Of a DNA stretch of 64,000 nucleotides, positions 1 through 64,000 are shown in pieces. This stretch comes from an uncultured Candidatus Saccharibacteria bacterium (GTDB lineage Bacteria; Patescibacteriota; Minisyncoccia; UBA6257; 2-01-FULL-56-20): contig CAYWDX010000001.1 of NCBI GenBank assembly GCA_964456235.1, forward strand, positions 35,074 through 99,073, read 5' to 3'. The notes under the pieces are model-generated. The model was given only the letters and a program-made list of their open reading frames with translations, had not been told where the DNA came from and made no database searches. How positions within the stretch are numbered: position 1 is the stretch's first letter; each line of letters opens with the position of its first letter. A program made the translations under genes and the position numbers.

Positions 1-467
1 GGCGTTGAACGGATGAAAAGATCGCTGTCGCCCTGGCCGATGATGATGAGGCCGCGCGAGCCCATCCGCGCCTTCGCAAAAAAATCGATAAGATCGCGCA
101 GAAGGACTTCGGACTTATTAAGAAAATATTTACTGTCGCCGCTCCGCGACACCTGCCGCGTAATCACCACCTCCTCAAAATCCACCGGGAAAAACTTGTT
201 CCGATTTTCAAAATGGAGGCTGGCATTCGCCATCCCCACGCGGGCTCGTTTCTGCGTGCCGGCGAAAATCAAATCTTCCACTCGCCCGCCCCTCAAATTT
301 TTCGCCTCGCGCTCGCCGAGGAGCCAGCGCAACGCATCAACGATGTTCGATTTGCCGGAACCGTTCGGGCCCACCACCGCGACGATGCCCGCCGGGAATT
401 CCAAAACCGTTTTCCCCGCAAATGATTTGAACCCGTTCAACTCCAGCCGCTTCAGAAAGTGGGACAT
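1..467 (-). CDS. smc: Chromosome segregation protein SMC, N-terminal fragment (continues beyond window start)
   Basis: Reverse-strand translation from ATG at 467-465 gives MSHFLKRLELNGFKSFAGKTVLEFPAGIVAVVGPNGSGKSNIVDALRWLLGE..., an SMC-type Walker A head (GFKSF, GPNGSGKSN). It is absent from the ORF track because no stop lies inside the window. Confidence 0.7.
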   Translation of the reverse strand, partial: MSHFLKRLELNGFKSFAGKTVLEFPAGIVAVVGPNGSGKSNIVDALRWLLGEREAKNLRGGRVEDLIFAGTQKRARVGMANASLHFENRNKFFPVDFEEVVITRQVSRSGDSKYFLNKSEVLLRDLIDFFAKARMGSRGLIIIGQGDSDLFIRST

Positions 468-476
468 GGCGCACGA

Positions 477-1202
477 TTATTTTTTACCCGAGGCTCCCGA
501 ACCAGCCGAACCGCCCTGCCCGCTGCTTTTCGCCAGGGCATTTTTTGCCGCCACGAGTTCTGCTTCCTGCTTTGACGCGCCCTCGCCTTCCGCGATCAAT
601 TTGCCTTGAAAATAAACGCCCATCGTGAACACACGCTTATGCGCCGGCCCCTCTTCCGAAAGCATCTTATAGGTAGGCGTTAATTTCATTTTTTCCTGCA
701 CAAATTCCTGAAGTTCGCTCTTCGCGTCCTTGTAGCTGCGCGTGGTCATGACCTCGTCGAGATTCGACATCACGTTTTTCTTCACGAACGGGCGCACCTT
801 TTCCATCCCCTGGTCAAGATACATTCCGCCGATCACCGCTTCGATGGCGTTCGCCAAAATGACTTCGCGTGCCTTGCCCAAATCCTTGCGCTCGCCGCGG
901 GACATCAACATGAAATCTTGCAATCCTAATTTTTCCGCGACCCGCGCGAGAATTTGATAATTGACGAGCGCGGCGCGCAGCACGGTCAGCTTCCCTTCGG
1001 GAAATTTTGGGAATTTTAAAAAAAGCTCCTCGGTCACGATGAGTTCCAGCACGGCGTCTCCCAGATATTCAAGGCGCTCATTGTGCGGGACGCGCGCCGA
1101 CGGCAGTTCATTCAAATAGGATCGGTGCGTGAGCGCTTCGGTCAGTAAATCTTCATCCTTAAATTTGAAGCCGAGCTTTTTTTCGAGTTTTGCGGGGTCC
1201 AT
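477..1202 (-). CDS. rnc: Ribonuclease III
   Basis: ERLEYLGDAVLEL RNase III signature plus a C-terminal dsRBD. Its position downstream of nusB is typical. Confidence 0.9.
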   Translation of the reverse strand: MDPAKLEKKLGFKFKDEDLLTEALTHRSYLNELPSARVPHNERLEYLGDAVLELIVTEELFLKFPKFPEGKLTVLRAALVNYQILARVAEKLGLQDFMLMSRGERKDLGKAREVILANAIEAVIGGMYLDQGMEKVRPFVKKNVMSNLDEVMTTRSYKDAKSELQEFVQEKMKLTPTYKMLSEEGPAHKRVFTMGVYFQGKLIAEGEGASKQEAELVAAKNALAKSSGQGGSAGSGASGKK

Positions 1203-1211
1203 GCGCGTTGT

Positions 1212-1700
1212 TTAATTCATTGAGTTCGTCGATGGCTTGGTCGCTGATTTTTCTGTCACCGATTTTCCCGTGCTTGATTTCCGCTCGCCCATCTCCCGGT
1301 AGATCGTGCCGAGGACGCCATTCACAAAACGCGCCGCATTCGGGCCGCCATAATTTTTTGCAAGTTCAATCGCTTCGTTGATCGCCACTTTCGGCGGAAC
1401 TTCATCGGGGTCGGCATACAGCAATTCGTAGAGGCCGACGCGCAAAATGTTGCGGTCGATGATCGCGATTTTGTCGAGAGGCCACTCGGGGGCGGCTTTT
1501 ACGATTATATTGTCGATCGCCTTCAGGTGCTCGGCGACGCCCTTCATGATCTTCCAGGCAAATTCCGGCTCGTCGATGCCGGGCGCAAATTCATTGAGAT
1601 TCCGTTCCAAAATGGCGGTGATGTCTTTCTTTCGGCCATAAAAATCCCATTCGTAAAGCGACTGGAGAATGACCGTTCGGATCAAGTGTCGTGTTGCCAT
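1212..1700 (-). CDS. nusB: Transcription antitermination factor NusB
   Basis: The N-terminal [17 protein letters not shown] motif and overall length match NusB. Confidence 0.85.
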
Positions 1701-1722
1701 TGGATTGAGGAAGAACTGCTGC

Positions 1723-2580
1723 CTACCTGCTGCCGCGCGCGAACCCTATTTCTTTCCGCATTGGGGGCAAGCGCGATGCGCGAGTTTCGGCGCGCCGCAA
1801 TGCTTGCAAACGAAAAGGCGCTGCTTTTTCATGGCGAGATGCGACCGGCGCCGGCCCACTTTCCCCTTTGAATGATGTTTTACTGGTACGCCTCCCATAT
1901 GGGTTCATCATAAAAAATTTATCAAGAAAGGTCAACCGATGCGCGGGGCTCGGGCCATGTTTTGCGATCGCCGCTCGGTGCAATTTTGTGCCGTATCCTT
2001 TGTGGATTTCGAATCCAAATTTTGGATATTTTTTCGCGAGCCGTTGCATAAACCGATCACGATGAACTTTGGCGATGATTGAGGCTACTTTTACCGCATT
2101 AATCTTTTCGTCACCCTTCACGATAGTTTTCGCGTTTGGAAAACCTATATTTTTGTGATTGCCAAGAAATAATCCTCCATCGAGGAAAACTTTGGTTTTA
2201 CGCTTCAACCCGGCCGATTTTTCCAGCCGGGCGAACGCCCGTGCCGCAGCCAGATTTGCCGCGTTTGAGATATTGTGCCGCTCGATCTGGCGCGGATAAA
2301 CGCGCGCGATCGCACAGATTACTTTCGGCGCGGGCGCCGCATTGCCCTCAATGCCGCCGCGCGCGTCACCGCCCGCGCCGCCATGATTAAGAAAAAATGA
2401 AAGCCACGCCTCGCGCTGCGCCGCGCTCAATTTTTTAGAATCTTTTAATAATCCAAGTTTGTGATTTTTGAACGACGCTTTTGCCGGAAGGAGCGCTGCC
2501 GCGACGACGACGGGTCCCGCGAGCGCGCCGCGACCGACTTCATCGATGCCAACGATCCATTTCATGTTGCGAGCGTTCAC
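1723..2580 (-). CDS. rnhB: Ribonuclease HII. The ORF is over-extended at the C-terminus through rpmF, so the real end is probably near 1908.
   Basis: The [19 protein letters not shown] catalytic N-terminus and an HRLTF C-terminal motif identify RNase HII. After LDKFF the frame runs about 60 codons through the L32 gene. A T6 run at 1912-1917 would, as T5, terminate rnhB at the TGATGA. Confidence 0.8.
1746..1898 (-). CDS. rpmF: 50S ribosomal protein L32 (zinc-ribbon type), hidden in an alternate frame of the rnhB ORF tail
   Basis: Minus-strand ATG at 1898-1896 translates to [50 protein letters not shown]. This matches L32 (VPKRRTSK...RRSH, then CxxC-N11-CxxC). Tandem TGATGA stops lie 9 nt upstream in the same frame. 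Confidence 0.75.
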   Translation of the reverse strand: MGGVPVKHHSKGKVGRRRSHLAMKKQRLFVCKHCGAPKLAHRACPQCGKK

Positions 2581-2608
2581 TAAAAAATTATTTCACGAAT
2601 TTGATCAA

Positions 2609-2655
2609 AAGAAAAAGGCCCGCAGCGACCCGGGTAGGGTTGAGCACTGCGAGCC
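2609..2655 (-). terminator. Putative intrinsic terminator after the exported-protein gene
   Basis: Inverted repeat ggcccgcag/ctgcgagcc with a long loop, followed on the minus strand by CTTTTTC. Confidence 0.35.
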
Positions 2656-2687
2656 TTTTATTGGAAGCACCCTTTGCTCCCAATCCA

Positions 2688-3344
2688 TTAGAAGAGATTC
2701 TTGAAAGTGCTTCGGACACGCTTGAAACCCTGCACCGCATCGATGGTCGGTCCGCCTGCCACGTAGATGCCGTTTGCCGTGGTTGCGGCGAGGCCGTCAC
2801 CGAAATTTCTGCCGGCGCGAATGCAGAACGTTGGCAGAATCCCCGGACGTGGCGCAAATTCCACTTGCACGCCGGGGGTGAACAGTAGCCCGCTGCTCGA
2901 ATCGGTGTAGCCGCCCGGGAAAGGTCCGCCGTAGTGCGCGTTCACGTGGCTTCGCGTGTAAGCGAACTGTGCGAAGGCGCCGGCGCGAAGCGAGTGATGG
3001 ACCGCGGGTGCCCGCACGATAAAGCCGCCGCCGCCAGACCAGTCGTACTCATTCGCCGTCACCTTCCCAACATCAGGATCATCCGTCGTGTAACCATGGA
3101 CTGCCGACCGGCCGCCGATGAGGTACACGCCGAAGCTCTGCAGCGGGTTCAGTTCAAGGATACCGCTGCCACCGATGGCCACGCCATTCCGGCCGCCGAG
3201 AAAGCCGGCTCGCATGAACGGGATCGCGGTGCTGCTTGGTGGAGTGGTCGTCTGCGCGATCGCAGAAAGGGATGCGAGAACTGCGAAGGTTGCGAGAATC
3301 AAACAGCGCACAAACCGGATGGGCCGCATAGCTGCTCTCCTCAC
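2688..3344 (-). CDS. Hypothetical exported protein (signal peptide, Gly-rich, C-terminal Phe)
   Basis: N-terminal hydrophobic signal sequence ending AIAQ and a Gly/aromatic-rich body. A GAGGAG RBS precedes the start. I recognise no family. Confidence 0.6.
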   Translation of the reverse strand: MRRAAMRPIRFVRCLILATFAVLASLSAIAQTTTPPSSTAIPFMRAGFLGGRNGVAIGGSGILELNPLQSFGVYLIGGRSAVHGYTTDDPDVGKVTANEYDWSGGGGFIVRAPAVHHSLRAGAFAQFAYTRSHVNAHYGGPFPGGYTDSSSGLLFTPGVQVEFAPRPGILPTFCIRAGRNFGDGLAATTANGIYVAGGPTIDAVQGFKRVRSTFKNLF

Positions 3345-3384
3345 AGATTAGCGTTCCGATCTTCTAGAACTAAATTCTAGTATG

Positions 3385-3744
3385 CTATAAACCGCCCAAA
3401 TTGCCAATACTATTCACCGATGCCTGGATGGCCGATTGGATCCAAACGATGGCGAGCCAAAAAGTGATAATGGTGGATGCAATGAGGAGCGTGACGGCGA
3501 TCATGCCGATTTGCTTGGCTTGCGGATCATTTGAACGGATGTATTTCACGCCGGGCCAGCGGGTGATCCCGAGATAAACGATCATTGGCAGGATAATGCT
3601 CAATGCGTAGATCCACGCCTGCGTTCCCGCGGACGTTGAGAGCGGTTCTTCGCGCAGATTTTTCCCGCAGTTTGGGCAAAAATAAAATTCTGATTGAACG
3701 GGCGCGTGGCACACCGGGCAGGCGGGCAAATTATTTTCCGGCAT
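3385..3744 (-). CDS. Zinc-ribbon domain membrane protein
   Basis: An N-terminal CPVC-N13-CPNC zinc ribbon followed by two predicted TM helices. The start overlaps the stop of the upstream HD gene. Confidence 0.6.
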   Translation of the reverse strand: MPENNLPACPVCHAPVQSEFYFCPNCGKNLREEPLSTSAGTQAWIYALSIILPMIVYLGITRWPGVKYIRSNDPQAKQIGMIAVTLLIASTIITFWLAIVWIQSAIQASVNSIGNLGGL

Positions 3745-4321
3745 TGGGAACCTTAAACCATTTATTGGCGGTGAGGTGCCAGCTCGACGGATCGGCCGAC
3801 TGCAATTCGTCCCAAAACTTTTTTGCGGATTCGGTATACAATTTTTCGTCGCGGACTTTGCGGCGCGTGCCCACCCACTTTGCTGGCAGGCCCGATCCCC
3901 GCTCCGCGAGCTCTTTCAGTTCCAAATCGACATCTAAATTATCGGCGTCTTTCACGATTTTGGCTTCAATCGTTTTGCGGTCTTCAAATTCCTGTAAAAT
4001 CTCGGAGCGCAGGTCGTCGAGTATCGTTCCCGCAAAAAGATCTTTCGCCGCCCGCGCTTCGTCCGAGGTAACGTACACCTTTTGCATATAACTATGATCT
4101 GATACGCGCGTTTCCGCGAGATCGTGCACGAGGGCCATCTTAATAATTTTTTCTTCGTTCGTTACGCTTTCCTTGCGCGCGAGCACGAGGGCAAGAAACG
4201 CCACGCGGAAGCTGTGCTCCGGATCGCTCGCACACTCCATGGCAAGGTGCTGCTTCCAGCCCCGTTCCATGTTGCGGAGCGTGCCAATCTCAAAAAGAAA
4301 CTCAATATCCCGTTCGTACAT
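3731..4321 (-). CDS. HD-domain phosphohydrolase (YfbR-like 5'-deoxynucleotidase family)
   Basis: H...HD motif (HSFRVAFLA....VHDLAE) with the D..D pattern typical of YfbR-like HD hydrolases. Confidence 0.7.
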   Translation of the reverse strand: MYERDIEFLFEIGTLRNMERGWKQHLAMECASDPEHSFRVAFLALVLARKESVTNEEKIIKMALVHDLAETRVSDHSYMQKVYVTSDEARAAKDLFAGTILDDLRSEILQEFEDRKTIEAKIVKDADNLDVDLELKELAERGSGLPAKWVGTRRKVRDEKLYTESAKKFWDELQSADPSSWHLTANKWFKVPNAGK

Positions 4322-4348
4322 GGGATCAGTATAGCAAAAGAATTATCG

Positions 4349-4383
4349 TGCCCCCGTGAGGATTCGAACCTGGGACCATCTCC
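4349..4383 (-). other. Orphan tRNA 3'-half remnant (T-arm plus acceptor, no D-arm or 5' acceptor)
   Basis: The minus strand reads ggagatggtcccaggttcgaatcctcacgggggca, containing a GGTTCGAATCC T-loop. No matching 5' half exists in the 35 nt separating it from tRNA-Lys. Confidence 0.45.
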
Positions 4384-4418
4384 TTACGATTGGGAGCGAG
4401 GCGAAAATAAATGCCTCT

Positions 4419-4494
4419 TGGTGCCTCCTGCAGGGATCGAACCTGCGACCATCTCCTTAAAAGGGAGCTGCTCTACCAACTGAGCTAAGGAGGC
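4419..4494 (-). tRNA. tRNA-Lys (anticodon TTT), CCA encoded
   Basis: Manual cloverleaf: 7-bp acceptor GCCTCCT/AGGAGGC, a TAGCTCAGTTGGTAGAGC D-arm, anticodon loop CTTTTAA, T-arm GCAGGTTCGATCCCTGC, and a 3' ACCA. Confidence 0.85.
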
Positions 4495-4563
4495 TTCGCG
4501 GATTATTGTACGGAAAAATCACCGAAGATTCAAGCGTGCACGGCAAAGTTTAATCAGTTTTTA

Positions 4564-5211
4564 ATGTCTGGTGAGTATACTGCGTCCATGGACCGCCCTA
4601 AAAATTATGCGGCTGTTTTTGTGATCCTTCTCCTTGGCACTTACCTCTATTATTTGCAATATCACGATAGCGGCGGCTTGGTCATGAATGAAAATTCGCA
4701 AGTGCTTGCACTACTCGCAGCTGCCGCAAAAAATTTGGTGATTACGCGGCGGACGCAAACGCGATCGTGTGGGATCAACGGCCCGCTCCCGGATCCACAA
4801 TGCACGCCCGGTGCAATTTTTCCGAACGCGATCCCTCAAAAAATTTGCCAGTCCGGATATTCAAAAAGCGTACGGAGCGTTTCGGCAAAAACTAAAAAAC
4901 TTGTGTATGCGGAGTATGGCATCACCTACCCGCAACCGACGGGTGGTTATGAAGCTGACCACCTGATCCCCCTCGAACTCGGGGGCAGCAACGACATCGC
5001 AAATCTTTTTCCAGAGGCGGCGAAACCGGCGCCAGGATTTCACGAGAAGGATTTGGTCGAAAATTATCTGCACGATGAAGTGTGCGCCGGGAAGATAAAT
5101 CTCAGCGCGGCACAAAAACAAATCGCGCATGACTGGCTTGCCGTTTACAACCTCCTCACGCCCGATGAAATCGCAGCGCTCAAAGCGCAAAAGGCGAGGT
5201 GGGGCGATTAG
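4564..5211 (+). CDS. Membrane-anchored HNH endonuclease-domain protein
   Basis: An N-terminal TM helix and a C-terminal HNH-like motif YEADHLIPLELGGSNDIANLFPE with upstream Cys pairs. GC is lower than in the flanks. Confidence 0.6.
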   Translation: MSGEYTASMDRPKNYAAVFVILLLGTYLYYLQYHDSGGLVMNENSQVLALLAAAAKNLVITRRTQTRSCGINGPLPDPQCTPGAIFPNAIPQKICQSGYSKSVRSVSAKTKKLVYAEYGITYPQPTGGYEADHLIPLELGGSNDIANLFPEAAKPAPGFHEKDLVENYLHDEVCAGKINLSAAQKQIAHDWLAVYNLLTPDEIAALKAQKARWGD

Positions 5212-5234
5212 CTTGGCGAAGCCGATGACGCAGA

Positions 5235-5660
5235 TTAGTGCTTTTCAAATACCGCGAGTCCCTTCCTCTTTTTATATCCGCACCTTGCCGCAAAGCCGAA
5301 ATTTCTGGGCGCGGTTTCAAAATAGATTGCCGTTCCCCTTACGAGCGATTCAATTTCCCGCATCATGGCGAAGCCCACGCCCGCCCGTTGGTATTCGGGT
5401 GCCACGATCATATCGAGAATCTTTGTATCGATCGCATGATCGGTGAGGGCACGCGCGATGCCGATCAGTTCGCCCGCGCCATTTCGCGCCGAGACCACGA
5501 TGTCGCAATTCGCAAGCGATTTTTTCATTCGCGCGGCGGAATATTTTTTAGCGGTTCCCCATCCGAGCTCGATATACAAGTCGGCGGCTTCACTGGGAGA
5601 AACCGATTTACGGTTGGCGGAGATAAAAAATGGATCGGTGATGTTTTTGGAAACGGGCAT
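5235..5660 (-). CDS. GNAT family N-acetyltransferase
   Basis: Acetyl-CoA binding motif A (EYQRAGVGFAMM) is present. I chose the start at MPVSKN just after the dnaJ stop. The longer ORF to 5789 would overlap dnaJ. Confidence 0.65.
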   Translation of the reverse strand: MPVSKNITDPFFISANRKSVSPSEAADLYIELGWGTAKKYSAARMKKSLANCDIVVSARNGAGELIGIARALTDHAIDTKILDMIVAPEYQRAGVGFAMMREIESLVRGTAIYFETAPRNFGFAARCGYKKRKGLAVFEKH

Positions 5661-5676
5661 GCGCCCATTATACCGG

Positions 5677-6780
5677 CTATTCGCTTTCGCCTGCCAATTC
5701 TTCCAAAATCTTCTTCGCCCGTGCGCCCAATTTTTTTGGCGTTTTGACGATAAAATCAACGTAGAGCTCGCCACGGCCGTTCGTTCCAAAATTCGGCATC
5801 CCCTCGTTCGGAATGCGGAGGTTTCCTTTCAAATTGAATCCGGCCGGAATTTCGACAGAAATTTTTCCGCCCGAGATGGTCGGCACTTCTAATTTTCTGC
5901 CGAGCAAGAGGTCGATGAGTTTCACTTCGCGCGTCACAATAAGATTGCTGCCTTCGCGCAGGAATGTTTGATGCGGTTTGATCGAAACCCGCAGATAAAG
6001 ATCGCCCGCCGCCGTGCCGCGCTCGCCCGCCTCGCCCATGCCCTTGATTTTGATGAGCTGGCCGTCGGCAATGCCGGGCAGAATGTCGACTTTCACATCC
6101 CGGTTTGCATCCACGCGTCCCACGCCCCTGCACGTTCCACAAGCTTTCTTCGGAATCTCGCCGGCGCCATGGCATTTTTCGCACGCCTTCACCTGGGCAA
6201 AATTCCCGAAAAAGGTGCGCTTCTGTTCGCGGACTTCGCCCCGGCCGTCGCACGTCCCACATTTTTCAAAACCACTTCCCGCCTCCGCGCCCTTCCCGCC
6301 GCATTTTTCACAGGCGACGAGCGTGCGCAAGCGGAATGTTTTCGTGACGCCGCGGAATGCTTCTTCTAACGTAATTTCTTCGCGCAATTCTAAATCGGCG
6401 CCGCGTTCATACGTTTTGCGCCGCGGGCGCATGCCGATGCCTTCGAAAAATGATTCGAAAACGTCGCCGAGGTCACCCATGTCGCCGAAACCCTGCGACG
6501 GATCGAAACCAAAACCCTCAAAGCCGGCACCATTGCCGAACCCGCCGAATCCTCCAAAGCCATTGGAACCGGACTCGGCGTTTCCGAAACGGTCATAGTG
6601 GGTGCGCCGCGCCTTATCCGAAAGGACTTGGTACGCCTCGTTAATTTCCTTGAACTTCGCCTCATTCCCGCCCGGTTTATCCGGGTGGTATTGGTGCGCG
6701 AGCTTTCGATAGGCCTTCTTTATTTCGTCGTCCGTGGCCGATTTGGTTACGCCGAGTATGTGGTAATAATCTTTTGCCAT
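5677..6780 (-). CDS. dnaJ: Chaperone DnaJ
   Basis: J-domain with HPD ([12 protein letters not shown]), a G/F region and four CxxCxGxG zinc-finger repeats. The start is taken at [11 protein letters not shown]. Confidence 0.9.
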
Positions 6781-6857
6781 CGTGGTATATAGTACACCGC
6801 TAAGATTAAAAAACAATTAATGCCGACTTGACATCATGAAGAACGGCCGCGGGCGGC

Positions 6858-7883
6858 CTAATACTGCACCGTCTCTTTCGTCTGCGGCACGCCTTCAATG
6901 CGCATAAAGCCGGTCGCGAGCAATCCTTCGTAGACGAGGAGCAACAGTAACTGCACGAAGAACACGAACAAGTATCCAACGAAACGGAACACGAGGAAGA
7001 GCACGACGACCCAAATGACCACAAACTGGTTTGGAAATTTGTCTTGCCATCCCGCAAGCGTCGCCACGATATAGTCGTAAGCGATGTCGCTCATCGGCGT
7101 CGTCGGCGAGGGCGCAACGCCGGTTGATTCCTTCACGCTGGCCGAAAATTGCGCGACCGCCTGGTTGAGCGCCTGATCCTGTGCCGAGGCCGGCAACGCT
7201 GCGAACGATGGGTTGTTTTCAAATTCCGCTCTCGCAAATCCCTTCGCGAAATCCCCAAACGTGCCGTTCAGCGTGAGGTTGGGATAGGCGTTGTCGAAAA
7301 CATTCGCAGACCAAGCGAACAACGTTCGGAAGCTGGAGCGCGGGATGAAGATTCCTTTTCCCTGGGCCTGGGGCGCATAGACGATCAAGAAAAATAAAAT
7401 GGCGCCGCTGGCGATTTTTCCAATGGCCCCGCGCGTTGCTTTGAAGAAATGGATTTCCACTTCGTTCTGCACTTCAAACCGCCCCTCGAGATATCCCCAT
7501 AACAGCAACGCAACAAGGATTCCGCCCACGACGAGCACCACCGGGATCGCATCATAAAATGCGAACGCGATCACCATCGCAACGCTCTCGCCGACGATGA
7601 TCCCGGTGCGTCGCCAGACACTTTTTTCGAGGAACATCTGGAGGCCCGAGGTAAGCGAGAAAATAACGAGGCCGATGAGGATGTACCACGGCGACGCACC
7701 GACCGTCAGGTAGCGGAAGTAGGAGTAGCCAAAGAAAAGGGCTGCGGCGACGCCGAGGCAATCCAAGACGAGGGCGCGCCAGAAGCCCGGCGGCTCGCTC
7801 GAAAGTTCTGCTTTCGTGAGATTAACTAGATTTTGGCCCTGGGGCTGCTGGTTCGTCAGGGCTGCCGGGTTCAGTTCCGCCAT
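6858..7883 (-). CDS. Multi-pass membrane protein of unknown function, inserted between dnaK and dnaJ
   Basis: At least six hydrophobic helices with no recognised family. Start uncertain: the ORF extends to 7946 and overlaps the dnaK 3' end. Confidence 0.55.
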
Positions 7884-9702
7884 TCCCTTTATTATAGAAC
7901 GCCTGGCCGATTTTTTGAATCTCCGCGGAGAGGGCGCTCGTTGCATCCTGGATCGCGGCGAGATCCTCCCCGTCTTTCGCCTTTTTGAGAGCTTCCAATT
8001 TTTCCGTCACGGTCGTTTTTACATCAGCCGGAACCTTGTCTCCCCCATCCTTCAACGCCTTTTCGCTCGTGTAGATGAGCGACTCCGCCTGGTTACGCGC
8101 TTCAATCACCTCCTTGTGCTTCGCGTCTTCGGCCGCGTGCTCGGCTGCATCTTTTTTCATTTTTTCAATGTCTGCTTTCGAAAGATTGGTGGAGGCCTCG
8201 ATCTTCACCGATTGCGTTTTGCCCGTACCTTTATCTTTTGCGGATACATTCAGGATGCCGTTCGCATCAATATCAAAACTCACTTCCACCTGCGGCATGC
8301 CGCGCGGGGCCGGCGGAATTCCATCGAGAATGAAATTTGCGAGCGTCTTATTATCTTTTGCCATCGGCCGTTCGCCTTGGAGCACATGGACCTCGACCGA
8401 GGTCTGGTTGTCGGCTGCCGTGCTGAAAACCTGCGTCTTCGCCGTCGGCACGGTCGTGTTCTTTTGGATCATGGGCGTCGCGACGCCGCCGAGCGTCTCA
8501 ATGCTCAAGGTGAGCGGCGTCACATCGAGGAGCAGAATATCTTTCACGTCTCCCTGTAAAATTCCTGCCTGCACTGCGGCGCCAACCGCGACCACCTCAT
8601 CCGGGTTGATGCCCTGATGCGGATCTTTCCCGAAAAGTTTTTTCACCGCTTCCTGCATCGCCGGCATGCGCGTTTGGCCGCCGACCAAAATGACTTCGTT
8701 GATTTCGGAGAGCTGGAACCCAGCGCCTTTCGGTGCGGTCGCAGTCACTGTTTCTTTCGTGAGCGCGATCGAGCGCTCGATGTATTCCCCGACGAGCGAC
8801 TCGAGTTTTGCGCGCGTGATTTTCATGACGAAATGTTTTGGCCCGTCGGTGCCAGAGGTGATATAGGGCAAATTCACTTCGGTTTCCATCGCCGTTGAAA
8901 GTTCGTGCTTGGCTTTTTCTGCGGCTTCCTTCAAGCGCTGGAGCGCAAGCGGATCTTTCGAAACATCAACACCCTCTTGCTTTTTGTATTCCTCAACAAG
9001 ATACTGCTGGATCTTTTTGTCGAAGTCGTCGCCGCCGAGGTGCGTGTCGCCGCCCGTCGCCTTCGCTTCAACCGTGTCATCGCCCACCTCGAGTACCGAG
9101 ATGTCGAAGGTTCCGCCACCGAAGTCGTAGACGACAATTTTTTCACTTTTTTGCTTATTGAGGCCGTAGGCAAGCGCGGCCGCCGTCGGTTCGTTGATAA
9201 TGCGCCGCACCTTGAGACCCGCGATCTCGCCCGCATTTTTCGTCGCCTGGCGCTGCGAGTCGTCGAAATATGCCGGCACCGTGATCACCGCCTCTTCCAC
9301 TTTTTCGCCGAGCTTCGCCTCGGCGTCCGCCTTCAACTTGCCAAGAATAAATGCAGAAATCTCTTCGGGCGAATACCACCGGTCGCCCATTTTGACTTCG
9401 ACGCCGCCCGCCGCGTTCGCTTGAATATCATAAGGAAGCCACGCCTTGTCACGCGCCACCTCCTCGTCGGTAAACTTGCGGCCGATAAGGCGCTTCACTG
9501 AAAAGATGGTGTTTTTTGGATTCGTGACCGACTGGCGCTTCGCGAGCAATCCCACCAAGCGCTCGCCATTCTTTGAGATCGCCGCAATCGAAGGCGTCGT
9601 GCGATTGCCCTCCGTGTTTTCCAAGATGCGCGGTTCGCCGCCTTCGGTGACCGCAACCGCCGAGTTTGTCGTACCCAAGTCAATCCCTAAAATTTTTGCC
9701 AT
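7822..9702 (-). CDS. dnaK: Chaperone DnaK (Hsp70)
   Basis: [26 protein letters not shown] and the remaining Hsp70 signatures are present. Confidence 0.95.
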
Positions 9703-9723
9703 GTTTTAATAAATTTTTAATGT

Positions 9724-10200
9724 TTATTTTTGCTTACTCACGATAACCCGCGCCGCCCGCAATACTTTTTCGTGGAGTTTGTATCCTGGCTCCACCACTT
9801 CCACGATTGATCCAGGCGGGGCCGATGCTGATTCCACTTCGGTGAGCGCTTCGGCGGTATTCGGGTCAAACGGATCGCCTGGCTTCATGTCTATTTTTTG
9901 CAGCCCTCGCTTTTTCAAAATATCTTCGATCTGCGTGCGGATGAGATACACCCCCTTCTCCACCGGCCCCGCTTTTTCGAGCGATCGAAGGCCGAGGTCA
10001 AAATTGTCGAGTACGGTGATTAAATCTTTAATGAGATCTTCGCTCCCGAACCGCGCGACTTCTTGCAAGTGTTCATATTCCTCTTTCCGATAGTTGATAA
10101 AGTCGGCTTTCGCGCGCTGCCAGCCAGCCAAGTATTCGTCGCGCTGCTTCTCGGCGGCGGCGAGTTGCGACTCTTCTTCTTTTTTTATCTCATCGGGCAT
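9724..10200 (-). CDS. grpE: Nucleotide exchange factor GrpE
   Basis: GrpE coiled-coil and C-terminal beta domain (KADFINYRKEE...DPNTAEAL). Sits in the hrcA-grpE-dnaK order. Confidence 0.85.
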   Translation of the reverse strand: MPDEIKKEEESQLAAAEKQRDEYLAGWQRAKADFINYRKEEYEHLQEVARFGSEDLIKDLITVLDNFDLGLRSLEKAGPVEKGVYLIRTQIEDILKKRGLQKIDMKPGDPFDPNTAEALTEVESASAPPGSIVEVVEPGYKLHEKVLRAARVIVSKQK

Positions 10201-10226
10201 ATTTTTTTTCTTTAATAAATCTTTAA

Positions 10227-10910
10227 TTAAAAATTCCTAAAGATCCTGATGACCTTTTTATAGTCCATCCTCTTCGGGCCGATTGCGAAAATCGAAATGG
10301 TCCCATCGCCAAAATCAAAATTGCCGCCGACAACCGCAAGATGCTCGCTGCGCGTCACCGGGCTTTTGCGGCCGATGAACACCTTGAGGCCCTCGCCCAC
10401 CTTGCCCGCAACGCGCGGGATCCGCTCATCCATATCCTCAAAGTCCCGGATCACCGACTGAAGCTCGTCACGATTCTGCCATTCGAGGCGTTCAACGAGC
10501 GCTTCGAGACCGGCCTTGTAAACCGTTTCCTGCGTGAGATCGGCCGCAACGCCAAGAAGGCCGAGCTCGCGGGAAATTCGAGCGGAAAGTTCTGCCCATG
10601 CATGTTCCTCGAGAAGTTCGCGGAGCGTTGATTCGCGAGGCGCGGGGCGCGCGTTTTCGTGCGCGAGTGCGGTCTGCATCAAGCGGTCCGCTAAAAATTC
10701 ATAGCCAGCGTCGGTGGGAATGCGGCCCGCCGAGTGGTGGGGCTGCATGAGGTAATCCGCATCTTCCAGCGCGTCGAGCTCGAGGCGGATCATCGCCGGC
10801 TTGATGCCAAAATCGAAATTATCAAAAAGCCATCCCGAGCTGATCGGTTCGCCGGTCGTGATAAAGCCCTGGATTGCTGCTTCTAAAATTTGCGCGGTGC
10901 GGTCGGTCAT
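10227..10910 (-). CDS. hrcA: Heat-inducible transcription repressor HrcA (short form, 227 aa)
   Basis: N-terminal winged helix (QILEAAIQGFITTGEPISS) and C-terminal IGPKRMDYKKVI. Operon context with a CIRCE-like site upstream. Confidence 0.75.
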   Translation of the reverse strand: MTDRTAQILEAAIQGFITTGEPISSGWLFDNFDFGIKPAMIRLELDALEDADYLMQPHHSAGRIPTDAGYEFLADRLMQTALAHENARPAPRESTLRELLEEHAWAELSARISRELGLLGVAADLTQETVYKAGLEALVERLEWQNRDELQSVIRDFEDMDERIPRVAGKVGEGLKVFIGRKSPVTRSEHLAVVGGNFDFGDGTISIFAIGPKRMDYKKVIRIFRNF

Positions 10911-10951
10911 AATGCGAGCGTCATTAAAATTTCCTTAAAATTATAGGCAGG

Positions 10952-10978
10952 TTAGCAATCCTGTCAAGCGATTGCCAA
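10952..10978 (-). promoter_or_regulatory. CIRCE-like HrcA operator, variant 9-N9-9 inverted repeat
   Basis: TTAGCAATC-N9-GATTGCCAA compared with the CIRCE consensus TTAGCACTC-N9-GAGTGCTAA. Located 42 nt upstream of the hrcA start. Confidence 0.55.
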
Positions 10979-11020
10979 CCAATAATTTTCGGCGCGTCCG
11001 GGCGTGCTCGATATGGTAAG

Positions 11021-11911
11021 ATGAATTTAATGATTACGAAAGAGAACAGTAAGGTCCGCTGGATTGACATCGAAAAGCCGGGCGTGAAAGATCTTGCGCA
11101 AATCAAAAAACAATTGCGCCTCCACCCCGTCATCGTCGACGAGCTCAAGGGGCCTTCGGCGCGGGCGTATGTGGACGCGAACGGTAAATATCTCTTCTTT
11201 ATTTATTATTTCCCCCTCTACGACCTTACGGACGGCGCTTCGGCGCGGACTGAAATCGATTTTGTCGTAACGAAGGATACCGTCGTGACGGTCCACTATG
11301 AATCGATCGCGAAGGTGATGGATGGGTTCATGGTGACCAGCCAAAAAAATTCGCTCGAGCTCATGCACGCCCTCCTTGAGCAGCTCATTCAATTTGAAGA
11401 GCGTGAGTTGCGCCATATCCGTGAAAAAGCAGAAGAAGTCGGCCGGCAAATTTTCAGGGACAAGGAGCGCGAGGTATTGGAGCGGCTCACCTATCTCAAG
11501 CGCGACATTTCAGAACATCGCATCATTATCGGGCTCCAGCGGCCGATCCTCGAATCGCTTCGATCATACGGCCAGAAATTTTGGAGCGGCGACGCGGATG
11601 TTTACTTGAATGACCTGATCGGTGACCACCTCCGCGTTACGAATCAGCTCGAAGATTACCGCAGCGCCGTTTCCGATTTTGAAGACACGAATAACCAACT
11701 CATGAACCTGAAGGTGAACACGGTGATGAAAACGTTCACCCTGCTTTCTTTCCTCACCTTTCCCTTCATGCTCCTTGCGACGCTCTTCGGCATGAATACC
11801 AAAGACACGCCGCTCGTAAATTCCCCGCATGGCTTTTGGATCATCCTCGGCGCGATGGTCGTCGGCATGGTTATGCTCGTCACCTATTTTCGCGTGAAGA
11901 AGTGGTTTTGA
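11021..11911 (+). CDS. corA: Magnesium/cobalt transporter CorA
   Basis: C-terminal two-TM region containing the GMN motif (LFGMNTKD). Confidence 0.85.
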   Translation: MNLMITKENSKVRWIDIEKPGVKDLAQIKKQLRLHPVIVDELKGPSARAYVDANGKYLFFIYYFPLYDLTDGASARTEIDFVVTKDTVVTVHYESIAKVMDGFMVTSQKNSLELMHALLEQLIQFEERELRHIREKAEEVGRQIFRDKEREVLERLTYLKRDISEHRIIIGLQRPILESLRSYGQKFWSGDADVYLNDLIGDHLRVTNQLEDYRSAVSDFEDTNNQLMNLKVNTVMKTFTLLSFLTFPFMLLATLFGMNTKDTPLVNSPHGFWIILGAMVVGMVMLVTYFRVKKWF

Positions 11912-11984
11912 CTCCGGCACGACGGGCTCTGTCAAGTCAGTTTTAATAATTTTTTAATAGGGGCGGGCGTGATATAGTGAGCGT

Positions 11985-13400
11985 ATGCAAGGCAAGATCC
12001 GGCTCTACAACACGCTCTCGCGCGAAAAAGATCCGCTCCCCGACCAGAAAAAATTCCACGTCTTCGTGTGCGGCCCGACGGTCTACGATTATGCCCACAT
12101 CGGCCACGCGCGCACGTATCTTTTTTTTGATTTTTTTGTGAAATATTTGCGCGCCCAGGGGCTTGATGTGCATTATCTCCAAAACATCACCGACATCGAT
12201 GACAAAATAATCAAGCGTGCGGCAGAGGAAGGCAAAAAACCAGAGGAGGTCGCCCGCACCTTCACCGATGCTTACCTTGCCGACATGCGGGCGCTCGGCG
12301 TCGATGCCGTAACTGAATATGCACCGGCGACCAAATTCGTTACCCAGATCATCGCCCAGGTGGAACGGCTCATTGAAAAAGGATTTGCCTATAAAATCGA
12401 GGGTGATGGCTGGTATTTTGATGTTGCGAAAGATCCCGACTATGGGAAATTGAGCGGGCGCACGGCCGCACAGGCGGAAGATTCTGTTTCCCGCATTGAT
12501 GACGCCTCCGCAAAGCGCGGCAAAGCGGATTTTTGCTTGTGGAAATTTTCGAAACCTGGCGAACCGGCTTGGAGCGCGCCGTCGCTTGGCCGCGGCCGCC
12601 CCGGATGGCACATTGAAGACACCGCGATCACCGAATTTTATTTTGGTCCGCAATATGAAATCCACGGCGGCGGCGTTGACATCAAATTCCCCCACCACGA
12701 AGCGGAGATCGCGCAGCAGGAATCCGCATCGGGCAAAAAACCATTCGTGCAAATCTGGATGCATGTCGGATCACTGCTGGTCGAAGGCAAGAAAATGTCG
12801 AAGAGTTTAGGAAACTTCATCACGATTCGCGATTTTTTGAAAAACCATTCAGCGGAAGTGCTGCGCTGGATCACGCTCACCCACCAATATCGTTCGCCGA
12901 TGGATTATTCTGATGCGCTCGTCGCACAAGCGGAAAAATCCATGGACCTCATAAAAGAATTCCGCGCGAAGATTGCGTTTGCAAAACACGGCGCGGGAGA
13001 GATGGGCTCCTCGCACGAAACCGTGTCCCACGAAATAAAAACGGCACACCAGGAATGCATGAATCATCTTGCCGACGACCTGAACACGCCGGCGGCGCTT
13101 GCGACCATATTCACCACCATTGCCCGCTTCCAAGACCAGATCTGGCAGCTCGGCCGCCCCGACATTCACGCCATCGAACAATATCTCGACGGAGCGCTCG
13201 GCCTCCTGCAACTTTCATTAAAAATAAATGAAATTCCGGGAAAGGCCGTGAAACTGGCTCACGAACGGGAAGAATCCCGAACTAATAAACAGTTTGCCCA
13301 CGCGGACGCCTTGCGCAGCGAAATCAATGCCTTAGGATATGAAATTGAGGACACCCCTCGGGGACCCTTCCTATGGCCGCGACCAAAAAATCACAATTAA
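11985..13400 (+). CDS. cysS: Cysteine--tRNA ligase
   Basis: Class I HIGH (HIGHAR) and KMSKS motifs with the CysRS zinc-binding region. Confidence 0.9.
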   Translation: MQGKIRLYNTLSREKDPLPDQKKFHVFVCGPTVYDYAHIGHARTYLFFDFFVKYLRAQGLDVHYLQNITDIDDKIIKRAAEEGKKPEEVARTFTDAYLADMRALGVDAVTEYAPATKFVTQIIAQVERLIEKGFAYKIEGDGWYFDVAKDPDYGKLSGRTAAQAEDSVSRIDDASAKRGKADFCLWKFSKPGEPAWSAPSLGRGRPGWHIEDTAITEFYFGPQYEIHGGGVDIKFPHHEAEIAQQESASGKKPFVQIWMHVGSLLVEGKKMSKSLGNFITIRDFLKNHSAEVLRWITLTHQYRSPMDYSDALVAQAEKSMDLIKEFRAKIAFAKHGAGEMGSSHETVSHEIKTAHQECMNHLADDLNTPAALATIFTTIARFQDQIWQLGRPDIHAIEQYLDGALGLLQLSLKINEIPGKAVKLAHEREESRTNKQFAHADALRSEINALGYEIEDTPRGPFLWPRPKNHN

Positions 13401-14764
13401 AAATCCCCCCGCAGAATCTTGAAGCCGAATCGGCGGTGCTCGGGAGCATCCTGATCGACAAGAATGCGATCTTTCGGGTGGCGGACCAGCTCGTGGCCGA
13501 TGATTTTTATTCGCCGGCGCACGGAAAAATTTACGAGGCGATCCTCGCGCTCTACGAGAAACGCCAGCCGATCGACGTCTTGAGCTTGACCAACTACCTA
13601 AAGGAGCGTGACTTGCTCACGGGCGTGGGAGGCTCCGGGTACCTTGCTGAACTCACGAACCAGGTGACGACGGCGTCGCATGTGCAGCACTACGCGGGCA
13701 TCGTGAAAGACAAAAAAGTGCTGCGCGATCTGATTCGGGCGGGTGCGGAAATTACCGAAGATGCTTTTGGCGCGACGGATGAGCTCGAAGACTTGATGGA
13801 CAACATCGAGCAAAAGATCCTTTCGATTTCGCAAAAATCCATTCCGCAAAACTTTTTCCCGGTAAAAGATGAATTGCAAAATGCGTACGAGCGCATGGCC
13901 AAGCTCCACGACGGCGGCGAAAAACTCCGCGGCATCCCGACCGGCTTCGGCGCCCTCGACAACAAACTTTCCGGATTGCAAAAATCCGACCTCATCATTT
14001 TGGGCGCGCGGCCCTCATCCGGGAAAACGGCGTTCGGCCTCGATATCGCGCGCAACGCCGCGTTGGGCGGACACACGGTTGGCATCTTTTCGCTTGAAAT
14101 GTCGCGCGAGCAAGTCATCGACCGCGTCATCGCCGCGCAATCGCACGTCCCCTTGTGGAACATCCTCACCGGGCGCATCAAGGGCGACCACGAATTCGGC
14201 ATGATTCAACACGCGCTCGACGAGCTTTCAAAAACAAAATTGTTTATTGATGACACGCCGTCGCTGAACATCATGCAGATGCGTTCGATGGCGCGACGCC
14301 TGCAAGTGGAACACGGCCTCGATCTTTTGATCGTCGATTATTTACAGCTCATCCGACCTCGCACGAATTCTGACAGCATGGTACAGCAGGTCACCGAAAT
14401 TTCGCGGAGCTTGAAAGCGCTTGCGCGCGAATTGAAGGTGCCGGTGCTCGCGATCTCGCAGCTCTCGCGCGGCGTTGAGCAGCGCGATCACAAAGTGCCG
14501 CGACTCTCCGACCTCCGCGACTCCGGATCCATCGAGCAAGACGCGGACGTCGTGATGTTTATCTATCGGAAAGACAAAAGCGCCGATGCGCTGAACGACG
14601 TCGGCGGCGACATCGCGTCATCAACGTCGAATGAACACGCGACGCAGATCATGATCGCGAAGCATCGCAACGGCCCGATTGGCGAAGTCGAAGTTTCGTT
14701 CGACCCGGAGCGCGTTTCTTTCAAGTCGATTGACAAGCGCTATAGCGAACTGCCGGCGATTTAG
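13373..14764 (+). CDS. dnaB: Replicative DNA helicase DnaB
   Basis: DnaB N-terminal domain (ESAVLGSIL) and a RecA-like domain with Walker A GARPSSGKT. Overlaps the cysS end. Confidence 0.9.
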   Translation: MAATKKSQLKIPPQNLEAESAVLGSILIDKNAIFRVADQLVADDFYSPAHGKIYEAILALYEKRQPIDVLSLTNYLKERDLLTGVGGSGYLAELTNQVTTASHVQHYAGIVKDKKVLRDLIRAGAEITEDAFGATDELEDLMDNIEQKILSISQKSIPQNFFPVKDELQNAYERMAKLHDGGEKLRGIPTGFGALDNKLSGLQKSDLIILGARPSSGKTAFGLDIARNAALGGHTVGIFSLEMSREQVIDRVIAAQSHVPLWNILTGRIKGDHEFGMIQHALDELSKTKLFIDDTPSLNIMQMRSMARRLQVEHGLDLLIVDYLQLIRPRTNSDSMVQQVTEISRSLKALARELKVPVLAISQLSRGVEQRDHKVPRLSDLRDSGSIEQDADVVMFIYRKDKSADALNDVGGDIASSTSNEHATQIMIAKHRNGPIGEVEVSFDPERVSFKSIDKRYSELPAI

Positions 14765-14777
14765 ATAAAATAATTGG

Positions 14778-15392
14778 GTGAAACTGCCATCCCCCATTCA
14801 ACGCGTTGTCGATGCACTCTCGGAACTCCCCTCCATTGGACCGCGCCAGGCGATCCGCCTCGCATTTTTTTTGATCGCCGAAGGGAAGCAGAATATCCGA
14901 ACGCTTGCAACGAGCATCGACGACCTCGGCAAAATAAAAACCTGCGAGCGCTGTTTTTTTGTCCATCAAAATGACGGCGTACTTTGCGATACCTGCAGCA
15001 ATTCCCACCGGGCGCAGGGTGTGATTATGGTGGTGGAAAAAGAAACCGATCTCATTTCGCTCGAGAACACCGGAAAATATTCTGGCCGGTACTTTGTGAT
15101 CGGCGAGATTCCGAAGACGGGTCTTCTTGAAGAATGGCAAAAGTTGCGCCTGCAAAGCTTGAAATCGTTTATTGAAAAACCGACGCCCGATGGCCTGGGT
15201 GGAAAAGCTGAAGAAATTATTTTGGCATTCAACCCAACATCGCTTGGCGATCTGCAAGCCAGTCTTCTCACCAAAGAACTCGCTCCGGTTGCCAAAAAAA
15301 TAAGCCGGTTGGGACGAGGGCTCCCAACCGGCGGTGAAATTGAATTCGCGGACGACGAAACTCTCGGCGCCGCGATGGAGCGGCGAGGCTAG
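14778..15392 (+). CDS. recR: Recombination protein RecR
   Basis: HhH (LPSIGPRQA), C4 zinc finger (CERC...CDTC) and Toprim domain. Confidence 0.9.
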   Translation: MKLPSPIQRVVDALSELPSIGPRQAIRLAFFLIAEGKQNIRTLATSIDDLGKIKTCERCFFVHQNDGVLCDTCSNSHRAQGVIMVVEKETDLISLENTGKYSGRYFVIGEIPKTGLLEEWQKLRLQSLKSFIEKPTPDGLGGKAEEIILAFNPTSLGDLQASLLTKELAPVAKKISRLGRGLPTGGEIEFADDETLGAAMERRG

Positions 15393-16132
15393 AATCGCGG
15401 TTGGAATCCGGCCTCGATTTCCGCCTCTTCTACGATCTCTGACACCTTCACTCGTAGTGCGTGAGCTACCACTTCGAGCGCCGGAAGGCCTGGAACACGA
15501 TAGGCGTTTTCTATGTGAGCAATCCGCGAACTCAACGACGACGACTCCCTCCCGAAAACTTCGAAAGAAAGTTCCCGCTGAGTCATGTCGCGGTTCTCCC
15601 GCAAAGTTCGAATGGCGGCGCCGATCTTCCTCCCGATGAGTCCCGCCGTCCACGTGGGAAGTGCCGTGGAAGCAGTGAGCGGAGTCCCGCCTTCCATCCA
15701 CGCAACGAGGAGAGAAGGACGCGTCTGGAAGGCGATTGCAAGCTTCTCGACCATTGCTATTTGCGGAATCACTTTCCTCCCCTCCAACTTACTTACATAC
15801 GTCCTAAAACAACCTACGCGCAGGGCGAGATCCGGTTGACTCCATCCATTGATTTCTCGCAATTCACGCAGCTTCTTACCGAAATTCATGAGGAGCGAAG
15901 AATTGCGATCCCGCATGATGTTCTTGAACCTGAGCGCTGAGGACTCCGGAGATGCCAATATCAACTCCGGCTGATTAGCGGATCGGGGCACCGCTGCTTC
16001 CTCCACGTCGATACTCAACGGTTGACGACATCGGCGACATGAGTCGTTCCTGGTCCGGAACTGGGTGAGTTTACAACGGTCGCATTTTATAACTTCGCGA
16101 CCGTCAACGGGGGCGAGCTTTGCAGTGGCCAT
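15389..16132 (-). CDS. Zinc-ribbon plus tandem XRE-family HTH transcriptional regulator
   Basis: N-terminal CDRC-N13-CRRC ribbon, then two HTH_3-like domains (WSQPDLALRVGCFRTYVSKLE and MTQRELSFEVFGRESSSLSSRIAHIE). Codon usage is atypical. The stop overlaps the recR stop in convergent orientation. Confidence 0.65.
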   Translation of the reverse strand: MATAKLAPVDGREVIKCDRCKLTQFRTRNDSCRRCRQPLSIDVEEAAVPRSANQPELILASPESSALRFKNIMRDRNSSLLMNFGKKLRELREINGWSQPDLALRVGCFRTYVSKLEGRKVIPQIAMVEKLAIAFQTRPSLLVAWMEGGTPLTASTALPTWTAGLIGRKIGAAIRTLRENRDMTQRELSFEVFGRESSSLSSRIAHIENAYRVPGLPALEVVAHALRVKVSEIVEEAEIEAGFQPRF

Positions 16133-16179
16133 ACGACCGCACTCCTTTCAGTTAAATTTCTTGGCAGACTATATCACAT

Positions 16180-17220
16180 CTACCCGTGGCGCACAACGAG
16201 CACGTCTCCGTCCTTCACTTCGTATTCTTTCCCCTCCACGCGCAGCCATCCTTTTTGTTTTGCTTGCGCCCATCCACCGGCTTCGAGGAGCTTTTGAGTA
16301 TCGATCACTTCGAGGCGAATAAATTTATTTTCAAAATCGGTGTGGATGACGCCCGCCGCCTGCGGCGCTTTTGTCCCCTGCTCGATTGTCCATGCGCGCG
16401 TTTCATCTTCGCCGGTCGTGAAAAAACTGATGAGATTCAAAACCTGATATGCCTTCGTGATGAGCTCGGGGATGCCGCCACGCTCACCGGCGGTCGCGAG
16501 GTTTATGATGATGTGATCTGCGCCAAGCGATTTTATTTTTTCGGTTAGGGCGGCGGGTACCTCGCTCGGTTCCCCGTTCAGTAAATAGATTTGACGCTTG
16601 AGCGTGAGGAGATTCAGGTCGCGGAGCCGACTGCCGGCGCCTTCTTTCGTGAGGAGTTCGGCTGCAAGCGCGGGATCAGCAACTGGCAAACGACCCGCCT
16701 CGAGCGTGGCTTTCAACCGAGTTAGCAAATCTTTTTCTTGGATCGATTCCTTTTTGCCCGTCCGCGCTTCTCCCTCGGCCCTTGCAAACCGTTTCTCAAC
16801 CGCTTCGAGATCTTTCAGAATCAATTCTTGGTTGATGATTTCGAGATCGCGCAGCGGATCCACCGAATTCTCAACGTGAATAATGGACGGGTTGCCAAAT
16901 ACCCGCAGTACAAGCACGATCGCCTGCGTTTCTTTGATGTGCGAAAGGAATTGATTGCCGAGCCCCTCTCCTTTATTCGCGCCCTTCACGAGTCCGGCGA
17001 TGTCATAAAATTCCACAACCGCCGGAATTTTCTTTTTTGACTTCGAAAGCGCGTTCAGTTTTTCGAGGCGCTCGTCGGGAACGGCAACGACGCCCACATT
17101 CGGATCAATCGTCGCGAACGGATAATTCGCGATCGTGATGTCCTGCTTCGTAAGCGCCTTAAAAAGAGTGGACTTCCCCACGTTCGGAAGTCCCACGATG
17201 CCGATGGAGAGCTTGGCCAT
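16180..17220 (-). CDS. ychF: Ribosome-binding ATPase YchF (Obg-family GTPase)
   Basis: G1 motif GLPNVGKST, a TGS-like C-terminus and YchF domain order. Start taken at MAKLSIGIVG. Confidence 0.85.
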   Translation of the reverse strand: MAKLSIGIVGLPNVGKSTLFKALTKQDITIANYPFATIDPNVGVVAVPDERLEKLNALSKSKKKIPAVVEFYDIAGLVKGANKGEGLGNQFLSHIKETQAIVLVLRVFGNPSIIHVENSVDPLRDLEIINQELILKDLEAVEKRFARAEGEARTGKKESIQEKDLLTRLKATLEAGRLPVADPALAAELLTKEGAGSRLRDLNLLTLKRQIYLLNGEPSEVPAALTEKIKSLGADHIIINLATAGERGGIPELITKAYQVLNLISFFTTGEDETRAWTIEQGTKAPQAAGVIHTDFENKFIRLEVIDTQKLLEAGGWAQAKQKGWLRVEGKEYEVKDGDVLVVRHG

Positions 17221-17254
17221 GCTTCCGACTGTATCACAGAAAATGAACCTTGCA

Positions 17255-17815
17255 CTAGGCGCTTCCGCCAAACGCCTTCCCCCGATGCCATGGCACACCG
17301 AGCCAGGGCAAGAGCCAACGGTCAATGCCAAGCCAGCCAGCGTTCCGCCACGCGAGAATCAGGAAAAGCTGAATGACAAACAAAAGCGGGTTGATACTCA
17401 CGGTCCCGGCAAAAAGATAATTCAGATTCATAAACGCGCCGAAGAATGCGGCGATGCCGGTGAAGACGCCAAGCACGAGACCGATGCCGACAGCGAGCTC
17501 GCCGTAGGTCACGAGGTACGAGAGGAACGTCGCATGATTGATCGCAACGTTTTGGATGAACCATCCATACCAGCCAGAAACGGATGGGTGCGCGCCGGCC
17601 ATCTTCGCAAGCGCGCCATTCAAAAATCCTTGCACGGCAGCGCCGGCTTGCGGACCAGTCCATGCGGCGTCAAACGCTTTTTCCCATCCGGCCATAAACC
17701 ATTCATAGCCAACATACAGGCGGGCGATCAACCAAACCCACGACATGCGCGTGTCGGCAAAAAGAAACCGCGAGAGCGCGGGTTCGGGAATTTGGACAGC
17801 AGGCTTTTCCATCAC
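17255..17815 (-). CDS. DoxX family membrane protein
   Basis: Four TM helices with DoxX-like N-terminal motifs (LIARLYVGYEWF..GWEK). Confidence 0.65.
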   Translation of the reverse strand: MMEKPAVQIPEPALSRFLFADTRMSWVWLIARLYVGYEWFMAGWEKAFDAAWTGPQAGAAVQGFLNGALAKMAGAHPSVSGWYGWFIQNVAINHATFLSYLVTYGELAVGIGLVLGVFTGIAAFFGAFMNLNYLFAGTVSINPLLFVIQLFLILAWRNAGWLGIDRWLLPWLGVPWHRGKAFGGSA

Positions 17816-17833
17816 TTTTATTCTACTCCCGCC

Positions 17834-18448
17834 CTATGAGCCCCTGTGCACAAGTCCCCTGATGTCACGCACCAGCTCGGGAACATGGGCTTGCTTGAAG
17901 TGTCCGCGATTCTTGAAAATTCTGACGGTGGCGGTTGGGAGCTGTGCGCGATAGTTATTTATTGTTGCAAATTTGACGACGCGATCGTCTTTGCTTTGAT
18001 AAAGAAAAATATTGCCGGCCTGTTTTTCCAACTTTTTTAAATCCTTCTTCAGGACAAAATCCCCATCGCTCCATGGCGCCGCCACGAGAAAGACTCCGCG
18101 AATCTTTTTTCGAAAATTATTCTCCGAAAGGTATTTTGCGAGAAAAAGTCCGCCAAGCGAATGGCCGATCAGGATGACCTCGGCGCGCAGATGCGGAATA
18201 AATTTTCCGAACCAAATCTTCCATTCCTCGTAACGGGCGTTTTGCTTGCTTGGCATATCGGGACGGATCACCTCATAGCCACTTCCGAGTGTCGCCGCGA
18301 GCGTTCCCTTCCAGTCCGTGTATGATTTTTGATAGCGTGAAAAATCCAGGCGCCACGCTTTCAAAAATTTCAACATCGCTTTGCGCGATTTGAACGAATC
18401 CCCTCCGTGGATAACGGCCACTTGTTTTTTTACGCGCGCTTTTTTCAT
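17834..18448 (-). CDS. Alpha/beta hydrolase (YdeN/RBBP9-like serine hydrolase)
   Basis: GHSLGG nucleophile elbow and a size of about 200 aa. Confidence 0.65.
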   Translation of the reverse strand: MKKARVKKQVAVIHGGDSFKSRKAMLKFLKAWRLDFSRYQKSYTDWKGTLAATLGSGYEVIRPDMPSKQNARYEEWKIWFGKFIPHLRAEVILIGHSLGGLFLAKYLSENNFRKKIRGVFLVAAPWSDGDFVLKKDLKKLEKQAGNIFLYQSKDDRVVKFATINNYRAQLPTATVRIFKNRGHFKQAHVPELVRDIRGLVHRGS

Positions 18449-18456
18449 TTGGAAAA

Positions 18457-19371
18457 TTATTGTTGCTGCGTTGAGCCTCCGGGCGCGAGATACGCCGGCG
18501 GATGGAGCGTATCGACGCCGGCCGTTCCATCCTTATTGATTATAAAGGTGAAGCCGAAGGGGTCCTCCGGCACGGCGGGAATAATGCCGCGGGCGACGAG
18601 GGCGGCTGGGGACGCGGGATAGGCGCCGAACCGGGCCTTATAGGCCTTCGCGACAGCCTCGAGATAGTCAAAATCATTTAGGCGCTCGACGTAGGCGGCG
18701 GCGCGGTCTTTCGCTGCTTGGTCGTTCGTGCTTTGGTATACCGTCTCCCAGATCCCCCGCACCCGATCCCGCTCCTTCTGGTTGATGCCGAAATTCAGTG
18801 CGAAGCTCGCCGCATAATCGGGAACGCCGGGCGTGTTCGCCGCCACATTAAAATATTCTGAAGCGTGTTTGAAGTCTTTAAGGAATAAATAATAATTGAT
18901 GGCCATGTAGTATGGGATCCGCCAGTCCGGATCCGCCTGCGCAAGCCCGCGCCCACCAATCGTAAATGATTGCGCAATCGCCCTTGGATCACTTTTCGCT
19001 GGAATTACCGGCAAGGCAAGAACAGAAAACGCGTAAGGGTAGCTCATTTTCGGATCGACTGCATTCAAGAATGCAAGATCTCCATAATATTCCGTCCTGC
19101 CGTGAAAGAAGAGGTCGAGAAATTCGGGCATCGTGGCCGCCCAAAGGAATGAAGCGATTGCCGGATGGAACCCCAGGTCAATCATCCGCACCATTTGCGG
19201 CGAGAACGTGCCGGGCAATCCTCCCGGGAGGGCAATGCGCGCGGCATCATATTCCCACTGTGCACCGATAACGAGCGCGAGTGCCGTCGCGAGAAACATA
19301 ATCTTCGCGAGCGGGCTCAACGCTGACGCTCGCGCGGGCGCTCCTAAATTTCCTTTTTGTTGAATATCCAT
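18457..19371 (-). CDS. Hypothetical membrane-anchored or secreted protein
   Basis: N-terminal hydrophobic anchor, no recognised family. Lies immediately downstream of the ABC transporter genes. Confidence 0.5.
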   Translation of the reverse strand: MDIQQKGNLGAPARASALSPLAKIMFLATALALVIGAQWEYDAARIALPGGLPGTFSPQMVRMIDLGFHPAIASFLWAATMPEFLDLFFHGRTEYYGDLAFLNAVDPKMSYPYAFSVLALPVIPAKSDPRAIAQSFTIGGRGLAQADPDWRIPYYMAINYYLFLKDFKHASEYFNVAANTPGVPDYAASFALNFGINQKERDRVRGIWETVYQSTNDQAAKDRAAAYVERLNDFDYLEAVAKAYKARFGAYPASPAALVARGIIPAVPEDPFGFTFIINKDGTAGVDTLHPPAYLAPGGSTQQQ

Positions 19372-20108
19372 ATGGCGGCCGCGAGAAGGAAAATAATGTA
19401 GGCGGCGGCATAGGTGATCGCGAGCGTGACCGAGGCGCCGGGCGTCGCGACATTGTGGATGGCGAGATTGCGCGCATCAAATTTTTCGAGGTTGGGGAAA
19501 ATATAGTAGAAAATTTGCACGAGGAAAAGCTTGACGCCCGTAATCCCCGCCTGTTGCGCGTCGTTCACAAGCGAACTCACGACATGTCCGATGAAAAATA
19601 TTGCCGAGGTGTAAACGATCGAAAGAAGCGAGCTTGAAAAAGTTGAAACGAAAAGTGCGAACGCGAGGAAAAGCGCCATTTCGAGGTACTGCATGAAAAT
19701 TGCGGCGAGGCCGAGCGCGTCGAATCCCCCGTGTTCATAGGCGACGAGGCCCAGGTAAGCGACGCTCAAAATCGCAGTCGTCACAAGGATGACGAGGCAG
19801 AGGCCGAAGAATTTTCCAAGCAAAAATTGTGCGCGCGAAACCGGCTTCGACAGCACAAAGTAAACAATCTTGCGGTCAACGTCTCGAAAGAATGAGGTGG
19901 TGCCGAGGAAGAGCGCGATGATCGCGTTGAAAAAATAGATTCCGGTGAGCCCGAAACTTTTCACCATCGGGAGTTCTCGCAGGACAAGATCCGCAAGAAA
20001 AATTTCAAAGAAAATGTAGAGCAGCGCAAAAATGATGATCCCGTACAAAATCTTGTCGCGGATCTCGAGCTTCAGCGTATTTTTCGCAATGATCCAGATG
20101 CTTCGCAT
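19344..20108 (-). CDS. ABC-2 type transporter permease
   Basis: Six-TM hydrophobic profile typical of ABC-2 permeases, adjacent to an ABC ATPase. Confidence 0.7.
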   Translation of the reverse strand: MRSIWIIAKNTLKLEIRDKILYGIIIFALLYIFFEIFLADLVLRELPMVKSFGLTGIYFFNAIIALFLGTTSFFRDVDRKIVYFVLSKPVSRAQFLLGKFFGLCLVILVTTAILSVAYLGLVAYEHGGFDALGLAAIFMQYLEMALFLAFALFVSTFSSSLLSIVYTSAIFFIGHVVSSLVNDAQQAGITGVKLFLVQIFYYIFPNLEKFDARNLAIHNVATPGASVTLAITYAAAYIIFLLAAAIWIFNKKEI

Positions 20109-20117
20109 GCTATTTTT

Positions 20118-20855
20118 TTATTTGCCGTGTGTTGCAGCGCTCGCCGCTTCCACGGTTTCCATAAAACGTTCCTCAAGCGGTTTCCCGTGGCAAAATTCTT
20201 TGACTGACCCCGCATAGAGAAGTTTCCCTTCATGGATCACGCCGACTTCGTCGCAGGTTTCTTCAACGTCGTACAAAATATGCGTATTCAAAAATATTTT
20301 TCGCCCCTCTGATTTCAGCTCGCGGATCACCGTTTTCATTTCACGCCGGCCGATAGGATCCAAGCCGTCGAGCGGTTCATCGAGGAATAGATAGTGCGGA
20401 TCATTCACGAGCGCCTGGGCAAAACCGAGCCGCTGGCGCATCCCCTTTGAATAGGTGCGCACTTCCCGATTTTGCGCCTCGTAAATCCCCGTGCGCTTGA
20501 GAAGCGCCTCGTAGTGCGGCGCGCGAGTATGCATGCGGCCCGCAGCGCGGGCGGTGCCATCGAGCTCGTCGCAAAAGCGCAGAAATTCCATGCCCGTCAT
20601 GTGCTCGTAAAAATAAGGCGTCTCGGGCATGTAGCCAATCCGCCGCTTTGATGATTCTGTTGAGGACGGTGCGCCGTCGAGGACCACGCTGCCCGACGTT
20701 GGCGCGAGGAGTCCCACGATCATTTTCATGATCGTGGTTTTGCCCGCGCCGTTCTGGCCAAGGAAACCAAACACCGGCACGTCAACCGTGAGAGAAAAAT
20801 CATCGACGACGTTGCGCCGTTTATAGGTTTTCGTGAGATGCTTGATCTCGAGCAT
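20118..20855 (-). CDS. ABC transporter ATP-binding protein
   Basis: Walker A GQNGAGKTT, Walker B LFLDEP and H-loop. Confidence 0.85.
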   Translation of the reverse strand: MLEIKHLTKTYKRRNVVDDFSLTVDVPVFGFLGQNGAGKTTIMKMIVGLLAPTSGSVVLDGAPSSTESSKRRIGYMPETPYFYEHMTGMEFLRFCDELDGTARAAGRMHTRAPHYEALLKRTGIYEAQNREVRTYSKGMRQRLGFAQALVNDPHYLFLDEPLDGLDPIGRREMKTVIRELKSEGRKIFLNTHILYDVEETCDEVGVIHEGKLLYAGSVKEFCHGKPLEERFMETVEAASAATHGK

Positions 20856-20857
20856 CG

Positions 20858-21655
20858 CTAATACTCCGCGGGGACGCTCGCAAATTTCGTTTTCGCGACG
20901 ATCACGTGGTCGAGCACGCTGATGCCCATGATCTTCCCCGCTTCCACGATCTGCTTTGTAATTGCAACGTCCGCATCCGATGGCTTCGCCACGCCCGACG
21001 GGTGGTTGTGCACGAGAATTACGGCCGACGCTGAACGTTCGACCGCCGGTCGAAACACTTCGCGCGGGTGGATGATATTCGCCGTCACGCTCCCTACAGA
21101 AATCAGCTCGTCATGGATGAGCTGGTAATGGCTGTCGAGATACAGCCCGCGCAAGTGTTCTTTCGGAAGCTCGCGCATGTCTTTCACATATTCGTAAACC
21201 TGGCTCGCGGTCCGGAGCACGGGAGGACGCCGGCCGTCTTGGGTTTTAAAGAACCGGCGGCCGAGTTCAAACGTCGCGACAAGCTGGCACGCCTTCACAA
21301 GCGGAATTCCAAGCGACGCCTGAACTTTTTGAGGATCTTTTTGGCTCACAAGCGCATGTTCGCCGTATTCCTTAAGAATTCTTTTCGACATCCCGAGAAC
21401 TCCTTCCTTTTTTGTGCCGGGATTCAAGACAATGGTAATAAGCTCTGCCGCAGAGAGAGCGTCCGGACCATATTTTATCAGCTTCTCCCGCGGTTTTTCT
21501 TCCCGAGGTAAATCCCGCACGCGCAAAACATACTGTTTTTCATTCTTCGTCGCGATTCCCTCGTCTACCACAAAATCATTCGAGGTTTGCAGATACAAGC
21601 CGCCGCGCAAATCGGTTGTCGTGAGCATTGGTTTTGTTATTTTCTTTCGTTTCAT
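20858..21655 (-). CDS. radC: RadC-like JAB/MPN domain protein
   Basis: JAMM motif HNHPSG plus an N-terminal HhH region. Confidence 0.8.
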   Translation of the reverse strand: MKRKKITKPMLTTTDLRGGLYLQTSNDFVVDEGIATKNEKQYVLRVRDLPREEKPREKLIKYGPDALSAAELITIVLNPGTKKEGVLGMSKRILKEYGEHALVSQKDPQKVQASLGIPLVKACQLVATFELGRRFFKTQDGRRPPVLRTASQVYEYVKDMRELPKEHLRGLYLDSHYQLIHDELISVGSVTANIIHPREVFRPAVERSASAVILVHNHPSGVAKPSDADVAITKQIVEAGKIMGISVLDHVIVAKTKFASVPAEY

Positions 21656-21690
21656 TATAACAGATATTTCTTGCCTGCCGAGCGCCTCCC

Positions 21691-22455
21691 CTATGGGATG
21701 AAGATGACAAAGCGGGCCCCCTCGCCCACCTCGCTTTGGACGTCAATCGTGCCTCCATGGGCATGGATAATTTTGCTCGTGATATGAAGCCCGAGGCCGG
21801 TTCCCGCGGAGGAATCGTTTTTAATGCGGTAGTAGCGATCGAAAATGTATGGTAGATCGGCGGCTGGGATACCGGACCCCGTGTCGCGCACGATAATCTC
21901 GCATCCGGGCGCAATCATTTTGCCAGACAGCGTGATAGCGCCGCCGGCGTCGGTATGTTTGAGTGCGTTGCTGATCAAATTAAAGATGACTTCTTTGAGC
22001 TTGGTCCGGTCGGCCAAAATATTCCCGCGCCCGCTCGCCCACATGAGATGGACGCCGGCATTATCGGCGAGCGACACGCAGTCGTCGTGGACTTCGCGGA
22101 GCAGCTCATCGAGCTGAATCATCTCTTTATTGGGAATTTCATAAGCAAGGTCGAGCCTCGCGGCTCTGAGGAAATCGGCCACAAGCTGGCTCATTTGATC
22201 AGTGGTGGTGCCAACCGCCTTCAGTGCGGCGGCTCGATCGCCGGCCCGTTCGCCAGCTAAAATCTCCCAATTGCTTTTGAGGATCGCGATTGGTGTTTGC
22301 AGCTCGTGGGAAAGACTTATGAAGAATTCTGCCTCTGGCGTGGCGTGATAGAAGCGCGAATAAAATCGGGTAAGGAGTGAAAAAATGGCAGGCATGTGAA
22401 TACTCTGCCATACCCGAGTTAAAATCCCGTTAAAAGATTTATTAAGAACCCGCAA
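21691..22455 (-). CDS. Minimal sensor histidine kinase (DHp plus CA only)
   Basis: H-box SLSHELQTPI and N/G1/G2 boxes (NLISNALKH, DTGSGI, GTGLGL). No TM or sensor domain, and no response regulator nearby. Confidence 0.8.
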   Translation of the reverse strand: MRVLNKSFNGILTRVWQSIHMPAIFSLLTRFYSRFYHATPEAEFFISLSHELQTPIAILKSNWEILAGERAGDRAAALKAVGTTTDQMSQLVADFLRAARLDLAYEIPNKEMIQLDELLREVHDDCVSLADNAGVHLMWASGRGNILADRTKLKEVIFNLISNALKHTDAGGAITLSGKMIAPGCEIIVRDTGSGIPAADLPYIFDRYYRIKNDSSAGTGLGLHITSKIIHAHGGTIDVQSEVGEGARFVIFIP

Positions 22456-22471
22456 GAGTTCTCGTCCTTAC

Positions 22472-23455
22472 CTATTGCCGCGGGGCGATCAGTTTTTTGA
22501 ATTCCTCCACCATTGGGACTTGCTCGGCCTCAACGCCATAGAACTTGGCAGTGTGGTAGGCGATCCAGTCCGCGAGGGTAAGTGCGTTGAAGATTTTATG
22601 GAGCTCGGTTTTCCCCTGGAGAAGAACGATCTCCGACTTGAAGCCGCGGTCGCGATACAATTTTTCGAGAACGCTCATGCGCTTCGTTACGCGCGGATCG
22701 TCCGCGCCGTCTTTTAGGAACACGAAATGGAAATGGCGCGACAAGGGGCCGGTGCGGCCCTTGGCATCGAAGCCGGTCATTTCATTGTGATTCAATTCGG
22801 GGACGACGTTGTAAAACGCCGGGATCTTCCCCGTTTCGTTAAACTTGATCTTCCAGTTAGAGGCGGTCGTGGCGTTCCGGGATGAGGCGTAGATGACCGG
22901 CACCGAATCGTGCAGGCGTTTTGCGAGATCGCGCCCGCGGTGCTCTTCCCGCGCCGGGTGGAACTGGGTCGCCAGCTGCTTTGCCTCTGCAAGCCAGGCC
23001 TTCTCGCCCATCACCGCAAGGTGCGCGAGGAGCGAAAGGCCCGTCGCCATGCGCGGCTGCATGTGGAAATCGGGCATTTGCACGTAGGGCACTTTGAATT
23101 TCTGCGCGAGCGAGATCAACTTGCCACGCGCGGCGATCACCGCGAGTGTCACGTGCTTCGCGCGCGCCGCATGAAAGGCATCGATCGCTTCTTCGGTGTT
23201 GCCAGAATATGAGCTCACAATGACGAGGCGTTCCTTAAGGTCTTTGTCGCGCATCGTGGGCAAACCATAGGCGGCGTGCACGACGATGTCGAGCTCCGGA
23301 TGCCACGCTTTCAAAATGTCGGCCGCCAGATGCGACCCGCCCATGCCAGCCACCAAAAATTTGGTGAATTTTTTCTTCGCCAGCTTGTTTGTGTTTTCTA
23401 CTTTCGGCTCGTATTCAAACTGCCGGGCGTAGTTCTTGATGTCGTCGAGGATCAT
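22472..23455 (-). CDS. Bifunctional phosphoglucose/phosphomannose isomerase (SIS domain)
   Basis: SIS motifs VAGMGGSHLAADIL and SYSGNTEE with a PGI/PMI-family C-terminus. Confidence 0.7.
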   Translation of the reverse strand: MILDDIKNYARQFEYEPKVENTNKLAKKKFTKFLVAGMGGSHLAADILKAWHPELDIVVHAAYGLPTMRDKDLKERLVIVSSYSGNTEEAIDAFHAARAKHVTLAVIAARGKLISLAQKFKVPYVQMPDFHMQPRMATGLSLLAHLAVMGEKAWLAEAKQLATQFHPAREEHRGRDLAKRLHDSVPVIYASSRNATTASNWKIKFNETGKIPAFYNVVPELNHNEMTGFDAKGRTGPLSRHFHFVFLKDGADDPRVTKRMSVLEKLYRDRGFKSEIVLLQGKTELHKIFNALTLADWIAYHTAKFYGVEAEQVPMVEEFKKLIAPRQ

Positions 23456-23580
23456 GAACCATTATTCTACCATTGTTGCGGGTATGGGTCAAGAATGCCA
23501 TACTGAATAAAGCGGGCGCAAAGACGCCCGCACCTCAACCTCCGTTGGCCCGCTGGCATGGCTACTGGCGGGCCGTTTTT

Positions 23581-24171
23581 TTAGAGCTTCACGCCCCACG
23601 CCTCCTCGAGCGCTTTCAAATGTTCTGGCGAGTTTCGATGCAGATATTCCAAGACTTTCCCCCGAACCGGCTTCACCACCAAGCCGTGCCCTTCGGCAAA
23701 AGAAAAAACTTTCTTTTTGGCTGCTTCGATTTCGCTCTTGTCGGAAACCATCATTTCGATCTCGGCGATGGCAAACCCGAAATCAACCGTGTCGAAATCA
23801 ATAATGAAACTCTCGCGCCGGAACTTCTCGCGCGTGGTCGTCATCGTAACAAATGGATGATAACCGTGGGCGGGCAAAATATTTTGCAACGCGCCGCCAC
23901 CTGCAATATTTAATCTTTTTTTAATGTCTAATTCTTGCTCCAATTCTTCATATTGATTCGTTTCCACGTCGCGATTGACTTTGTCGGCAGGAATCTTGAG
24001 TTCAAACCGCCCATCGCGCGAGCGGAGCCACCAATCTTTTTTGGTTAGATCATAGTCGGCGTTGTCGTAGTAAACGTCGGTGAACGTTTTCATGCCAAGC
24101 GGCGTTGCGCCATCGATGAGCGCCGCACGCTCGGCGGCGTTCAGGATAAATTTCTTTTCGACTTCGATCAT
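23581..24171 (-). CDS. CYTH domain protein (CyaB/thiamine triphosphatase-like)
   Basis: EVEKKF signature at the N-terminus and a WLRSR...ELK pattern. Confidence 0.7.
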   Translation of the reverse strand: MIEVEKKFILNAAERAALIDGATPLGMKTFTDVYYDNADYDLTKKDWWLRSRDGRFELKIPADKVNRDVETNQYEELEQELDIKKRLNIAGGGALQNILPAHGYHPFVTMTTTREKFRRESFIIDFDTVDFGFAIAEIEMMVSDKSEIEAAKKKVFSFAEGHGLVVKPVRGKVLEYLHRNSPEHLKALEEAWGVKL

Positions 24172-25355
24172 GGCATTTTTCTTGCGGCGCCTTTCATTCG
24201 CATCGCCGTCTTTACCTTCTCTCCCGCAATCGCCATCGCGATCTCGCGCGGATTGCGTTTTTCAGCCTCGCTTTTCGAAAGAATCTCGCGGACCGTGCCC
24301 GTCACTTTTTCTTCGACCATGGCGAACATCTCGTCCGGCGTCATTCCTTTGTATTCTGCGTAAGAAGAAATTACGCCGCCGGCGTTGGCTACGATATCTG
24401 GAACTATGGTGATTCCGCGGCGCCACAATTCATCTTCAATTGGTTCGCGCATGGAAATATTCGCGCCTTCGACAATGATGCGAGCCTGAATGCGATCCTT
24501 ATTGCCCTCATTAATCACGTCGGTTACCGCGGCTGGAATTAAAATATCAACCGGCAGGTCGAAGAGCTTATCTTTTTCGAGGCGCTCCGCGCCCGGATAA
24601 TCGGCGACGGATTTGCCGCCTGCTTTAAGATCATGGAGCGTTTTTTCTTCAAGGCCACCCTTGGCATGCGCCGCTCCGCGACTATCAGAGACGGCAACAA
24701 TTTTTGCGCCCCACTCATTGAGAAAGTGGAAAGCGAATGTGCCGACATTGCCGAACCCCTCGATGGCCACTGTTGCGCCACGGAGGGGTATCTTTCGTAT
24801 TTCTGTCGCGATGCGAGCCGCATGCGCGACGCCGAGGCCGGTGCTGCCGAGCTCGTGGGGCAAACCGCACCGCGTCCCACTGCCGTCCGCGCGCGGGATG
24901 CAATAATTCGATGGCTTGCCGGTAGCAGATTCCCAGATGCCGGTCTCCTCCGCAAACCATTGCATTTCTTCCTCGCCGCTGTTCACGTCGGGGCCGGCGA
25001 TATATCTTTCTGGAATGTATTGCTTTAGCGCGCGGGCAAAGGCTTGAACTAAACGTTTCTTTTCTTCCTTTGCAATTCCCTTTTTTGTGACGATCCCCGC
25101 CTTCGCTCCGCCAAAGGGAATATCGGCCAGTGCATTTTTCCACGTCATGGTGCGCGCCAAACGAGCTACCTCATCTTCGGTAACGTCGGGCGTCATGCGG
25201 ATCCCGCCTTTTCCCGGGCCAAGCGCCGTGTTATCGATTACGAGAAAACCGATGAGTCCGGAGTTCGGCTCGTTTATGCGCGTCACTTCTTCCGGACCAA
25301 TGTTGTCTTTTTCAGTCATTGATTGTTGCGATCGCGCCATGATCGCGCAGGTCAT
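24168..25355 (-). CDS. gdh: Glu/Leu/Phe/Val dehydrogenase family (glutamate dehydrogenase)
   Basis: Catalytic GGAKAGI region and a GFGNVG Rossmann motif. Confidence 0.85.
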   Translation of the reverse strand: MTCAIMARSQQSMTEKDNIGPEEVTRINEPNSGLIGFLVIDNTALGPGKGGIRMTPDVTEDEVARLARTMTWKNALADIPFGGAKAGIVTKKGIAKEEKKRLVQAFARALKQYIPERYIAGPDVNSGEEEMQWFAEETGIWESATGKPSNYCIPRADGSGTRCGLPHELGSTGLGVAHAARIATEIRKIPLRGATVAIEGFGNVGTFAFHFLNEWGAKIVAVSDSRGAAHAKGGLEEKTLHDLKAGGKSVADYPGAERLEKDKLFDLPVDILIPAAVTDVINEGNKDRIQARIIVEGANISMREPIEDELWRRGITIVPDIVANAGGVISSYAEYKGMTPDEMFAMVEEKVTGTVREILSKSEAEKRNPREIAMAIAGEKVKTAMRMKGAARKMP

Positions 25356-25445
25356 TCCATTTTAGGATAATTTTAATCTTCCTCATACTTGACAAAATCT
25401 TCTGCCATGCTATAATGGACTTAGAAACTTAACCGGAGGTGATCG

Positions 25446-25757
25446 GTGAAGAAAGAGGAGATGGTAGACATCGCCTTTCTCTCATTCGTGGATGAGTACG
25501 AGAAGCAGAAGAACGAGGTCCGGGAAGGCACTCGGAAAGCAACTGACTGGCATGGGGCGATGAACGTCGCCATGGGGAAGCTCGGCTACATCCCTGAAGG
25601 CAGACTCTATCGGGAGATCTATCGCGCAGTCGCGAAGAGGTCTAGCGAGAGAGCCCAGGTTACCCTAGCGGCCCAGCGCAAAAAAGGCGCGCAGGCCAGC
25701 CAGGATTCGTCGGATGCGTTCCGGCGGCGCCCAGTGCAGGCACAACTACCCTTCTGA
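25446..25757 (+). CDS. Hypothetical small protein (103 aa)
   Basis: GTG start preceded by a GGAGG RBS and followed by an intrinsic terminator. No recognised family. Confidence 0.5.
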   Translation: MKKEEMVDIAFLSFVDEYEKQKNEVREGTRKATDWHGAMNVAMGKLGYIPEGRLYREIYRAVAKRSSERAQVTLAAQRKKGAQASQDSSDAFRRRPVQAQLPF

Positions 25758-25790
25758 CCATTCTCTCTGACGAGCAATGCAATTCCATAA

Positions 25791-25824
25791 CCCACCCGAA
25801 CACGGGTGGGATTCTTTTTTTATC
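25791..25824 (+). terminator. Intrinsic terminator
   Basis: cccacccg-aaca-cgggtggg hairpin followed by ATTCTTTTTTTAT. Confidence 0.7.
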
Positions 25825-25846
25825 GGCGCCTGCGGTGCGGTCTAAG

Positions 25847-26314
25847 CTACGGGGCGCTGCCGAATCTCACCGACACTCGGAGTTCGCCTGCATTCTGCGG
25901 CAGTCCGGAGGGATTATCTTTTTCAAACACGACGGCGCCCGTCGCATAGCGCGGCGTGCGGAAAGAAATCGTTGCGGCGAATGGAACCGTGCCGGTCGTC
26001 ATCCATGCGCCAGATCCGCCTTCGGCAGTCGCGTGGCCTTGGCCGATGATAGTCCCGTCCGCATCCAAAATTTTGATTGGGAAAGACGCCTCAAAGAACC
26101 ATCCTCCGCCGGTAACTGATCCGGCGAGCGTGACCGGCGAGGAGATGACGGCCCCCGCGGCCGGGGCGGTCACCGTAAGGTGCCTATCGGCCGATACAAT
26201 CGGTGCTGACCCAGAAGTGGTCGGGCCTTTTACTGATGGGACGAAAATCAAGACGCCCAAAAGAATAAGGATGATAACCGCAAGGGCGATGACGATGGTG
26301 CGCGCGATTTTCAT
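25847..26314 (-). CDS. Hypothetical membrane-anchored exported protein
   Basis: N-terminal TM anchor and a Gly/Thr-rich beta-type body. No recognised family. Confidence 0.5.
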   Translation of the reverse strand: MKIARTIVIALAVIILILLGVLIFVPSVKGPTTSGSAPIVSADRHLTVTAPAAGAVISSPVTLAGSVTGGGWFFEASFPIKILDADGTIIGQGHATAEGGSGAWMTTGTVPFAATISFRTPRYATGAVVFEKDNPSGLPQNAGELRVSVRFGSAP

Positions 26315-26353
26315 ATTTTTTTAATTAAAATTTTATAAAAGTGCCGCTTTTTC

Positions 26354-26620
26354 TCAAAACGCGCCTTCCTGTTTAAGAATTTTTAATTTCGCGGCGCGGC
26401 CGCGCGCATAGCCGCCCGGATCGCCATCCGACCGCACCACACGATGGCACGGCACGCGCTTCGTATCCGGATTGTTATGCATGATATTCCCAACCGCCCG
26501 GTAGGCGTGCGGACTCCCCGCTCGGCGCGCTACTTCTCGGTAGGTAAGCGTTTTCCCGCGCGGAATCTTTGCCACCACGTCGTAGACTTTTTCGGTGAAG
26601 GATTTTTGAATCGTGGCCAT
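26354..26620 (-). CDS. MGMT-family DNA-binding domain protein (Ogt C-terminal domain only)
   Basis: Active-site motif PCHRVV and a helix-turn-helix. The N-terminal domain is absent. Confidence 0.75.
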   Translation of the reverse strand: MATIQKSFTEKVYDVVAKIPRGKTLTYREVARRAGSPHAYRAVGNIMHNNPDTKRVPCHRVVRSDGDPGGYARGRAAKLKILKQEGAF

Positions 26621-26651
26621 AGGGAAACTTGATTAAAATTTAATGCGCGGA

Positions 26652-26903
26652 TTATTTTCCGGCCTCCTCTATTAAGCACCGGACCTCATTGCCGGAACGG
26701 ACTTCCAAAAATCCGGAACTCACCGGAATGTAGTTGGCTTTGCCCGCGTCATCAATAATCTTCATCGTGCCTGCGCGCAAAATAGAAATGAGCGGGCGGT
26801 GATGATTGAGCACGGTGATCTCGCCCATCGCGGTATTGCAATTTACTTCGCGGGCTTCGCCCCGGAACAAAACTTTTTGCAATGAGTAGATGCCGACGGT
26901 CAT
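26652..26903 (-). CDS. atpC: ATP synthase F1 epsilon subunit (short, beta-sandwich only)
   Basis: Position after atpD and N-terminal domain similarity. Confidence 0.8.
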   Translation of the reverse strand: MTVGIYSLQKVLFRGEAREVNCNTAMGEITVLNHHRPLISILRAGTMKIIDDAGKANYIPVSSGFLEVRSGNEVRCLIEEAGK

Positions 26904-26927
26904 GGTTATAAATCGCGCGGGACGAAA

Positions 26928-28319
<1,392 letters not shown>

Positions 28320-28331
28320 TTAATTAAAAAA

Positions 28332-29267
28332 TTATGAAAGCGCCTGGGCGCCTGACGTCACCTCGATCAGTTCGCGCGTGATCGCCGCCTGGCGCGATTT
28401 ATTGTACTCGACCGTGAGTCCCTCGGAAAGTTCTGACGCGTTGTCCGAGGCATTTTTCATCGCCACGCGCCGCGCCGAATGTTCAGAGGCGTTTGCTTCA
28501 AGAATGGCATGATAGAGACGCGTCCTCAAAAGTTGCGGCGCGAGCTCTTCGAGCACCTCCTGCGCCGACGGCTCGATGAGGCAGTCGCGCTCCCCGACCT
28601 CGAAAAATGATTCTGATTTTACATATTCGGAATACCGGCCGGCGCGCGGAATCGTTTCCTCAATCGTTTGTTTGATTGCGCCGTAGGTCACCGGCAAAAA
28701 TTCGCGGGCGACCGCATCTTGCCGAAGCGCCGTCACGAAGAGCGTGTAGAATACCATCACGCTATCGAAATCGCCGCGGACATATCCGTTCACCAAAAAA
28801 TTGGCAATCGGTTCCACTTCAGCACGCTCGGTGTAGTCGCCCACGCGGGTAAAACTCGTCACGACAGGCAACTTTTTTCGCTCCAGATAACTCTTTGCTT
28901 TTTGGCCGATGGCCACGTAAACGTTTGCTGGGTCGCGCATATTAATGTGGTGCTCTGCAACGAACGACTCGAATTTTCGAATCACCGCGCCATTGAACGA
29001 ACCGGCCAATCCCCGATCCGACGTCACGAGCACATGCAGCGTCTTTGCCACCGGGCGTGAGTGCATGATCGCGGGCATCGGCACGTTTGCGAGCTCCGAA
29101 AGGATTCCGAGAAGCTCAAGCGCGGCGTAGGAATAAGGGCGCGAGGCGAGCGCGAGCTCTTGGCTCCGCCGCATCTTGGTCGCCGCGACGAGCTCCATCG
29201 CCTTCGTGATCTGCCCGATATTTTGGACGCTCTTCATGCGCCGCTTGAGATTTTGCACTGATTCCAT
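28332..29267 (-). CDS. atpG: ATP synthase F1 gamma subunit
   Basis: Operon position and conserved N- and C-terminal helices. Confidence 0.85.
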   Translation of the reverse strand: MESVQNLKRRMKSVQNIGQITKAMELVAATKMRRSQELALASRPYSYAALELLGILSELANVPMPAIMHSRPVAKTLHVLVTSDRGLAGSFNGAVIRKFESFVAEHHINMRDPANVYVAIGQKAKSYLERKKLPVVTSFTRVGDYTERAEVEPIANFLVNGYVRGDFDSVMVFYTLFVTALRQDAVAREFLPVTYGAIKQTIEETIPRAGRYSEYVKSESFFEVGERDCLIEPSAQEVLEELAPQLLRTRLYHAILEANASEHSARRVAMKNASDNASELSEGLTVEYNKSRQAAITRELIEVTSGAQALS

Positions 29268-29268
29268 G

Positions 29269-30807
29269 TTATTTTGTTGGCGTGGGCGCCAGGAATTTAT
29301 GGATCGCCTCTTTTAATTTGGTTTCGGTCGTCTCCGGGAAGTCGCCGGATTCGCGGATGGGTTTCAGAATGTCGCCCGCGTGAAGCTTCTGCAAATATTC
29401 GCGCAAGCCATTTTCGGTTTTCTTGATGTCCTCGACCGCGATGTTCCCAAAATAATTATTGAGCACCGCGTAGAACACGCAGACCTGCTCTTCAAACGGG
29501 ATCGGAGCGAGGTCGTCCTGTTTTAATACTTCGTTAATCTTTTGTCCCTGCAAGATGCGCGCGCGCGTCGCTTCGTCCACGTCGGTCGCGAATTGCGCGA
29601 AGGCCTGGAGCTCGCGGAACTGGGCGTGGGCGAGGCGCAGTTTGCCCGCTACTTTCTTCATGGCTTTGGTTTGCGCGGCCGAGCCCACGCGCGAAACCGA
29701 AATGCCGACGTTCAACGCCGGGCGCAGGCCTTGGTAGAAGAGATCGCTTTCGAGATAGATCTGGCCGTCCGTGATCGAAATGATGTTGGTTGGAATGTAT
29801 GCGGTCACGTCGCCGAGTTGCGTTTCGACAATCGGGAGCGCGGTCAACGACCCGCCGCCTTTTTCTTTCGAGAGTTTTGCCGCTCGCTCCAAGAGACGCG
29901 AGTGCAAATAGAAGATGTCGCCCGGGTATGCCTCGCGGCCCGGCGGACGCCGGAGCAAAAGCGAAATCTGGCGGTATGCCCAGGCGTGCTTCGAAAGGTC
30001 GTCATAAATCACGAGGGCATCCTGCCCTTTGTCCCGGAAATACTCGCCGATCGCGCAGCCGGCGTATGGCGCGAGGTACCAGAGCGCGGCGGGCGATGAA
30101 GCGGACGCCGAGACGATGATGCTGTATTTGAGCGCGTCATATTTTTTGAGCGTCTCCGCGATCTTCACGATCTTCGATTCTTTTTGCCCGATCGCCACAT
30201 AAATGCAAATCGGCGTACGGCGTGACGCATCTTTTAATTGGCTCAGGATCGTGTCGAGGACGATTGCCGTTTTCCCCGTTTGGCGGTCGCCGATGATGAG
30301 CTCGCGCTGGCCGCGGCCGATCGGAATCATCGAGTCGATCGCTTTCACTCCCGTGTGCACCGGCGTGTTCACCGATTCGCGCTCCAAGACGGATGGGGCG
30401 CGGGCTTCGAGCGGATTGCGCACCGGCGCGGTTCCTGTTTTAAAAACTGACCCTTTACCGTCTTGCGGATTGCCGAGCGGATCAATCACGCGCCCGATGA
30501 GCTCCTCGCCCACGTCGATCGAGAGCACCTCGTTCGTGCGCTTCACCGTGTTGCCGACTTCGATCGCGAGGAAGTCGTCCAGCACAAGCGCGCCGATGGA
30601 TTCTTCTTCCAAACTCAAGGCGAGTGCCTTGCGCGGACCGTGCGAGGTTTCAATCATTAAAATTTCCTGGCTCACGGCATTGCGGAGGCCCAAAATTTTC
30701 ACAATGCCGTCGCCCACTTCAAGCACGCGGCCGACCTCGGCCCATGCGGCCTTGTCTTTATATCCTTCGATCTCGCGTTTTAATTTTTCGATAATTTCGT
30801 ATGCCAC
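29269..30807 (-). CDS. atpA: ATP synthase F1 alpha subunit
   Basis: P-loop GDRQTGKT and the alpha-subunit signature. Confidence 0.95.
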
Positions 30808-30824
30808 GGTGCTTTTAATGAAAA

Positions 30825-31208
30825 TTATTCCCCTTCTCCAAAAATATGGTCGAGTTTTTGCTTGAGGGTCCCGTCGAACATGGTTTCGTCATTCACGAGG
30901 ACCCGCACGCCCGCGACGATTTCAGGGACGATCCGCTCTTGCACCACATCGCCCGATTTCACGAACGAATCCAGCATTTTCTTTTGCTTCGCGGTGAGCG
31001 GCCGCGCGCTTTCCACGACCACCTTTCGGATTCCCTCGGCCCCGCGCGCGAAGCGCGCGGCTTCTTCTATTATTTTCTGGGCATGGACTTCGTCGCCGTT
31101 TTTCTGGAGGAGCGCAAAGAATTGTTTTGCAATCTTCCCCGCATCCGCCTGCGGATCGGTGATCGCTTCAGACAGTGCCTTTGCATAAATGTTTGCTGGG
31201 TATCTCAT
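30825..31208 (-). CDS. atpH: ATP synthase delta (OSCP) subunit, short
   Basis: Position between atpF and atpA; helical N-terminal domain. Confidence 0.7.
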   Translation of the reverse strand: MRYPANIYAKALSEAITDPQADAGKIAKQFFALLQKNGDEVHAQKIIEEAARFARGAEGIRKVVVESARPLTAKQKKMLDSFVKSGDVVQERIVPEIVAGVRVLVNDETMFDGTLKQKLDHIFGEGE

Positions 31209-31240
31209 GTCGGATATCTCGTGCCGTCACGCATTGGTCT

Positions 31241-31759
31241 CTATGCGCGCGATGGCTTGCTGCCCTTCTCCATCTCTTTTATAGCTCGGCCGATGAGCGC
31301 GTCGTCGATCTGCTCCGGGGAAAGCTCGACGGTTTTCGCGATCGCCCTGCGGACCAGCGCAACCGCGTCTTTCTCTGCGGCCCGTTGAGACGCTTCTTCC
31401 TGCGCCCGGAGGCGCGCCGCCGCATTTGCCAGTTCATCCGCCTCTTTTCGTTTCGCTTCGGCAAGCAGCTTCTCTTCCAGCACCCGCGATTCGTCTTCGG
31501 TCTGCTTCAAAAGTGCGATCGCTTGCGCTTCTGCTTCTTTTATTTTTTCGTGGCCAACTTTGGTAGATTCGGCAAGGCGCCGGTCGGCTTCTTCAGCTTT
31601 GGTCAGCCCTTCTTCGATCCGGGCGCGCCGTTCGTGAAGAAGCTGTACGAGCGGGCGGTACGCCACGAGCCGCAGCACGATCAGTACAATAAAAAAATTG
31701 ACGGCCTGGCTCAAGAGCAGGCGCCAGTCAATCCCCAATTGGCTAAACAGTTGCTGCAT
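31241..31759 (-). CDS. atpF: ATP synthase Fo subunit b
   Basis: Single N-terminal TM followed by a long charged coiled coil. Start taken at MQQLF to avoid overlapping atpE. Confidence 0.75.
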   Translation of the reverse strand: MQQLFSQLGIDWRLLLSQAVNFFIVLIVLRLVAYRPLVQLLHERRARIEEGLTKAEEADRRLAESTKVGHEKIKEAEAQAIALLKQTEDESRVLEEKLLAEAKRKEADELANAAARLRAQEEASQRAAEKDAVALVRRAIAKTVELSPEQIDDALIGRAIKEMEKGSKPSRA

Positions 31760-31826
31760 AGTATTGTTATGGCTCCTCGATGCGGCGAAACGCGAGACAC
31801 GCACGACGCCACCGCGGCGCGGACGA

Positions 31827-32057
31827 CTAGGAAACGAATTTAATGATGAGCGCGATGACAAGTGCGTAAATCGCGACGGCTTCCGCAAAGGCGATCGCAA
31901 GAATTGCCATGGTTTGGATTCTCGACGACGCTTCCGGATTCCGACCGATCGCTTCGACCGCTTTTGCGCCGATCCAACCGATCGAAAACGCTGGCATGAT
32001 CGCGCCCGCGGCGATCGCGCCGAACGTGGTGATTAATCGAATGCTATTAACGTCCAT
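31827..32057 (-). CDS. atpE: ATP synthase Fo subunit c
   Basis: Two-TM hairpin with the conserved carboxylate (AFAEAVAIYALV). Confidence 0.85.
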   Translation of the reverse strand: MDVNSIRLITTFGAIAAGAIMPAFSIGWIGAKAVEAIGRNPEASSRIQTMAILAIAFAEAVAIYALVIALIIKFVS

Positions 32058-32096
32058 AAATTTCTTAATGAATATTTAATCTCCTCGACCTTTCAC

Positions 32097-32855
32097 TCAC
32101 GCCCGATGGCCGTGCTCTTCCGGTTCCCCTTCCCCATGGGACACTGCCATCGCCACGAAGACGAGGGTAAGCATCCCGAAAATAAACGCCTGGATGAATC
32201 CGACGAATATTTCGAGGAACATGAATGGGAGCGGGACGAGATACGGAACCAAAAACGCCATGATGGCGAGGAGCACCTCTCCCGCGAACACATTGCCAAA
32301 GAGACGGAATGAGAACGAGACAATTTTAGCAAATTCTGAGACTAATTCAAGGATGCCGACGAAAAAGTCGATCGGGCCCTTGAAGTTGAAGAAGACCGAT
32401 GCGCGGCCCTTGAGGCCGAGCGCGGCGCTCCCGAAAATATTCACGAAGGTGACGGCGATGAGCGCAAGCGCGAGCGTGAAGTTGAGATCGCTTGCCGGCG
32501 ACCGCAGGAGCGGCACCGATCCCTCGCCCTGGTGGACGATGATTGAACTCACGCCCGGGAGCAGCCCGAGCCAATTCGAAACGAGCACGAAGAGAAAGAC
32601 GGTGAGGACGAGCGGCAAATATTTTTCCGATTTGCGGCGGTCGCCGAGCACCGAATCCATGAGCCCGAGCGCTCCCTCAATAATAATTTCGAAAAGGTTT
32701 TGCGGGCCGCCCGGCACCAGGGAAAGTTTCCGGCGCAAGAGAAGGCCGAGCACGACGAGGAGGAGCAGCGCGAACGTCGACAAGAGGACGGCGTTCGTCA
32801 CCGGGAAACTGCCGATATGAAAAATCACTTCTGCCCGTAAGGAGATTGCCGACAT
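32097..32855 (-). CDS. atpB: ATP synthase Fo subunit a
   Basis: Five-TM profile with a conserved Arg in the penultimate helix; operon position. Confidence 0.85.
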   Translation of the reverse strand: MSAISLRAEVIFHIGSFPVTNAVLLSTFALLLLVVLGLLLRRKLSLVPGGPQNLFEIIIEGALGLMDSVLGDRRKSEKYLPLVLTVFLFVLVSNWLGLLPGVSSIIVHQGEGSVPLLRSPASDLNFTLALALIAVTFVNIFGSAALGLKGRASVFFNFKGPIDFFVGILELVSEFAKIVSFSFRLFGNVFAGEVLLAIMAFLVPYLVPLPFMFLEIFVGFIQAFIFGMLTLVFVAMAVSHGEGEPEEHGHRA

Positions 32856-32879
32856 CCCGAAAATGATAGCGTTTCGGGC

Positions 32880-33791
32880 CTAGTTCCGCAAATAGCGGCG
32901 GACGGCGACGAGGCTCGAGATAATGCCGATCACGACGCCGAAAAGCAGCACATAGAGGAAGAGCAGAAAGACATGCGTGTAGAAATAGTGGAATATGCCG
33001 AGGCCCGGGATGAAAACATCGAGATAGGGTGATGCGAAATAGAGCGCCGGCGCGACCAGGATCACGCTGATCAGGGCCGCGATCGTCGAGCACAGGATTC
33101 CCTCGACGACGTAGGGGCCGCGCACGAATGAATTTGAGGCGCCGACGACGCGCATCACGCCGATTTCTTCGCGGTTCGAATAGATGGCGAGGCGAATCGT
33201 ATTGAAAACGACGAGGCCGGCGATGATCGCGAGGATCAAGGTGACGACGAGGCCGCCGGTCGTCACGACGTTAATAATTTTTGCAAGCCGGTCAATCACG
33301 CTTTGGTTATTGTAGTAGCTCGGCGGTCCGTCGAGGTACTGCGCGATATTTGAAGCGTTAAGGTACTGCGCGATGTCGGCATACTGGCTTGGATTTTTCG
33401 CTTTTATGTTGAGCGACGCCTCGAGCGGGTTCGTGCTCAATTCATTAATCGCTTGGCTGATCGTGGGATCGCTCGCGTGGTTCTGCTTGAATATGGCGAG
33501 CGCCTCATCGCGGGAAACATATTCTACACTCTGCACCTGCGGCAACGATTCGAGCGATTGCTTGATGTTCAAAATTTGGTCTTCCGAAGTGTTCGTGGTG
33601 AAGTAGGCGCTGATGTCGATCTTGTCTTGGATGGAAGATGCGGCGCGGTTGGTGACGACACCGAAAAGAATCAGTGAAACGAACACGAGGAGCGCGATCG
33701 TCATGATGGCGACGGTCGCGGTCGAAAGCCAGCCGTTGCGCCGGAAATTTTTTACCCCGAAATTGATGATACGCGAAATGACGGTGACCAT
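32880..33791 (-). CDS. ftsX: Cell division permease FtsX
   Basis: N-terminal TM, periplasmic domain and three C-terminal TM helices. Lies downstream of ftsE. Confidence 0.8.
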   Translation of the reverse strand: MVTVISRIINFGVKNFRRNGWLSTATVAIMTIALLVFVSLILFGVVTNRAASSIQDKIDISAYFTTNTSEDQILNIKQSLESLPQVQSVEYVSRDEALAIFKQNHASDPTISQAINELSTNPLEASLNIKAKNPSQYADIAQYLNASNIAQYLDGPPSYYNNQSVIDRLAKIINVVTTGGLVVTLILAIIAGLVVFNTIRLAIYSNREEIGVMRVVGASNSFVRGPYVVEGILCSTIAALISVILVAPALYFASPYLDVFIPGLGIFHYFYTHVFLLFLYVLLFGVVIGIISSLVAVRRYLRN

Positions 33792-33801
33792 GGTGTGATG
33801 A

Positions 33802-34485
33802 TTATACTAAAATGTATTTTCCCTTTTTCTCGTCGCGGATGATCCGGCCGCGGTCAAGCGTGATCACGCGCCGCTCCAGATTATTAATGACTTCTTTATC
33901 GTGGGTTGCGAGCACGACCGTCGTGCCGAGCTGATTGATCTTCTCTAATAATTTTACAATTTCGTAGGTGTGGAAGGGGTCGAGGTTGCCGGTCGGCTCA
34001 TCGGCGATCACGACTTCGGGCCGATGGATCATCGCGCGCGCGATCGCCACCCGCTGACGCTCGCCGCCTGAAAGCTCCGACGGGAAATTCTTCATCTTGT
34101 CGCCTAACCCTACCATATCGAGCACCTGGGGCACGAGTTCCATAATTTCACGCTCGGGCCGACCGGCAACCTCAAGCGCGAACGCCACGTTTTCATATGC
34201 ATTTTTTGTGGGCAGCAGCCGGAAGTCCTGGAAGACCACGCCGATGTGCCGGCGAAACGCCGGCAGTTCTGCATCCTCCAGCTTATTCACTTCGTACTGG
34301 CCGAAAAAAACCCGACCCTTGGTCGGTTTTTCCTCGCCGATGAGCAGCTTAATAATAGTAGACTTGCCGGCGCCGGAACGGCCAGCGAATGAAACAAATT
34401 CTCCCGGATCAATGTTAAACGAAACGTCCTCGAGGGCCGTTCCGTGATGATTGTAGTGTTTTGAAACTCCCTGGAAGACGATCAT
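33802..34485 (-). CDS. ftsE: Cell division ATP-binding protein FtsE
   Basis: Walker A GRSGAGKST and the LSGGERQRVAIARA signature. Confidence 0.9.
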   Translation of the reverse strand: MIVFQGVSKHYNHHGTALEDVSFNIDPGEFVSFAGRSGAGKSTIIKLLIGEEKPTKGRVFFGQYEVNKLEDAELPAFRRHIGVVFQDFRLLPTKNAYENVAFALEVAGRPEREIMELVPQVLDMVGLGDKMKNFPSELSGGERQRVAIARAMIHRPEVVIADEPTGNLDPFHTYEIVKLLEKINQLGTTVVLATHDKEVINNLERRVITLDRGRIIRDEKKGKYILV

Positions 34486-34520
34486 GAAGGGGTTCGTTTA
34501 TTTTACCTTATTTTATGATT

Positions 34521-35565
34521 TTACGGCAGCGCCTCAAGCTCGGCCTCGATAAAAAGATCGAGATCGCCGGCGAGGACGTTTTGGACTTTCGCAGTTTCAG
34601 CATCCGTGCGATGGTCTTTCACGAGCTGATACGGGTTGAGCACGTAGGAGCGCAGCTGGTTCCCCCATTCCGGTTTTATTTTCGTGCGTACATTGCCGAT
34701 CTCTGCAATTTTTTCTTTCTCCATGAGGTTGTACAATTTCGCCTTGAGCATTTTGAGCGCGTATTCACGATTCTGTGCTTGCGAGCGCTGCGCCTGCGAG
34801 CTCACGGCGATGCCGCTTGGGATGTGCACGACGCGCACGGCCGTCTCCACTTTATTTACGTTTTGGCCGCCGGGGCCGCCGGATCGATAGAACTCGAATT
34901 TGAGGTCGCGTTCAGGAATTTCGAGTTTCGATTCTTCAAGAGCGGGGAGGTCAGGAATCACTTCGACGAGCGCGAACGAAGTGTGGCGCAATTGTTTTGG
35001 GGAAAACGGGGAGATGCGGACCAGGCGGTGCACGCCGGATTCGCGCCGAAGGTAACCGTAGGCGTGATCGCCGCTTAACTCGACCGTGCGCGAGCGCGGA
35101 TTGTCGTCAATCACTTTTATTTTCCATCCCCGATTGCGGGCATAGTTTTCGTACATGAGCGCGAGCATCCGCCCCCAGTCTTCGGCGTCTTCCCCTCCGG
35201 CGCCCGGATACACCGCAAGCACCGCGGCCTGTTTATCATAACGGCCGGTAAAAAGCTGTTGGAGCTCGATTTCTTTTAATTTTTTCTTGATTTCGGCAAG
35301 TTTTTTTTCATTAAAATTTTCTAAAAGTTCTGCGGCGCCGGTTTCGATCGCTTTGAAGCGCGCCACAAGATCGTTCAATATCCCGAGCTCGCGAATTTTT
35401 CCATCAATCTTTTCGCGATCTTTCGACTCCCAAAAACCAGGGGCGGCCATCTCGGCCTCCAATTCTTTCACCCGAGCCTCCTTCGTCGCTACCTCAAAGA
35501 CGCCCGCCTAATCGGCGGGCAGCCGCTCCCAATTCTTCTAATTCTTTTTTAATATCTTCTTTCAT
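34521..35565 (-). CDS. prfB: Peptide chain release factor 2, requiring a programmed +1 frameshift at CUU UGA (35499-35494)
   Basis: Main ORF contains SPF and GGQ motifs. An upstream in-frame ATG at 35565 gives MKEDIKKELEELGAAARRLGGRL then TGA. The GGCGGG-CGU-CUU-UGA-G context mirrors the E. coli prfB shift site, and the +1 frame continues into the main ORF. Confidence 0.85.
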
Positions 35566-35906
35566 TATTCAAGGGCGGCGAGCCGCTCTTCATAACCCGT
35601 GATTGCAAACCCCTGTCCGTTCGCCCGCAGTTTTGCTGCCACCGCATCCAGCTGAGCCCTGAGCGCGGCTTTAGTATTTTTGAGAGTCTCTTGTTGCTGC
35701 CTTGCCAGCACTTCGATCTCCGGGCGTGATCCGGCCAGGATCTCTTGAACTCCGGCGTCCGAAGTCGCAAACAATTCCTCGAAAATTTTCACTTCCCCAG
35801 AAATCTGCGCGACTTGATGCATCAATTCTGCAAATTGACCCAGCATTTCTGACAGTTCCTTGGTCCTGTCAACAACATTTTCTCGCGGCGCCGCTTCAAA
35901 TCCCAT
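35565..35906 (-). CDS. Hypothetical coiled-coil protein (113 aa) upstream of prfB
   Basis: ORF taken from MGFEAAP downstream of tRNA-Thr. The longer annotated ORF overlaps the tRNA. Its stop overlaps the prfB ATG (TAATG). Confidence 0.45.
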   Translation of the reverse strand: MGFEAAPRENVVDRTKELSEMLGQFAELMHQVAQISGEVKIFEELFATSDAGVQEILAGSRPEIEVLARQQQETLKNTKAALRAQLDAVAAKLRANGQGFAITGYEERLAALE

Positions 35907-35945
35907 TGGAAAAATGTTAGCGCCTCTTCTCAATGAATGCAATTG

Positions 35946-36017
35946 AGCCGGAGAGAGGAATCGAACCTCCAACCTCTGCTTTACGAAAGCATTGCTCTGC
36001 CGTTGAGCTACTCCGGC
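35946..36017 (-). tRNA. tRNA-Thr (anticodon CGT)
   Basis: Manual cloverleaf: acceptor GCCGGAG/CTCCGGC, D-arm AGCTCAACGGCAGAGC, anticodon loop TTCGTAA, T-arm GGAGGTTCGATTCCTCT. Confidence 0.8.
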
Positions 36018-36130
36018 AATCCAGTCGCGACGCAGACAATATAGCAAAAACCTGCTCATTTGTGAAGAAAAACTGGACAAATCTCTATTTTTATGATAAT
36101 TTAATTTTCAGCACTAGGAAAGGAGGCACC

Positions 36131-36667
36131 ATGAGGTTACTGCCTATGGTGCTGCTCTGGACCTCGGTTGTAGCGCTGGGCTTCGTGGGCCCGGCGGCTA
36201 TCGCACAAACCCTGAACAACGAGCTGGAGATCGTGCAGCCGAAGAAGGATGAGGGTAAAACCCATGCTATCTTCGCCGCTTCACGTTTTTACCTGCTCGG
36301 AGGTTCGGCGCTCGATGGTGTGAGCACGAGCCTTGTGATGGGCCATCCGAAGATGGCATACCGTGCGGACGGAAGTCCGCTGGCGAGCTATCAGGGTATA
36401 GAGACGGGGTGGGCGAGATCCTTCGGCAGCAAGAACACGTTCGCAGCGGTAGGTGCAAATGTGGCGCTTGATGCCGGCGTGGGTTTTGCCGCTTCGAAGC
36501 TATACCAAAAAGGAGGGCGGTGGCGGTACCTGGCGATTGGCCTAAACGTGCTCAAGGGCACGGACGGGCTCATTGCGGGGATCCGAAACTTCCGATTCGC
36601 GAGCAGCGTCGATAGACGTGTACGCCTCGTTACGGGTTATGCGGGGCCCGTAACATGGTCCCACTAA
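36131..36667 (+). CDS. Hypothetical secreted protein (signal peptide)
   Basis: AGGAGG RBS 6 nt upstream of the ATG at 36131 and signal peptide MRLLPMVLLWTSVVALGFVGPAAIAQ. Codon usage is atypical. The longer ORF from 35933 overlaps tRNA-Thr and is rejected. Confidence 0.6.
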   Translation: MRLLPMVLLWTSVVALGFVGPAAIAQTLNNELEIVQPKKDEGKTHAIFAASRFYLLGGSALDGVSTSLVMGHPKMAYRADGSPLASYQGIETGWARSFGSKNTFAAVGANVALDAGVGFAASKLYQKGGRWRYLAIGLNVLKGTDGLIAGIRNFRFASSVDRRVRLVTGYAGPVTWSH

Positions 36668-36740
36668 ACCCGTTGAAGCCTGGCGGTCCCCACAAGGGCC
36701 GCCAGTTTTCTTATATTATAAAGGCGCCTTCGTGGGATAC

Positions 36741-36770
36741 TTGACAAGGAATGACGGGCTGGAATATAAT
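36741..36770 (+). promoter_or_regulatory. Consensus sigma70 promoter TTGACA-N18-TATAAT
   Basis: Perfect -35 and -10 hexamers at 36741-36746 and 36765-36770. Confidence 0.65.
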
Positions 36771-36777
36771 GCAATCA

Positions 36778-36920
36778 GTTCCCTATCTCGCATCCCTTTC
36801 TTCTCTCAAGTCCGGAGACCCGAGAGCTTCGCCTCTGTAGTTGGTTTCCTAGTGCATCTGCTCTCCCGTCTCCTAAGGCCAGTGACCCACGAAGTCCCTG
36901 GCCTTTATCTTTTTTAGGAG
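36778..36920 (+). ncRNA. Candidate small RNA or structured 5' leader of dnaE (promoter-to-terminator unit of about 140 nt)
   Basis: Predicted TSS near 36778. Ends at hairpin aaggccag...ctggcctt (36885-36905) followed by TATCTTTTTT. No credible ORF and no match to RNA families I know. Confidence 0.4.
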
Positions 36921-36983
36921 TCTTTGTATGATTGAACCGTTACCGTTCTGCATCCTCGCTTGCGGGGGCAACACGCGAACACT

Positions 36984-39900
36984 ATGCCTAAATTCACCCA
37001 TCTTCATACGCATTCGCACTATTCCCTTTTGGACGGCCTCACGAAAATTGATGAACTCGTGAAGCGGACGAAAGAGCTCGGCATGGATGCGATCGCACTC
37101 ACTGATCACGGCGTCCTCTATGGCGCTGTTGAATTTTATAAGGCGGCGAAAAAAGCCGGCGTGAAACCGATCCTGGGTGTCGAGACCTACGTTGCGCCGC
37201 GCGATCGCTTCTCAAAAGAGGCTAGCGAAAAATATTATCACCTGATCCTTCTCGCCGAGAATCAAATCGGCTGGAAGAATTTAATCAAACTTGTCTCCGC
37301 CGCCCACCTCGAAGGGTTCTATTACCGTCCGCGCGTCGATAAGGACATCCTCGCCAAATACCACGAGGGGCTGATCGCGCTTTCAAGCTGCCTCGGCGGG
37401 GAAATCGGACAATGCCTGCTTGCCGGAAAGTATGAGGAGGCAAAGAAAACGGCGCTCCACTACCGCGACATTTTTGGCGAGAAGAATTATTTTTTGGAAA
37501 TCCAGAAGCATCCGCATGTTGCGGATTCTGAACATATTGAGCCCTTGCTCATAAAATTGTCGCAAGAAACGGGGATTCCGCTCGTCGCCACGCAAGACAG
37601 CCACTATCCCCGATCCGAAGACGCGAATTACCACGATGTTTTGCTGGCGGTTCAAACTGGCAACAAGCTTTCTGACGACGACCGAATGACCATGAAAGAA
37701 GATGATTTCTCGCTCTTGTCACCCGAGGCGATGGCAGAGAAATTTGCTTCGGTCAAAGGCGCTGAAGACGCGGTCGCGCGGACCGGCGAGATTGCCGACC
37801 GGTGCAATGTGGAGATCGAGCTCGGCGGCGTGCTGCTTCCTGACTTCCCCAAGCCCGACGGGAAAACTGCAAACGGTTATTTGCGCGAATTAATAGAGGA
37901 ACGTCTGCCTAAAAAATTTCCGCGCGAAATCCAGACGACGGAAATGCATGAGCGCTTGGAGTACGAGTTGGGCGTGATTGAAAAAACAGGTTTTGCCGAT
38001 TACTTTTTGATCGTCCAAGACTTGATCAACTGGGCAAAGACGCACGGCATCGCCGTGGGGCCAGGCCGCGGTTCGGCCGCGGGCAGCTTGGTTTCCTATG
38101 TGCTCGACATCACCGACTTGAATCCCCTCGCGTATGGATTGCTCTTTGAGCGGTTTTTGAATCCCGAGCGCATCCAGATGCCCGACATCGACATCGACTT
38201 TGCGGATGTGCGCCGCGATGAGGTGCTCGCCTACGCGCGCGAAAAATATGGTGGCGACCGCGTGGCGCGCATCATCACCTTTGGAACGATGGCCGCGCGC
38301 GCGGCAGTTCGTGACGCCGGGCGCTCGATGGGCTACTCGTATGCCTTTTGCGACCAAATTGCAAAACTGATCCCCTTCAATCCGACGCAGGGCATGAAGG
38401 AAGGATGGCTCGACGAATGCCTCCAGAAAGTGCAGGAACTGCGCATCATCTACGACACGAACCCAGAGGCAAAAAAACTGATTGATACTGCGCGTAGGTT
38501 AGAGGGCGTCGCGCGACACGCCTCCGTGCACGCGTGCGGCACGGTGATTTCAAAAGAACCGCTCGTGACCCGCGTGCCGCTCCAGTTCGCGCCGCAGGAA
38601 AAAGACGTGATCATCACGCAATTTGAAATGCACGCCGTGGAAGACCTCGGCCTCCTTAAAATCGACCTGCTCGGCTTAAAAAACCTCACCATCATCGAGA
38701 ACACGCTCCGCCTCGTGCGTGAGCTGCACGGGGAGACGATCAACATTTCAAAAATTCCCCTGGACGACAAAAAAACTTTTGCGCTCCTCCAGAAAGCCGA
38801 CACGACCGGCGTCTTCCAGTTTGAAAGCGCGGGGATGCGCCGCTACATGAAAGACATCAAACCGACGGAACTTGAAGACCTGATCGCGCTCGTCGCCTTG
38901 TTCCGTCCCGGCCCGATGGAACTTATCCCGTCTTTTATCAAACGCAAACACGGCGAAGAAAAAATCACCTACCTCCACCCGAAGCTTGAGCCGATCCTCA
39001 AGAACACCTACGGCATCGGCGTGTACCAGGAACAGATGATGCAAATTGCGCGCGACATTGCGGGCTACACGCTTCCTGAAGCCGACACGCTGCGCAAAGC
39101 GATCGGCAAAAAAATCAAATCGCTCCTCGACGAGCAGGGCGAAAAATTGACGAAAGGGATGATTGCGAACGGGATCCCGCCGCGAACCGCGAAGGCCATT
39201 TGGGAGCTCTTCCCCCCGTTCGCGCGTTATGGTTTCAACAAGTCGCATGCCGCTTGCTACGCCCTGATCGGCTACGAGACGGCCTACCTGAAAGCGCATT
39301 ACCCCGAAGAATTCATGGCGGCACTTTTGAACGCAGAGGTGCGCGACATCGACCGTATTTCCTTCCTCATCCAGGAGGCGAAACAGGGAGGCATCATCGT
39401 CCTGCCGCCCGATATCAACGCGAGCTTTGTCGACTTCGCGCCGGAGGGCGACAAAATTCGATTTGGTTTGGAAGCGGTAAAAAATGTTGGCGGCGAGATC
39501 ACGCGCGCGATCATCGAGGAACGCACCCGCCGCGGGCCGTTCAAAAATTTTGAAGACGTGCTCACGCGGATTCAGCACAAGGATCTCAATAAAAAATCGC
39601 TTGAAAGCCTCGTGAAGGCGGGCGCTTTTGATTCGCTCGGCATCGAGCGGAACCAGGCGCTCCGCAATATGGATGATATTTTGCGTTTCGCAAACGCGGC
39701 GCGCAAAGGCGGAAACGGCGCGGCGAACGCGGGCGCGTCACTGTTTGGCGGTGACGTGATGAAGGCACCGACGCTCAAATTGAAAACCGCGCCCCCGGCT
39801 TCGAATGCCGAGCGTCTTGGCTGGGAAAAAGAGTTGATCGGATTCTATCTTTCAGAACATCCGCTTGCTGCATATACTGAAAAATTAAAAGCGGTCGGCG

Positions 39901-40193
39901 TGAAACCGATTACCGAGCTCCTGGCAGTGACGAATGAACGGGCACCGGTCCGCGCTGCGGGCGTCATAACCAAGATTAAAAAAATATTTACCAAAACTGG
40001 ACAGCCTATGATTTTCGCAACGATCGAAGATGCATCGCAGAAATCGATGGAGGTCGTGGTCTTTAATAGCGTCTATGAAAAGACGAATGGCCTGTGGGCC
40101 GAGAATGTGCCCATCATCGTACAAGGCAAGATTTCAACGCGGGACGGCGAAACCAAAATGGTCTGCGATGCGGCGAAGAAAATCGGGGCTTAG
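36984..40193 (+). CDS. dnaE: DNA polymerase III alpha subunit
   Basis: PHP domain HLHTHSHYSLLDG at the N-terminus with polymerase core, HhH and OB domains. ATG at 36984 is preferred over the upstream TTG. Confidence 0.9.
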   Translation: MPKFTHLHTHSHYSLLDGLTKIDELVKRTKELGMDAIALTDHGVLYGAVEFYKAAKKAGVKPILGVETYVAPRDRFSKEASEKYYHLILLAENQIGWKNLIKLVSAAHLEGFYYRPRVDKDILAKYHEGLIALSSCLGGEIGQCLLAGKYEEAKKTALHYRDIFGEKNYFLEIQKHPHVADSEHIEPLLIKLSQETGIPLVATQDSHYPRSEDANYHDVLLAVQTGNKLSDDDRMTMKEDDFSLLSPEAMAEKFASVKGAEDAVARTGEIADRCNVEIELGGVLLPDFPKPDGKTANGYLRELIEERLPKKFPREIQTTEMHERLEYELGVIEKTGFADYFLIVQDLINWAKTHGIAVGPGRGSAAGSLVSYVLDITDLNPLAYGLLFERFLNPERIQMPDIDIDFADVRRDEVLAYAREKYGGDRVARIITFGTMAARAAVRDAGRSMGYSYAFCDQIAKLIPFNPTQGMKEGWLDECLQKVQELRIIYDTNPEAKKLIDTARRLEGVARHASVHACGTVISKEPLVTRVPLQFAPQEKDVIITQFEMHAVEDLGLLKIDLLGLKNLTIIENTLRLVRELHGETINISKIPLDDKKTFALLQKADTTGVFQFESAGMRRYMKDIKPTELEDLIALVALFRPGPMELIPSFIKRKHGEEKITYLHPKLEPILKNTYGIGVYQEQMMQIARDIAGYTLPEADTLRKAIGKKIKSLLDEQGEKLTKGMIANGIPPRTAKAIWELFPPFARYGFNKSHAACYALIGYETAYLKAHYPEEFMAALLNAEVRDIDRISFLIQEAKQGGIIVLPPDINASFVDFAPEGDKIRFGLEAVKNVGGEITRAIIEERTRRGPFKNFEDVLTRIQHKDLNKKSLESLVKAGAFDSLGIERNQALRNMDDILRFANAARKGGNGAANAGASLFGGDVMKAPTLKLKTAPPASNAERLGWEKELIGFYLSEHPLAAYTEKLKAVGVKPITELLAVTNERAPVRAAGVITKIKKIFTKTGQPMIFATIEDASQKSMEVVVFNSVYEKTNGLWAENVPIIVQGKISTRDGETKMVCDAAKKIGA

Positions 40194-40357
40194 CCGGGCG
40201 CATTGACAAAAATCTAAAATGGGGTATCTTGGGGAATAGCACGGGCTTTCTTTGGAGGAGGGCTCGTCAGTTGGAGGTGTATCGCCCCGTCGGATCAAAG
40301 AGTTCGCTCCTTAGAGATGGACTTTGCGATCAATGGTGCTGTCCACCGCTGACTTGT

Positions 40358-40410
40358 AAGGTGCAGAACGGCGTCTCGCGTTTGGGGAAATGCCGAGGCG
40401 CCGTTTTTAT
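40358..40410 (+). terminator. Intrinsic terminator after dnaE
   Basis: ggcgtctcg...cgaggcgcc stem followed by GTTTTTATTTTTATT. Confidence 0.65.
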
Positions 40411-40415
40411 TTTTA

Positions 40416-41891
40416 TTATTTCTCTTTCTTCGCTCGCATGAGCGGGAAAAATACCGTTTCACGTACCGGCCGATTCATGAGAACGGCAAACAGACGTTCA
40501 GACACGCCGAAGCCTCCGGCCGGTGGCATTCCGTAGGAAAGTGCATCGAGAAAATCTTCGTCGAGCATCTGCGCTTCGCGATCGCCTGCCGCCCGAAGCT
40601 TCATCTGTTCTTCGAAGCGGGCGCGCTGGTCAAGCGGGTCATTTAATTCTGAAAATCCTTTGCCGAGTTCGGTGCCGCCGGCCATGATTTGGAAACGCTC
40701 CACGACGGCGGGATTATCGGCGCGGCGCTTCGCAAGAGGTTCAACTTCCACGGGCGGATCAACTAGAAAACATGGTTGCACGAGGCTCGGCCGCACAGTC
40801 TTTTTGAAAATAAGGTCGATCAAGCGGCCCTTGCCAGCATTTTTCTCCGGAGCTAGCTTGAGCACTTTTGTTTTTTTCTCAAGTTCAGCGCGCGATGCTG
40901 TCGTCGGATCAATACCGTTCGCTTTCTCGAACGCTTTTACGTAATCAACCTTTTCCCACTCGCGCGACCAATCAATTTTTTCGCCGTTATATTCCGTGGC
41001 GAAGCCGCCCGTAATATTTTTAATAGTGGCCTTGTACATTTTTTCTGCGAGCGCCATCACGTCGTTATAGTCAGCGTATGCCCAATAGAATTCAAGCTGT
41101 GTGTAATCTTGCAAATGCTCGCGATCAATACCTTCATTCCTGAAAATTCGGCCGATCTCAAAAACTTTATCAAATCCGCCGACGAGGAGGCGTTTTAACG
41201 GAAGTTCAAGCGAAATCCGCAAATAAAAATCTGCGTCGAGCGCGTGATGATGCGTCTTAAACGGCTCCGCTTCCGCACCGCCTGGCACCATTTCCAAAAC
41301 CGGCGTTTCGACTTCGAGAAATCCTTCTTTCTTCAGAAGGTCGCGCATCGTCTGCCAGAATATTGTTTTCTTTTCAAAAAGCTCCCGGAGTTCTGGCGTT
41401 GTGATCAATTCGAGATAGCGCTTGCGCAAGCGCAGATCGGGATCTTCGATTCCTTCCCATTTATCAGGGAGCGGCAGCAAACTTTTTGCCGCCATCTGCA
41501 ATTCGTGCACCTCCAAACTTTTTTCACCACGCTTTGTTTCGAAGAGCGTGCCGGTTGCGCTCACGAAATCACCGATATCGAGCACGGAGCGCCAAAAATT
41601 AAGGTCGCGGCCCTTGGTTGTTGCGTGCGGCAATGAGTCGTCTTTCAGAACGATCTGGATCTTTCCCGTTCCGTCTTCAAGGTCGGCAAACACAATCTTC
41701 CCCTGGTCGCGCATGCTGCGAAGGCGGCCGGCAAACGAAATTTTTTTAGAAGATTTTACCAATTTGGAAAACTCCGCCAGTGCATTAGCGATATGGTGCG
41801 TCCGAACCACGCGCGCGGGATATGGATCAAGCCCGGCCTTCTTCAAAAGGTTGAGTTTCCTCTCGCGCTCCTTGATGAGCTCGTCGAGCAT
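40416..41891 (-). CDS. lysS: Lysine--tRNA ligase (class II)
   Basis: N-terminal OB anticodon-binding domain and class II motifs 1-3 (FRNEGIDREHLQDYTQLEFY). Start taken at MLDELIKERERKL. Confidence 0.9.
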   Translation of the reverse strand: MLDELIKERERKLNLLKKAGLDPYPARVVRTHHIANALAEFSKLVKSSKKISFAGRLRSMRDQGKIVFADLEDGTGKIQIVLKDDSLPHATTKGRDLNFWRSVLDIGDFVSATGTLFETKRGEKSLEVHELQMAAKSLLPLPDKWEGIEDPDLRLRKRYLELITTPELRELFEKKTIFWQTMRDLLKKEGFLEVETPVLEMVPGGAEAEPFKTHHHALDADFYLRISLELPLKRLLVGGFDKVFEIGRIFRNEGIDREHLQDYTQLEFYWAYADYNDVMALAEKMYKATIKNITGGFATEYNGEKIDWSREWEKVDYVKAFEKANGIDPTTASRAELEKKTKVLKLAPEKNAGKGRLIDLIFKKTVRPSLVQPCFLVDPPVEVEPLAKRRADNPAVVERFQIMAGGTELGKGFSELNDPLDQRARFEEQMKLRAAGDREAQMLDEDFLDALSYGMPPAGGFGVSERLFAVLMNRPVRETVFFPLMRAKKEK

Positions 41892-42001
41892 TGGTCTAAA
41901 TATACCACGCTCACGGCGTCGCATGATATTGACACTATTATTTTATATGTTAGAATATGTACAGCAAGATTCTCAATCCATACTCACAAGGAGGTTCCCC
42001 T

Positions 42002-42457
42002 ATGGGGCCCGCCGGAACTGTTCGAGCATTCCTCGATAACCTCGCAAAAATTGGCGGCTCGCCGAGATTGCTGTATCAGGTCTCTGCGAAAATTTATTTC
42101 CGCGTCGACGTGGATCAGGCAGAAGAAGACGCCTGTGAGTCGGTGCTCAGAGCGTTGATCCGACGCGTTGACGACGCTCATCCCTGGCGGTGCAAGGACG
42201 CTCACGGAAACCTGGCTCCCAGCCGGGCCTTCATCGGGCAGGCGGCGTGGACGCGCGGGAATTGGAGGGTTGGCGGATCCGTATGCTGCCTCACGCTGGT
42301 TCCCTCGGCCCCTTTGACCCAAGACCAGTTCCATGCGTACCAGAAGTACCTGACGGCACTCCGGGATATGCTGAAGACATTCCCGATCCATCCATCGCCT
42401 CTCCAGGTCCGCGTCGAGATGGTTGCGACGTGGCCCGACACCGAGCTGTGGGAGTAG
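42002..42457 (+). CDS. Hypothetical protein (151 aa)
   Basis: AGGAGG RBS 6 nt upstream of ATG at 42002, with a terminator downstream. No recognised family; composition is atypical. Confidence 0.5.
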   Translation: MGPAGTVRAFLDNLAKIGGSPRLLYQVSAKIYFRVDVDQAEEDACESVLRALIRRVDDAHPWRCKDAHGNLAPSRAFIGQAAWTRGNWRVGGSVCCLTLVPSAPLTQDQFHAYQKYLTALRDMLKTFPIHPSPLQVRVEMVATWPDTELWE

Positions 42458-42503
42458 AACAATCGCGGGCCGTTGAAGATCATGGGTCGCTTAACTAAGA
42501 CGC

Positions 42504-42538
42504 CCGAGCACTTGCTCGGGCGTTATCTTTTTCTTAAA
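42504..42538. terminator. Bidirectional intrinsic terminator (ends the hypothetical gene on + and greA on -)
   Basis: acgcccgagca-cttg-ctcgggcgt followed by TATCTTTTTCTT on the plus strand. The minus strand is also T-rich after the stem. Confidence 0.6.
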
Positions 42539-42550
42539 AATTTGTTAAAC

Positions 42551-43009
42551 CTATTCGATCTTCAAAATCTCATAGACGGCAGGTCCGGCCGGCGTCGTCA
42601 CCTCCACTTTTTCACCTACCTTCTTTTTCATAAATGCGGCGCCGAGCGGAGATTCATCCGAGATGCGGCCCTCTTCCGGCTTCGCCTCGTAAGAACCGAC
42701 CACGGTGTAAGTCATCGTCCGTTCGCCTTTTTTCAGAGTCACCGTCGAACCGACCGCGACCATGTCATGGTCCCCCGTTTTTGTAATGGTCACTGCTTCC
42801 TTCAAGAGGTCTTCAAGCTCGGCGATGCGCGTCTCAACATTTGCCTGTTCCTCGCGCGCCTCCGCATATTCAGAATTTTCCGAGAGGTCGCCGTACTCTT
42901 TTGCCTGCTTCAAGCGCTCCGCCACTTCGATGCGGCGGGTGTTCTTGAGCGTTTCGAGTTCTGCCTTCAGCTCGTTCAACCGATCTTCCGACAAATATTG
43001 CTTCGGCAT
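42551..43009 (-). CDS. greA: Transcription elongation factor GreA
   Basis: N-terminal coiled coil and C-terminal FKBP-like domain. Start taken at MPKQYLSEDRL. Confidence 0.85.
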   Translation of the reverse strand: MPKQYLSEDRLNELKAELETLKNTRRIEVAERLKQAKEYGDLSENSEYAEAREEQANVETRIAELEDLLKEAVTITKTGDHDMVAVGSTVTLKKGERTMTYTVVGSYEAKPEEGRISDESPLGAAFMKKKVGEKVEVTTPAGPAVYEILKIE

Positions 43010-43031
43010 GGGTGCGTTATAAGTCAGAAGA

Positions 43032-43796
43032 TTATGGGGCAGGATGTGGCGCCCCGTCAAGTACGCCGAGGAGCGGGTACTCGCCACGCCGCAGGCGCCA
43101 ATAAATGGTCATGACGTCTTTCAAAAAATAGAACCCGGCCGACATTTTGACATGTGATCCCGCTTCATTCACCCAGTGCACGGGGACTTCTGCGATGCGG
43201 TAATGCATCCGCCGCGCGAGGGCGAGCACTTCGACGTCGAAGCCCCAGCCGGTCACGCGGGACTGCTGGAAAATATTTTTTGCTGCTTCCTCGGTGAATG
43301 CTTTGAAGCCGCATTGCGTGTCTTTGATGCCGTGAAGAAGCAGTATCTGCACCATCAGGTTCAGCCCTCGCGCGGCGAGTTGGCGGAAGATCGATTCTGG
43401 CGGATCAAGCTGCGCCCCCGGCGCGCGGCGCGAGCCGATGACCACCTGGCATCCCTCCTTAAAGAACGGGATCATCTTGTCGAACTGGTCAATGCTCGTT
43501 GCGTTATCCGCGTCGCTCAAAAGCCTCACGGCGCCGCCAGCGATCAGCATCCCCTGCCGGACCGTCCCTCCCTTGCCTTTATTTTCAGCGTTATCAATCA
43601 GCTTCAGATTTCGGATGGCCGATTTCATTCGGTCGACGACTTCTGCGGTATTGTCTTTTGAACCGTCGTTCACAACCACGATCTCGTACGTGTAGGGCGC
43701 GTGCGCGAGGCGGCGGTCGATATCGATGAGCGTCGCGGGGATCCGCTCTGCTTCGTTATAGGCGGGGATGACGATGGAAAGGTAGGGCTTGGCCAT
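43032..43796 (-). CDS. Family 2 glycosyltransferase (dolichol-phosphate mannosyltransferase-like)
   Basis: SIVIPAYNE start and GT-A fold DxD (LSDADN). Confidence 0.8.
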   Translation of the reverse strand: MAKPYLSIVIPAYNEAERIPATLIDIDRRLAHAPYTYEIVVVNDGSKDNTAEVVDRMKSAIRNLKLIDNAENKGKGGTVRQGMLIAGGAVRLLSDADNATSIDQFDKMIPFFKEGCQVVIGSRRAPGAQLDPPESIFRQLAARGLNLMVQILLLHGIKDTQCGFKAFTEEAAKNIFQQSRVTGWGFDVEVLALARRMHYRIAEVPVHWVNEAGSHVKMSAGFYFLKDVMTIYWRLRRGEYPLLGVLDGAPHPAP

Positions 43797-43853
43797 GGCG
43801 AGCTCTTCTCTTTTCTTTTCGGTTTCTTTAATTATAAGTTAATGAAGGATTCA

Positions 43854-44615
43854 TTAAATTTCCGTGAGCACGCGCGGGCCGCGTTTCGTGATCGCAACCG
43901 TGTGTTCGAAATGCGCTGCATAAGAGCCGTCGGCCGTCGCGTAACTTTCATCTTCGATTTGCACCAGTTCGCCGCGGCCCACCACAAACATGGGCTCGAT
44001 CGCGATCACCATGCCTTCCTGTAACGGCTCGCCCTCTCCGGGTCGCCCGAAATTGAAAACGGTCGGATCTTCGTGCAGCATCTTCCCAATTCCGTGCCCC
44101 GTGAGGCCTTCCGCGACCGTAAGCCCGTTTTTTTTCGCCACTTTAGCAATCGCCGCTCCCACATCTCCCAACGTGTTGCCGATCTTTGCGGCGGCAATGC
44201 CGGCGACGAGCGCTTCATGCGTTCCCGCGATGAGTTTTTGCACTTTGCGGTCCTGCTTACCAGCCGCAACCGTCACCGCCGTGTCGCTATAGAAACCTTG
44301 GTAGCGAAGCCCGAGGTCCAGCTTCAGAATTTCTCCGTCCTGCACGACGCGGCCGGAGGGCTGGCCATGCACCACCACTTCGTTGAATGAGGTGCAGAGC
44401 GTGTACGGATACGCGCGCCGGGCGCCGGCGGGGCGGTAATTCAAAAACGCGGGCTTCGCTCCCGCTTTGTGGATGAGTTGGTAGGCAAGGCGATCGAGTT
44501 GCTTGGTGGTTACCCCGGCGCGGACTTCGGATGCGAGCTCGTCCAGAATTTGCGCCAGGCGCCGACCGCCCTCCGCCATGATTTCTATTTCATCGGGCGT
44601 TTTTAATGTGAGCAT
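43854..44615 (-). CDS. map: Methionine aminopeptidase type I
   Basis: Pita-bread fold metal ligands in D...D...H...E...E arrangement. Start taken at MLTLKTPDEIEIM. Confidence 0.85.
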   Translation of the reverse strand: MLTLKTPDEIEIMAEGGRRLAQILDELASEVRAGVTTKQLDRLAYQLIHKAGAKPAFLNYRPAGARRAYPYTLCTSFNEVVVHGQPSGRVVQDGEILKLDLGLRYQGFYSDTAVTVAAGKQDRKVQKLIAGTHEALVAGIAAAKIGNTLGDVGAAIAKVAKKNGLTVAEGLTGHGIGKMLHEDPTVFNFGRPGEGEPLQEGMVIAIEPMFVVGRGELVQIEDESYATADGSYAAHFEHTVAITKRGPRVLTEI

Positions 44616-45270
44616 AGATACGCTCCGTAACTTTATATGGCGCCGGGCGCGCGTCAATCTTTTTCACCCGATAGCCGCACTTCTTCAGAAATTCTAAAAT
44701 CGGCAGCGTTCGTTCGGCATATTCCTTGAGCCGAACTTTAATGACCGCAGCATTATCGATGGTCCGCTGGTAGAGCGGCGCGCCGCAGACTGGGCATCGT
44801 TTCACATGTTTCGCGCGATAAAACGACGTAAGCAATAAATATCCGCAGTGCTTACAAACCATCCGGGCGCTGTTTCGCTTAATCGAATATCGCGGGGGCA
44901 GGTCGAGGAAGAAAACGAAAATATTCTTCCTACCATAGAGGTGCTCCAGAATTGGATATTCCCTCTTCGCCTCGTAGAGCGTGCGGGGCGAGCCGCTCAT
45001 GACAAGCCCCCAATCGGCCTTCGCAGTCTTTTTTATCTCATGAATGATGGTTCTCGTCACAAAACTCGGCGTCAATAACTTGCCAGCGTCGAAGAGGCGC
45101 CGCTCCAGCCTGATCGCGGCACTTTTATTGCGGGCGGGATCATGCACGATCGACTCCAGGAGCTGACCTGTGTCGATATTGATCAAGTTGAATTTAGCGG
45201 CCAGCAACGTCGCCTGCGTCCCTTTTCCGGCACCAGGCGGGCCATAGAGCACGATTATCACTTTCTGCAT
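44590..45270 (-). CDS. adk: Adenylate kinase with zinc-binding LID
   Basis: P-loop GPPGAGKGT and a LID with CKHC...CPVC. Confidence 0.9.
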   Translation of the reverse strand: MQKVIIVLYGPPGAGKGTQATLLAAKFNLINIDTGQLLESIVHDPARNKSAAIRLERRLFDAGKLLTPSFVTRTIIHEIKKTAKADWGLVMSGSPRTLYEAKREYPILEHLYGRKNIFVFFLDLPPRYSIKRNSARMVCKHCGYLLLTSFYRAKHVKRCPVCGAPLYQRTIDNAAVIKVRLKEYAERTLPILEFLKKCGYRVKKIDARPAPYKVTERIYAHIKNAR

Positions 45271-45584
45271 GCAGCTATTTTACCATGCCCAGGCACCGTG
45301 GGCCCGTCGGGACTTGCACCCGCTTCTCCACTTTTCAAAGATGGCGTTTTACTCCATAAACTATAGGCCCATATACAGGCCCAAGAGCCCACGGTGAAAT
45401 GAAAGTAGCATATCGAAGATAAAATTTCGCTCAAATATTTATTAAAAAATATAAATGGCCGCTCGCGCGGCCACCTATACGAAAAGTGGAGAGACCAGCC
45501 TACGATTTATAGACTAGCACCATCTTCCCTCCAGGATAGACCAATCCCGAACCAAAAGTCAATGCGCGCTTAATGAAATTTTAA

Positions 45585-46856
45585 TTATTCGATCCCCTCG
45601 TATTCACGCACGGTGAGCTGCGAGTCAACCTGGCGCATCGTTTCGAGCGCGACCGCTACGACAATCAACACGGCGGTGCCGCTGATCGTGAGGACGGTAA
45701 CGCCCGTAATCGCCTGGACGATGATCGGAAGAATGGCGACGATGCCGAGAAAAGCGGCTCCCCAAAAGGTGATACGGTTCACGAGCGAACCGAAAAACTT
45801 TTCGGTACTCTCGCCTGGGCGGATGCCCGGAACGAATCCCCCGCTCCGCTGCAAATTCTTGGCCACTTCTTCAGGATTGAACGTGATCGAGGTGTAGAAA
45901 TACGTAAAGATAAACACGAGCAAGAAATAAAACGCGCCGTACCAGAGTTGGTTCGCAACGAACGCGGCCGCAAAGTTGCTGATCTTCAAGCCCCACGCGG
46001 TCGAGAAAATAGAAACGATGAAGGCAGCGAACTGCGGGAAAAGCAAAACCGAAATTGCAAAAATGAGCGGGATCATGCCTGCCTGGTTTACTTTGAGCGG
46101 CAAGTAACTCTGCGCGCCGCCGTACATTTTGTTGCCCCGCACCCGCCGCGCATAGGCAACTGGAATTTTTCGTTCCCCTTCATTTAAATACACCACGCCG
46201 CCGATGAGGAGGATCGCCGCGACCGCGAAGCCGAGATAGGTCGTGAGGAGCGTCGGCGTGTACGAAACGAGCGCCGTGCCGAAGAACGCGGGGAGGCGCG
46301 CCAAGATACCGGCCAAGATGATGAGCGAAATGCCGTTCCCCACTTTTTGCTCGGTGATCAATTCTCCGAGCCAGAGCGCGACCATAGAGCCGCAACTGAT
46401 CACTATCACGTTCGTGAAGAATGCGAAGGGCGCGGGGCGGTCAATCACGCCCTGCGAGATGAGGAGGGTTAAAAAACCATATGCATTCACGATGGCGAGC
46501 GGAACCGTGATGAGGCGCGAGTACTGGTTGAACTTTGCCTGGCCGCGGGCGCCTTCTTCGTAATACATTTCCTTGAATCCCGGGAAAATAATAGTGAGGA
46601 GCTGCATGATGATCGTCGCCGTGATGTACGGACCGACGCCCAACATCATCACAGAAAGATTCGCTAAGCCGCCGCCCGAGAAAAAGTTCAGAAACCCGAA
46701 GAGTTGGTTCGAATTGAAATAGTTGGCAAGGCGCGCGGCATCAACGCCGGGGACCGGGATCGCGGCGAACACGCGGTACGCAACCAAAAGCCCCGCCACG
46801 ATGAGGATCTTGTTGCGGAGATCTTTGATGCGGAAGATTTGGAAGAAGCGGTCCAT
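45585..46856 (-). CDS. secY: Preprotein translocase subunit SecY
   Basis: Ten-TM profile and position after rplO. Confidence 0.9.
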   Translation of the reverse strand: MDRFFQIFRIKDLRNKILIVAGLLVAYRVFAAIPVPGVDAARLANYFNSNQLFGFLNFFSGGGLANLSVMMLGVGPYITATIIMQLLTIIFPGFKEMYYEEGARGQAKFNQYSRLITVPLAIVNAYGFLTLLISQGVIDRPAPFAFFTNVIVISCGSMVALWLGELITEQKVGNGISLIILAGILARLPAFFGTALVSYTPTLLTTYLGFAVAAILLIGGVVYLNEGERKIPVAYARRVRGNKMYGGAQSYLPLKVNQAGMIPLIFAISVLLFPQFAAFIVSIFSTAWGLKISNFAAAFVANQLWYGAFYFLLVFIFTYFYTSITFNPEEVAKNLQRSGGFVPGIRPGESTEKFFGSLVNRITFWGAAFLGIVAILPIIVQAITGVTVLTISGTAVLIVVAVALETMRQVDSQLTVREYEGIE

Positions 46857-46874
46857 AACGTTCCAGGCGGCTCG

Positions 46875-47324
46875 CTAGGCAGATTTTTCTGCGACGATTG
46901 ATCCGCCCGCTTTCTCAATCTTCATTTTAGCGCTTTCTGAAACTAATATATTGTGCACGCGCACCGGAAACGCGATCTCCCCTTCGCCGAGGAGTTTCAC
47001 CCGGCCGTGGAAATTTTTACGGACGAGCCCGGCGGCCTTGAGCAATTCCAGATTGAGGTCGAGCGGAGATTTCCCTTCGGCGAACGATTTCAACTTGGCG
47101 AGCGCCGCGATATTGAACACCATCGGCTGCTCGGCCTTCGGCATGTTGCGAAAACCGCGCCGCTTGGGGATGCGCAAAATAAGGTCGCGCTCCGCCGGAC
47201 GGAGGCGGCGTCCCGAGCGGGACTTCTGCCCTTTGACGCCGCGGCCGGAATAACTGCCGCGCTTGCCGCTGCGGCCGATGCGCTGCGAGCGTTTTTTGAT
47301 TGAAGGAAGTTCGTGGATGTGCAT
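46875..47324 (-). CDS. rplO: 50S ribosomal protein L15
   Basis: Gly/Arg-rich N-terminus (GRGVKGQKSRSG). Confidence 0.9.
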   Translation of the reverse strand: MHIHELPSIKKRSQRIGRSGKRGSYSGRGVKGQKSRSGRRLRPAERDLILRIPKRRGFRNMPKAEQPMVFNIAALAKLKSFAEGKSPLDLNLELLKAAGLVRKNFHGRVKLLGEGEIAFPVRVHNILVSESAKMKIEKAGGSIVAEKSA

Positions 47325-47334
47325 GGTTTTATAA

Positions 47335-47823
47335 TTACGCTTTCAACATTTTAAGCGCCTCCATCGTCGCCATCGCGTTCGTCAACTTATTCGGGGTACG
47401 GCCGAGAATTTTTGCCGTCGCATCTTTAATGCCGGCGAAGGCGAGTACAAAACGGACCGCTCCCCCGGCGCGGAGGCCATGGCCCTGGCTTGCCGGCTTC
47501 AAGAGCACTTTTGCCGCGCTATATTTTGCGATCACCTGGTGCGCAATCGTGCGCCCGTCTTTGAGCGGTACCACCATGATATTTTTCTTCGCCGCGGCTT
47601 TCGCTTTCGCGATCGCCTGCTGCACGTCGAGCCCTTTCGCGACGCCGATGCCGACGCGACCCCGCTCGTCACCCAGCACGATCGTGCAACGGAACCGGAA
47701 CCGCTTACCACCGGCAACGACGCGGGTCACGCGGCGCATGTCGAGTACGCGCTCTTTAAATTCTTCCTTTTTGATCGGACGCATGGGGCGATCCGGCCGT
47801 GGTCCACGTTGAGGCATTGGCAT
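47335..47823 (-). CDS. rpsE: 30S ribosomal protein S5
   Basis: S5 dsRBD plus C-terminal domain. Abuts L15 with no L30 gene in between. Confidence 0.9.
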   Translation of the reverse strand: MPMPQRGPRPDRPMRPIKKEEFKERVLDMRRVTRVVAGGKRFRFRCTIVLGDERGRVGIGVAKGLDVQQAIAKAKAAAKKNIMVVPLKDGRTIAHQVIAKYSAAKVLLKPASQGHGLRAGGAVRFVLAFAGIKDATAKILGRTPNKLTNAMATMEALKMLKA

Positions 47824-47837
47824 GGTTCGTTGAGTGG

Positions 47838-48200
47838 TTAAATTTTGAGTCCTCCTTTTTTAACGCCTTCGGCGAAACTTTTTACCCGACCATGGAAACG
47901 GGCCTCGCGGCGATCGAAGGTTGCCGACGCGATCCCCATCTCCTTCGCTTTTTTTGCCATGAGCTCGCCGGCCGCAAACGCCTGGTCGCTCTTTTTCTTG
48001 CCAGCGTCGCCCGTCGTTTTTCCAAAACTTGAAATTGCCGCGAGCGTGTGGCCTTTCACGTCATCAATCAGTTGGGCGTACAAATACTGGTTCGAGCGGT
48101 TCACCACGAGACGCGGCTTCTCGGCCGTCCCGCGCACGCCGATGCTCACGCGCGCCGCGCGCCGTTCACGCCGAATATTAAGTTTTTTTCGTGGCTTCAT
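47838..48200 (-). CDS. rplR: 50S ribosomal protein L18
   Basis: Sequence and operon position. Confidence 0.9.
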   Translation of the reverse strand: MKPRKKLNIRRERRAARVSIGVRGTAEKPRLVVNRSNQYLYAQLIDDVKGHTLAAISSFGKTTGDAGKKKSDQAFAAGELMAKKAKEMGIASATFDRREARFHGRVKSFAEGVKKGGLKI

Positions 48201-48232
48201 AATTTTTTAATAACGATATTCGCGCTCGCTCG

Positions 48233-48745
48233 CTAGCTCGCCGTTGCCGCTGCTTTCTTGCCGACCTTCCGACGGATCACCTCTCCCTGGTAGCGGATCC
48301 CCTTGCCCTTATAGGGCTCGGGCTTCTTCATGGCGCGGATTTCAGCCGCAGTGCGGCCCACGAGATCGTTGTCGATGCCGGAGATCTTCATAATATTCTT
48401 CTCTATCGCAATCGTCACGCCCTGCGGAATTGGCATGCGGACCGGCTGCGCGTAGCCAAGATAGAGCGCGAGCTCTTTCCCCTCAACCACCGCGCGGTAA
48501 CCGACGCCCTCAATTTCAAGCGTACGGCTGAAACCTTCCGTCACGCCCTGGATCGCATTTTTTGCAAGGGCCCACAGCGTGCCGGTCGTGGCCGTGAGGG
48601 TGGACCCGTCAACGGTCGCCGACGCGCCTGCGGGCACTTTCACCTTCACTTGGCCTTTCGTACCGTGCGCCGTCAAAACGCCATCGTTCACCGTGACGGT
48701 GGCGCCGTTTGGAATCGTGAGAGGTTTTTTTATAAGGCGGCTCAT
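48233..48745 (-). CDS. rplF: 50S ribosomal protein L6
   Basis: Two-domain L6 fold and position. Confidence 0.9.
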   Translation of the reverse strand: MSRLIKKPLTIPNGATVTVNDGVLTAHGTKGQVKVKVPAGASATVDGSTLTATTGTLWALAKNAIQGVTEGFSRTLEIEGVGYRAVVEGKELALYLGYAQPVRMPIPQGVTIAIEKNIMKISGIDNDLVGRTAAEIRAMKKPEPYKGKGIRYQGEVIRRKVGKKAAATAS

Positions 48746-48790
48746 GGTTCGTGTTGGTCAATAAATGCTTAATAAAAATTTAATGTGGAC

Positions 48791-49171
48791 CTACCAGACT
48801 TGGAATAAATATTCCCCGCCGATTTTATTTTTTCGTGCGGTGCGGTCGGTCATGATCCCTTTGGAAGTCGAGAGGACGCCGATGCCGTGGCCCTGCATGA
48901 CCGGGCGCAAGTTGCGATAGTCAATATAGGAGTGGCGGCTCGGCTTGCTCACTAATTTGAAATCAGAAAACGATGTTTTCTTGGTTTTTGAACCGAGGCG
49001 GACTACGATAATATTTTTCTTTCCCGCCGCTTCTTTTTCGGCGCTTGCCAGATAGCCAGCTTCAACGAGCGCGTTCAGCACCGCGAAATCCATTTTCGAA
49101 AATGGGGTGACCACCCGATCCTTGCGGGCCATCACGGCATTCTTTAATTTTGGCAGTACGTCGTAATACAT
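48791..49171 (-). CDS. rpsH: 30S ribosomal protein S8
   Basis: Sequence and position. Confidence 0.9.
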   Translation of the reverse strand: MYYDVLPKLKNAVMARKDRVVTPFSKMDFAVLNALVEAGYLASAEKEAAGKKNIIVVRLGSKTKKTSFSDFKLVSKPSRHSYIDYRNLRPVMQGHGIGVLSTSKGIMTDRTARKNKIGGEYLFQVW

Positions 49172-49183
49172 ATTAATAGTGGG

Positions 49184-49369
49184 TTACCATGACGCTTTTT
49201 TTACGCCCGGAATTTCCTGGTTCGTCGCCATCTCGCGGAAGCAGATCCGGCACACACCGAAGTCGCGCATGTACGCGCGCTTGCGGCCGCAGCGAAAACA
49301 GCGCCGGACCAGGCGGGTGCTGAATTTCGGCTTCTTTTTACTGCGGGCGATGACGGATTCTTTTGCCAT
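49184..49369 (-). CDS. rpsN: 30S ribosomal protein S14 type Z (zinc-binding, 61 aa)
   Basis: CFRC...CRIC zinc motif in a 61-aa protein. Confidence 0.9.
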
Positions 49370-49374
49370 GGTAA

Positions 49375-49920
49375 TTATTTTTTCGCGTGCTTACCGGCCA
49401 TTTCTTTGCGGAGCGGTACCCCCAATGCGCGGAGCGCGGCGACGGCTGCGGCGCGATTTTTCTTTTTGGGGACAAGGCTGATACCGATCGAGAAGGAAAT
49501 CGGTGAATGTTCGGGCGCCACTTCCGGAAACACAAACTGTTCGCGCAAACCGATGTTCAAGACGCCGCCCTGGTCAATGGTTTTCGGATCAAGTCCATTG
49601 AAGTCACGTACGCGAGGCAACACTATTTTAACGAGGCGTTCGAAAAAATCAACCATGCGCCCACGGCGGAGCGTGATGCGGAGGCCGACGATCTGCTGCT
49701 CGCGAATCTTAAAACCCGCGATCGATTTGCGCGCGCGGCGGATTTGCGATTTCTGGCCGCTCATCGCGGCGAGGTCGGCCATCACCTGGACGAGCGCTTT
49801 TTCCTCAAAGTTCGGCGTCTGGCTCAAGCGGCCGACGCCAGCATCAATCACGATCTTCTCGAGGAAGTTGCGGATGTCGAGGCGATGCCCCGATTCTTTT
49901 TTTATGGTCGTCGCAGGCAT
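49375..49920 (-). CDS. rplE: 50S ribosomal protein L5
   Basis: Conserved core ([11 protein letters not shown]..., LPRVRDF). Start ambiguous: 49920 is coupled to the L24 stop, alternatives are 49941 or 50016. Confidence 0.8.
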
Positions 49921-49922
49921 GG

Positions 49923-50228
49923 TTATGTGGTTGCTTGGCATTTCTTGCAGTAGCGGACCATTTTTTCGCCCTCCTTGCGGAAACCAACCCGCGTCGGGTT
50001 TTTGCAATTTCCGCAAACGAGCATCACGCGTGACGCCGGGATCGGGCGCGGGACGGACACGATCTGCCCCGTCTCGCCCTGCTTCTTCGGGCGCGAGCGC
50101 TTATTCACGGTGTTCAACCCTTCGATCACCACTTTTTCTTCAGCAGGCATCGACGTCAAAACTTTCCCGGTCTTCCCGCGATCCTTGCCCGCCAAAATTT
50201 TTACGATGTCCCCTTTGCGAATGTTCAT
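49923..50228 (-). CDS. rplX: 50S ribosomal protein L24 with C-terminal C4 zinc-ribbon extension
   Basis: KOW motif (GDIVKILAGKDRGKTGKV) and a C-terminal CGNC-N17-CKKC. Confidence 0.85.
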   Translation of the reverse strand: MNIRKGDIVKILAGKDRGKTGKVLTSMPAEEKVVIEGLNTVNKRSRPKKQGETGQIVSVPRPIPASRVMLVCGNCKNPTRVGFRKEGEKMVRYCKKCQATT

Positions 50229-50255
50229 GGTGGTAATTTCAGTGATAAAAGCTTC

Positions 50256-50624
50256 CTACACGATTTCTTCAGCCATCGTCATCAATTTTTCATACCCTTT
50301 CTCTTTTAATTCGCGCGGCAAAGGGCCGAAAATACGCGTCGCCGTCGGTTCTTTTTTCGCATCAATCAACACAACCGCGTTTTCATCAAAGCGCACGTAG
50401 GAACCGTCGCGGCGGCGGATCGCATTCTTCGTGCGGACGACGAGCACCTTCACCACGTCTTTTTTCTTCACCGCCTTGCGGGGTTCGGCCGTCTGGACCG
50501 AAGCGACGATGATGTCGCCCACGCCCGCATAGCGGTGGCGCGTGCCGCCGAGGATGCGGAAACAGCGCACGATCTTCGCGCCGCTGTTATCTGCCACTTT
50601 TAATATGGAGCGTTCTTGTATCAT
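50256..50624 (-). CDS. rplN: 50S ribosomal protein L14
   Basis: MIQERSILKVADNSGAK. Confidence 0.95.
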   Translation of the reverse strand: MIQERSILKVADNSGAKIVRCFRILGGTRHRYAGVGDIIVASVQTAEPRKAVKKKDVVKVLVVRTKNAIRRRDGSYVRFDENAVVLIDAKKEPTATRIFGPLPRELKEKGYEKLMTMAEEIV

Positions 50625-50626
50625 GG

Positions 50627-50878
50627 TTATTTCTCAATCTTTGACACGATCTTCCAGCGCTTGTCGCGCGACATCGGACGCATTTCTTCGATCACGACTT
50701 TATCGCCCGTTTTGTATTCATTGTTTTCATCGTGCGCCTTGAAGCGCTGCGTCACGTGGTAATACTTGAGATATTTCGGGTGTTTCTTCAAGCGCGAAAC
50801 TGAAACCACGCGCGTCTTTTGCATTTTGTCAGACACGACTTCACCCGAAATCCGGCGCTTGTTATTTTTTGCTTCCAT
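50627..50878 (-). CDS. rpsQ: 30S ribosomal protein S17
   Basis: OB fold at the expected position. Confidence 0.9.
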   Translation of the reverse strand: MEAKNNKRRISGEVVSDKMQKTRVVSVSRLKKHPKYLKYYHVTQRFKAHDENNEYKTGDKVVIEEMRPMSRDKRWKIVSKIEK

Positions 50879-51065
50879 GCTCTTGCATAAACGTTTTCAT
50901 TCGCGCGACTTTCTTTTTCATTTCGCGAATCTCGGATATATCTTTCACTTTTCCCGCCGCGAGGTCAAACCGGAACGTGCGTAATTTTTCGTTTGCGTCT
51001 TTAATCATCGCCTGGAGTGCTTCCGCCGTTTGATGCTTTAAATCTTGGATGTCTTTCTTTTTCAT
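50862..51065 (-). CDS. rpmC: 50S ribosomal protein L29
   Basis: Helical 67-aa protein at the expected position. Confidence 0.85.
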   Translation of the reverse strand: MKKKDIQDLKHQTAEALQAMIKDANEKLRTFRFDLAAGKVKDISEIREMKKKVARMKTFMQEHGSKK

Positions 51066-51070
51066 GGCGA

Positions 51071-51481
51071 TTATTTCACAACGATTTTGGTTTTGACCGG
51101 CAATTTGAATGAAGCGAGGCGCAACGCTTCCCGCGCGGTCGCTTCAGGGACGCCGTCGATCTCGAACAGCATGCGCCCGGGACGGACTGGGAACACGTAG
51201 TGGTCCACGCTTCCCTTTCCGCCGCCCATCGTGGTTTCCGGCGGGCGGATCGTGACCGGCTTATCGGGGAACACGCGGATCCACAAGCGGCCGCTGCGCT
51301 TCAAGAAATTGGTAATCGTTTTGCGCGCCGCCTCGATCTGCCGGGAGTTCATCCATGACGCGCTCATCGCCTTCAAACCGTACTGCCCATACGAGAGCTC
51401 TAAACCGCGCGTCTCGACGAGGCGGCGGCGCGAGCGTCCCTTGTGCCATTTGCGATGTTTAACTTTTTTCGGGAGAAGCAT
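51071..51481 (-). CDS. rplP: 50S ribosomal protein L16
   Basis: MLLPKKVKHRKWHKGR. Confidence 0.95.
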   Translation of the reverse strand: MLLPKKVKHRKWHKGRSRRRLVETRGLELSYGQYGLKAMSASWMNSRQIEAARKTITNFLKRSGRLWIRVFPDKPVTIRPPETTMGGGKGSVDHYVFPVRPGRMLFEIDGVPEATAREALRLASFKLPVKTKIVVK

Positions 51482-51494
51482 GGGTGTAGTTCAA

Positions 51495-52220
51495 TTATTT
51501 TTCACGGCCGGCGGTTGCGGGGCGGCCCGGCGCTGCATGCGCGATAGGTGCCGCGCCCCTCCCTTTCTTGTCAAAAATTTCTCCTTTGTAGATCCACACG
51601 CGAATGCCGATCGTGCCATACGTCGTCTTTGCGGTTGCCTTCGCATAGTCAATATCGGCGCGCAAGGTTTGGAGCGGGAGCGAGCCGCGCGCGAGCCACT
51701 CGCGGCGCGCGATTTCATTGCCATCAAGACGCCCCGAGAGGAAAATCTTGACCCCTTTCGCTTCCTTATTCTGGGCGACCTGTTCTATATATTTCTTCAT
51801 CGTACGCCGGAATGGAAGGCGCTTCTCCAAATCCCACGCAATTTGCTGCGCGACATACGGCGCAGAAATTTCGGAGCGTTTTAACTCTTCGATATTCACG
51901 CTCAATGGAATTGGCTGCTTCGATTTGCGGACTTTGCGGATCGCGTTCGCAATCGCCTTGTTCAAGTCTTCCACCCCTTTGCCGCCGCGGCCAATGATGA
52001 GGCCCGGGCGGGCTGCGCGAATCAAAATGCGCAAGTTGCCCTGCGTGCGCTCGATCTCGACACCCGCGACGCCGGCGAGGCCGATCTTTTGCTTGATCAC
52101 GTTGCGGATCGCTTCGTCTTCTTCCAAAAACTTCGCGTACCCGCCCTTAAGGAACCAGCGGACCGGCCAGTTTTTGGTGACGCCCAAGCGGAATGAATTT
52201 GGATTAATTTTTTGTCCCAT
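51495..52220 (-). CDS. rpsC: 30S ribosomal protein S3
   Basis: KH domain followed by the S3 C-terminal domain. Confidence 0.95.
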   Translation of the reverse strand: MGQKINPNSFRLGVTKNWPVRWFLKGGYAKFLEEDEAIRNVIKQKIGLAGVAGVEIERTQGNLRILIRAARPGLIIGRGGKGVEDLNKAIANAIRKVRKSKQPIPLSVNIEELKRSEISAPYVAQQIAWDLEKRLPFRRTMKKYIEQVAQNKEAKGVKIFLSGRLDGNEIARREWLARGSLPLQTLRADIDYAKATAKTTYGTIGIRVWIYKGEIFDKKGRGAAPIAHAAPGRPATAGREK

Positions 52221-52222
52221 GG

Positions 52223-52756
52223 TTATTTCGAGGTGCGCGCTTTCGGATTAAACATGCGCTTCAGGAAGCCCGGCTTTTTCTCCGACTTTTTCTCGGCTTC
52301 GGGACGCATCGTTTCTTTGCCGCTCGACGCGCCTTTCGCTTTCGGGTGCTTGCGCTCCTCGCCGCGCGGAATTTTGGTTTTCTTCGGCGCAACGATTTGA
52401 TATTTCGGGGTGAGATTTTCGTTTACGCCAAGAACGAGCGTCACGTTGCTCATTTTCTTTTGGATCGGCGATGCCGAACCGCGGGCGCGCGGCAACATCC
52501 GCTTCAACATCGGTCCCCCGTCCACCCGGAATGACGCGATAAAAAGATGGTTGGGGTTCAAACGCTGGTTGTTCTTAGCATTCGCCACCGCCGAGCGCAA
52601 GAGTTTTAAAAGCGCTTTTGCCGGGCGGCGCGGCTGCACGAGGAGCTGCGCTTCCGCGTCATTCACCGAAAGCCCTTTTACGAGATCGGCAACGCTGCGC
52701 ACTTTGCGGGGCGCGATCCTTAAGTAATTCAGTTTTGCGATTTGCGTCGTTGCCAT
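52223..52756 (-). CDS. rplV: 50S ribosomal protein L22 with Lys-rich C-terminal extension
   Basis: L22 core of about 115 aa plus a basic tail of about 60 aa. Confidence 0.85.
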   Translation of the reverse strand: MATTQIAKLNYLRIAPRKVRSVADLVKGLSVNDAEAQLLVQPRRPAKALLKLLRSAVANAKNNQRLNPNHLFIASFRVDGGPMLKRMLPRARGSASPIQKKMSNVTLVLGVNENLTPKYQIVAPKKTKIPRGEERKHPKAKGASSGKETMRPEAEKKSEKKPGFLKRMFNPKARTSK

Positions 52757-52772
52757 GGTTGTGTATAGGGCG

Positions 52773-53114
52773 CTATTTCGCTGCAGGCGCGGCCTTTGCG
52801 GCGGCGGCCTGCGAACGCTCCGTTTCGGCGGCCTTTATTTCAAGTTCTTTCTGGATCTTGCCGCCGTGCTTCACGAATTTACGCGTCGGTGAAAATTCTC
52901 CGAGGCGGTGGCCCACCATTTCTTCAGACACGCGCACTTCTACAAAGGCGCGGCCGTTGTGCACGCCGAACGTATAACCCACCATTTCGGGTGCGATTTC
53001 GGATGCGCGCGACCACGTTTTAATGACGCCCGCCGCTTCGGGCTTGCCAAGTTTAGCCATCTTCGCAAGAAGGCGCTGGTCAACGTACGGTCCTTTTTTG
53101 AGTGATCGAGACAT
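52773..53114 (-). CDS. rpsS: 30S ribosomal protein S19 (with Ala/Lys-rich C-terminal tail)
   Basis: [12 protein letters not shown]...GHRLGEF. Confidence 0.9.
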
Positions 53115-53144
53115 GTTAATGAAAATTTAATATGGCGATGTTTT

Positions 53145-53981
53145 TTATTTTTTCTTGCGCGGGGGCCGGCGCGACAAAATAAACTTGCCGGATTTTTTCT
53201 TGCGGTTGCGCGTCTTGTGCCCACCCGTCACCTTGCCCCACAGCGTCTTCGGCTTGCGGGTGCCGCGCGGCTGGCTGCCTTCGCCGCCACCATACGGGTG
53301 GTCAACCGGGTTCATCGCCTTGCCGCGAACCGTCGGCCGGATGCCGAGCCAGCGCGAGCGGCCAGCTTTTCCGATCGAAACCAAACTCCATTCGGCGTTT
53401 GAGACCTGGCCGAGCGAAGCGAGGCCAGACCAAAGTACGCGACGGATTTCGCCCGATGACAATTTAAGATCCGTGTACCCGTCCGCGTTCGCCAAAATTT
53501 CCGCGTATGATCCCGCTGACCGCGCCAGCTGCCCACCGCGGCCCGGCGTCATTTCAATATTGTGGACCTGGTAGCCGACCGGAATATTTTTGAGCATCAT
53601 GCGGTTGCCCATTTTGAGCGGCGCGGATTCTGCGGTGAACAATTCCGTTCCGACCGCGAGGCCTTCCGGCGCCAAAATATAGGAGCGGCTGCCGTCGGCC
53701 TGCTTCATGCGCGCGATGAACGCCGTGCGATACGGGTCATATTCGAGCGTCTCCACCATCGCCTTCGTGTTCAAGCGGTTCTGTTTAAAATCCACCATGC
53801 GATACATCTTTTTATTGCCGCCGCCCTGGTGGCGCGTCGTGATCCGGCCCTGCGCGTTGCGGCCGGCGTTATCTTGCAGGCGCACCAAAAGCGGCTTCCA
53901 CGGGCGAACGTCGGAAAGCTTGCGATAGTCGGGGGCGGTCATGGAACGCCGCGAGGCGCTTGTGGGTTTATAGATTTTCAT
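53145..53981 (-). CDS. rplB: 50S ribosomal protein L2
   Basis: HPYGGGEG signature. Confidence 0.95.
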   Translation of the reverse strand: MKIYKPTSASRRSMTAPDYRKLSDVRPWKPLLVRLQDNAGRNAQGRITTRHQGGGNKKMYRMVDFKQNRLNTKAMVETLEYDPYRTAFIARMKQADGSRSYILAPEGLAVGTELFTAESAPLKMGNRMMLKNIPVGYQVHNIEMTPGRGGQLARSAGSYAEILANADGYTDLKLSSGEIRRVLWSGLASLGQVSNAEWSLVSIGKAGRSRWLGIRPTVRGKAMNPVDHPYGGGEGSQPRGTRKPKTLWGKVTGGHKTRNRKKKSGKFILSRRPPRKKK

Positions 53982-54259
53982 TATTGGAGATCAATTTTTT
54001 GGCCGGTTTTCAGCGTGACAATCGCCTTGCGGTATCCTTGCTGCCGCCCTTTCATCGTCGAACCAAAACGTTTTTTCTTTGGCGGACGGTTCACGATCTG
54101 TACCTGGACCGGATCAACCTTGTACGCTTCCTTCACCGCTTTTTTGATTTCTGGTTTCGTCGCTTTGTGTTTCACGATAAAAACGTACTTGCCGAGCTCC
54201 GAGAGGCGCGCGGATTTTTCAGTGACCCAGGGCTTCTTGATGATGAAGAGGTCGGCCAT
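53981..54259 (-). CDS. rplW: 50S ribosomal protein L23
   Basis: Sequence and position. Confidence 0.9.
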   Translation of the reverse strand: MADLFIIKKPWVTEKSARLSELGKYVFIVKHKATKPEIKKAVKEAYKVDPVQVQIVNRPPKKKRFGSTMKGRQQGYRKAIVTLKTGQKIDLQ

Positions 54260-54261
54260 GG

Positions 54262-54906
54262 CTATACGGTGTAGTGCTTTGCGATAACCTCTGCCGCCGA
54301 CTTTTCGATCAGTAAATTCTTGTGGTTCAAAATGTCTTGCAGATTGAGCGAGGTCGCGGTGAGCGTTTTTGCCTTTTGCAAATTTGCGGACGCGCGCTCA
54401 AGATTGCGGCTCGTCCCCGCGGGAATGAGGAGCGCGTCAAATCGCTTCGCTCCCTTCTTCATGTTCAAGATTTGATTGAGCGCCGACGCGAGAATTTTTG
54501 TTTTCGGTGCTTCAACCGTAAGATTTTCGAAAAATTTAATCTCGCCGTCTTTCGCCTTGCGCGAAAGCGCAGAGAAAATCGCGATGCGCTTCATTTTTTT
54601 ATTCACCTTTTGCGAATAGTCGCGCTCGTTCGTCGGCCCGTGCGCCTTACCACCACCGACCCACAGGGGCGAGCGGATGGATCCGTGGCGCGCGCGGCCC
54701 GTCCCCTTTTGCCGCCAGGGCTTTTTACCGCCGCCGCGCACTTCGCCGCGACCTTTTGCGTGCGCCCACGGGTGGCGCTCATTCGCGAGTTCAGCCAAAA
54801 GCACTTGCTTCACGAGCGTCGGTTTCCACGGCGCGCCAAACACCTTCTCCGGGAGTTCCATCGTGCCCACTTTTTCATTCTTCAAATTATAGAGGTCGGC
54901 GTTCAT
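54262..54906 (-). CDS. rplD: 50S ribosomal protein L4
   Basis: Sequence and position. Confidence 0.9.
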
Positions 54907-54916
54907 GGCAAAAATA

Positions 54917-55474
54917 TTAATTGCGGATCTCGAGGAGGCCGCCGCGCGCGCCCGGAACCGCGCCGCGCAAGAGAATCAGATTTTTTTCTTTATCAATGCC
55001 CGCGACGACGAGGTTTTTCACCGTCACGCGATCCGTGCCCATGTGTCCCGCCATCCGGCGTCCGGGTACCACGCGCTGGAATGCGGTGGAACCAATCGAG
55101 CCGGGCGCGCGGAAGCGATTTTTTTGGCCGTGCGTTTTTGGCCCGCCGCCAAAACCGTGGCGCTTCACGACGCCTTGGAAACCGCGGCCCTTCGTGATGC
55201 CGCTCACCCGGACTCTTTCGCCTTCTTTAAAAGATTCCACGGTCACTTCGTCGCCGGCTTTGAATTGTGCGACGTCGATCGGATGCCACTCGCGATTGCG
55301 AAATTCCCGCTTCGCTTTGCCGAGCATCACCTGCACGGCTTCGTATCCTTCCTTTTCCTTGCTGCGCAAAAGTCCCACCTTATTCGGCTGGGCTTCAACG
55401 ACCGTGACGGGCACCACTTTGCCCTCGTTCCACATCTGGGTCATTTTCACTTTTTTACCCAAGATAAACGCCAT
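54917..55474 (-). CDS. rplC: 50S ribosomal protein L3
   Basis: Start taken at MAFILGKKVKMTQ (consensus L3 N-terminus KKxGMTQ). The longer ORF to 55522 would translate through the leader hairpin. Confidence 0.9.
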   Translation of the reverse strand: MAFILGKKVKMTQMWNEGKVVPVTVVEAQPNKVGLLRSKEKEGYEAVQVMLGKAKREFRNREWHPIDVAQFKAGDEVTVESFKEGERVRVSGITKGRGFQGVVKRHGFGGGPKTHGQKNRFRAPGSIGSTAFQRVVPGRRMAGHMGTDRVTVKNLVVAGIDKEKNLILLRGAVPGARGGLLEIRN

Positions 55475-55506
55475 GGTAAAAATAAAAATTCCGGCATTCA
55501 CCGGAA
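55475..55506 (-). promoter_or_regulatory. Terminator/attenuator-like hairpin plus U-tract in the rplC leader
   Basis: Minus strand reads ttccgg-tgaatg-ccggaa followed by TTTTTATTTTTA, ending 1-3 nt before the rplC ATG. Confidence 0.45.
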
Positions 55507-55623
55507 GTTCACGCACCGCCACCGATACCCCATCATTACATGGGATTTTTACTTAAGATAAACGCTCCTCGTCCTCCTAAGCGGGTAGTGATTTGCATGA
55601 AACTTCCGAGAAACCTTGTGCAG

Positions 55624-55653
55624 AGTCTATCAAATTTTGCGGTTAACTGTCAA
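55624..55653 (-). promoter_or_regulatory. Sigma70-like promoter for the rplC operon (TTGACA-N18-TAGACT)
   Basis: -35 at 55653-55648 and -10 at 55629-55624 on the minus strand. Confidence 0.5.
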
Positions 55654-55665
55654 TTATGGTATATT
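55637..55665 (+). promoter_or_regulatory. Divergent promoter TTGCGG-N17-TATATT
   Basis: Positioned back to back with the rplC promoter. Would drive a transcript of about 85 nt ending at the 55718 hairpin. Confidence 0.4.
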
Positions 55666-55717
55666 GAGGGGAGCACTCAGGTAGTCTTGTGGAGCACGCG
55701 AAGGTCCCCCCCACCCG

Positions 55718-55752
55718 AAGCCGCGGCGCAAGTCGCGGCTTTTCCTTTTATT
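55718..55752 (+). terminator. Hairpin terminator, copy A of a twin GCAA-tetraloop element
   Basis: aagccgcggc-gcaa-gtcgcggctt (10-bp stem with one G.U pair) followed by TTCCTTTTATT. Confidence 0.6.
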
Positions 55753-55772
55753 AAAAATTTATTAAGAAAATG

Positions 55773-55801
55773 TTGACTTTGTGATGAGTGCGTGCTAATG
55801 T
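55773..55801 (+). promoter_or_regulatory. Promoter TTGACT-N17-TAATGT for the small membrane protein gene
   Basis: Hexamers at 55773-55778 and 55796-55801. The GGGGGTGGAG RBS follows at 55821-55830. Confidence 0.5.
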
Positions 55802-55831
55802 ATGGGCAGTAAGTACCTTAGGGGGTGGAGC

Positions 55832-56116
55832 ATGAAAGCGCGCCGTCGACGCTTCTTCGCTTGGGCCATGGTGGCAGTAGCTGCAATCTTCGCGAGCTTC
55901 GTGATACCGTTCGTCCTCCTGAAGTTCCGCGTCCCGGCGGACAACGGGGTGATCTGGACAACGGTCAACGGATTGAGCGCCGTGAGTATCCTTGCGGGCG
56001 TGTGCATCCTTTATCGGATCGCCGTCGAAAGGGAGACCCTGAATCTCATGGAGTCCCAGCTGGCCGATCGGTACAATCGGCGGCGCGAGGTCCACAACGC
56101 CTGGCTCTTTGGTTAG
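55832..56116 (+). CDS. Small membrane protein (94 aa, two TM helices, Arg-rich N-terminus) inserted between rpsJ and rplC
   Basis: ATG at 55832 sits 5 nt after a strong SD. The first in-frame ATG at 55802 abuts the -10 box and so is probably not translated. Own promoter and terminator. No recognised family. Confidence 0.55.
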   Translation: MKARRRRFFAWAMVAVAAIFASFVIPFVLLKFRVPADNGVIWTTVNGLSAVSILAGVCILYRIAVERETLNLMESQLADRYNRRREVHNAWLFG

Positions 56117-56132
56117 TAAACCCAACAACCAA

Positions 56133-56166
56133 AAGCCGCAGCGCAAGCTGCGGCTTTTTCTTTTTC
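56133..56166. terminator. Bidirectional hairpin terminator, copy B of the twin element
   Basis: aagccgcagc-gcaa-gctgcggctt followed by TTTCTTTTT on the plus strand and TTTTGGTTGTTGGGTTT on the minus strand. Confidence 0.65.
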
Positions 56167-56178
56167 TGCCAAGGGTCA

Positions 56179-56316
56179 TAGAAAAGTCTTTCGAGGGGGC
56201 TCTCGGAGGCGCTCGCAGCTTGGTCTTTCGCGAAGCGGAAGTGCGAGCGCTGAGAGAGCAGGGTGGCTCGTGCCGCTGGAGCACGAGAACACCCGTACCC
56301 GAGAAAGACTTTTCTA
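56179..56316. repeat. MITE-like structured inverted-repeat element (12-bp terminal inverted repeats, 14 bp with the flanking TA; two internal hairpins), abutting the rpsJ stop codon
   Basis: tagaaaagtctttc at 56179-56192 is the exact reverse complement of gaaagacttttcta at 56303-56316. Inner hairpins: gctctc-ggag-gcgctcgca/tgcgagcgc-tga-gagagc (56199-56259) and gggtg-g-ctcgtgc/gcacgag-aa-caccc (56261-56295). Confidence 0.5.
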
Positions 56317-56643
56317 GACCATCTTCACCTCCACGTCGACACCGGCGGGAAGATTCAAGTTTGAAAGTGATTCGATGATCTTCTGGCTCGGATTCATGAT
56401 CTCCACGAGGCGTTTGTGCACGCGGAGTTCGAACTGCTCGCGCGAATCCTTATGGACGAATGTCGAGCGGTTCACGGTGTAGTGCTTGATTTCGGTCGGC
56501 AACGGAATCGGGCCCACCACTTTAGCATCGTTGCGCTCGGCGGCTTCAATGATTTGGCGCGCCGAGGTATCGATCAATTTGTGATCGTAGGATTTGATTC
56601 GCAAACGGACTTTCTGGAGAACTTCCGATTCCTTTTTTGCCAT
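56314..56643 (-). CDS. rpsJ: 30S ribosomal protein S10
   Basis: Sequence identifies S10. It lies immediately downstream of tuf. Confidence 0.95.
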
Positions 56644-56644
56644 A

Positions 56645-57844
56645 TTACTTGACGATCTTCGTTACAACGCCGGCGCCTACGGTTTTGCCACCCTCGCGGA
56701 TAGCGAAGCGCTGCTTCTCTTCGAGCGCCACGGGACTGATGAGCTTCACGGTAAGCTTCACCGTGTCGCCCGGCATGACCATTTCCATGCCATCCGGCAA
56801 GGTCACTTCGCCCGTCACATCCGTCGTACGGATGTAGAACTGCGGCTTGTAACCCTTGAAGAACGGCGAGTGACGGCCACCTTCCTCTTTCGAGAGCACG
56901 TAGACTTCGGTTTCGAATTCCGAGTGCGGCGTTACCGTTCCCGGTTTCGCGATCACCTGACCGCGCTCAACGTCTTCCTTCTTCAAGCCGCGGAGCAAGG
57001 CGCCAACGTTGTCGCCGGCCATACCTTCATCCAACAGCTTGTTGAACATTTCAATACCGGTGATGACGGTCTTCACCGTCGGGCGGAGACCAACGATCTC
57101 AACTTCCTCGTTCACCTTCACCTTGCCACGTTCCACGCGGCCCGTAACGACGGTACCGCGGCCTTCGATCGAGAAGATATCTTCGATCGGCATAAGGAAC
57201 GGCTTGTCGAGTTCGCGCGTCGGCGTCGGGAAATATTCATCCATCGCCGCAACGAGGTCCAAGATCGGTTTTGCGTCGGCGTCGTCACCGGAAGCCGCGT
57301 TCAATGCCTTCAAGGCCGAGCCGCGGATCACCGGCGCTTTGTCGCCGTCGAACTGATATTTCTTCAAGAGCTCGCGGACTTCAGATTCCACGAGGTCGAT
57401 GAGTTCTGGATCATCCACTTGGTCGCACTTGTTCAAGAACACAATAATGTTCGGGACGCCTACCTGGTGCGCAAGCAAGATGTGCTCCCGCGTCTGCGGC
57501 ATCGGACCATCCGTGGCCGCAACGACGAGGATCGCGCCGTCCATCTGGGCGGCACCCGTGATCATGTTTTTGATGTAGTCAGCGTGGCCCGGAGCGTCGA
57601 TGTGCGCATAGTGGCGCTTCGCCGACTCGTATTCCGAGTGGTGAAGGGCGATCGTGATGCCACGCGCCTTTTCTTCCGGAGCGTTGTCGATCTGGTCAAC
57701 TGCTTCCTCTTTTTTTGCCAAACCCTTTTTGAACAACACGTGCGTGATCGCGGCGGTCAGGGTCGTCTTGCCGTGATCCACGTGGCCGATCGTACCCACG
57801 TTCAAGTGGGGCTTTGATCGATCAAATTTTTCCTTTTCTGCCAT
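56645..57844 (-). CDS. tuf: Elongation factor Tu
   Basis: [15 protein letters not shown] and NKCD motifs. Confidence 0.95.
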
Positions 57845-58021
57845 TTGTTTTTTAGAATTTTTTAATGTTTATTTAACAATCATGACAATCGATCGAACAA
57901 ACAGAAGATGAGGCAAAGCCCCATCTCGTGCGGGTTGCTAGGCCGCTCTTTTCACTTTCCTATCAACCAGGAGATTAGCCAATCGACCCGAAAGTTCCCC
58001 TCGATGCAGGAAGTACCAAGG

Positions 58022-58051
58022 CATTCTATGGCAGAACTCCGGTTTTTGTCA
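58022..58051 (-). promoter_or_regulatory. Near-consensus promoter TTGACA-N18-TAGAAT upstream of tuf
   Basis: -35 at 58051-58046 and -10 at 58027-58022 on the minus strand. Lies about 170 nt upstream of the tuf ATG. Confidence 0.5.
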
Positions 58052-58057
58052 AATATT

Positions 58058-58094
58058 TGCCGAAGAAATACGCCCGCCGCGAAACGCGGCGGGC
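58058..58094 (-). terminator. Intrinsic terminator of the inserted secreted-protein gene
   Basis: Minus strand gcccgccgcg-ttt-cgcggcgggc followed by GTATTTCTTCGG. Confidence 0.55.
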
Positions 58095-58113
58095 ATGGAT
58101 GCACTTCTCACAC

Positions 58114-58953
58114 TTACTGGCCCGAATTCCAACGCGGATTTCTTGGGTACCGGTGCTTCAGGTAGCGCTCGATTTCAAGGATGGGATGGTCCGCTTCGAA
58201 GCCGGATTGGTCTTTCGCAGCCCGGCGCCTCCGTTCCGCGTCGAGGATGAAAATGTAAATGTCATCCACGAACGGCGACGAGTTGCCGTGCAGCGCATCT
58301 TCGATGACCTCCACGGCGTGCGATCGGTCGCGGGGAATCCTCGCAAGGAGGACTCCCATCTTCCGAAACCCTCCCTGCTCGCTCGCTTTGTATTCATAGA
58401 GGCCGAGGAGGAATTTCGCCTGCTTGGACTTTGAGTGTGCCGCGACGTCGAGGAACGCCCGGTGATCTTTTTCGATCGCCTGCTTCGCCGAGAACCATCC
58501 TTCATTTTCGCCACGGAGGGTCATCCGCAGGGAATAGAAGCCGGTGGCAAGGTATTCGCAGTCGATCGTGTCCCCTGCAATCGCGCGGATCGTATCGCGA
58601 CTTGCTTCGGTGCACCCACGCGCTTCGTATTCGGCGATAGCCTCATCGAGCGCTCGGATTTCCAAAGCGTACTCCTCTTGCGGCAGCTCGCCCCGCTCCT
58701 TTCGGCGTTCGGAAAAGCGGTCGTACGCGAGACGCAGCCCGACGAGCATGTCTCCAGGGTGCGCCTGTACATATTCGAGAAATCTTTTCTGCGCCTCTCC
58801 ATGTTCGCCGTTATAGGAGAGGGTGATCGCATCTCGAAGCGTCAAGACGTCCTTGGCGTGATCATGCTTCGGCTTGGAATCGTCGACGGCAGCGGCGAAT
58901 CCAAGCGTGCTTGACGAGCAAATCAAAAACAAGAACAGCACGCGAGCTTTCAT
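58114..58953 (-). CDS. Hypothetical secreted alpha-helical protein (279 aa) inserted between fusA and tuf
   Basis: Signal peptide MKARVLFLFLICSSSTLGFAAA, AAGGAG RBS, own promoter and terminator. No recognised family. Confidence 0.6.
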   Translation of the reverse strand: MKARVLFLFLICSSSTLGFAAAVDDSKPKHDHAKDVLTLRDAITLSYNGEHGEAQKRFLEYVQAHPGDMLVGLRLAYDRFSERRKERGELPQEEYALEIRALDEAIAEYEARGCTEASRDTIRAIAGDTIDCEYLATGFYSLRMTLRGENEGWFSAKQAIEKDHRAFLDVAAHSKSKQAKFLLGLYEYKASEQGGFRKMGVLLARIPRDRSHAVEVIEDALHGNSSPFVDDIYIFILDAERRRRAAKDQSGFEADHPILEIERYLKHRYPRNPRWNSGQ

Positions 58954-58981
58954 CGCCGCTCCTTTATGTATTGAGTTATCC

Positions 58982-59001
58982 CTGTGAATTACTGTTCACA
59001 G
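58982..59001. promoter_or_regulatory. Palindromic operator CTGTGAA-N6-TTCACAG overlapping the promoter of the inserted gene
   Basis: Perfect 7-6-7 inverted repeat, CRP/FNR-like half-sites (TGTGA...TCACA), immediately downstream of the TATAAC -10 box. Confidence 0.45.
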
Positions 59002-59029
59002 TTATATCATATTTTGCAGAAAAAATCAA
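59001..59029 (-). promoter_or_regulatory. Promoter TTGATT-N17-TATAAC for the inserted secreted-protein gene
   Basis: -35 at 59029-59024 and -10 at 59006-59001 on the minus strand. Confidence 0.45.
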
Positions 59030-59066
59030 TCACGCGCTAGAGATCCCTCGCGCAGCATGCTCGAAA

Positions 59067-61172
59067 TTACCGCTTCTTCCCTTCGATAATCTGTTGGGCG
59101 ATATTCGCGGGCGCGGGTTCGTAGTGGTCGAATTCCATCGTGAACGAGCCGCGGCCCTGCGACATCGAGCGGAGTTCGGTCGCGTAACCAAACATTTCTG
59201 ACAACGGAATCTTTGCGTCGATTACTTTAAGTCCCGGCCGGTCGCCCATCGATTCAATGCGCCCGCGCTTCGAATTTACATTACCCGTCACCTCGCCCAT
59301 AAAATTATCGGGGACGATGATCTGAATTTTCATGATGGGTTCGAGGATCACCGGCTTCGCGCGCTTTGCCGCTTCCTGAAATGCCATCGAGCCGGCGATT
59401 TTGAACGCCGCTTCGGACGAGTCCACTTCGTGGAATGATCCGTCATAGAGAGTGACTTCGACATCTACCACTGGATAGCCAGCGAGGATGCCCTTATCGG
59501 TCGCCTCTTTGACGCCCTTTTCGGTCGGATTGATGAACTCTTTGGGAATCGCGCCTCCTTTAATTTCGTCGAGGAACACAAAACCCTGCCCGCGCTCAAG
59601 CGGCTTCACGCGCAAGCGGACGTGGCCGTATTGCCCGCGCCCACCGGATTGTTTGATATATTTCCCCTCCGCTTCCGCTTCGCCCATGATCGTTTCTTTG
59701 TACGCGACCTGCGGCCGCCCCACATTTGCTTCCACGCCGAATTCACGCTTCATGCGATCCACGATAATTTCCAAGTGCAGCTCGCCCATACCAGAAATAA
59801 TAGTGTCGCCGGTGTCCGCATCCCCCGCCACGCGGAAGGTCGGATCCTCTTCGGCCAGGCGATGGAGCGCCGTGCCCATTTTTTCTTGGTCAGCTTTCGT
59901 TTTCGGTTCGATGCGCAGGCCAATCACCGGTTCAGGGAAGGTAATTTTTTCAAGAATGATCGGGTGGTCAATGTCGGTGAGTGTGTCCCCGGTGGTCGTA
60001 CTCTTCAAGCCCACGATCGCAGCGATTTCACCCGCATAAATTTCATCGACTTCCTCGCGGTCGTTCGCGTGCATGCGGACGATGCGGCCAACGCGCTCCT
60101 GTACGCCTTTCGTTGCATTATAGATGTAGGAGCCGCGCTTGATCACACCCGCGTAATTGCGGAAGAATGCCAGACTCCCCACAAACGGGTCGGTCGCGAT
60201 TTTAAACGCAAGCGCGGTGAACGGTTCGCTGTCGTTTGCCTTGCGTTCAACTTCGGCGCCCGTTTTTTCGTCATGGCCTTTGACCGGAGGCAGGTCCGTC
60301 GGAGAAGGGAGAAACTCCACGACCGCGTCGAGCATGAATTGGACGCCTTTATTTTTTAGCGCCGAGCCGCACAACACCGGAATAATGTTGTTCGCGATCA
60401 CCGCCTTGCGCAGCGTCTTGCGCAAATTTTCCAAAGAAATTTCTTTACCGTCAAGATACTCTGCCATCACCGCGTCATCGTTTTCCGCAATCCTTTCAAT
60501 AAGATCATGGCGGTGCTTCGCGACCGTCTCTTTCAGGTCATCGGGGATCGGGATCTCCACCATCTTTTCGCCGTGCTCGCCCTCAAAACCATAGGCTTTG
60601 TTTTCAAGCAAATTAATGATTCCTTTAAAATTCGCCTCTGAACCGATCGGCAGCTGGATCGGAATTGCGTGTTTGGTCAAACGATCCAAGATCGACTGGA
60701 AACTTTTTTGGAACGATGCGCCCGAGCGGTCGAGCTTATTGATAAAACAGATGCGCGGCACTTTGTAGTCGTCCGCGTAGCGCCAGTTTGTTTCCGACTG
60801 CGGTTCGACGCCCGCGACACCGTCGAACACGACGACCGCGCCGTCCAAAACGCGGAGCGAACGCTTCACCTCAACCGTGAAGTCAATGTGGCCAGGCGTG
60901 TCGATCAAGTTGATGCGATGCTCGTGCGCCTTATTCCCCTTTTCATAGGTGGGGATCCAGAACGCCGTTGTCGCAGCGCTCGTGATCGTGATGCCGCGCT
61001 CGCGCTCTTGTTCCATCCAATCCATTACGGTGTCGCCCGTGTGCACCTCGCCAATCTTGTGCGAAACGCCGGTATAAAAAAGGACGCGTTCAGAGACGGT
61101 CGTCTTGCCGGCATCGATATGCGCGATGATGCCGATGTTTCTGGTTTTTTCGATGGGGTATTGTCGGGGCAT
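59067..61172 (-). CDS. fusA: Elongation factor G
   Basis: [10 protein letters not shown]-domain and domains II-V. Confidence 0.95.
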
Positions 61173-61236
61173 GCTTTTGATTCGCTGCCGTTAAAAATCC
61201 TCGCGCCGGGACGCGGGCGCAGTCATCATAATACTA

Positions 61237-61704
61237 TTATCGTGCAAAGTGGGCGAAGGCGCGGTTTGCTTCGGCCATGCGGTGCGTGTCCTGTTTCTTT
61301 TTGATGGCCGATCCTTCGTTCTTTGATGCCGCGATCAATTCGTCCGCCAATTTTTCCGCCATCGGCTTCCCTTTTTTGGAACGCGCTGCGTCGATGATCC
61401 AGCGAACCGCAAGGATGAAGCGCCGCTCGGGACGCACCTCGCGCGGAACCTGGTAGTTCGCGCCGCCGACGCGCTTAGAAGCTACCTCGAGGAGCGGCGA
61501 CACATTTTCCATCGCCTTTTCAAAAACTTTCAGCGGATCGTCTTTCGTCGTTTCTTTCACTTTTTCGAGCGCGGCGTAGACCACGCGCTCGGCGGTGGAT
61601 TTTTTACCATCCTTCATCACGTAATTGATGAACCGGCCGAGCTCAACGCGGCCGTGGACCACGTCGGGTTGATAATATTTTTTGTAGACGCGCTTCTTTC
61701 TCAT
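61237..61704 (-). CDS. rpsG: 30S ribosomal protein S7
   Basis: Sequence and position. Confidence 0.95.
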   Translation of the reverse strand: MRKKRVYKKYYQPDVVHGRVELGRFINYVMKDGKKSTAERVVYAALEKVKETTKDDPLKVFEKAMENVSPLLEVASKRVGGANYQVPREVRPERRFILAVRWIIDAARSKKGKPMAEKLADELIAASKNEGSAIKKKQDTHRMAEANRAFAHFAR

Positions 61705-61733
61705 GTTTACTCTATATATATGATCGCTTTCGG

Positions 61734-62153
61734 CTAGGCGGCAGGTTTCGGTCGCTTCGCGCCGTATTTCGAGCGCTGCTGTTTTCGATTTTCAACACCG
61801 GTTGTGTCGAGAACGCCGCGGACGATGTGATAGCGCACGCCCGGCAAGTCCTTCACGCGGCCGCCGCGCACCATGACGATAGAGTGCTCCTGGAGTGCAT
61901 GGCCTTCGCCGGGAATATACGCCGTGATTTCCATGCCGTTCGTGAGGCGCACGCGAGCCACCTTACGCAACGCCGAGTTCGGTTTTTTCGGGGTCGTCGT
62001 GAAAACTTTTACGCACACCCCGCGCTTAAAGGGCGACCCAGAATCCACCGGACGATTTTTGATCGAATTAAAATAGTATGACAACGCCGGCGACTTGCTC
62101 TTTGCCTTTTGCGGTGCTCTTCCCCTCTTAATTAGCTGACCGATAGTCGGCAT
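61734..62153 (-). CDS. rpsL: 30S ribosomal protein S12 (with an insertion of about 13 aa near the N-terminus)
   Basis: [12 protein letters not shown]...[19 protein letters not shown], with an extra [13 protein letters not shown] segment. Confidence 0.9.
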
Positions 62154-62161
62154 GTGGAAGA

Positions 62162-62190
62162 ATTGTACTAGCAGTGTTGTTTTCTGTCAA
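62162..62190 (-). promoter_or_regulatory. Promoter TTGACA-N17-TACAAT for the rpsL operon, implying a near-leaderless transcript
   Basis: The -10 ends 8 nt before the rpsL ATG at 62153. Confidence 0.4.
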
Positions 62191-62235
62191 ACAAAGTATA
62201 TTATTATGGCAGATTCCGCGGCACGATACACGAAC

Positions 62236-62308
62236 GGGCCGTTAGCTCAGTTGGCAGAGCGCATCATTTGCAATGATGAGGTCACCGGTTCGAATCCGGT
62301 ACGGTCCA
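62236..62308 (+). tRNA. tRNA-Ala (anticodon TGC), no encoded CCA
   Basis: Manual cloverleaf: G3:U70 wobble in the acceptor (GGGCCGT/ACGGTCC), D-arm TAGCTCAGTTGGCAGAGCG, anticodon loop TTTGCAA, T-arm CCGGTTCGAATCCGG. Confidence 0.85.
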
Positions 62309-62330
62309 CTCAGGAAATCTCTTTTTTGGA

Positions 62331-62879
62331 TCACGCACCTTTTCTTTTTATGGGCCGCATAACTCCCGGAAATACCTTGACGATAGCACCTAGAAGAACC
62401 ATGACAGGAGTGTAGAAAAATAGGACGAACGGTAGCGTCGTCAAGCCCATCATGGAGCCACTATATGTCCAGACGTCTATATGGTAGGTCCATGGATTCT
62501 GAATAAATACAGATCCTTGCGCTACAATGGTGAACATTATTGGCAAGGCGAAACATGCGATCCCGGCCAGGAGAGCTCCGTTCAAAATCTGCAAGGCCAT
62601 TTTTATTGGTGGTAATAGTTTACTCAGTTCAAAGAAGACGTACGCGGCGATATATAGTGCCACCATTGGATAAAAGATAAAAGCTGAATGGTCGACTTTT
62701 TCTTTCCCTCCGACGACGTCGAAGTACGTATTCATCAGGACCGCAAAAAAGATGGCGATAGTTATAACAAGCCCAAAACGCTTTTCGATATTTTCTATAA
62801 GATTCTCGAAGTTGGAATCAGCCATGTCTTCAGAATAGAAGCGTTGAAGATTTTGTCTAGGAATCACCATTCCTACCAT
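62331..62879 (-). CDS. Hypothetical membrane protein in a low-GC island
   Basis: Four or more TM helices. GC is about 43% against the window mean of about 57%. Lies directly after tRNA-Ala. Confidence 0.5.
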   Translation of the reverse strand: MVGMVIPRQNLQRFYSEDMADSNFENLIENIEKRFGLVITIAIFFAVLMNTYFDVVGGKEKVDHSAFIFYPMVALYIAAYVFFELSKLLPPIKMALQILNGALLAGIACFALPIMFTIVAQGSVFIQNPWTYHIDVWTYSGSMMGLTTLPFVLFFYTPVMVLLGAIVKVFPGVMRPIKRKGA

Positions 62880-62885
62880 AATAAA

Positions 62886-62915
62886 AAGAAGGGCCCTGCT
62901 GGTTAGCAGGGCTCT
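62886..62915 (-). terminator. Intrinsic terminator
   Basis: Minus strand gagccctgct-aacc-agcagggccc followed by TTCTTTTTATT. Confidence 0.55.
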
Positions 62916-62932
62916 TGGTTGCGGAGATTGAA

Positions 62933-63223
62933 TCAGTTGACGGTGGTCGGGACGAAGCCGGCAGTGTTGATGCTCAGGCGTTCGGACCCGATCTCGACCA
63001 TCACGGCGATGTGCCCGAGGTCGACACGGAACGACCTCTTGTCCGGACTCATCACGAGCCCAGAGACCGGCTGTCCCGCGAGGACGCTGGCCAGCGTGGC
63101 GGTGTCCGCGACCTCTTCCTTTCGATGGATCAGGTCGGGCGGGATTGCGATCAAGCGGACGCCCGCGTTGCCAGTCAAGACTTGGAGCTGATTGCCCATG
63201 AGGACGGGCAATTGCAATCTCAT
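62933..63223 (-). CDS. Hypothetical small protein (96 aa)
   Basis: GGGAGG RBS 9 nt upstream of the ATG at 63223 and an upstream TTGCCA-N17-TATATT promoter. Confidence 0.5.
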   Translation of the reverse strand: MRLQLPVLMGNQLQVLTGNAGVRLIAIPPDLIHRKEEVADTATLASVLAGQPVSGLVMSPDKRSFRVDLGHIAVMVEIGSERLSINTAGFVPTTVN

Positions 63224-63301
63224 CGATACTACCTCCCAGAATTTAGGTACCAAAAGTAATATAGCATATGACTCGTCTTTTGGCAAGTGTGGATAACCGC
63301 G

Positions 63302-63940
63302 CTAGAGTCCGAGCGATTGTCCGGTGAAAAGCGTGAACAGGAAATTCACGGGCGGCAGGATGACGCCGAACCCGAAAATGACGAAGGCGAGAATGAATAT
63401 GAGCCCCCATCTCTCCAAAAAATAGGTAGCTCGAGCAAGTCCTTCGGTGTGAGGCAAAAGCGCGAACAGGATGCGCGAGCCGTCGAGCGGCGGGATCGGC
63501 ACGAGATTAAAAATTCCTAAAAGAAGATTTATGAAAACGATGATGCCGAACATGAGCAAGAGGTGCGCTGGCACGCCCGGAAATAAAATGAGGACGCGGA
63601 TCGCAATGCCAAAAATGAGTGCGAGTAAAAAGTTGGTGGCGGGTCCGGCGAGCGCAATCTTCGCTCCCCCGCTCCGCGGATCTTTCAGATTTTCCGGATT
63701 ATAAGGAACGGGCTTTGCCGCGGCAAAAAAGAAGGCGCCGCCAGATGCAATATAAAGGAGGAGTGGCATGAGGACCGATCCAAAAGGATCGAGATGCTTT
63801 AAAGGATTTAATGTGAGGCGTCCGGCATCACGCGCGGTCGAGTCGCCGAGACGTTCCGCTTCGAATCCATGCGCAACCTCGTGCAACACGGCAGAAAAAA
63901 TCAAAACGACGAATTCGAAGATGACAATTGCGACATCCAT
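63302..63940 (-). CDS. M50-family (site-2 protease-like) zinc metalloprotease, small membrane form
   Basis: HEVAHG (HExxH) in a TM helix and NLVPIPPLDG (LDG motif). Confidence 0.8.
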   Translation of the reverse strand: MDVAIVIFEFVVLIFSAVLHEVAHGFEAERLGDSTARDAGRLTLNPLKHLDPFGSVLMPLLLYIASGGAFFFAAAKPVPYNPENLKDPRSGGAKIALAGPATNFLLALIFGIAIRVLILFPGVPAHLLLMFGIIVFINLLLGIFNLVPIPPLDGSRILFALLPHTEGLARATYFLERWGLIFILAFVIFGFGVILPPVNFLFTLFTGQSLGL

Positions 63941-64000
63941 AAAAATAAGTGTACCATTAAGGCGTTCGGCGCCGCCCCTGCGGCACCCACGCCCTCGTGG

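What the first reader, a model, noticed from the sequence alone, without database searches (positions are those of the whole stretch)
56179..56316. MITE-like 134-nt element with 12-bp perfect terminal inverted repeats and TA flanks, supplying the last base of the S10 stop codon
gaaaagtctttc at 56181-56192 is the exact reverse complement of gaaagacttttc at 56303-56314, and both are flanked by TA. A TA target-site duplication is typical of IS630/Tc1-mariner derived MITEs. The interior folds into two strong hairpins. The rpsJ stop codon (TAG on the minus strand, 56316-56314) is formed by the TA flank plus the terminal C of the element. The region could therefore be a non-autonomous mobile element, a highly structured 3' UTR, or a ncRNA.
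Basis: partly seen in the sequence, partly recalled or inferred. Interest (0 to 1): 0.65.

Follow-up and report, generated by a model that had tools for sequence, protein, structure and literature searches.

The report
Dispersed palindromic insertion element of Patescibacteria
The 138-base inverted-repeat structure right after the S10 gene is one copy of a previously unannotated, multi-copy, three-armed palindromic element that is scattered through the genomes of tiny groundwater bacteria (Patescibacteria), even in frame inside essential genes, much like the "selfish" palindromic elements of Rickettsia.

Summary
Exact 12-bp arms (14 bp with the TA) close a 138-nt structure that overlaps the rpsJ stop codon (fold z about -8).

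It is not an IS630/mariner MITE. Among about 131 distinct homologues, the closing stem is unrelated in sequence between copies, TA flanks do not recur, and there is no copy-specific target duplication.

It belongs to a large family with no Rfam match, found in Patescibacteria (Paceibacteria). The shared fold is a three-way junction with conserved unpaired motifs: loop U-CCAGC-G, bulge ACCAAGC, and CUCUCG/CUCCGAGAGC. Its helices covary strongly (93% paired against about 42% in slid controls).

- Up to three copies occur per contig, in both orientations and without their own promoter.
- Copies lie 3-20 nt after stop codons of unrelated housekeeping genes and next to tRNAs.
- One copy sits beside a group I intron inside a 16S gene. 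Others fill apical loops of other palindromic repeats.
- Nine copies lie in frame inside intact mnmA, recG, prf, pgm, lpxB and parB genes.
- A clean empty site exists (rplW-rplB: 5 nt in L077, 145 nt in L074).
- Helices are almost purely Watson-Crick, and stop codons are depleted.

Best reading: a new family of Rickettsia-palindromic-element-like selfish insertions. Here it sits where relatives have the rpsJ terminator. How it moves is unknown.

The parts
56179..56316 (-). Whole element (138 nt): one copy of the three-way-junction palindromic family, read 5'->3' on the minus (rpsJ) strand, the strand that carries the family's conserved motifs
   Evidence: CM R1/R2 141-171 bits; fold z -7.8/-8.5; only copy in the 64-kb window
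56303..56316 (-). P1 5' arm (UAGAAAAGUCUUUC); its first three bases are the rpsJ stop codon UAG (56316-56314)
56179..56192 (-).
56195..56197 (-). P1b 3' side (CCC), pairs with GGG at 56298-56300; base of the junction
   Evidence: pairs covary GC/AU in the family
56261..56294 (-). P2 hairpin; loop CCAGC (56275-56279) closed by a near-invariant U.G pair (125 of 128 copies)
56199..56259 (-). P3 arm: P3a (GCUCUC/GAGAGC) with internal loop UCA/CUCC, P3b, P3c hairpin, and conserved 3' bulge ACCAAGC (56218-56224)
56314..56643 (-). rpsJ (ribosomal protein S10); its stop codon overlaps P1
   Evidence: Pfam Ribosomal_S10 on the identical Logan contig
56131..56165 (.). GC-rich hairpin with T runs on both sides. 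It is called as a terminator for the + strand small ORF. It probably also ends the tuf-rpsJ-element transcript on the minus strand (inferred).
58023..58052 (-). Sigma-70-like promoter (TTGACA-18-TAGAAT) upstream of tuf, likely driving tuf-rpsJ and the element as a 3' UTR
55624..55653 (-). Separate sigma-70-like promoter (TTGACA-18-TAGACT, TG-extended) for rplC, showing that the S10 operon is split after rpsJ

Best explanation
The element is one copy of a new family of dispersed, non-coding, about 125-150-nt palindromic insertion elements of Patescibacteria (Parcubacteria/Paceibacteria).

Architecture. The family is defined by a conserved core, not by conserved termini. The core is a three-way junction (P1b, P2, P3a-c) with about 30 conserved unpaired nucleotides. 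A long closing stem (P1, 12-30 bp) differs in sequence from copy to copy.

Behaviour. It behaves like the Rickettsia palindromic elements (RPEs). Copies appear at new places in the genome, in either orientation. They survive where a self-contained stem-closed module does little harm: just past stop codons or tRNA ends, often where a terminator hairpin would be; in apical loops of other structured repeats; beside an intron in a 16S rRNA gene; and in frame in surface regions of proteins.

In this window the copy lies where the nearest relative has a plain rpsJ terminator hairpin. It is presumably transcribed as the 3' end of the tuf-rpsJ mRNA.

Shown: family membership, covariation, multi-copy dispersal, an empty site, in-frame copies, and the absence of a target duplication, conserved terminal repeats or promoters.

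Inferred: that the copies arise by insertion (mobility); that the folded core, as single-stranded DNA or RNA, is what the unknown mobilising machinery recognises; and that the closing stem is what makes insertions tolerable by keeping the flanks adjacent. The insertion mechanism itself is unknown.
For: - Family: model R2 finds 9 copies in 81 rpsJ loci of GTDB species and 129 matches in 120 metagenome loci retrieved by a motif pattern. There is no Rfam family.
- Structure: 93% of cells are paired against 36-47% when partners are slid. 47-49 of 51 pairs show changes on both sides.
- Multi-copy on single contigs, in both orientations: L168 (3 copies); L098, L119, L124, L140, L090, L105, L186, L177, L170 and L182 (2 each).
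- Diverse contexts: stop codons of fusA, clpP, atpC, gyrA, rplL, rpoD, greA, pnp, ahpC, murA, ftsZ, rpsJ and rplW lie 3-20 nt upstream. Other copies lie next to tRNAs and inside a 2685-nt 16S gene, 38 nt from a group I intron. Others are nested in place of the apical hairpin of two other repeat families.
- Empty against filled site: L077 has rplW-TAA-AAATT-ATG-rplB, while L074 has a 145-nt spacer holding the element.
- Non-orthologous copy in a relative: the window core is 92.6% identical to L206. L206 has an unrelated 22-bp P1 and sits at a locus homologous to window 35.9-37.1 kb.
- Nine copies lie in frame in intact mnmA, recG, prf, pgm, lpxB-lpxK and parB genes, in both orientations.
- Stop-free frames are 51% sense and 36% antisense, against 36% and 24% in dinucleotide shuffles.
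- Helices are about 93% Watson-Crick. Outside the one invariant U.G pair, core G-U (66) is no more common than A-C (70).
- There is no promoter reading into the element from either side.
- In L002 (S10 93% identical) the matching position carries a simple terminator whose outer stem (TAGAAAAGTC...GATTTTTC) and downstream CCTTGGC match the window's P1 and flank.
- RPE behaviour for comparison is taken from review PMC10969869.
Against: - No mobilising enzyme, autonomous parent or target duplication was found, so mobility is inferred only from distribution.
- Selfish DNA does not usually keep about 30 unpaired nucleotides and a branched fold conserved across such divergent genomes. That degree of conservation is more typical of a functional RNA or ribozyme.
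- The 5' end lies strikingly close to stop codons of co-directional genes (25 of 45 within 3-20 nt), while the 3' end is less tightly placed in antisense cases. This hints at a transcript-level or translation-level link.
- Copies after rpsJ in four related species (window, L004, L006, L009) could reflect vertical retention of a useful 3' UTR.
- The 120 metagenome copies were selected with a pattern that requires the conserved motifs, so conservation of those motifs is partly built into the sample.
- Only 64 kb of this genome was seen, and it holds a single copy.
Confidence: 0.65

Rival explanations
1. A host-beneficial structured RNA: a cis-acting 3'-UTR or intercistronic module. It might be a protein-binding or exonuclease-blocking cap, an RNase III or RNase P processing 'punctuation' signal, or a self-cleaving ribozyme. 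On this view it is kept after rpsJ and other highly expressed genes because it shapes mRNA ends. Dispersal would be secondary, as with REP elements.
For: - Covariation is very strong and the unpaired motifs are conserved.
- The 5' end lies 3-20 nt after stop codons or tRNA 3' ends in most co-directional cases.
- Four species carry it right after rpsJ, and several carry it after fusA.
- Some copies have P1 flanked by A and T runs like terminators, for example L111, L137 and L127.
- A long P1 is a plausible RNase III substrate, as shown for Correia elements (PMC10969869).
Against: - About 40% of copies are antisense to the flanking genes: -- 18 and -+ 10 against ++ 26 and +- 15.
- There are no promoters of their own.
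- Intact copies are translated in frame inside six different conserved genes, in both orientations.
- Helices show no G-U excess over A-C, unlike typical functional RNAs.
- The closest relatives (L002, L003, L005, L007, L008) lack the element after rpsJ and have plain terminators.
Confidence: 0.2
2. A classical MITE derived from an IS630/Tc1-mariner transposon. The 12-bp terminal inverted repeats would be bound by a transposase, and the TA on each side would be the duplicated target.
For: Exact 12-bp inverted ends with TA on both sides in this copy. The family is multi-copy and dispersed.
Against: - Termini are not conserved: P1 identity between copies is 0.33, which is background.
- Flanking dinucleotides are mostly TC/TT, and TA is rare.
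- There is no copy-specific direct repeat at the junctions.
- The empty and filled pair L077/L074 shows no TA duplication.
- No transposase gene recurs within 2.5 kb of 120 loci.
- TA...TA is explained as two more base pairs of the stem.
Confidence: 0.03
3. Nothing special: an unusually long intrinsic terminator, or a chance inverted repeat downstream of rpsJ.
For: Relatives have terminator hairpins at this position. A 12-bp inverted repeat at this spacing is expected about 0.5 times per 64 kb by chance (my arithmetic).
Against: About 130 homologues share the branched core and motifs at unrelated loci. The fold z is -8. The terminator scan does not call the element, and a separate hairpin with T runs follows it.
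Confidence: 0.01

Closest known systems
Rickettsia palindromic elements (RPEs; 'selfish DNA in protein-coding genes')
   Same: Both are non-coding palindromic repeats of about 100-150 bp in a reduced-genome, host-dependent bacterial lineage. Both are multi-copy and dispersed. Both are found in intergenic regions and in frame within unrelated housekeeping genes without destroying them. In both, no transposase or mechanism is known (RPE facts from PMC10969869; this family).
   Different: There is no sequence relationship to RPEs that I could test. The host phylum is different. The fold here is a branched three-way junction with conserved unpaired motifs and a sequence-variable closing stem. It persists with compensatory changes across many divergent species. 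Copies also nest in the loops of other repeats and lie beside a 16S rRNA intron.
Bacterial MITE-like repeats that act in transcripts (ERIC, Correia/NEMIS, pneumococcal BOX/RUP/SPRITE)
   Same: All are small, structured, repeated elements found in transcribed intergenic regions, often at the 3' ends of genes and in either orientation. Elements can insert into one another. Long stems can be RNase III targets (PMC10969869).
   Different: Those families have conserved terminal inverted repeats, and often target duplications (TA for several, from my own knowledge). Here the termini vary, no duplication is detectable, and it is the interior that is conserved.
rRNA intervening sequences and uncharacterised short insertions in CPR rRNA genes
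   Same: All are stem-closed inserts sitting at the tops of helices of structural RNAs. Tsurumaki et al. report many short (<200 bp) rRNA insertions in CPR bacteria that are neither introns nor ORF-bearing (PMC11270868). One copy of this family lies inside a 16S gene.
   Different: This family is mostly outside rRNA. The 16S copy lies within the inserted segment, 38 nt upstream of the group I intron match, rather than in a mature rRNA helix. Excision by RNase III is untested.
REP/REPIN elements mobilised by RAYT (IS200/IS605-like) transposases
   Same: Both are extragenic palindromes downstream of genes, multi-copy and structure-dependent. Both plausibly act as folded single strands. Near-exclusive Watson-Crick pairing fits DNA-level folding.
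   Different: In REPINs the conserved part is the stem (the REP sequence) and the loop varies, which is the opposite of this family. No RAYT-like gene was seen nearby. REPs are not found in frame in genes.

Membership tests
IS630/Tc1-mariner-derived MITE | Terminal inverted repeats conserved in sequence among copies (the transposase binding sites) | tested here: not met
   P1 5'-arm identity between copies is 0.33 (background) for core identities of 0.5-0.9. Window against L206: P2 0.92, P3b 1.0, P1 0.36.
IS630/Tc1-mariner-derived MITE | TA target-site duplication flanking each copy | tested here: not met
   Flank dinucleotides are mostly TC/TT, with TA in 4 of 92 downstream flanks. The junction longest common substring is 3.73 against 3.53 +/- 0.12 for shuffled pairs. 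L077/L074 shows no TA duplication.
IS630/Tc1-mariner-derived MITE | Multi-copy, dispersed, non-coding, <300 bp | tested here: met
   About 131 distinct copies, up to 3 per contig.
IS630/Tc1-mariner-derived MITE | A cognate autonomous IS with matching ends in the same genomes | not testable with these tools
No transposase recurs among 433 ORFs within 2.5 kb.
RPE-like palindromic elements (functional class, not sequence family) | Palindromic repeat of about 100-150 bp, multi-copy in a reduced genome | tested here: met
RPE-like palindromic elements (functional class, not sequence family) | Copies inserted in frame in unrelated conserved protein genes that stay intact | tested here: met
   mnmA (3 copies), recG, PCRF/RF-1, PGM/PMM, lpxB-lpxK and parB (2 copies). 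Full-length Pfam architectures are interrupted only by the insert.
RPE-like palindromic elements (functional class, not sequence family) | Sequence homology to a described Rickettsia RPE family | not tested
   No RPE library is available. The phylum is different, so homology is not expected. It is therefore filed as 'works like', not as a member.
Any described RNA family (Rfam 15) | Match to a curated covariance model | tested here: not met
   No hit at gathering score in the window. Only terminator-like or miRNA-like chance hits at E<=10 in 55500-56700. Nothing on five host loci at E<=0.01.
Functional single-strand RNA (generic) | G-U pairs clearly more common than A-C mismatches in helices; consistent orientation with transcription | tested here: not met
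   Core G-U 66 against A-C 70 once the single invariant U.G is set aside; P1 32 against 91. 28 of 69 copies have an opposite-strand gene upstream.
Intrinsic terminator | GC-rich hairpin followed directly by a T run | tested here: not met
   The element is not called by the scan. The terminator-like hairpin is the separate one at 56131-56158. Some other copies do have terminator-like outer stems.
rRNA intervening sequence (IVS) | Insert in an rRNA helix that RNase III removes without ligation | tested here: inconclusive
   One copy lies in a 16S gene, but within the inserted segment 38 nt from the group I intron match. Cleavage is not testable.
Integron attC site | R''/R' core sites (RYYYAAC ... 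GTTRRRY) at the ends of an imperfect palindrome | tested here: not met
   Read directly from the sequence: the ends are TAGAAAAG...CTTTTCTA here and vary elsewhere, with no GTTRRRY.

The most novel reading that the evidence does not exclude
The conserved three-way-junction core may be an active nucleic-acid machine rather than passive selfish DNA. It could be a new small ribozyme, or a folded single-strand recognition module for a structure-specific nuclease or recombinase. Either would catalyse or direct its own insertion into hairpin loops and just downstream of stop codons and tRNA ends. That would be a mobility mechanism with no terminal repeats and no target duplication. It would explain why the interior is conserved and the ends are not, and why copies nest in the apical loops of other palindromic repeats.
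Probability: 0.15. Interest if true: 0.85.

Novelty: new variant of a known kind. Interest (0 to 1): 0.62.

Why it matters
Palindromic elements that insert in frame into essential genes have been treated as a peculiarity of Rickettsia. Finding an unrelated family with the same habit in Patescibacteria suggests the phenomenon recurs in reduced, host-dependent genomes.

The family is unusual in three ways. Its interior fold is conserved rather than its ends. That fold is a covarying three-way junction. And it nests in other repeats and lies beside an rRNA intron. Together these point to a structure-dependent, still unknown way of spreading.

Practical consequences:
- A covariance model of this family would clean up annotation of CPR genomes, which now carry spurious ORFs (such as the 177-aa ORF across this copy), 'unexplained' rRNA and protein insertions, and split operons.
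- It would provide a marker for strain-level presence/absence polymorphism.

Tried and rejected
Identities tested and rejected
- Known RNA families. Rfam at gathering and permissive thresholds gave only chance hits to terminators and miRNA hairpins.
- 5S, SRP, 6S, tmRNA, hammerhead, TPP and glycine-riboswitch resemblances were considered by eye and dropped, because motif order or size did not fit and Rfam was silent.
- RNase P RNA as the host of nested copies. I suspected this from 'GGGCAGGGTGCC', but Rfam found nothing at E<=0.01. The host is a separate repeat of about 120 nt.
- An independent sRNA gene. There is no sigma-70 promoter enrichment on either side.
- A phage or viral origin. A loose pattern gave 8 chance hits in IMG/VR and none was confirmed. 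The specific pattern gave 0 hits. There was no blastn match in phage genomes.

Tests that gave no signal or could not decide
- Target-site duplication: none beyond a recurrent flank motif.
- The recurrent 'GCTC ... TCGCT' flanks were first taken as a target site. The L077/L074 pair shows that they belong to the insert.
- An associated protein. Clustering 433 neighbouring ORFs showed only EF-G recurring.
- Strand choice by folding energy. The reverse complement is more stable in 78 of 92 copies. This reflects G/U-rich loops and does not decide the strand.

Technical dead ends
- MAFFT alignment of window against L002 downstream of rpsJ was uninformative, so the comparison was made by eye.
- Other long-range inverted repeats in the window lie in ORFs with weak z-scores and are not this family.
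- Literature searches found no description of this element.

Full report
**1. The observation**

The sequence is as described. GAAAAGTCTTTC (56181-56192) is the exact reverse complement of 56303-56314, and each arm is flanked by TA. TA is self-complementary, so the perfect stem is really 14 bp. With two internal-loop bases and GGG/CCC it continues to 19-nt arms.

rpsJ (S10) is the minus-strand ORF 56314-56643, and its TAG stop (56316-56314) forms the first three bases of the stem. Both strands fold into a long closing stem on a three-way junction with two hairpins. MFE is -70.9 kcal/mol (z -7.8) on the rpsJ strand and -82.9 (z -8.5) on the other, and no shuffle folds as well. An identical copy of the locus exists on a Logan contig.

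Rfam finds nothing, either at gathering score in the window or at E<=10 locally. The only hits are chance matches to the neighbouring terminator and to miRNA hairpins.

**2. The local setting**

The S10 protein places the organism in Patescibacteria (Paceibacterota/Parcubacteria), with a best match of 93%.

- A sigma-70-like promoter precedes tuf (58052-58023).
- tuf and rpsJ are adjacent.
- The element follows rpsJ directly.
- A GC-rich hairpin with T runs on both sides comes next (56131-56165).
- rplC has its own promoter (55653-55624).

Between rpsJ and rplC lies an opposite-strand 104-aa ORF flanked by two similar terminator hairpins. In the 80 nearest species the rpsJ-rplC spacing ranges from about 30 to 2474 bp. 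The closest relatives (L002, L003, L005, L007, L008) have a plain terminator hairpin right after rpsJ.

**3. It is a family, and the 'TIR' is a helix**

Three relatives (L004, L006, L009) carry a fold of the same shape 6-11 nt after the rpsJ stop, with completely different closing-stem sequences but shared unpaired motifs.

I built a covariance model from the window copy (R1) and then from five copies (R2). R2 finds nine copies in the 81 rpsJ loci:
- one between rplW and rplB (L074);
- one antisense between rpsJ and rplC (L012);
- copies upstream of tuf (L031, L029, L050).

A motif pattern was scanned over metagenome contigs: CTCCAGCGG N{10,22} YCTC N{18,48} ACCAAGC N9 CTSCGR. The model gave 86 and 43 matches in them, in all but a few of the loci. 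This gives about 131 distinct sequences.

On 83 distinct sequences, 92.9% of cells form standard pairs, against 39-45% when partners are slid. 49 of 51 pairs change on both sides. The 9-sequence set gives 93.1% and 47 of 51 pairs.

The conserved unpaired nucleotides are:
- J1/2, (A)ACC;
- the P2 loop CCAGC, closed by an almost invariant U.G pair;
- P3a, (A/C)UCUCG opposite CUCCGA(G/U)AGC;
- the 3' bulge ACCAAGC.

**4. Tests of the MITE reading**

- P1 is not conserved. The identity of its 5' arm between copies is 0.33, which is background, for core identities up to 0.9. The window and L206 share P2 at 0.92 and P3b at 1.0, but P1 at only 0.36.
- Flanking dinucleotides are mostly TC/TT. TA is rare.
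- Direct repeats across the two junctions are no longer than in mismatched pairings: 3.73 against 3.53 +/- 0.12.
- A recurrent flank, 'GCTC | P1...P1' | TCGCT', belongs to the insert itself. The empty site in L077 is rplW-TAA-AAATT-ATG-rplB. L074 has TGA-ATGCTC-[P1...P1']-TCGCTT-AAAAATTTTTT-ATG.
- No transposase recurs among 433 neighbouring ORFs.

The IS630/mariner interpretation with a TA duplication therefore fails. The broader idea of an inserted, repeated, non-autonomous element does not.

**5. Evidence that it is a dispersed insertion rather than a host RNA gene**

- Several contigs of 7-14 kb carry two or three copies, in both orientations.
- Orientation relative to neighbours is ++ 26, -- 18, +- 15 and -+ 10.
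- No promoter reads into the element from either side.
- The upstream genes are unrelated housekeeping genes: fusA, clpP, atpC, gyrA, rplL, rpoD, greA, pnp, ahpC, murA, ftsZ, pilB-like, rpsJ and rplW.
- Other copies abut tRNAs.
- One copy lies inside a 2685-nt 16S rRNA gene, immediately after ...GGATTAGAG and 38 nt upstream of a group I intron.
- Two other palindromic repeat families ('host A' and 'host B') exist with a simple apical hairpin in some copies. In other copies the three-way-junction element stands in place of that hairpin.
- A relative (L206) carries a 92.6%-identical core at a different locus, homologous to window 35.9-37.1 kb. Its flanking tRNA is 96% identical and its flanking gene 83% identical. 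The window has no copy at that locus.

The most telling point is that nine copies lie in frame, without stops, inside intact genes:
- mnmA (L138, L146, L099), recG (L130), a class-I release factor (L132) and a phosphoglucomutase (L196), in the sense orientation;
- lpxB-lpxK (L155) and parB (L197, L204), in the antisense orientation.

Pfam shows full-length domain architectures interrupted only at the insert. Stop-free reading frames are strongly enriched across the family: 51% sense and 36% antisense, against 36.3 +/- 2.2% and 24 +/- 1.7% in dinucleotide-preserving shuffles.

The helices are almost purely Watson-Crick. Apart from the single invariant U.G, G-U pairs are not more frequent than A-C mismatches in the core (66 against 70), and they are rarer in P1 (32 against 91). 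That is unlike a typical single-stranded functional RNA. It fits a constraint acting on both strands or on DNA.

**6. What it most likely is and does**

The behaviour matches that described for Rickettsia palindromic elements. Those are palindromic repeats of about 150 bp, dispersed in a reduced genome, frequently in frame in unrelated genes, with no known mobilising enzyme (review PMC10969869). They also share features with ERIC/Correia-type repeats: 3'-UTR location, nesting, and long stems that RNase III can cut (same review).

I therefore read the window feature as one copy of a new, RPE-like family of selfish palindromic insertions in Paceibacteria.

In the window it sits in the rpsJ terminator region. 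L002 has TAGAAAAGTC-CCGCTTCGGCGG-GATTTTTCGCTACCTTGGC where the window has TAGAAAAGTC-TTTCTC[core]TCGAAA-GACTTTTCTATGACCCTTGGC. The outer P1 here looks like a former terminator stem with the core in place of its top. This homology is read by eye, because MAFFT did not help.

Three points are inferred rather than shown. The long closing stem keeps the flanks next to each other, which would explain tolerance in tight operon junctions, RNA loops and protein loops. The folded core is what an unknown machinery recognises. The copy is transcribed as the tuf-rpsJ 3' UTR.

**7. What does not fit neatly**

- Selfish DNA rarely keeps about 30 unpaired nucleotides and a branched fold across such divergent hosts.
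- The 5' end is much closer to co-directional stop codons (25 of 45 within 3-20 nt) than the 3' end is to antisense stop codons.
- Copies recur after rpsJ and fusA.

These points keep alive a host-useful RNA role, or an active ribozyme-like or recombination-guide role for the core. The metagenome sample was selected on the conserved motifs, which inflates their apparent invariance. Mobility is inferred from distribution only.

**8. Novelty**

No Rfam family matches. Four literature searches found no description. The nearest mention is that CPR rRNA genes contain many short, uncharacterised, non-intron and non-ORF insertions (PMC11270868).

The kind of element, a palindromic repeat or RPE-like selfish DNA, is known. 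This family and its architecture are new: a conserved three-way-junction interior, variable ends, no target duplication, and nesting. I rate it a new variant of a known kind, with interest of about 0.6.

Noticed in passing
window 55700-56170: A 104-aa opposite-strand ORF (55802-56116, probably a small membrane protein; only a sub-threshold Pfam YLATT hit) sits between rpsJ and rplC. It has a TTGACT...TAATGT promoter-like site (my reading) and is bracketed by two approximately 80%-identical terminator hairpins (55717-55742 and 56131-56158). It looks like an inserted cassette that splits the S10 operon.
   Followed up: partly
L002-L081 (rpsJ loci): The rpsJ-rplC spacing is highly variable in this clade (about 30 to 2474 bp). 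tuf-rpsJ ends in its own terminator in the nearest relatives, so the classical S10 operon is broken after rpsJ and the gap is an insertion hot spot.
   Followed up: partly
window 55522-55625 and L002 3380-3620: The rplC leader downstream of its own promoter is conserved between the window and L002 (AAGGTTTC(C)TCGGAAG.TT.ATG...). It may be a ribosomal-protein autoregulatory leader that replaces the usual S10 leader.
   Followed up: no
L147 2000-2130, L154, L156 1235-1330 and 12790-13041, L126 4900-4990 and 5150-5400, L159 2650-2740, L177 4500-4560, L116/L205, L151, L106, L117, L176, L191: A second stem-closed structured repeat family ('host A': GAGCGGGCAnGGT [apical hairpin] GAGCGAGC ... CCTCGCTGGGG ... 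GGTAGC/GATAGCG). It has no Rfam match. Its apical hairpin is either simple or is replaced by the three-way-junction element.
   Followed up: partly
L121 4930-4990, L193 850-910, L102 6640-6830, L119 2680-2870 and 11750-11930: A third repeat family ('host B': ACGGAAGCGCA [apical hairpin] GTGAGCGGGTTGAAGAAAT, closed by a stem of about 24 bp). It also occurs with either a simple hairpin or the three-way-junction element at its tip.
   Followed up: partly
L050 1530-1660 against L059 1640-1670: The tuf 5' leader of L050 carries a further stem-closed insert of about 115 nt (AGGACTTTC...GGAAAGTCCT). It is absent from the 92%-identical relative L059. It belongs to a different palindromic family.
   Followed up: no
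L003 3365-3520; L018 3322-3540: Other relatives have different long inverted-repeat structures right after rpsJ: 30-bp arms in L003 and 19-bp arms in L018. Their interiors are unrelated to this family.
   Followed up: no
L125 5396-8080: A 16S rRNA gene of 2685 nt. It has a group I intron (6357-6796) inserted near the E. coli position of about 790, and the palindromic element lies immediately 5' of it inside the same insertion.
   Followed up: partly
L031 117-400: A full copy (192-327) is followed by a partial second copy (about 325-379, ACCAAGC...CTCCGAGAGC). The element's 5' end (AAGTAGGCTCGGACTCTTC) is also duplicated about 55 nt upstream. This suggests local rearrangement or tandem insertion.
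   Followed up: no
L090 6294-6393; L105 4101-4199; L170 3261-3358: Short variants (about 100 nt) keep P1, the junction and CUCUCG/CUCCGAG but lack the CCAGC loop and the ACCAAGC bulge. One lies between a tRNA-Arg and what looks like the 3' half of another tRNA.
   Followed up: no
window 9700-10250, 26300-26390, 28296-28344, 35294-35331, 43815-43863, 55746-55772, 57849-57886: An AT-rich motif (TTTAATAAATTTTTAATTAAAA-like) recurs in intergenic regions of an otherwise GC-rich window. It is probably a promoter-upstream element of this organism.
   Followed up: no
L002 3328-3355: After its stop codon, L002 has a degenerate duplicate of about 25 nt of the rpsJ 3' end (AAAGATGGGTTTTTAG against AAGATGGTATAG), located before the terminator.
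   Followed up: no
window 55751-56284 (minus): A 177-aa ORF runs through most of the element and antisense to the small ORF. It is an artefact of the family's stop-codon depletion and could be mis-annotated as a gene.
   Followed up: partly

Follow-up and report, generated by a model that had tools for sequence, protein, structure and literature searches.

Layout of the fusA-tuf interval

Within the window (the whole 64,000-nt stretch analysed here), positions 57845 to 59066 are exactly the gap between fusA and tuf, because fusA occupies 59067 to 61172 and tuf 56645 to 57844. The genome belongs to the Patescibacteria (CPR) and is Parcubacteria-like. By ORF coordinates, the interval is 1,222 bp long, and all of its features lie on the minus strand. 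The elements listed in the preliminary description, namely a 279-aa ORF with a signal-peptide-like N-terminus, its promoter, an AAGGAG sequence, a terminator and a tuf promoter, are all present on that strand. From fusA to rpsJ, the features are as follows.

59067-61172, minus strand: fusA (EF-G), 701 aa, the final conserved gene of the rpsL-rpsG-fusA unit
59001-59029, minus strand: predicted ORF promoter, -35 TTGATT (59029-59024), N17, -10 TATAAC (59006-59001)
58977-59006, minus strand: inverted repeat TATAACTGTGAA-N6-TTCACAGGGATA, overlapping the ORF -10 and the likely transcription start
58959-58964, minus strand: Shine-Dalgarno sequence AAGGAG of the ORF, with the ATG 5 nt downstream
58114-58953, minus strand: ORF, 279 aa, predicted exported all-helical TPR-like protein of an uncharacterised clade-restricted family
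58060-58096, minus strand: predicted intrinsic terminator T1 of the ORF, 12-bp stem, loop TTT, tail ATTTCTTCGG
58023-58052, minus strand: predicted tuf promoter, TTGACA-N18-TAGAAT, 11 of 12 consensus positions
57845-58016, minus strand: tuf 5' leader, about 172 nt, lacking a Shine-Dalgarno sequence, last ~50 nt A/U-rich
57975-57989, minus strand: tuf leader motif GGGTCGATTGGCTAA, with the core GGTCGATTGG invariant in the close clade
57895-57927, minus strand: 10-pair terminator-like hairpin in the leader of tuf, 60 nt upstream of the ATG, with CTGTTTGTTC after the stem
56645-57844, minus strand: tuf (EF-Tu), 399 aa
56314-56643, minus strand: rpsJ, 1 nt past tuf, forming a tuf-rpsJ unit

All promoters and terminators in this interval are predictions from sequence. 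In Enterobacteria, the canonical str operon is rpsL-rpsG-fusA-tufA, and multigene insertions part translation operons in some lineages (PMC6735719). The order rpsL, rpsG, fusA ... tuf, followed by the S10 genes, is shared with the enterobacterial locus. Unlike in the canonical arrangement, in which fusA and tuf are contiguous and cotranscribed, here a gene, a predicted terminator and a predicted promoter intervene, and tuf, rather than being the last str cistron, is joined to rpsJ by a 1-nt spacer behind its own putative promoter; rpsJ and rplC are also split.

The premise of the preliminary description that fusA and tuf are almost always adjacent, a standard assumption for other bacteria, fails in Patescibacteria, where tuf typically appears to possess a control region of its own. 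Among the loci fetched for this comparison, to which all these counts refer, the two genes are adjacent in 4 of the 37 Patescibacteria-labelled loci with enough downstream sequence. Of the 26 labelled loci where tuf was located, 22 have gaps of 405 to 5,056 nt containing varied genes; a further 11 labelled loci show no tuf within at least 3.5 kb, whereas all loci without the Patescibacteria label (17 of 17) have gaps of at most 183 nt. A literature search retrieved no description of a fusA-tuf split in CPR or Patescibacteria.

An uncharacterised family of predicted exported proteins

The protein encoded by the ORF had been described as belonging to no recognisable family. This holds for curated libraries, none of whose families covers the protein, and does not hold beyond them: exhaustive phmmer analysis detected 48 cluster representatives with E<=1e-3 (the query included, thus 47 others), 21 of these with E<=1e-10, most of them 260-290 aa long and matched over nearly the full length. 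A k-mer-prefiltered protein search had recovered only the query, and the family profile used in the same type of search only three proteins; the impression of an orphan given by the prefiltered search was false, and exhaustive search was therefore needed. A search seeded with the subfamily alignment returned four metagenome loci, and the locus of the window is present in sequencing run SRR12313479. As far as these sequences go, this is an uncharacterised, small, fast-evolving family confined to one clade.

The N-terminus of the protein, MKARVLFLFLICSSSTLGFAAA|VDD, has by inspection the n/h/c layout of a Sec signal peptide. The predicted signal peptide covers approximately residues 1-22 and reads MKAR / VLFLFLICSSSTLGF / AAA|VDD, with cleavage at AAA|VDD assigned by eye; the positive n-region, the h-region of 10-15 residues and the small-x-small site typical of Sec and signal peptidase I substrates are all recognisable on such inspection. 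Signal-peptide-like N-termini are seen in the alignment in nearly all full-length family members. A lipobox of the form L-[ASTVI]-[GAS]-C was not found at the end of the h-region, where the sole N-terminal Cys is part of F-L-I-C, with Ile at -1, and the relatives have A-V-C or V-M-C at this place. The close subfamily has two fully or almost fully conserved cysteines, C114 and C132, as would suit a protein that is exported, and the family alignment includes the motifs PDDP, S..Q..FLLG..EY, PF.DDIWF and KYP.N.

Structure prediction with AlphaFold2 from the family alignment yielded an all-helical model (pLDDT 90.4, pTM 0.86) with 13 main helices that span residues 32 to 276; the single-sequence model had a pLDDT of 46 and was unusable, hence the use of the alignment-based one. 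In this model, antiparallel helix pairs are stacked into a solenoid, as in TPR proteins. A profile search against the PDB produced weak TPR matches to residues 36-97, and the structural neighbours among the matches listed are overwhelmingly TPR or helical-repeat binding proteins. No TPR model of Pfam clan CL0020 matches the protein above the cut-off; the best scores were for TPR_14 (E=0.085, 14 bits against a cut-off of 23.5) and TPR_Slam (E=0.13), and any single TPR model matches at most 4 of 43 family members (best E=3e-4). Taken together with the model, the protein is most likely an exported, TPR-like, all-helical protein with a mature form of about 255 aa, and the annotation of the hypothetical ORF can be changed to an exported TPR-like protein of a clade-specific family.

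Going by fold class alone, the protein would most likely act outside the cytoplasm as a TPR-type scaffold at the cell envelope, with a peptide or a protein as its binding partner. Decidedly less probable is an enzymatic role on a helical-solenoid framework, with activity on glycans or the cell wall, for example: the invariant or near-invariant polar residues R74, D131, Y188, S191, D230-D231 and N272 could form an active site and the TPR signals in the sequence are weak, but no enzyme family was detected, and among the structural neighbours listed, which are mostly helical-repeat binders, none aligned through a catalytic domain. Known extracytoplasmic TPR scaffolds include LpoP, NlpI, BamD, PilF and CpoB. 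To these (CpoB/YbgF included) the protein has no significant sequence relationship, the best TM-score being 0.42, and unlike them it lacks a lipobox; its family motifs PF.DDIWF and KYP.N are not TPR signatures, and the outer-membrane machineries that these scaffolds serve are missing in Patescibacteria. The RRNPP receptors, such as Rap and PlcR, act in the cytoplasm as regulators and have an HTH or phosphatase domain in addition, whereas the protein analysed here has a predicted signal peptide and no extra domain. A scaffold at the cell envelope would agree with the rapid divergence of the family, which fits a surface-exposed role; exported proteins that evolve fast are among the first to consider for cell-surface interactions in Patescibacteria episymbionts.

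Position and age of the gene

Among the 14 family members with readable flanks (L090 was left outside this count), 12 are located within the fusA-tuf interval. Both flanks are seen, with the member between fusA and tuf, in the window and in L091, L093, L095/96, L098/99, L102 and L082, and one flank in L084, L092, L094, L100 and L101; the two members located elsewhere adjoin a DoxX gene (P0017) and rpsU together with an aminoacyl-tRNA synthetase gene (P0020). The members in the interval usually lie directly before the tuf promoter; in L093, L102, L082 and L094, fusA and the homologue are separated by other genes, part of them in opposite orientation. Identity to the window is 77-92% for fusA, 88-96% for tuf, 67-72% for rplD and 54-58% for the M50 peptidase, and only 26-40% for the ORF protein. 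The 80 more distant loci, with fusA at most 75% identical, contain no family member.

The preliminary description interpreted the gene as an insertion that split the operon. In its strong form, a recent, lineage-specific insertion in which horizontal transfer or a mobile element brought a foreign cassette for a secreted protein into an intact rpsL-rpsG-fusA-tuf operon, this interpretation is already largely refuted, and we consider it extremely improbable. The gene is indeed missing from the nearest GTDB representatives that fall outside the clade: L060 has a geneless gap of about 200 nt, and L002 has other genes in the gap. The unit also has its own signals. Against this, homologues are found at this position in 11 or more further genomes or contigs and have diverged to the 26-40% identity noted above, and a fusA-tuf split is the norm in Patescibacteria. 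The preliminary description had named positional conservation and ordinary codon usage as observations that would refute it, and both are made here, the former across a clade. In codon usage and GC3 the ORF is indistinguishable from the rest of the window: its GC content is 0.579 against a window mean of 0.552, GC3 is 0.692 against 0.649, and the codon log-likelihood is -1.058 against a mean of -1.079 (sd 0.113). No homologue of the protein was detected in the phage, plasmid and IMG/VR collections and no flanking repeats or insertion scars were found around the ORF, so that none of the hallmarks of a mobile or horizontally acquired cassette (atypical composition, mobile homologues, flanking repeats) is apparent.

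The clade-wide position, the extent of divergence, the native codon usage and the rarity of fusA-tuf adjacency indicate that the unit is ancient and fast-evolving rather than a recent insertion. We therefore regard it as likely that the ORF is a native gene, an old clade-conserved resident of the fusA-tuf gap that encodes an exported TPR-like protein, next to a separately transcribed tuf-rpsJ unit. Such a gene would have been acquired or have arisen at the base of the clade, in an interval that collects accessory genes across the phylum, and would then have been passed vertically within the clade. Within a single order-level clade, inheritance by itself can account for synteny, with no need for a functional link to tuf.

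Predicted transcription units and the tuf leader

The scan detected 9 promoter-like sites, compared to 3.9 +/- 2.3 in shuffled sequences, and 14 terminator-like sites, compared to 11.7 +/- 3.2, such that terminators as a class are not enriched. The presence of the terminator and the tuf promoter at equivalent places in homologous loci is, at the level of sequence comparison, better evidence for real sites than the scan itself; relatives distant enough that neutral sequence is expected to be saturated also carry T1, the tuf promoter, the leader motif and the leader hairpin. The separate near-consensus tuf promoter proposed initially is borne out. It ranks in the top three promoter matches of 7.5 kb, together with sites immediately upstream of rpsL and rplC, and 179 nt separate the end of its -10 from the tuf ATG. 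TTGACA and the 18-nt spacer are present in 10 of 10 loci (the window and nine relatives), followed by TAnAAT in nine of them and by TACAGT in L082; hexamers 16-18 nt apart at a position kept among relatives are what is expected of a sigma-70-type promoter.

The signals of the ORF are likewise shared. A GGAGG-type ribosome-binding site precedes every homologue, and every relative has a GC-rich hairpin with a T-run downstream of it. In the window, the stem of the predicted T1 (58096-58070) begins 18 nt past the ORF stop and consists of 12 pairs, 10 of them G-C, followed by ATTTCTTCGG, i.e. the GC-rich hairpin with an immediate U-rich tract that characterises intrinsic terminators. The promoter was unlisted in the consensus scan because its -10, TATAAC, lacks the final T; inspection of the 17-nt spacer, which ends in TGa, reveals TG at 59009-59008 and hence an extended -10. 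Similar TTGnnn-N17-(T/C)ATAnn sites precede the homologues in L084, L091, L092, L093, L095 and L098. With a family matched over nearly the full length and a confident alignment-based model, the ORF holds up as a real gene with a promoter-like site, a strong ribosome-binding site and a terminator. The description of the unit as autonomous is borne out in its own promoter-like site, ribosome-binding site and terminator; autonomy as such is unproven because the terminator scan of the window found no terminator-like site between the fusA stop and the ORF.

For the same reason, the ORF may be co-read from the str promoter, and on such read-through the operon break may fall after the ORF rather than before it. 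If carried further, this would make the ORF the last cistron of an rpsL-rpsG-fusA-ORF transcript, with a non-functional TTGATT/TATAAC and with T1 as the str terminator. The terminator-free spacer in the window, the short spacers between fusA and the homologue in L092, L095 and L098 (62-78 nt) and the non-canonical -10 speak for this arrangement, which we nevertheless find unlikely: a hairpin with a T-run follows fusA in L091 and L101, where the homologue therefore needs its own promoter, the TTGnnn-N17-(T/C)ATAnn pattern recurs before homologues, several with a TGn extended -10, and in the four loci with additional genes between fusA and the homologue, some of these genes face the opposite way. 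Under the scheme that we prefer, the ORF would be transcribed from its own moderate promoter, possibly with additional rpsL-rpsG-fusA read-through, and T1 would end this transcription; tuf-rpsJ would then be a separate unit with the strong TTGACA-N18-TAGAAT promoter and a leader of about 172 nt without a Shine-Dalgarno sequence. The str/S10 region can accordingly be redrawn as at least three transcription units, a picture not surprising enough to upset current views.

The inverted repeat TATAACTGTGAA-N6-TTCACAGGGATA at the ORF promoter occurs in this genome only and is not conserved in the relatives; it may serve as an operator or form a hairpin at the 5' end of the mRNA. A CRP-like reading of this TGTGAA-N6-TTCACA repeat was rejected, given the wrong spacing for CRP and the lack of conservation.

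The leader motif GGGTCGATTGGYTAA is invariant in the tuf leaders of the seven closest relatives. Its core GGTCGATTGG is found in all eight close-clade leaders, 26-36 nt after the -10, at a variable distance to the ATG; within the window the motif is single-copy, and a search for a leader regulon yielded no second copy above chance. Beyond the close clade, a sequence-only nhmmer profile retrieved no additional leaders. A hairpin with a U-run is located 53-88 nt before tuf in 6 of 10 loci by the rule that detects the hairpin of the window, and in two more by eye. Because of the conserved motif and the terminator-like hairpin present in most leaders, tuf-rpsJ may be leader-controlled, and the hairpin at 57895-57927 is a candidate attenuator. 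Statistical support for an RNA structure is not established: RNAalifold on the MAFFT alignment of the eight distinct leaders predicted no pairs because the candidate stems lie at different offsets, the shuffle test of the closing stem gave p=0.08, and the MFE z-scores range from -0.3 to -2.8, all negative.

The leader, with its conserved 15-nt motif and terminator-like hairpin, would probably be a control point, by attenuation or factor binding, for the synthesis of EF-Tu and S10. The steady distance of the motif from the -10, its variable distance from the ATG and the non-significant RNA-structure tests could also point to a DNA-level operator for a transcription factor at +20 to +30 from the start, where GGGTCGATTGGYTAA would block or pause RNA polymerase instead of forming structured RNA. 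We give this possibility some weight but deem it doubtful, considering that the motif is non-palindromic, that most loci have a hairpin and U-run after it, as is typical of RNA-level attenuation, that the MFE z-scores are all negative and that no candidate regulator was identified.

A broader proposal combines an as yet undescribed autoregulatory attenuator of EF-Tu and S10 synthesis in the tuf-rpsJ leader of this Parcubacteria clade with a fusA-tuf junction at which accessory genes would land throughout the phylum, lineage-specific ones (the secreted TPR-like family here, a Phd/YefM-like small protein elsewhere) being kept beside an independent tuf promoter. In such an attenuator, an invariant GGGUCGAUUGGYUAA element 20-30 nt into the transcript would be followed by the hairpin with its U-run and then by an A/U-rich stretch without a Shine-Dalgarno sequence. 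The proposal is tentative and rather doubtful. If functional, the leader motif would provide a handle on how reduced genomes regulate their most abundant protein.

Two other candidates in the leader were rejected. A small ORF has its ATG inside the -10 and is unconserved. Likeness to the 3' end of 16S rRNA (helix 45 and the anti-SD tail), assessed against an approximate 16S sequence, reached p=0.008 in the window and p=0.03 in L094 and was non-significant in the other six leaders (combined p=0.11).

The E. coli S10 leader is controlled by L4. In Firmicutes, the S10 r-leader is an autoregulatory ribosomal-protein leader (PMC7247131). Unlike S10 leaders, the leader described here precedes tuf, with rplD (L4) in a separate downstream unit, is not known to have a covariation-supported structure or a binding protein and has no Rfam counterpart (cmscan of 55000-63000 at E<=1 gave no match between 57845 and 58060). 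Like them, it is long, lies before an rpsJ-containing unit and has a conserved element with a hairpin and U-run behind it, through which transcription could be attenuated.

The fusA-tuf interval and its transcription units

The interval between fusA and tuf (exactly 57845-59066) lies in a translation gene cluster and holds a 279-aa ORF. The preliminary description had listed this ORF with a promoter, a ribosome-binding site, a terminator and a separate tuf promoter, and each of these elements was found on reading the minus strand.

Genes and predicted signals of the translation gene cluster
61734-62153, minus, rpsL
61237-61704, minus, rpsG
59067-61172, minus, fusA
59029-59024 and 59006-59001, minus, ORF promoter read from the sequence (TTGATT, 17-nt spacer, TATAAC; TG two bases 5' of the -10)
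58964-58959, minus, ORF ribosome-binding site AAGGAG, 5 nt 5' of the ATG
58114-58953, minus, 279-aa ORF, N-terminus MKARVLFLFLICSSSTLGFAAA/VDD
58096-58070, minus, ORF terminator T1 (12-bp hairpin, 10 G-C pairs, then ATTTCTTCGG)
58052-58023, minus, tuf promoter from the promoter scan (TTGACA-N18-TAGAAT; 179 nt from the -10 end to the tuf ATG)
56645-57844, minus, tuf
56314-56643, minus, rpsJ
56131-56158 and 55717-55742, plus, hairpins with T-runs on either side of the convergent ORF
55802-56116, plus, convergent ORF (104 aa, hydrophobic) within the rpsJ-rplC gap (55474-56313)
55653-55624, rplC promoter (TTGACA-N18-TAGACT)
55506-55489, hairpin with TTTTTATTTT, just 5' of the likely true rplC start (55474)
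from about 55474 downward, minus, rplC

The best three promoter matches in 7.5 kb are located precisely 5' of rpsL, tuf and rplC and have the orientation of these genes; the consensus scan missed the ORF promoter because the final canonical T is absent from its -10. The -10 and the likely transcription start of the ORF are overlapped by an inverted repeat whose arms are 12 nt long (TATAACTGTGAA-N6-TTCACAGGGATA, 58977-59006, minus), a possible operator or hairpin at the 5' end of the mRNA, which relatives do not share.

All 10 loci compared, the window and nine related ones, share one layout: the family gene, a GC-rich hairpin plus T-run, a perfect TTGACA, 18 nt of spacer and TAnAAT (TACAGT in locus L082). 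Their leaders measure 120-203 nt. Neutral sequence is expected to be saturated among these relatives, and the layout is nonetheless kept. The homologues are preceded by TTGnnn-N17-(T/C)ATAnn sites, of which several carry an extended -10 (TGn), and by strong ribosome-binding sites of the GGAGG type. Where a hairpin and T-run lie 3' of fusA (loci L091 and L101), or where other genes intervene (four loci), the homologue must be served by a promoter of its own. No terminator is present between fusA and the ORF in the window, so the str promoter may also drive the ORF by read-through. Downstream, only 1 nt lies between tuf and rpsJ, and the rpsJ-rplC gap of about 790 nt contains the convergent ORF; rplC has its own promoter, and the hairpin just 5' of its likely start looks like an attenuator. 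A weak Rfam match to BjrC68 (56101-56165) corresponds to the terminator hairpin. Together, the conserved signals, gaps and promoters point to three predicted units, rpsL-rpsG-fusA(-ORF), tuf-rpsJ and rplC onward, with the promoter of the ORF in addition. Proteobacteria show the canonical str/S10 layout (PMC6735719), of which this one is a variant. The rpsL promoter (TTGACA-N17-TACAAT, 62153-62190, minus) ends only 8 nt 5' of the start codon, and a Shine-Dalgarno sequence is absent; the rpsL-rpsG-fusA mRNA therefore probably has little or no leader.

A probable long-term resident of the interval

The ORF is a real gene for a TPR-like protein, predicted to be exported, whose family is uncharacterised. 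Pfam yielded TPR matches only, all below threshold, and a word-indexed search of 5.8 billion proteins returned the query alone. Scanned exhaustively with HMMER, 1.84 billion cluster representatives yielded 48 proteins, the query among them, at E<=1e-3 (21 at E<=1e-10), mostly 260-290 aa long and matching over nearly the full length. Several motifs are conserved in the family alignment and nearly all members have hydrophobic, signal-like N-termini; in the closer subfamily, C114 and C132 vary little or not at all, as fits an exported protein. Because a lipobox is absent, the protein is not a lipoprotein. It would be exported through Sec and serve as an envelope TPR-type binding scaffold, resembling extracytoplasmic TPR scaffolds in working mode but falling outside every curated family.

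The preliminary description had proposed an insertion that split the str operon. The homologue occupies the fusA-tuf interval in all seven cases with both flanks visible (the window, L091, L093, L095/96, L098/99, L102 and L082), and five further loci show one flank, fusA or tuf (L084, L092, L094, L100 and L101). Elsewhere, family protein P0017 is encoded beside a DoxX gene and P0020 beside rpsU and a tRNA synthetase; the member in L090 was assigned to neither class. Judged by identity to the window (fusA 77-92%, tuf 88-96%, rplD 67-72%, M50 peptidase 54-58%), the family-carrying genomes are related to it, though not closely, and the family protein itself is only 26-40% identical, a rapid divergence that fits surface exposure. 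The same interval has variable neighbours, including a YgjP-like protein, a 1,147-aa Big/fn3/PG-binding surface protein and small ORFs on either strand; the family gene usually adjoins the tuf promoter. The composition of the ORF is native: GC is 0.579 (window mean 0.552), GC3 0.692 (0.649), and synonymous-codon likelihood -1.058 (-1.079 +/- 0.113), all three within the window distribution. Searches of phage and plasmid collections and of IMG/VR gave no homologue, and neither repeats nor scars flank the ORF. Among 80 distant loci, tblastn and a family HMM run against all ORFs found no member; of the closest outgroups, L060 has a gap of about 200 nt without a gene and L002 a gap with different genes. 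Conserved position and native composition, the two outcomes that the preliminary description had named as refuting its proposal, therefore argue against a recent insertion, and the gene is an old, fast-evolving and probably vertically inherited resident of the interval. The finding is real and ordinary in kind.

In L060 (6001-9800; closest GTDB representative, fusA 75% identical), fusA, tuf and rpsJ are split into several frames, which probably reflects long-read indel errors in this MAG rather than true pseudogenes. In the window, a 182-aa membrane-like ORF (62331-62879, minus) next to tRNA-Ala (62236-62309) is more likely than the 279-aa ORF to be a recent acquisition; it is a compositional outlier (GC 0.434, GC3 0.484) with the poorest codon fit among plausible genes and no Pfam match.

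The tuf leader

Within GGGTCGATTGGYTAA, the motif GGTCGATTGG is invariant in eight close-clade leaders (window, L084, L091, L093, L094, L098, L100 and L102), 26-36 nt 3' of the -10; it occurs once in the window, where matches allowing 3 mismatches are no more frequent than expected by chance. A strict rule finds a hairpin with a U-run 53-88 nt 5' of the tuf ATG in 6 of 10 loci, and inspection by eye adds two. The last 50-60 nt of the leader (57845-57900, minus, and homologous leaders) are A/U-rich, and tuf lacks a Shine-Dalgarno sequence in the window and all relatives; a strong AAGGAG precedes the adjoining ORF.

The layout is suggestive of attenuation or factor binding, and resembles that of ribosomal-protein leaders (PMC7247131), although the tuf leader matches none of them. 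Rfam gave no match at the leader, RNAalifold predicted no structure on the MAFFT alignment of leaders, stems flanking the motif were not longer than with shuffled flanks (p=0.08), MFE z-scores were modest (-0.3 to -2.8), and a sequence profile recovered no further examples. That the motif acts as a DNA-level operator is a live alternative. In the proposed mechanism, tuf-rpsJ would be driven by its strong dedicated promoter, tuned via the leader and insulated by T1, and the ORF would be transcribed from its own moderate promoter with optional read-through.

Likeness of the leader to the 16S rRNA 3' end is overall not significant (combined p=0.11). Perfect complementarity over 10 nt (repeat I8) links UGGGGCUUUG in the 5' arm of the hairpin in the leader (57914-57923) to CAAAGCCCCA in tuf codons 10-13 (57807-57816); by our estimate, chance alone would give about one such pair per 1.5 kb.

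Spacing of fusA and tuf across the phylum

With one genome per GTDB species, the best EF-G matches all come from Patescibacteria/Parcubacteria MAGs, at <=75% identity. We determined fusA and tuf positions in 80 fetched loci. Among 26 Patescibacteria-labelled loci with tuf downstream of fusA, the gap is <=107 nt in only 4 and 405-5,056 nt, with varied ORFs, in 22; in another 11, tuf is absent for at least 3.5 kb. Gaps are 16-183 nt in all 17 loci without this label. The premise that the two genes are almost always adjacent therefore fails in Patescibacteria, for which we found no description of a fusA-tuf split in the literature. This phylum-wide open junction and the conserved tuf leader motif are modestly interesting side results. 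About half of the other Patescibacteria loci have TTGAC-N16-19-TAnnnT within 260 nt of tuf, a raw count without null expectation. Directly 5' of tuf, many other Patescibacteria (L007, L009, L014, L015, L018, L036, L041, L043, L046, L058 and L059) encode, with no obvious toxin partner at these loci, a small protein of 86-140 aa; these proteins are mutually related and show a weak Phd/YefM antitoxin likeness (PF02604, E=9e-6, below the cut-off).
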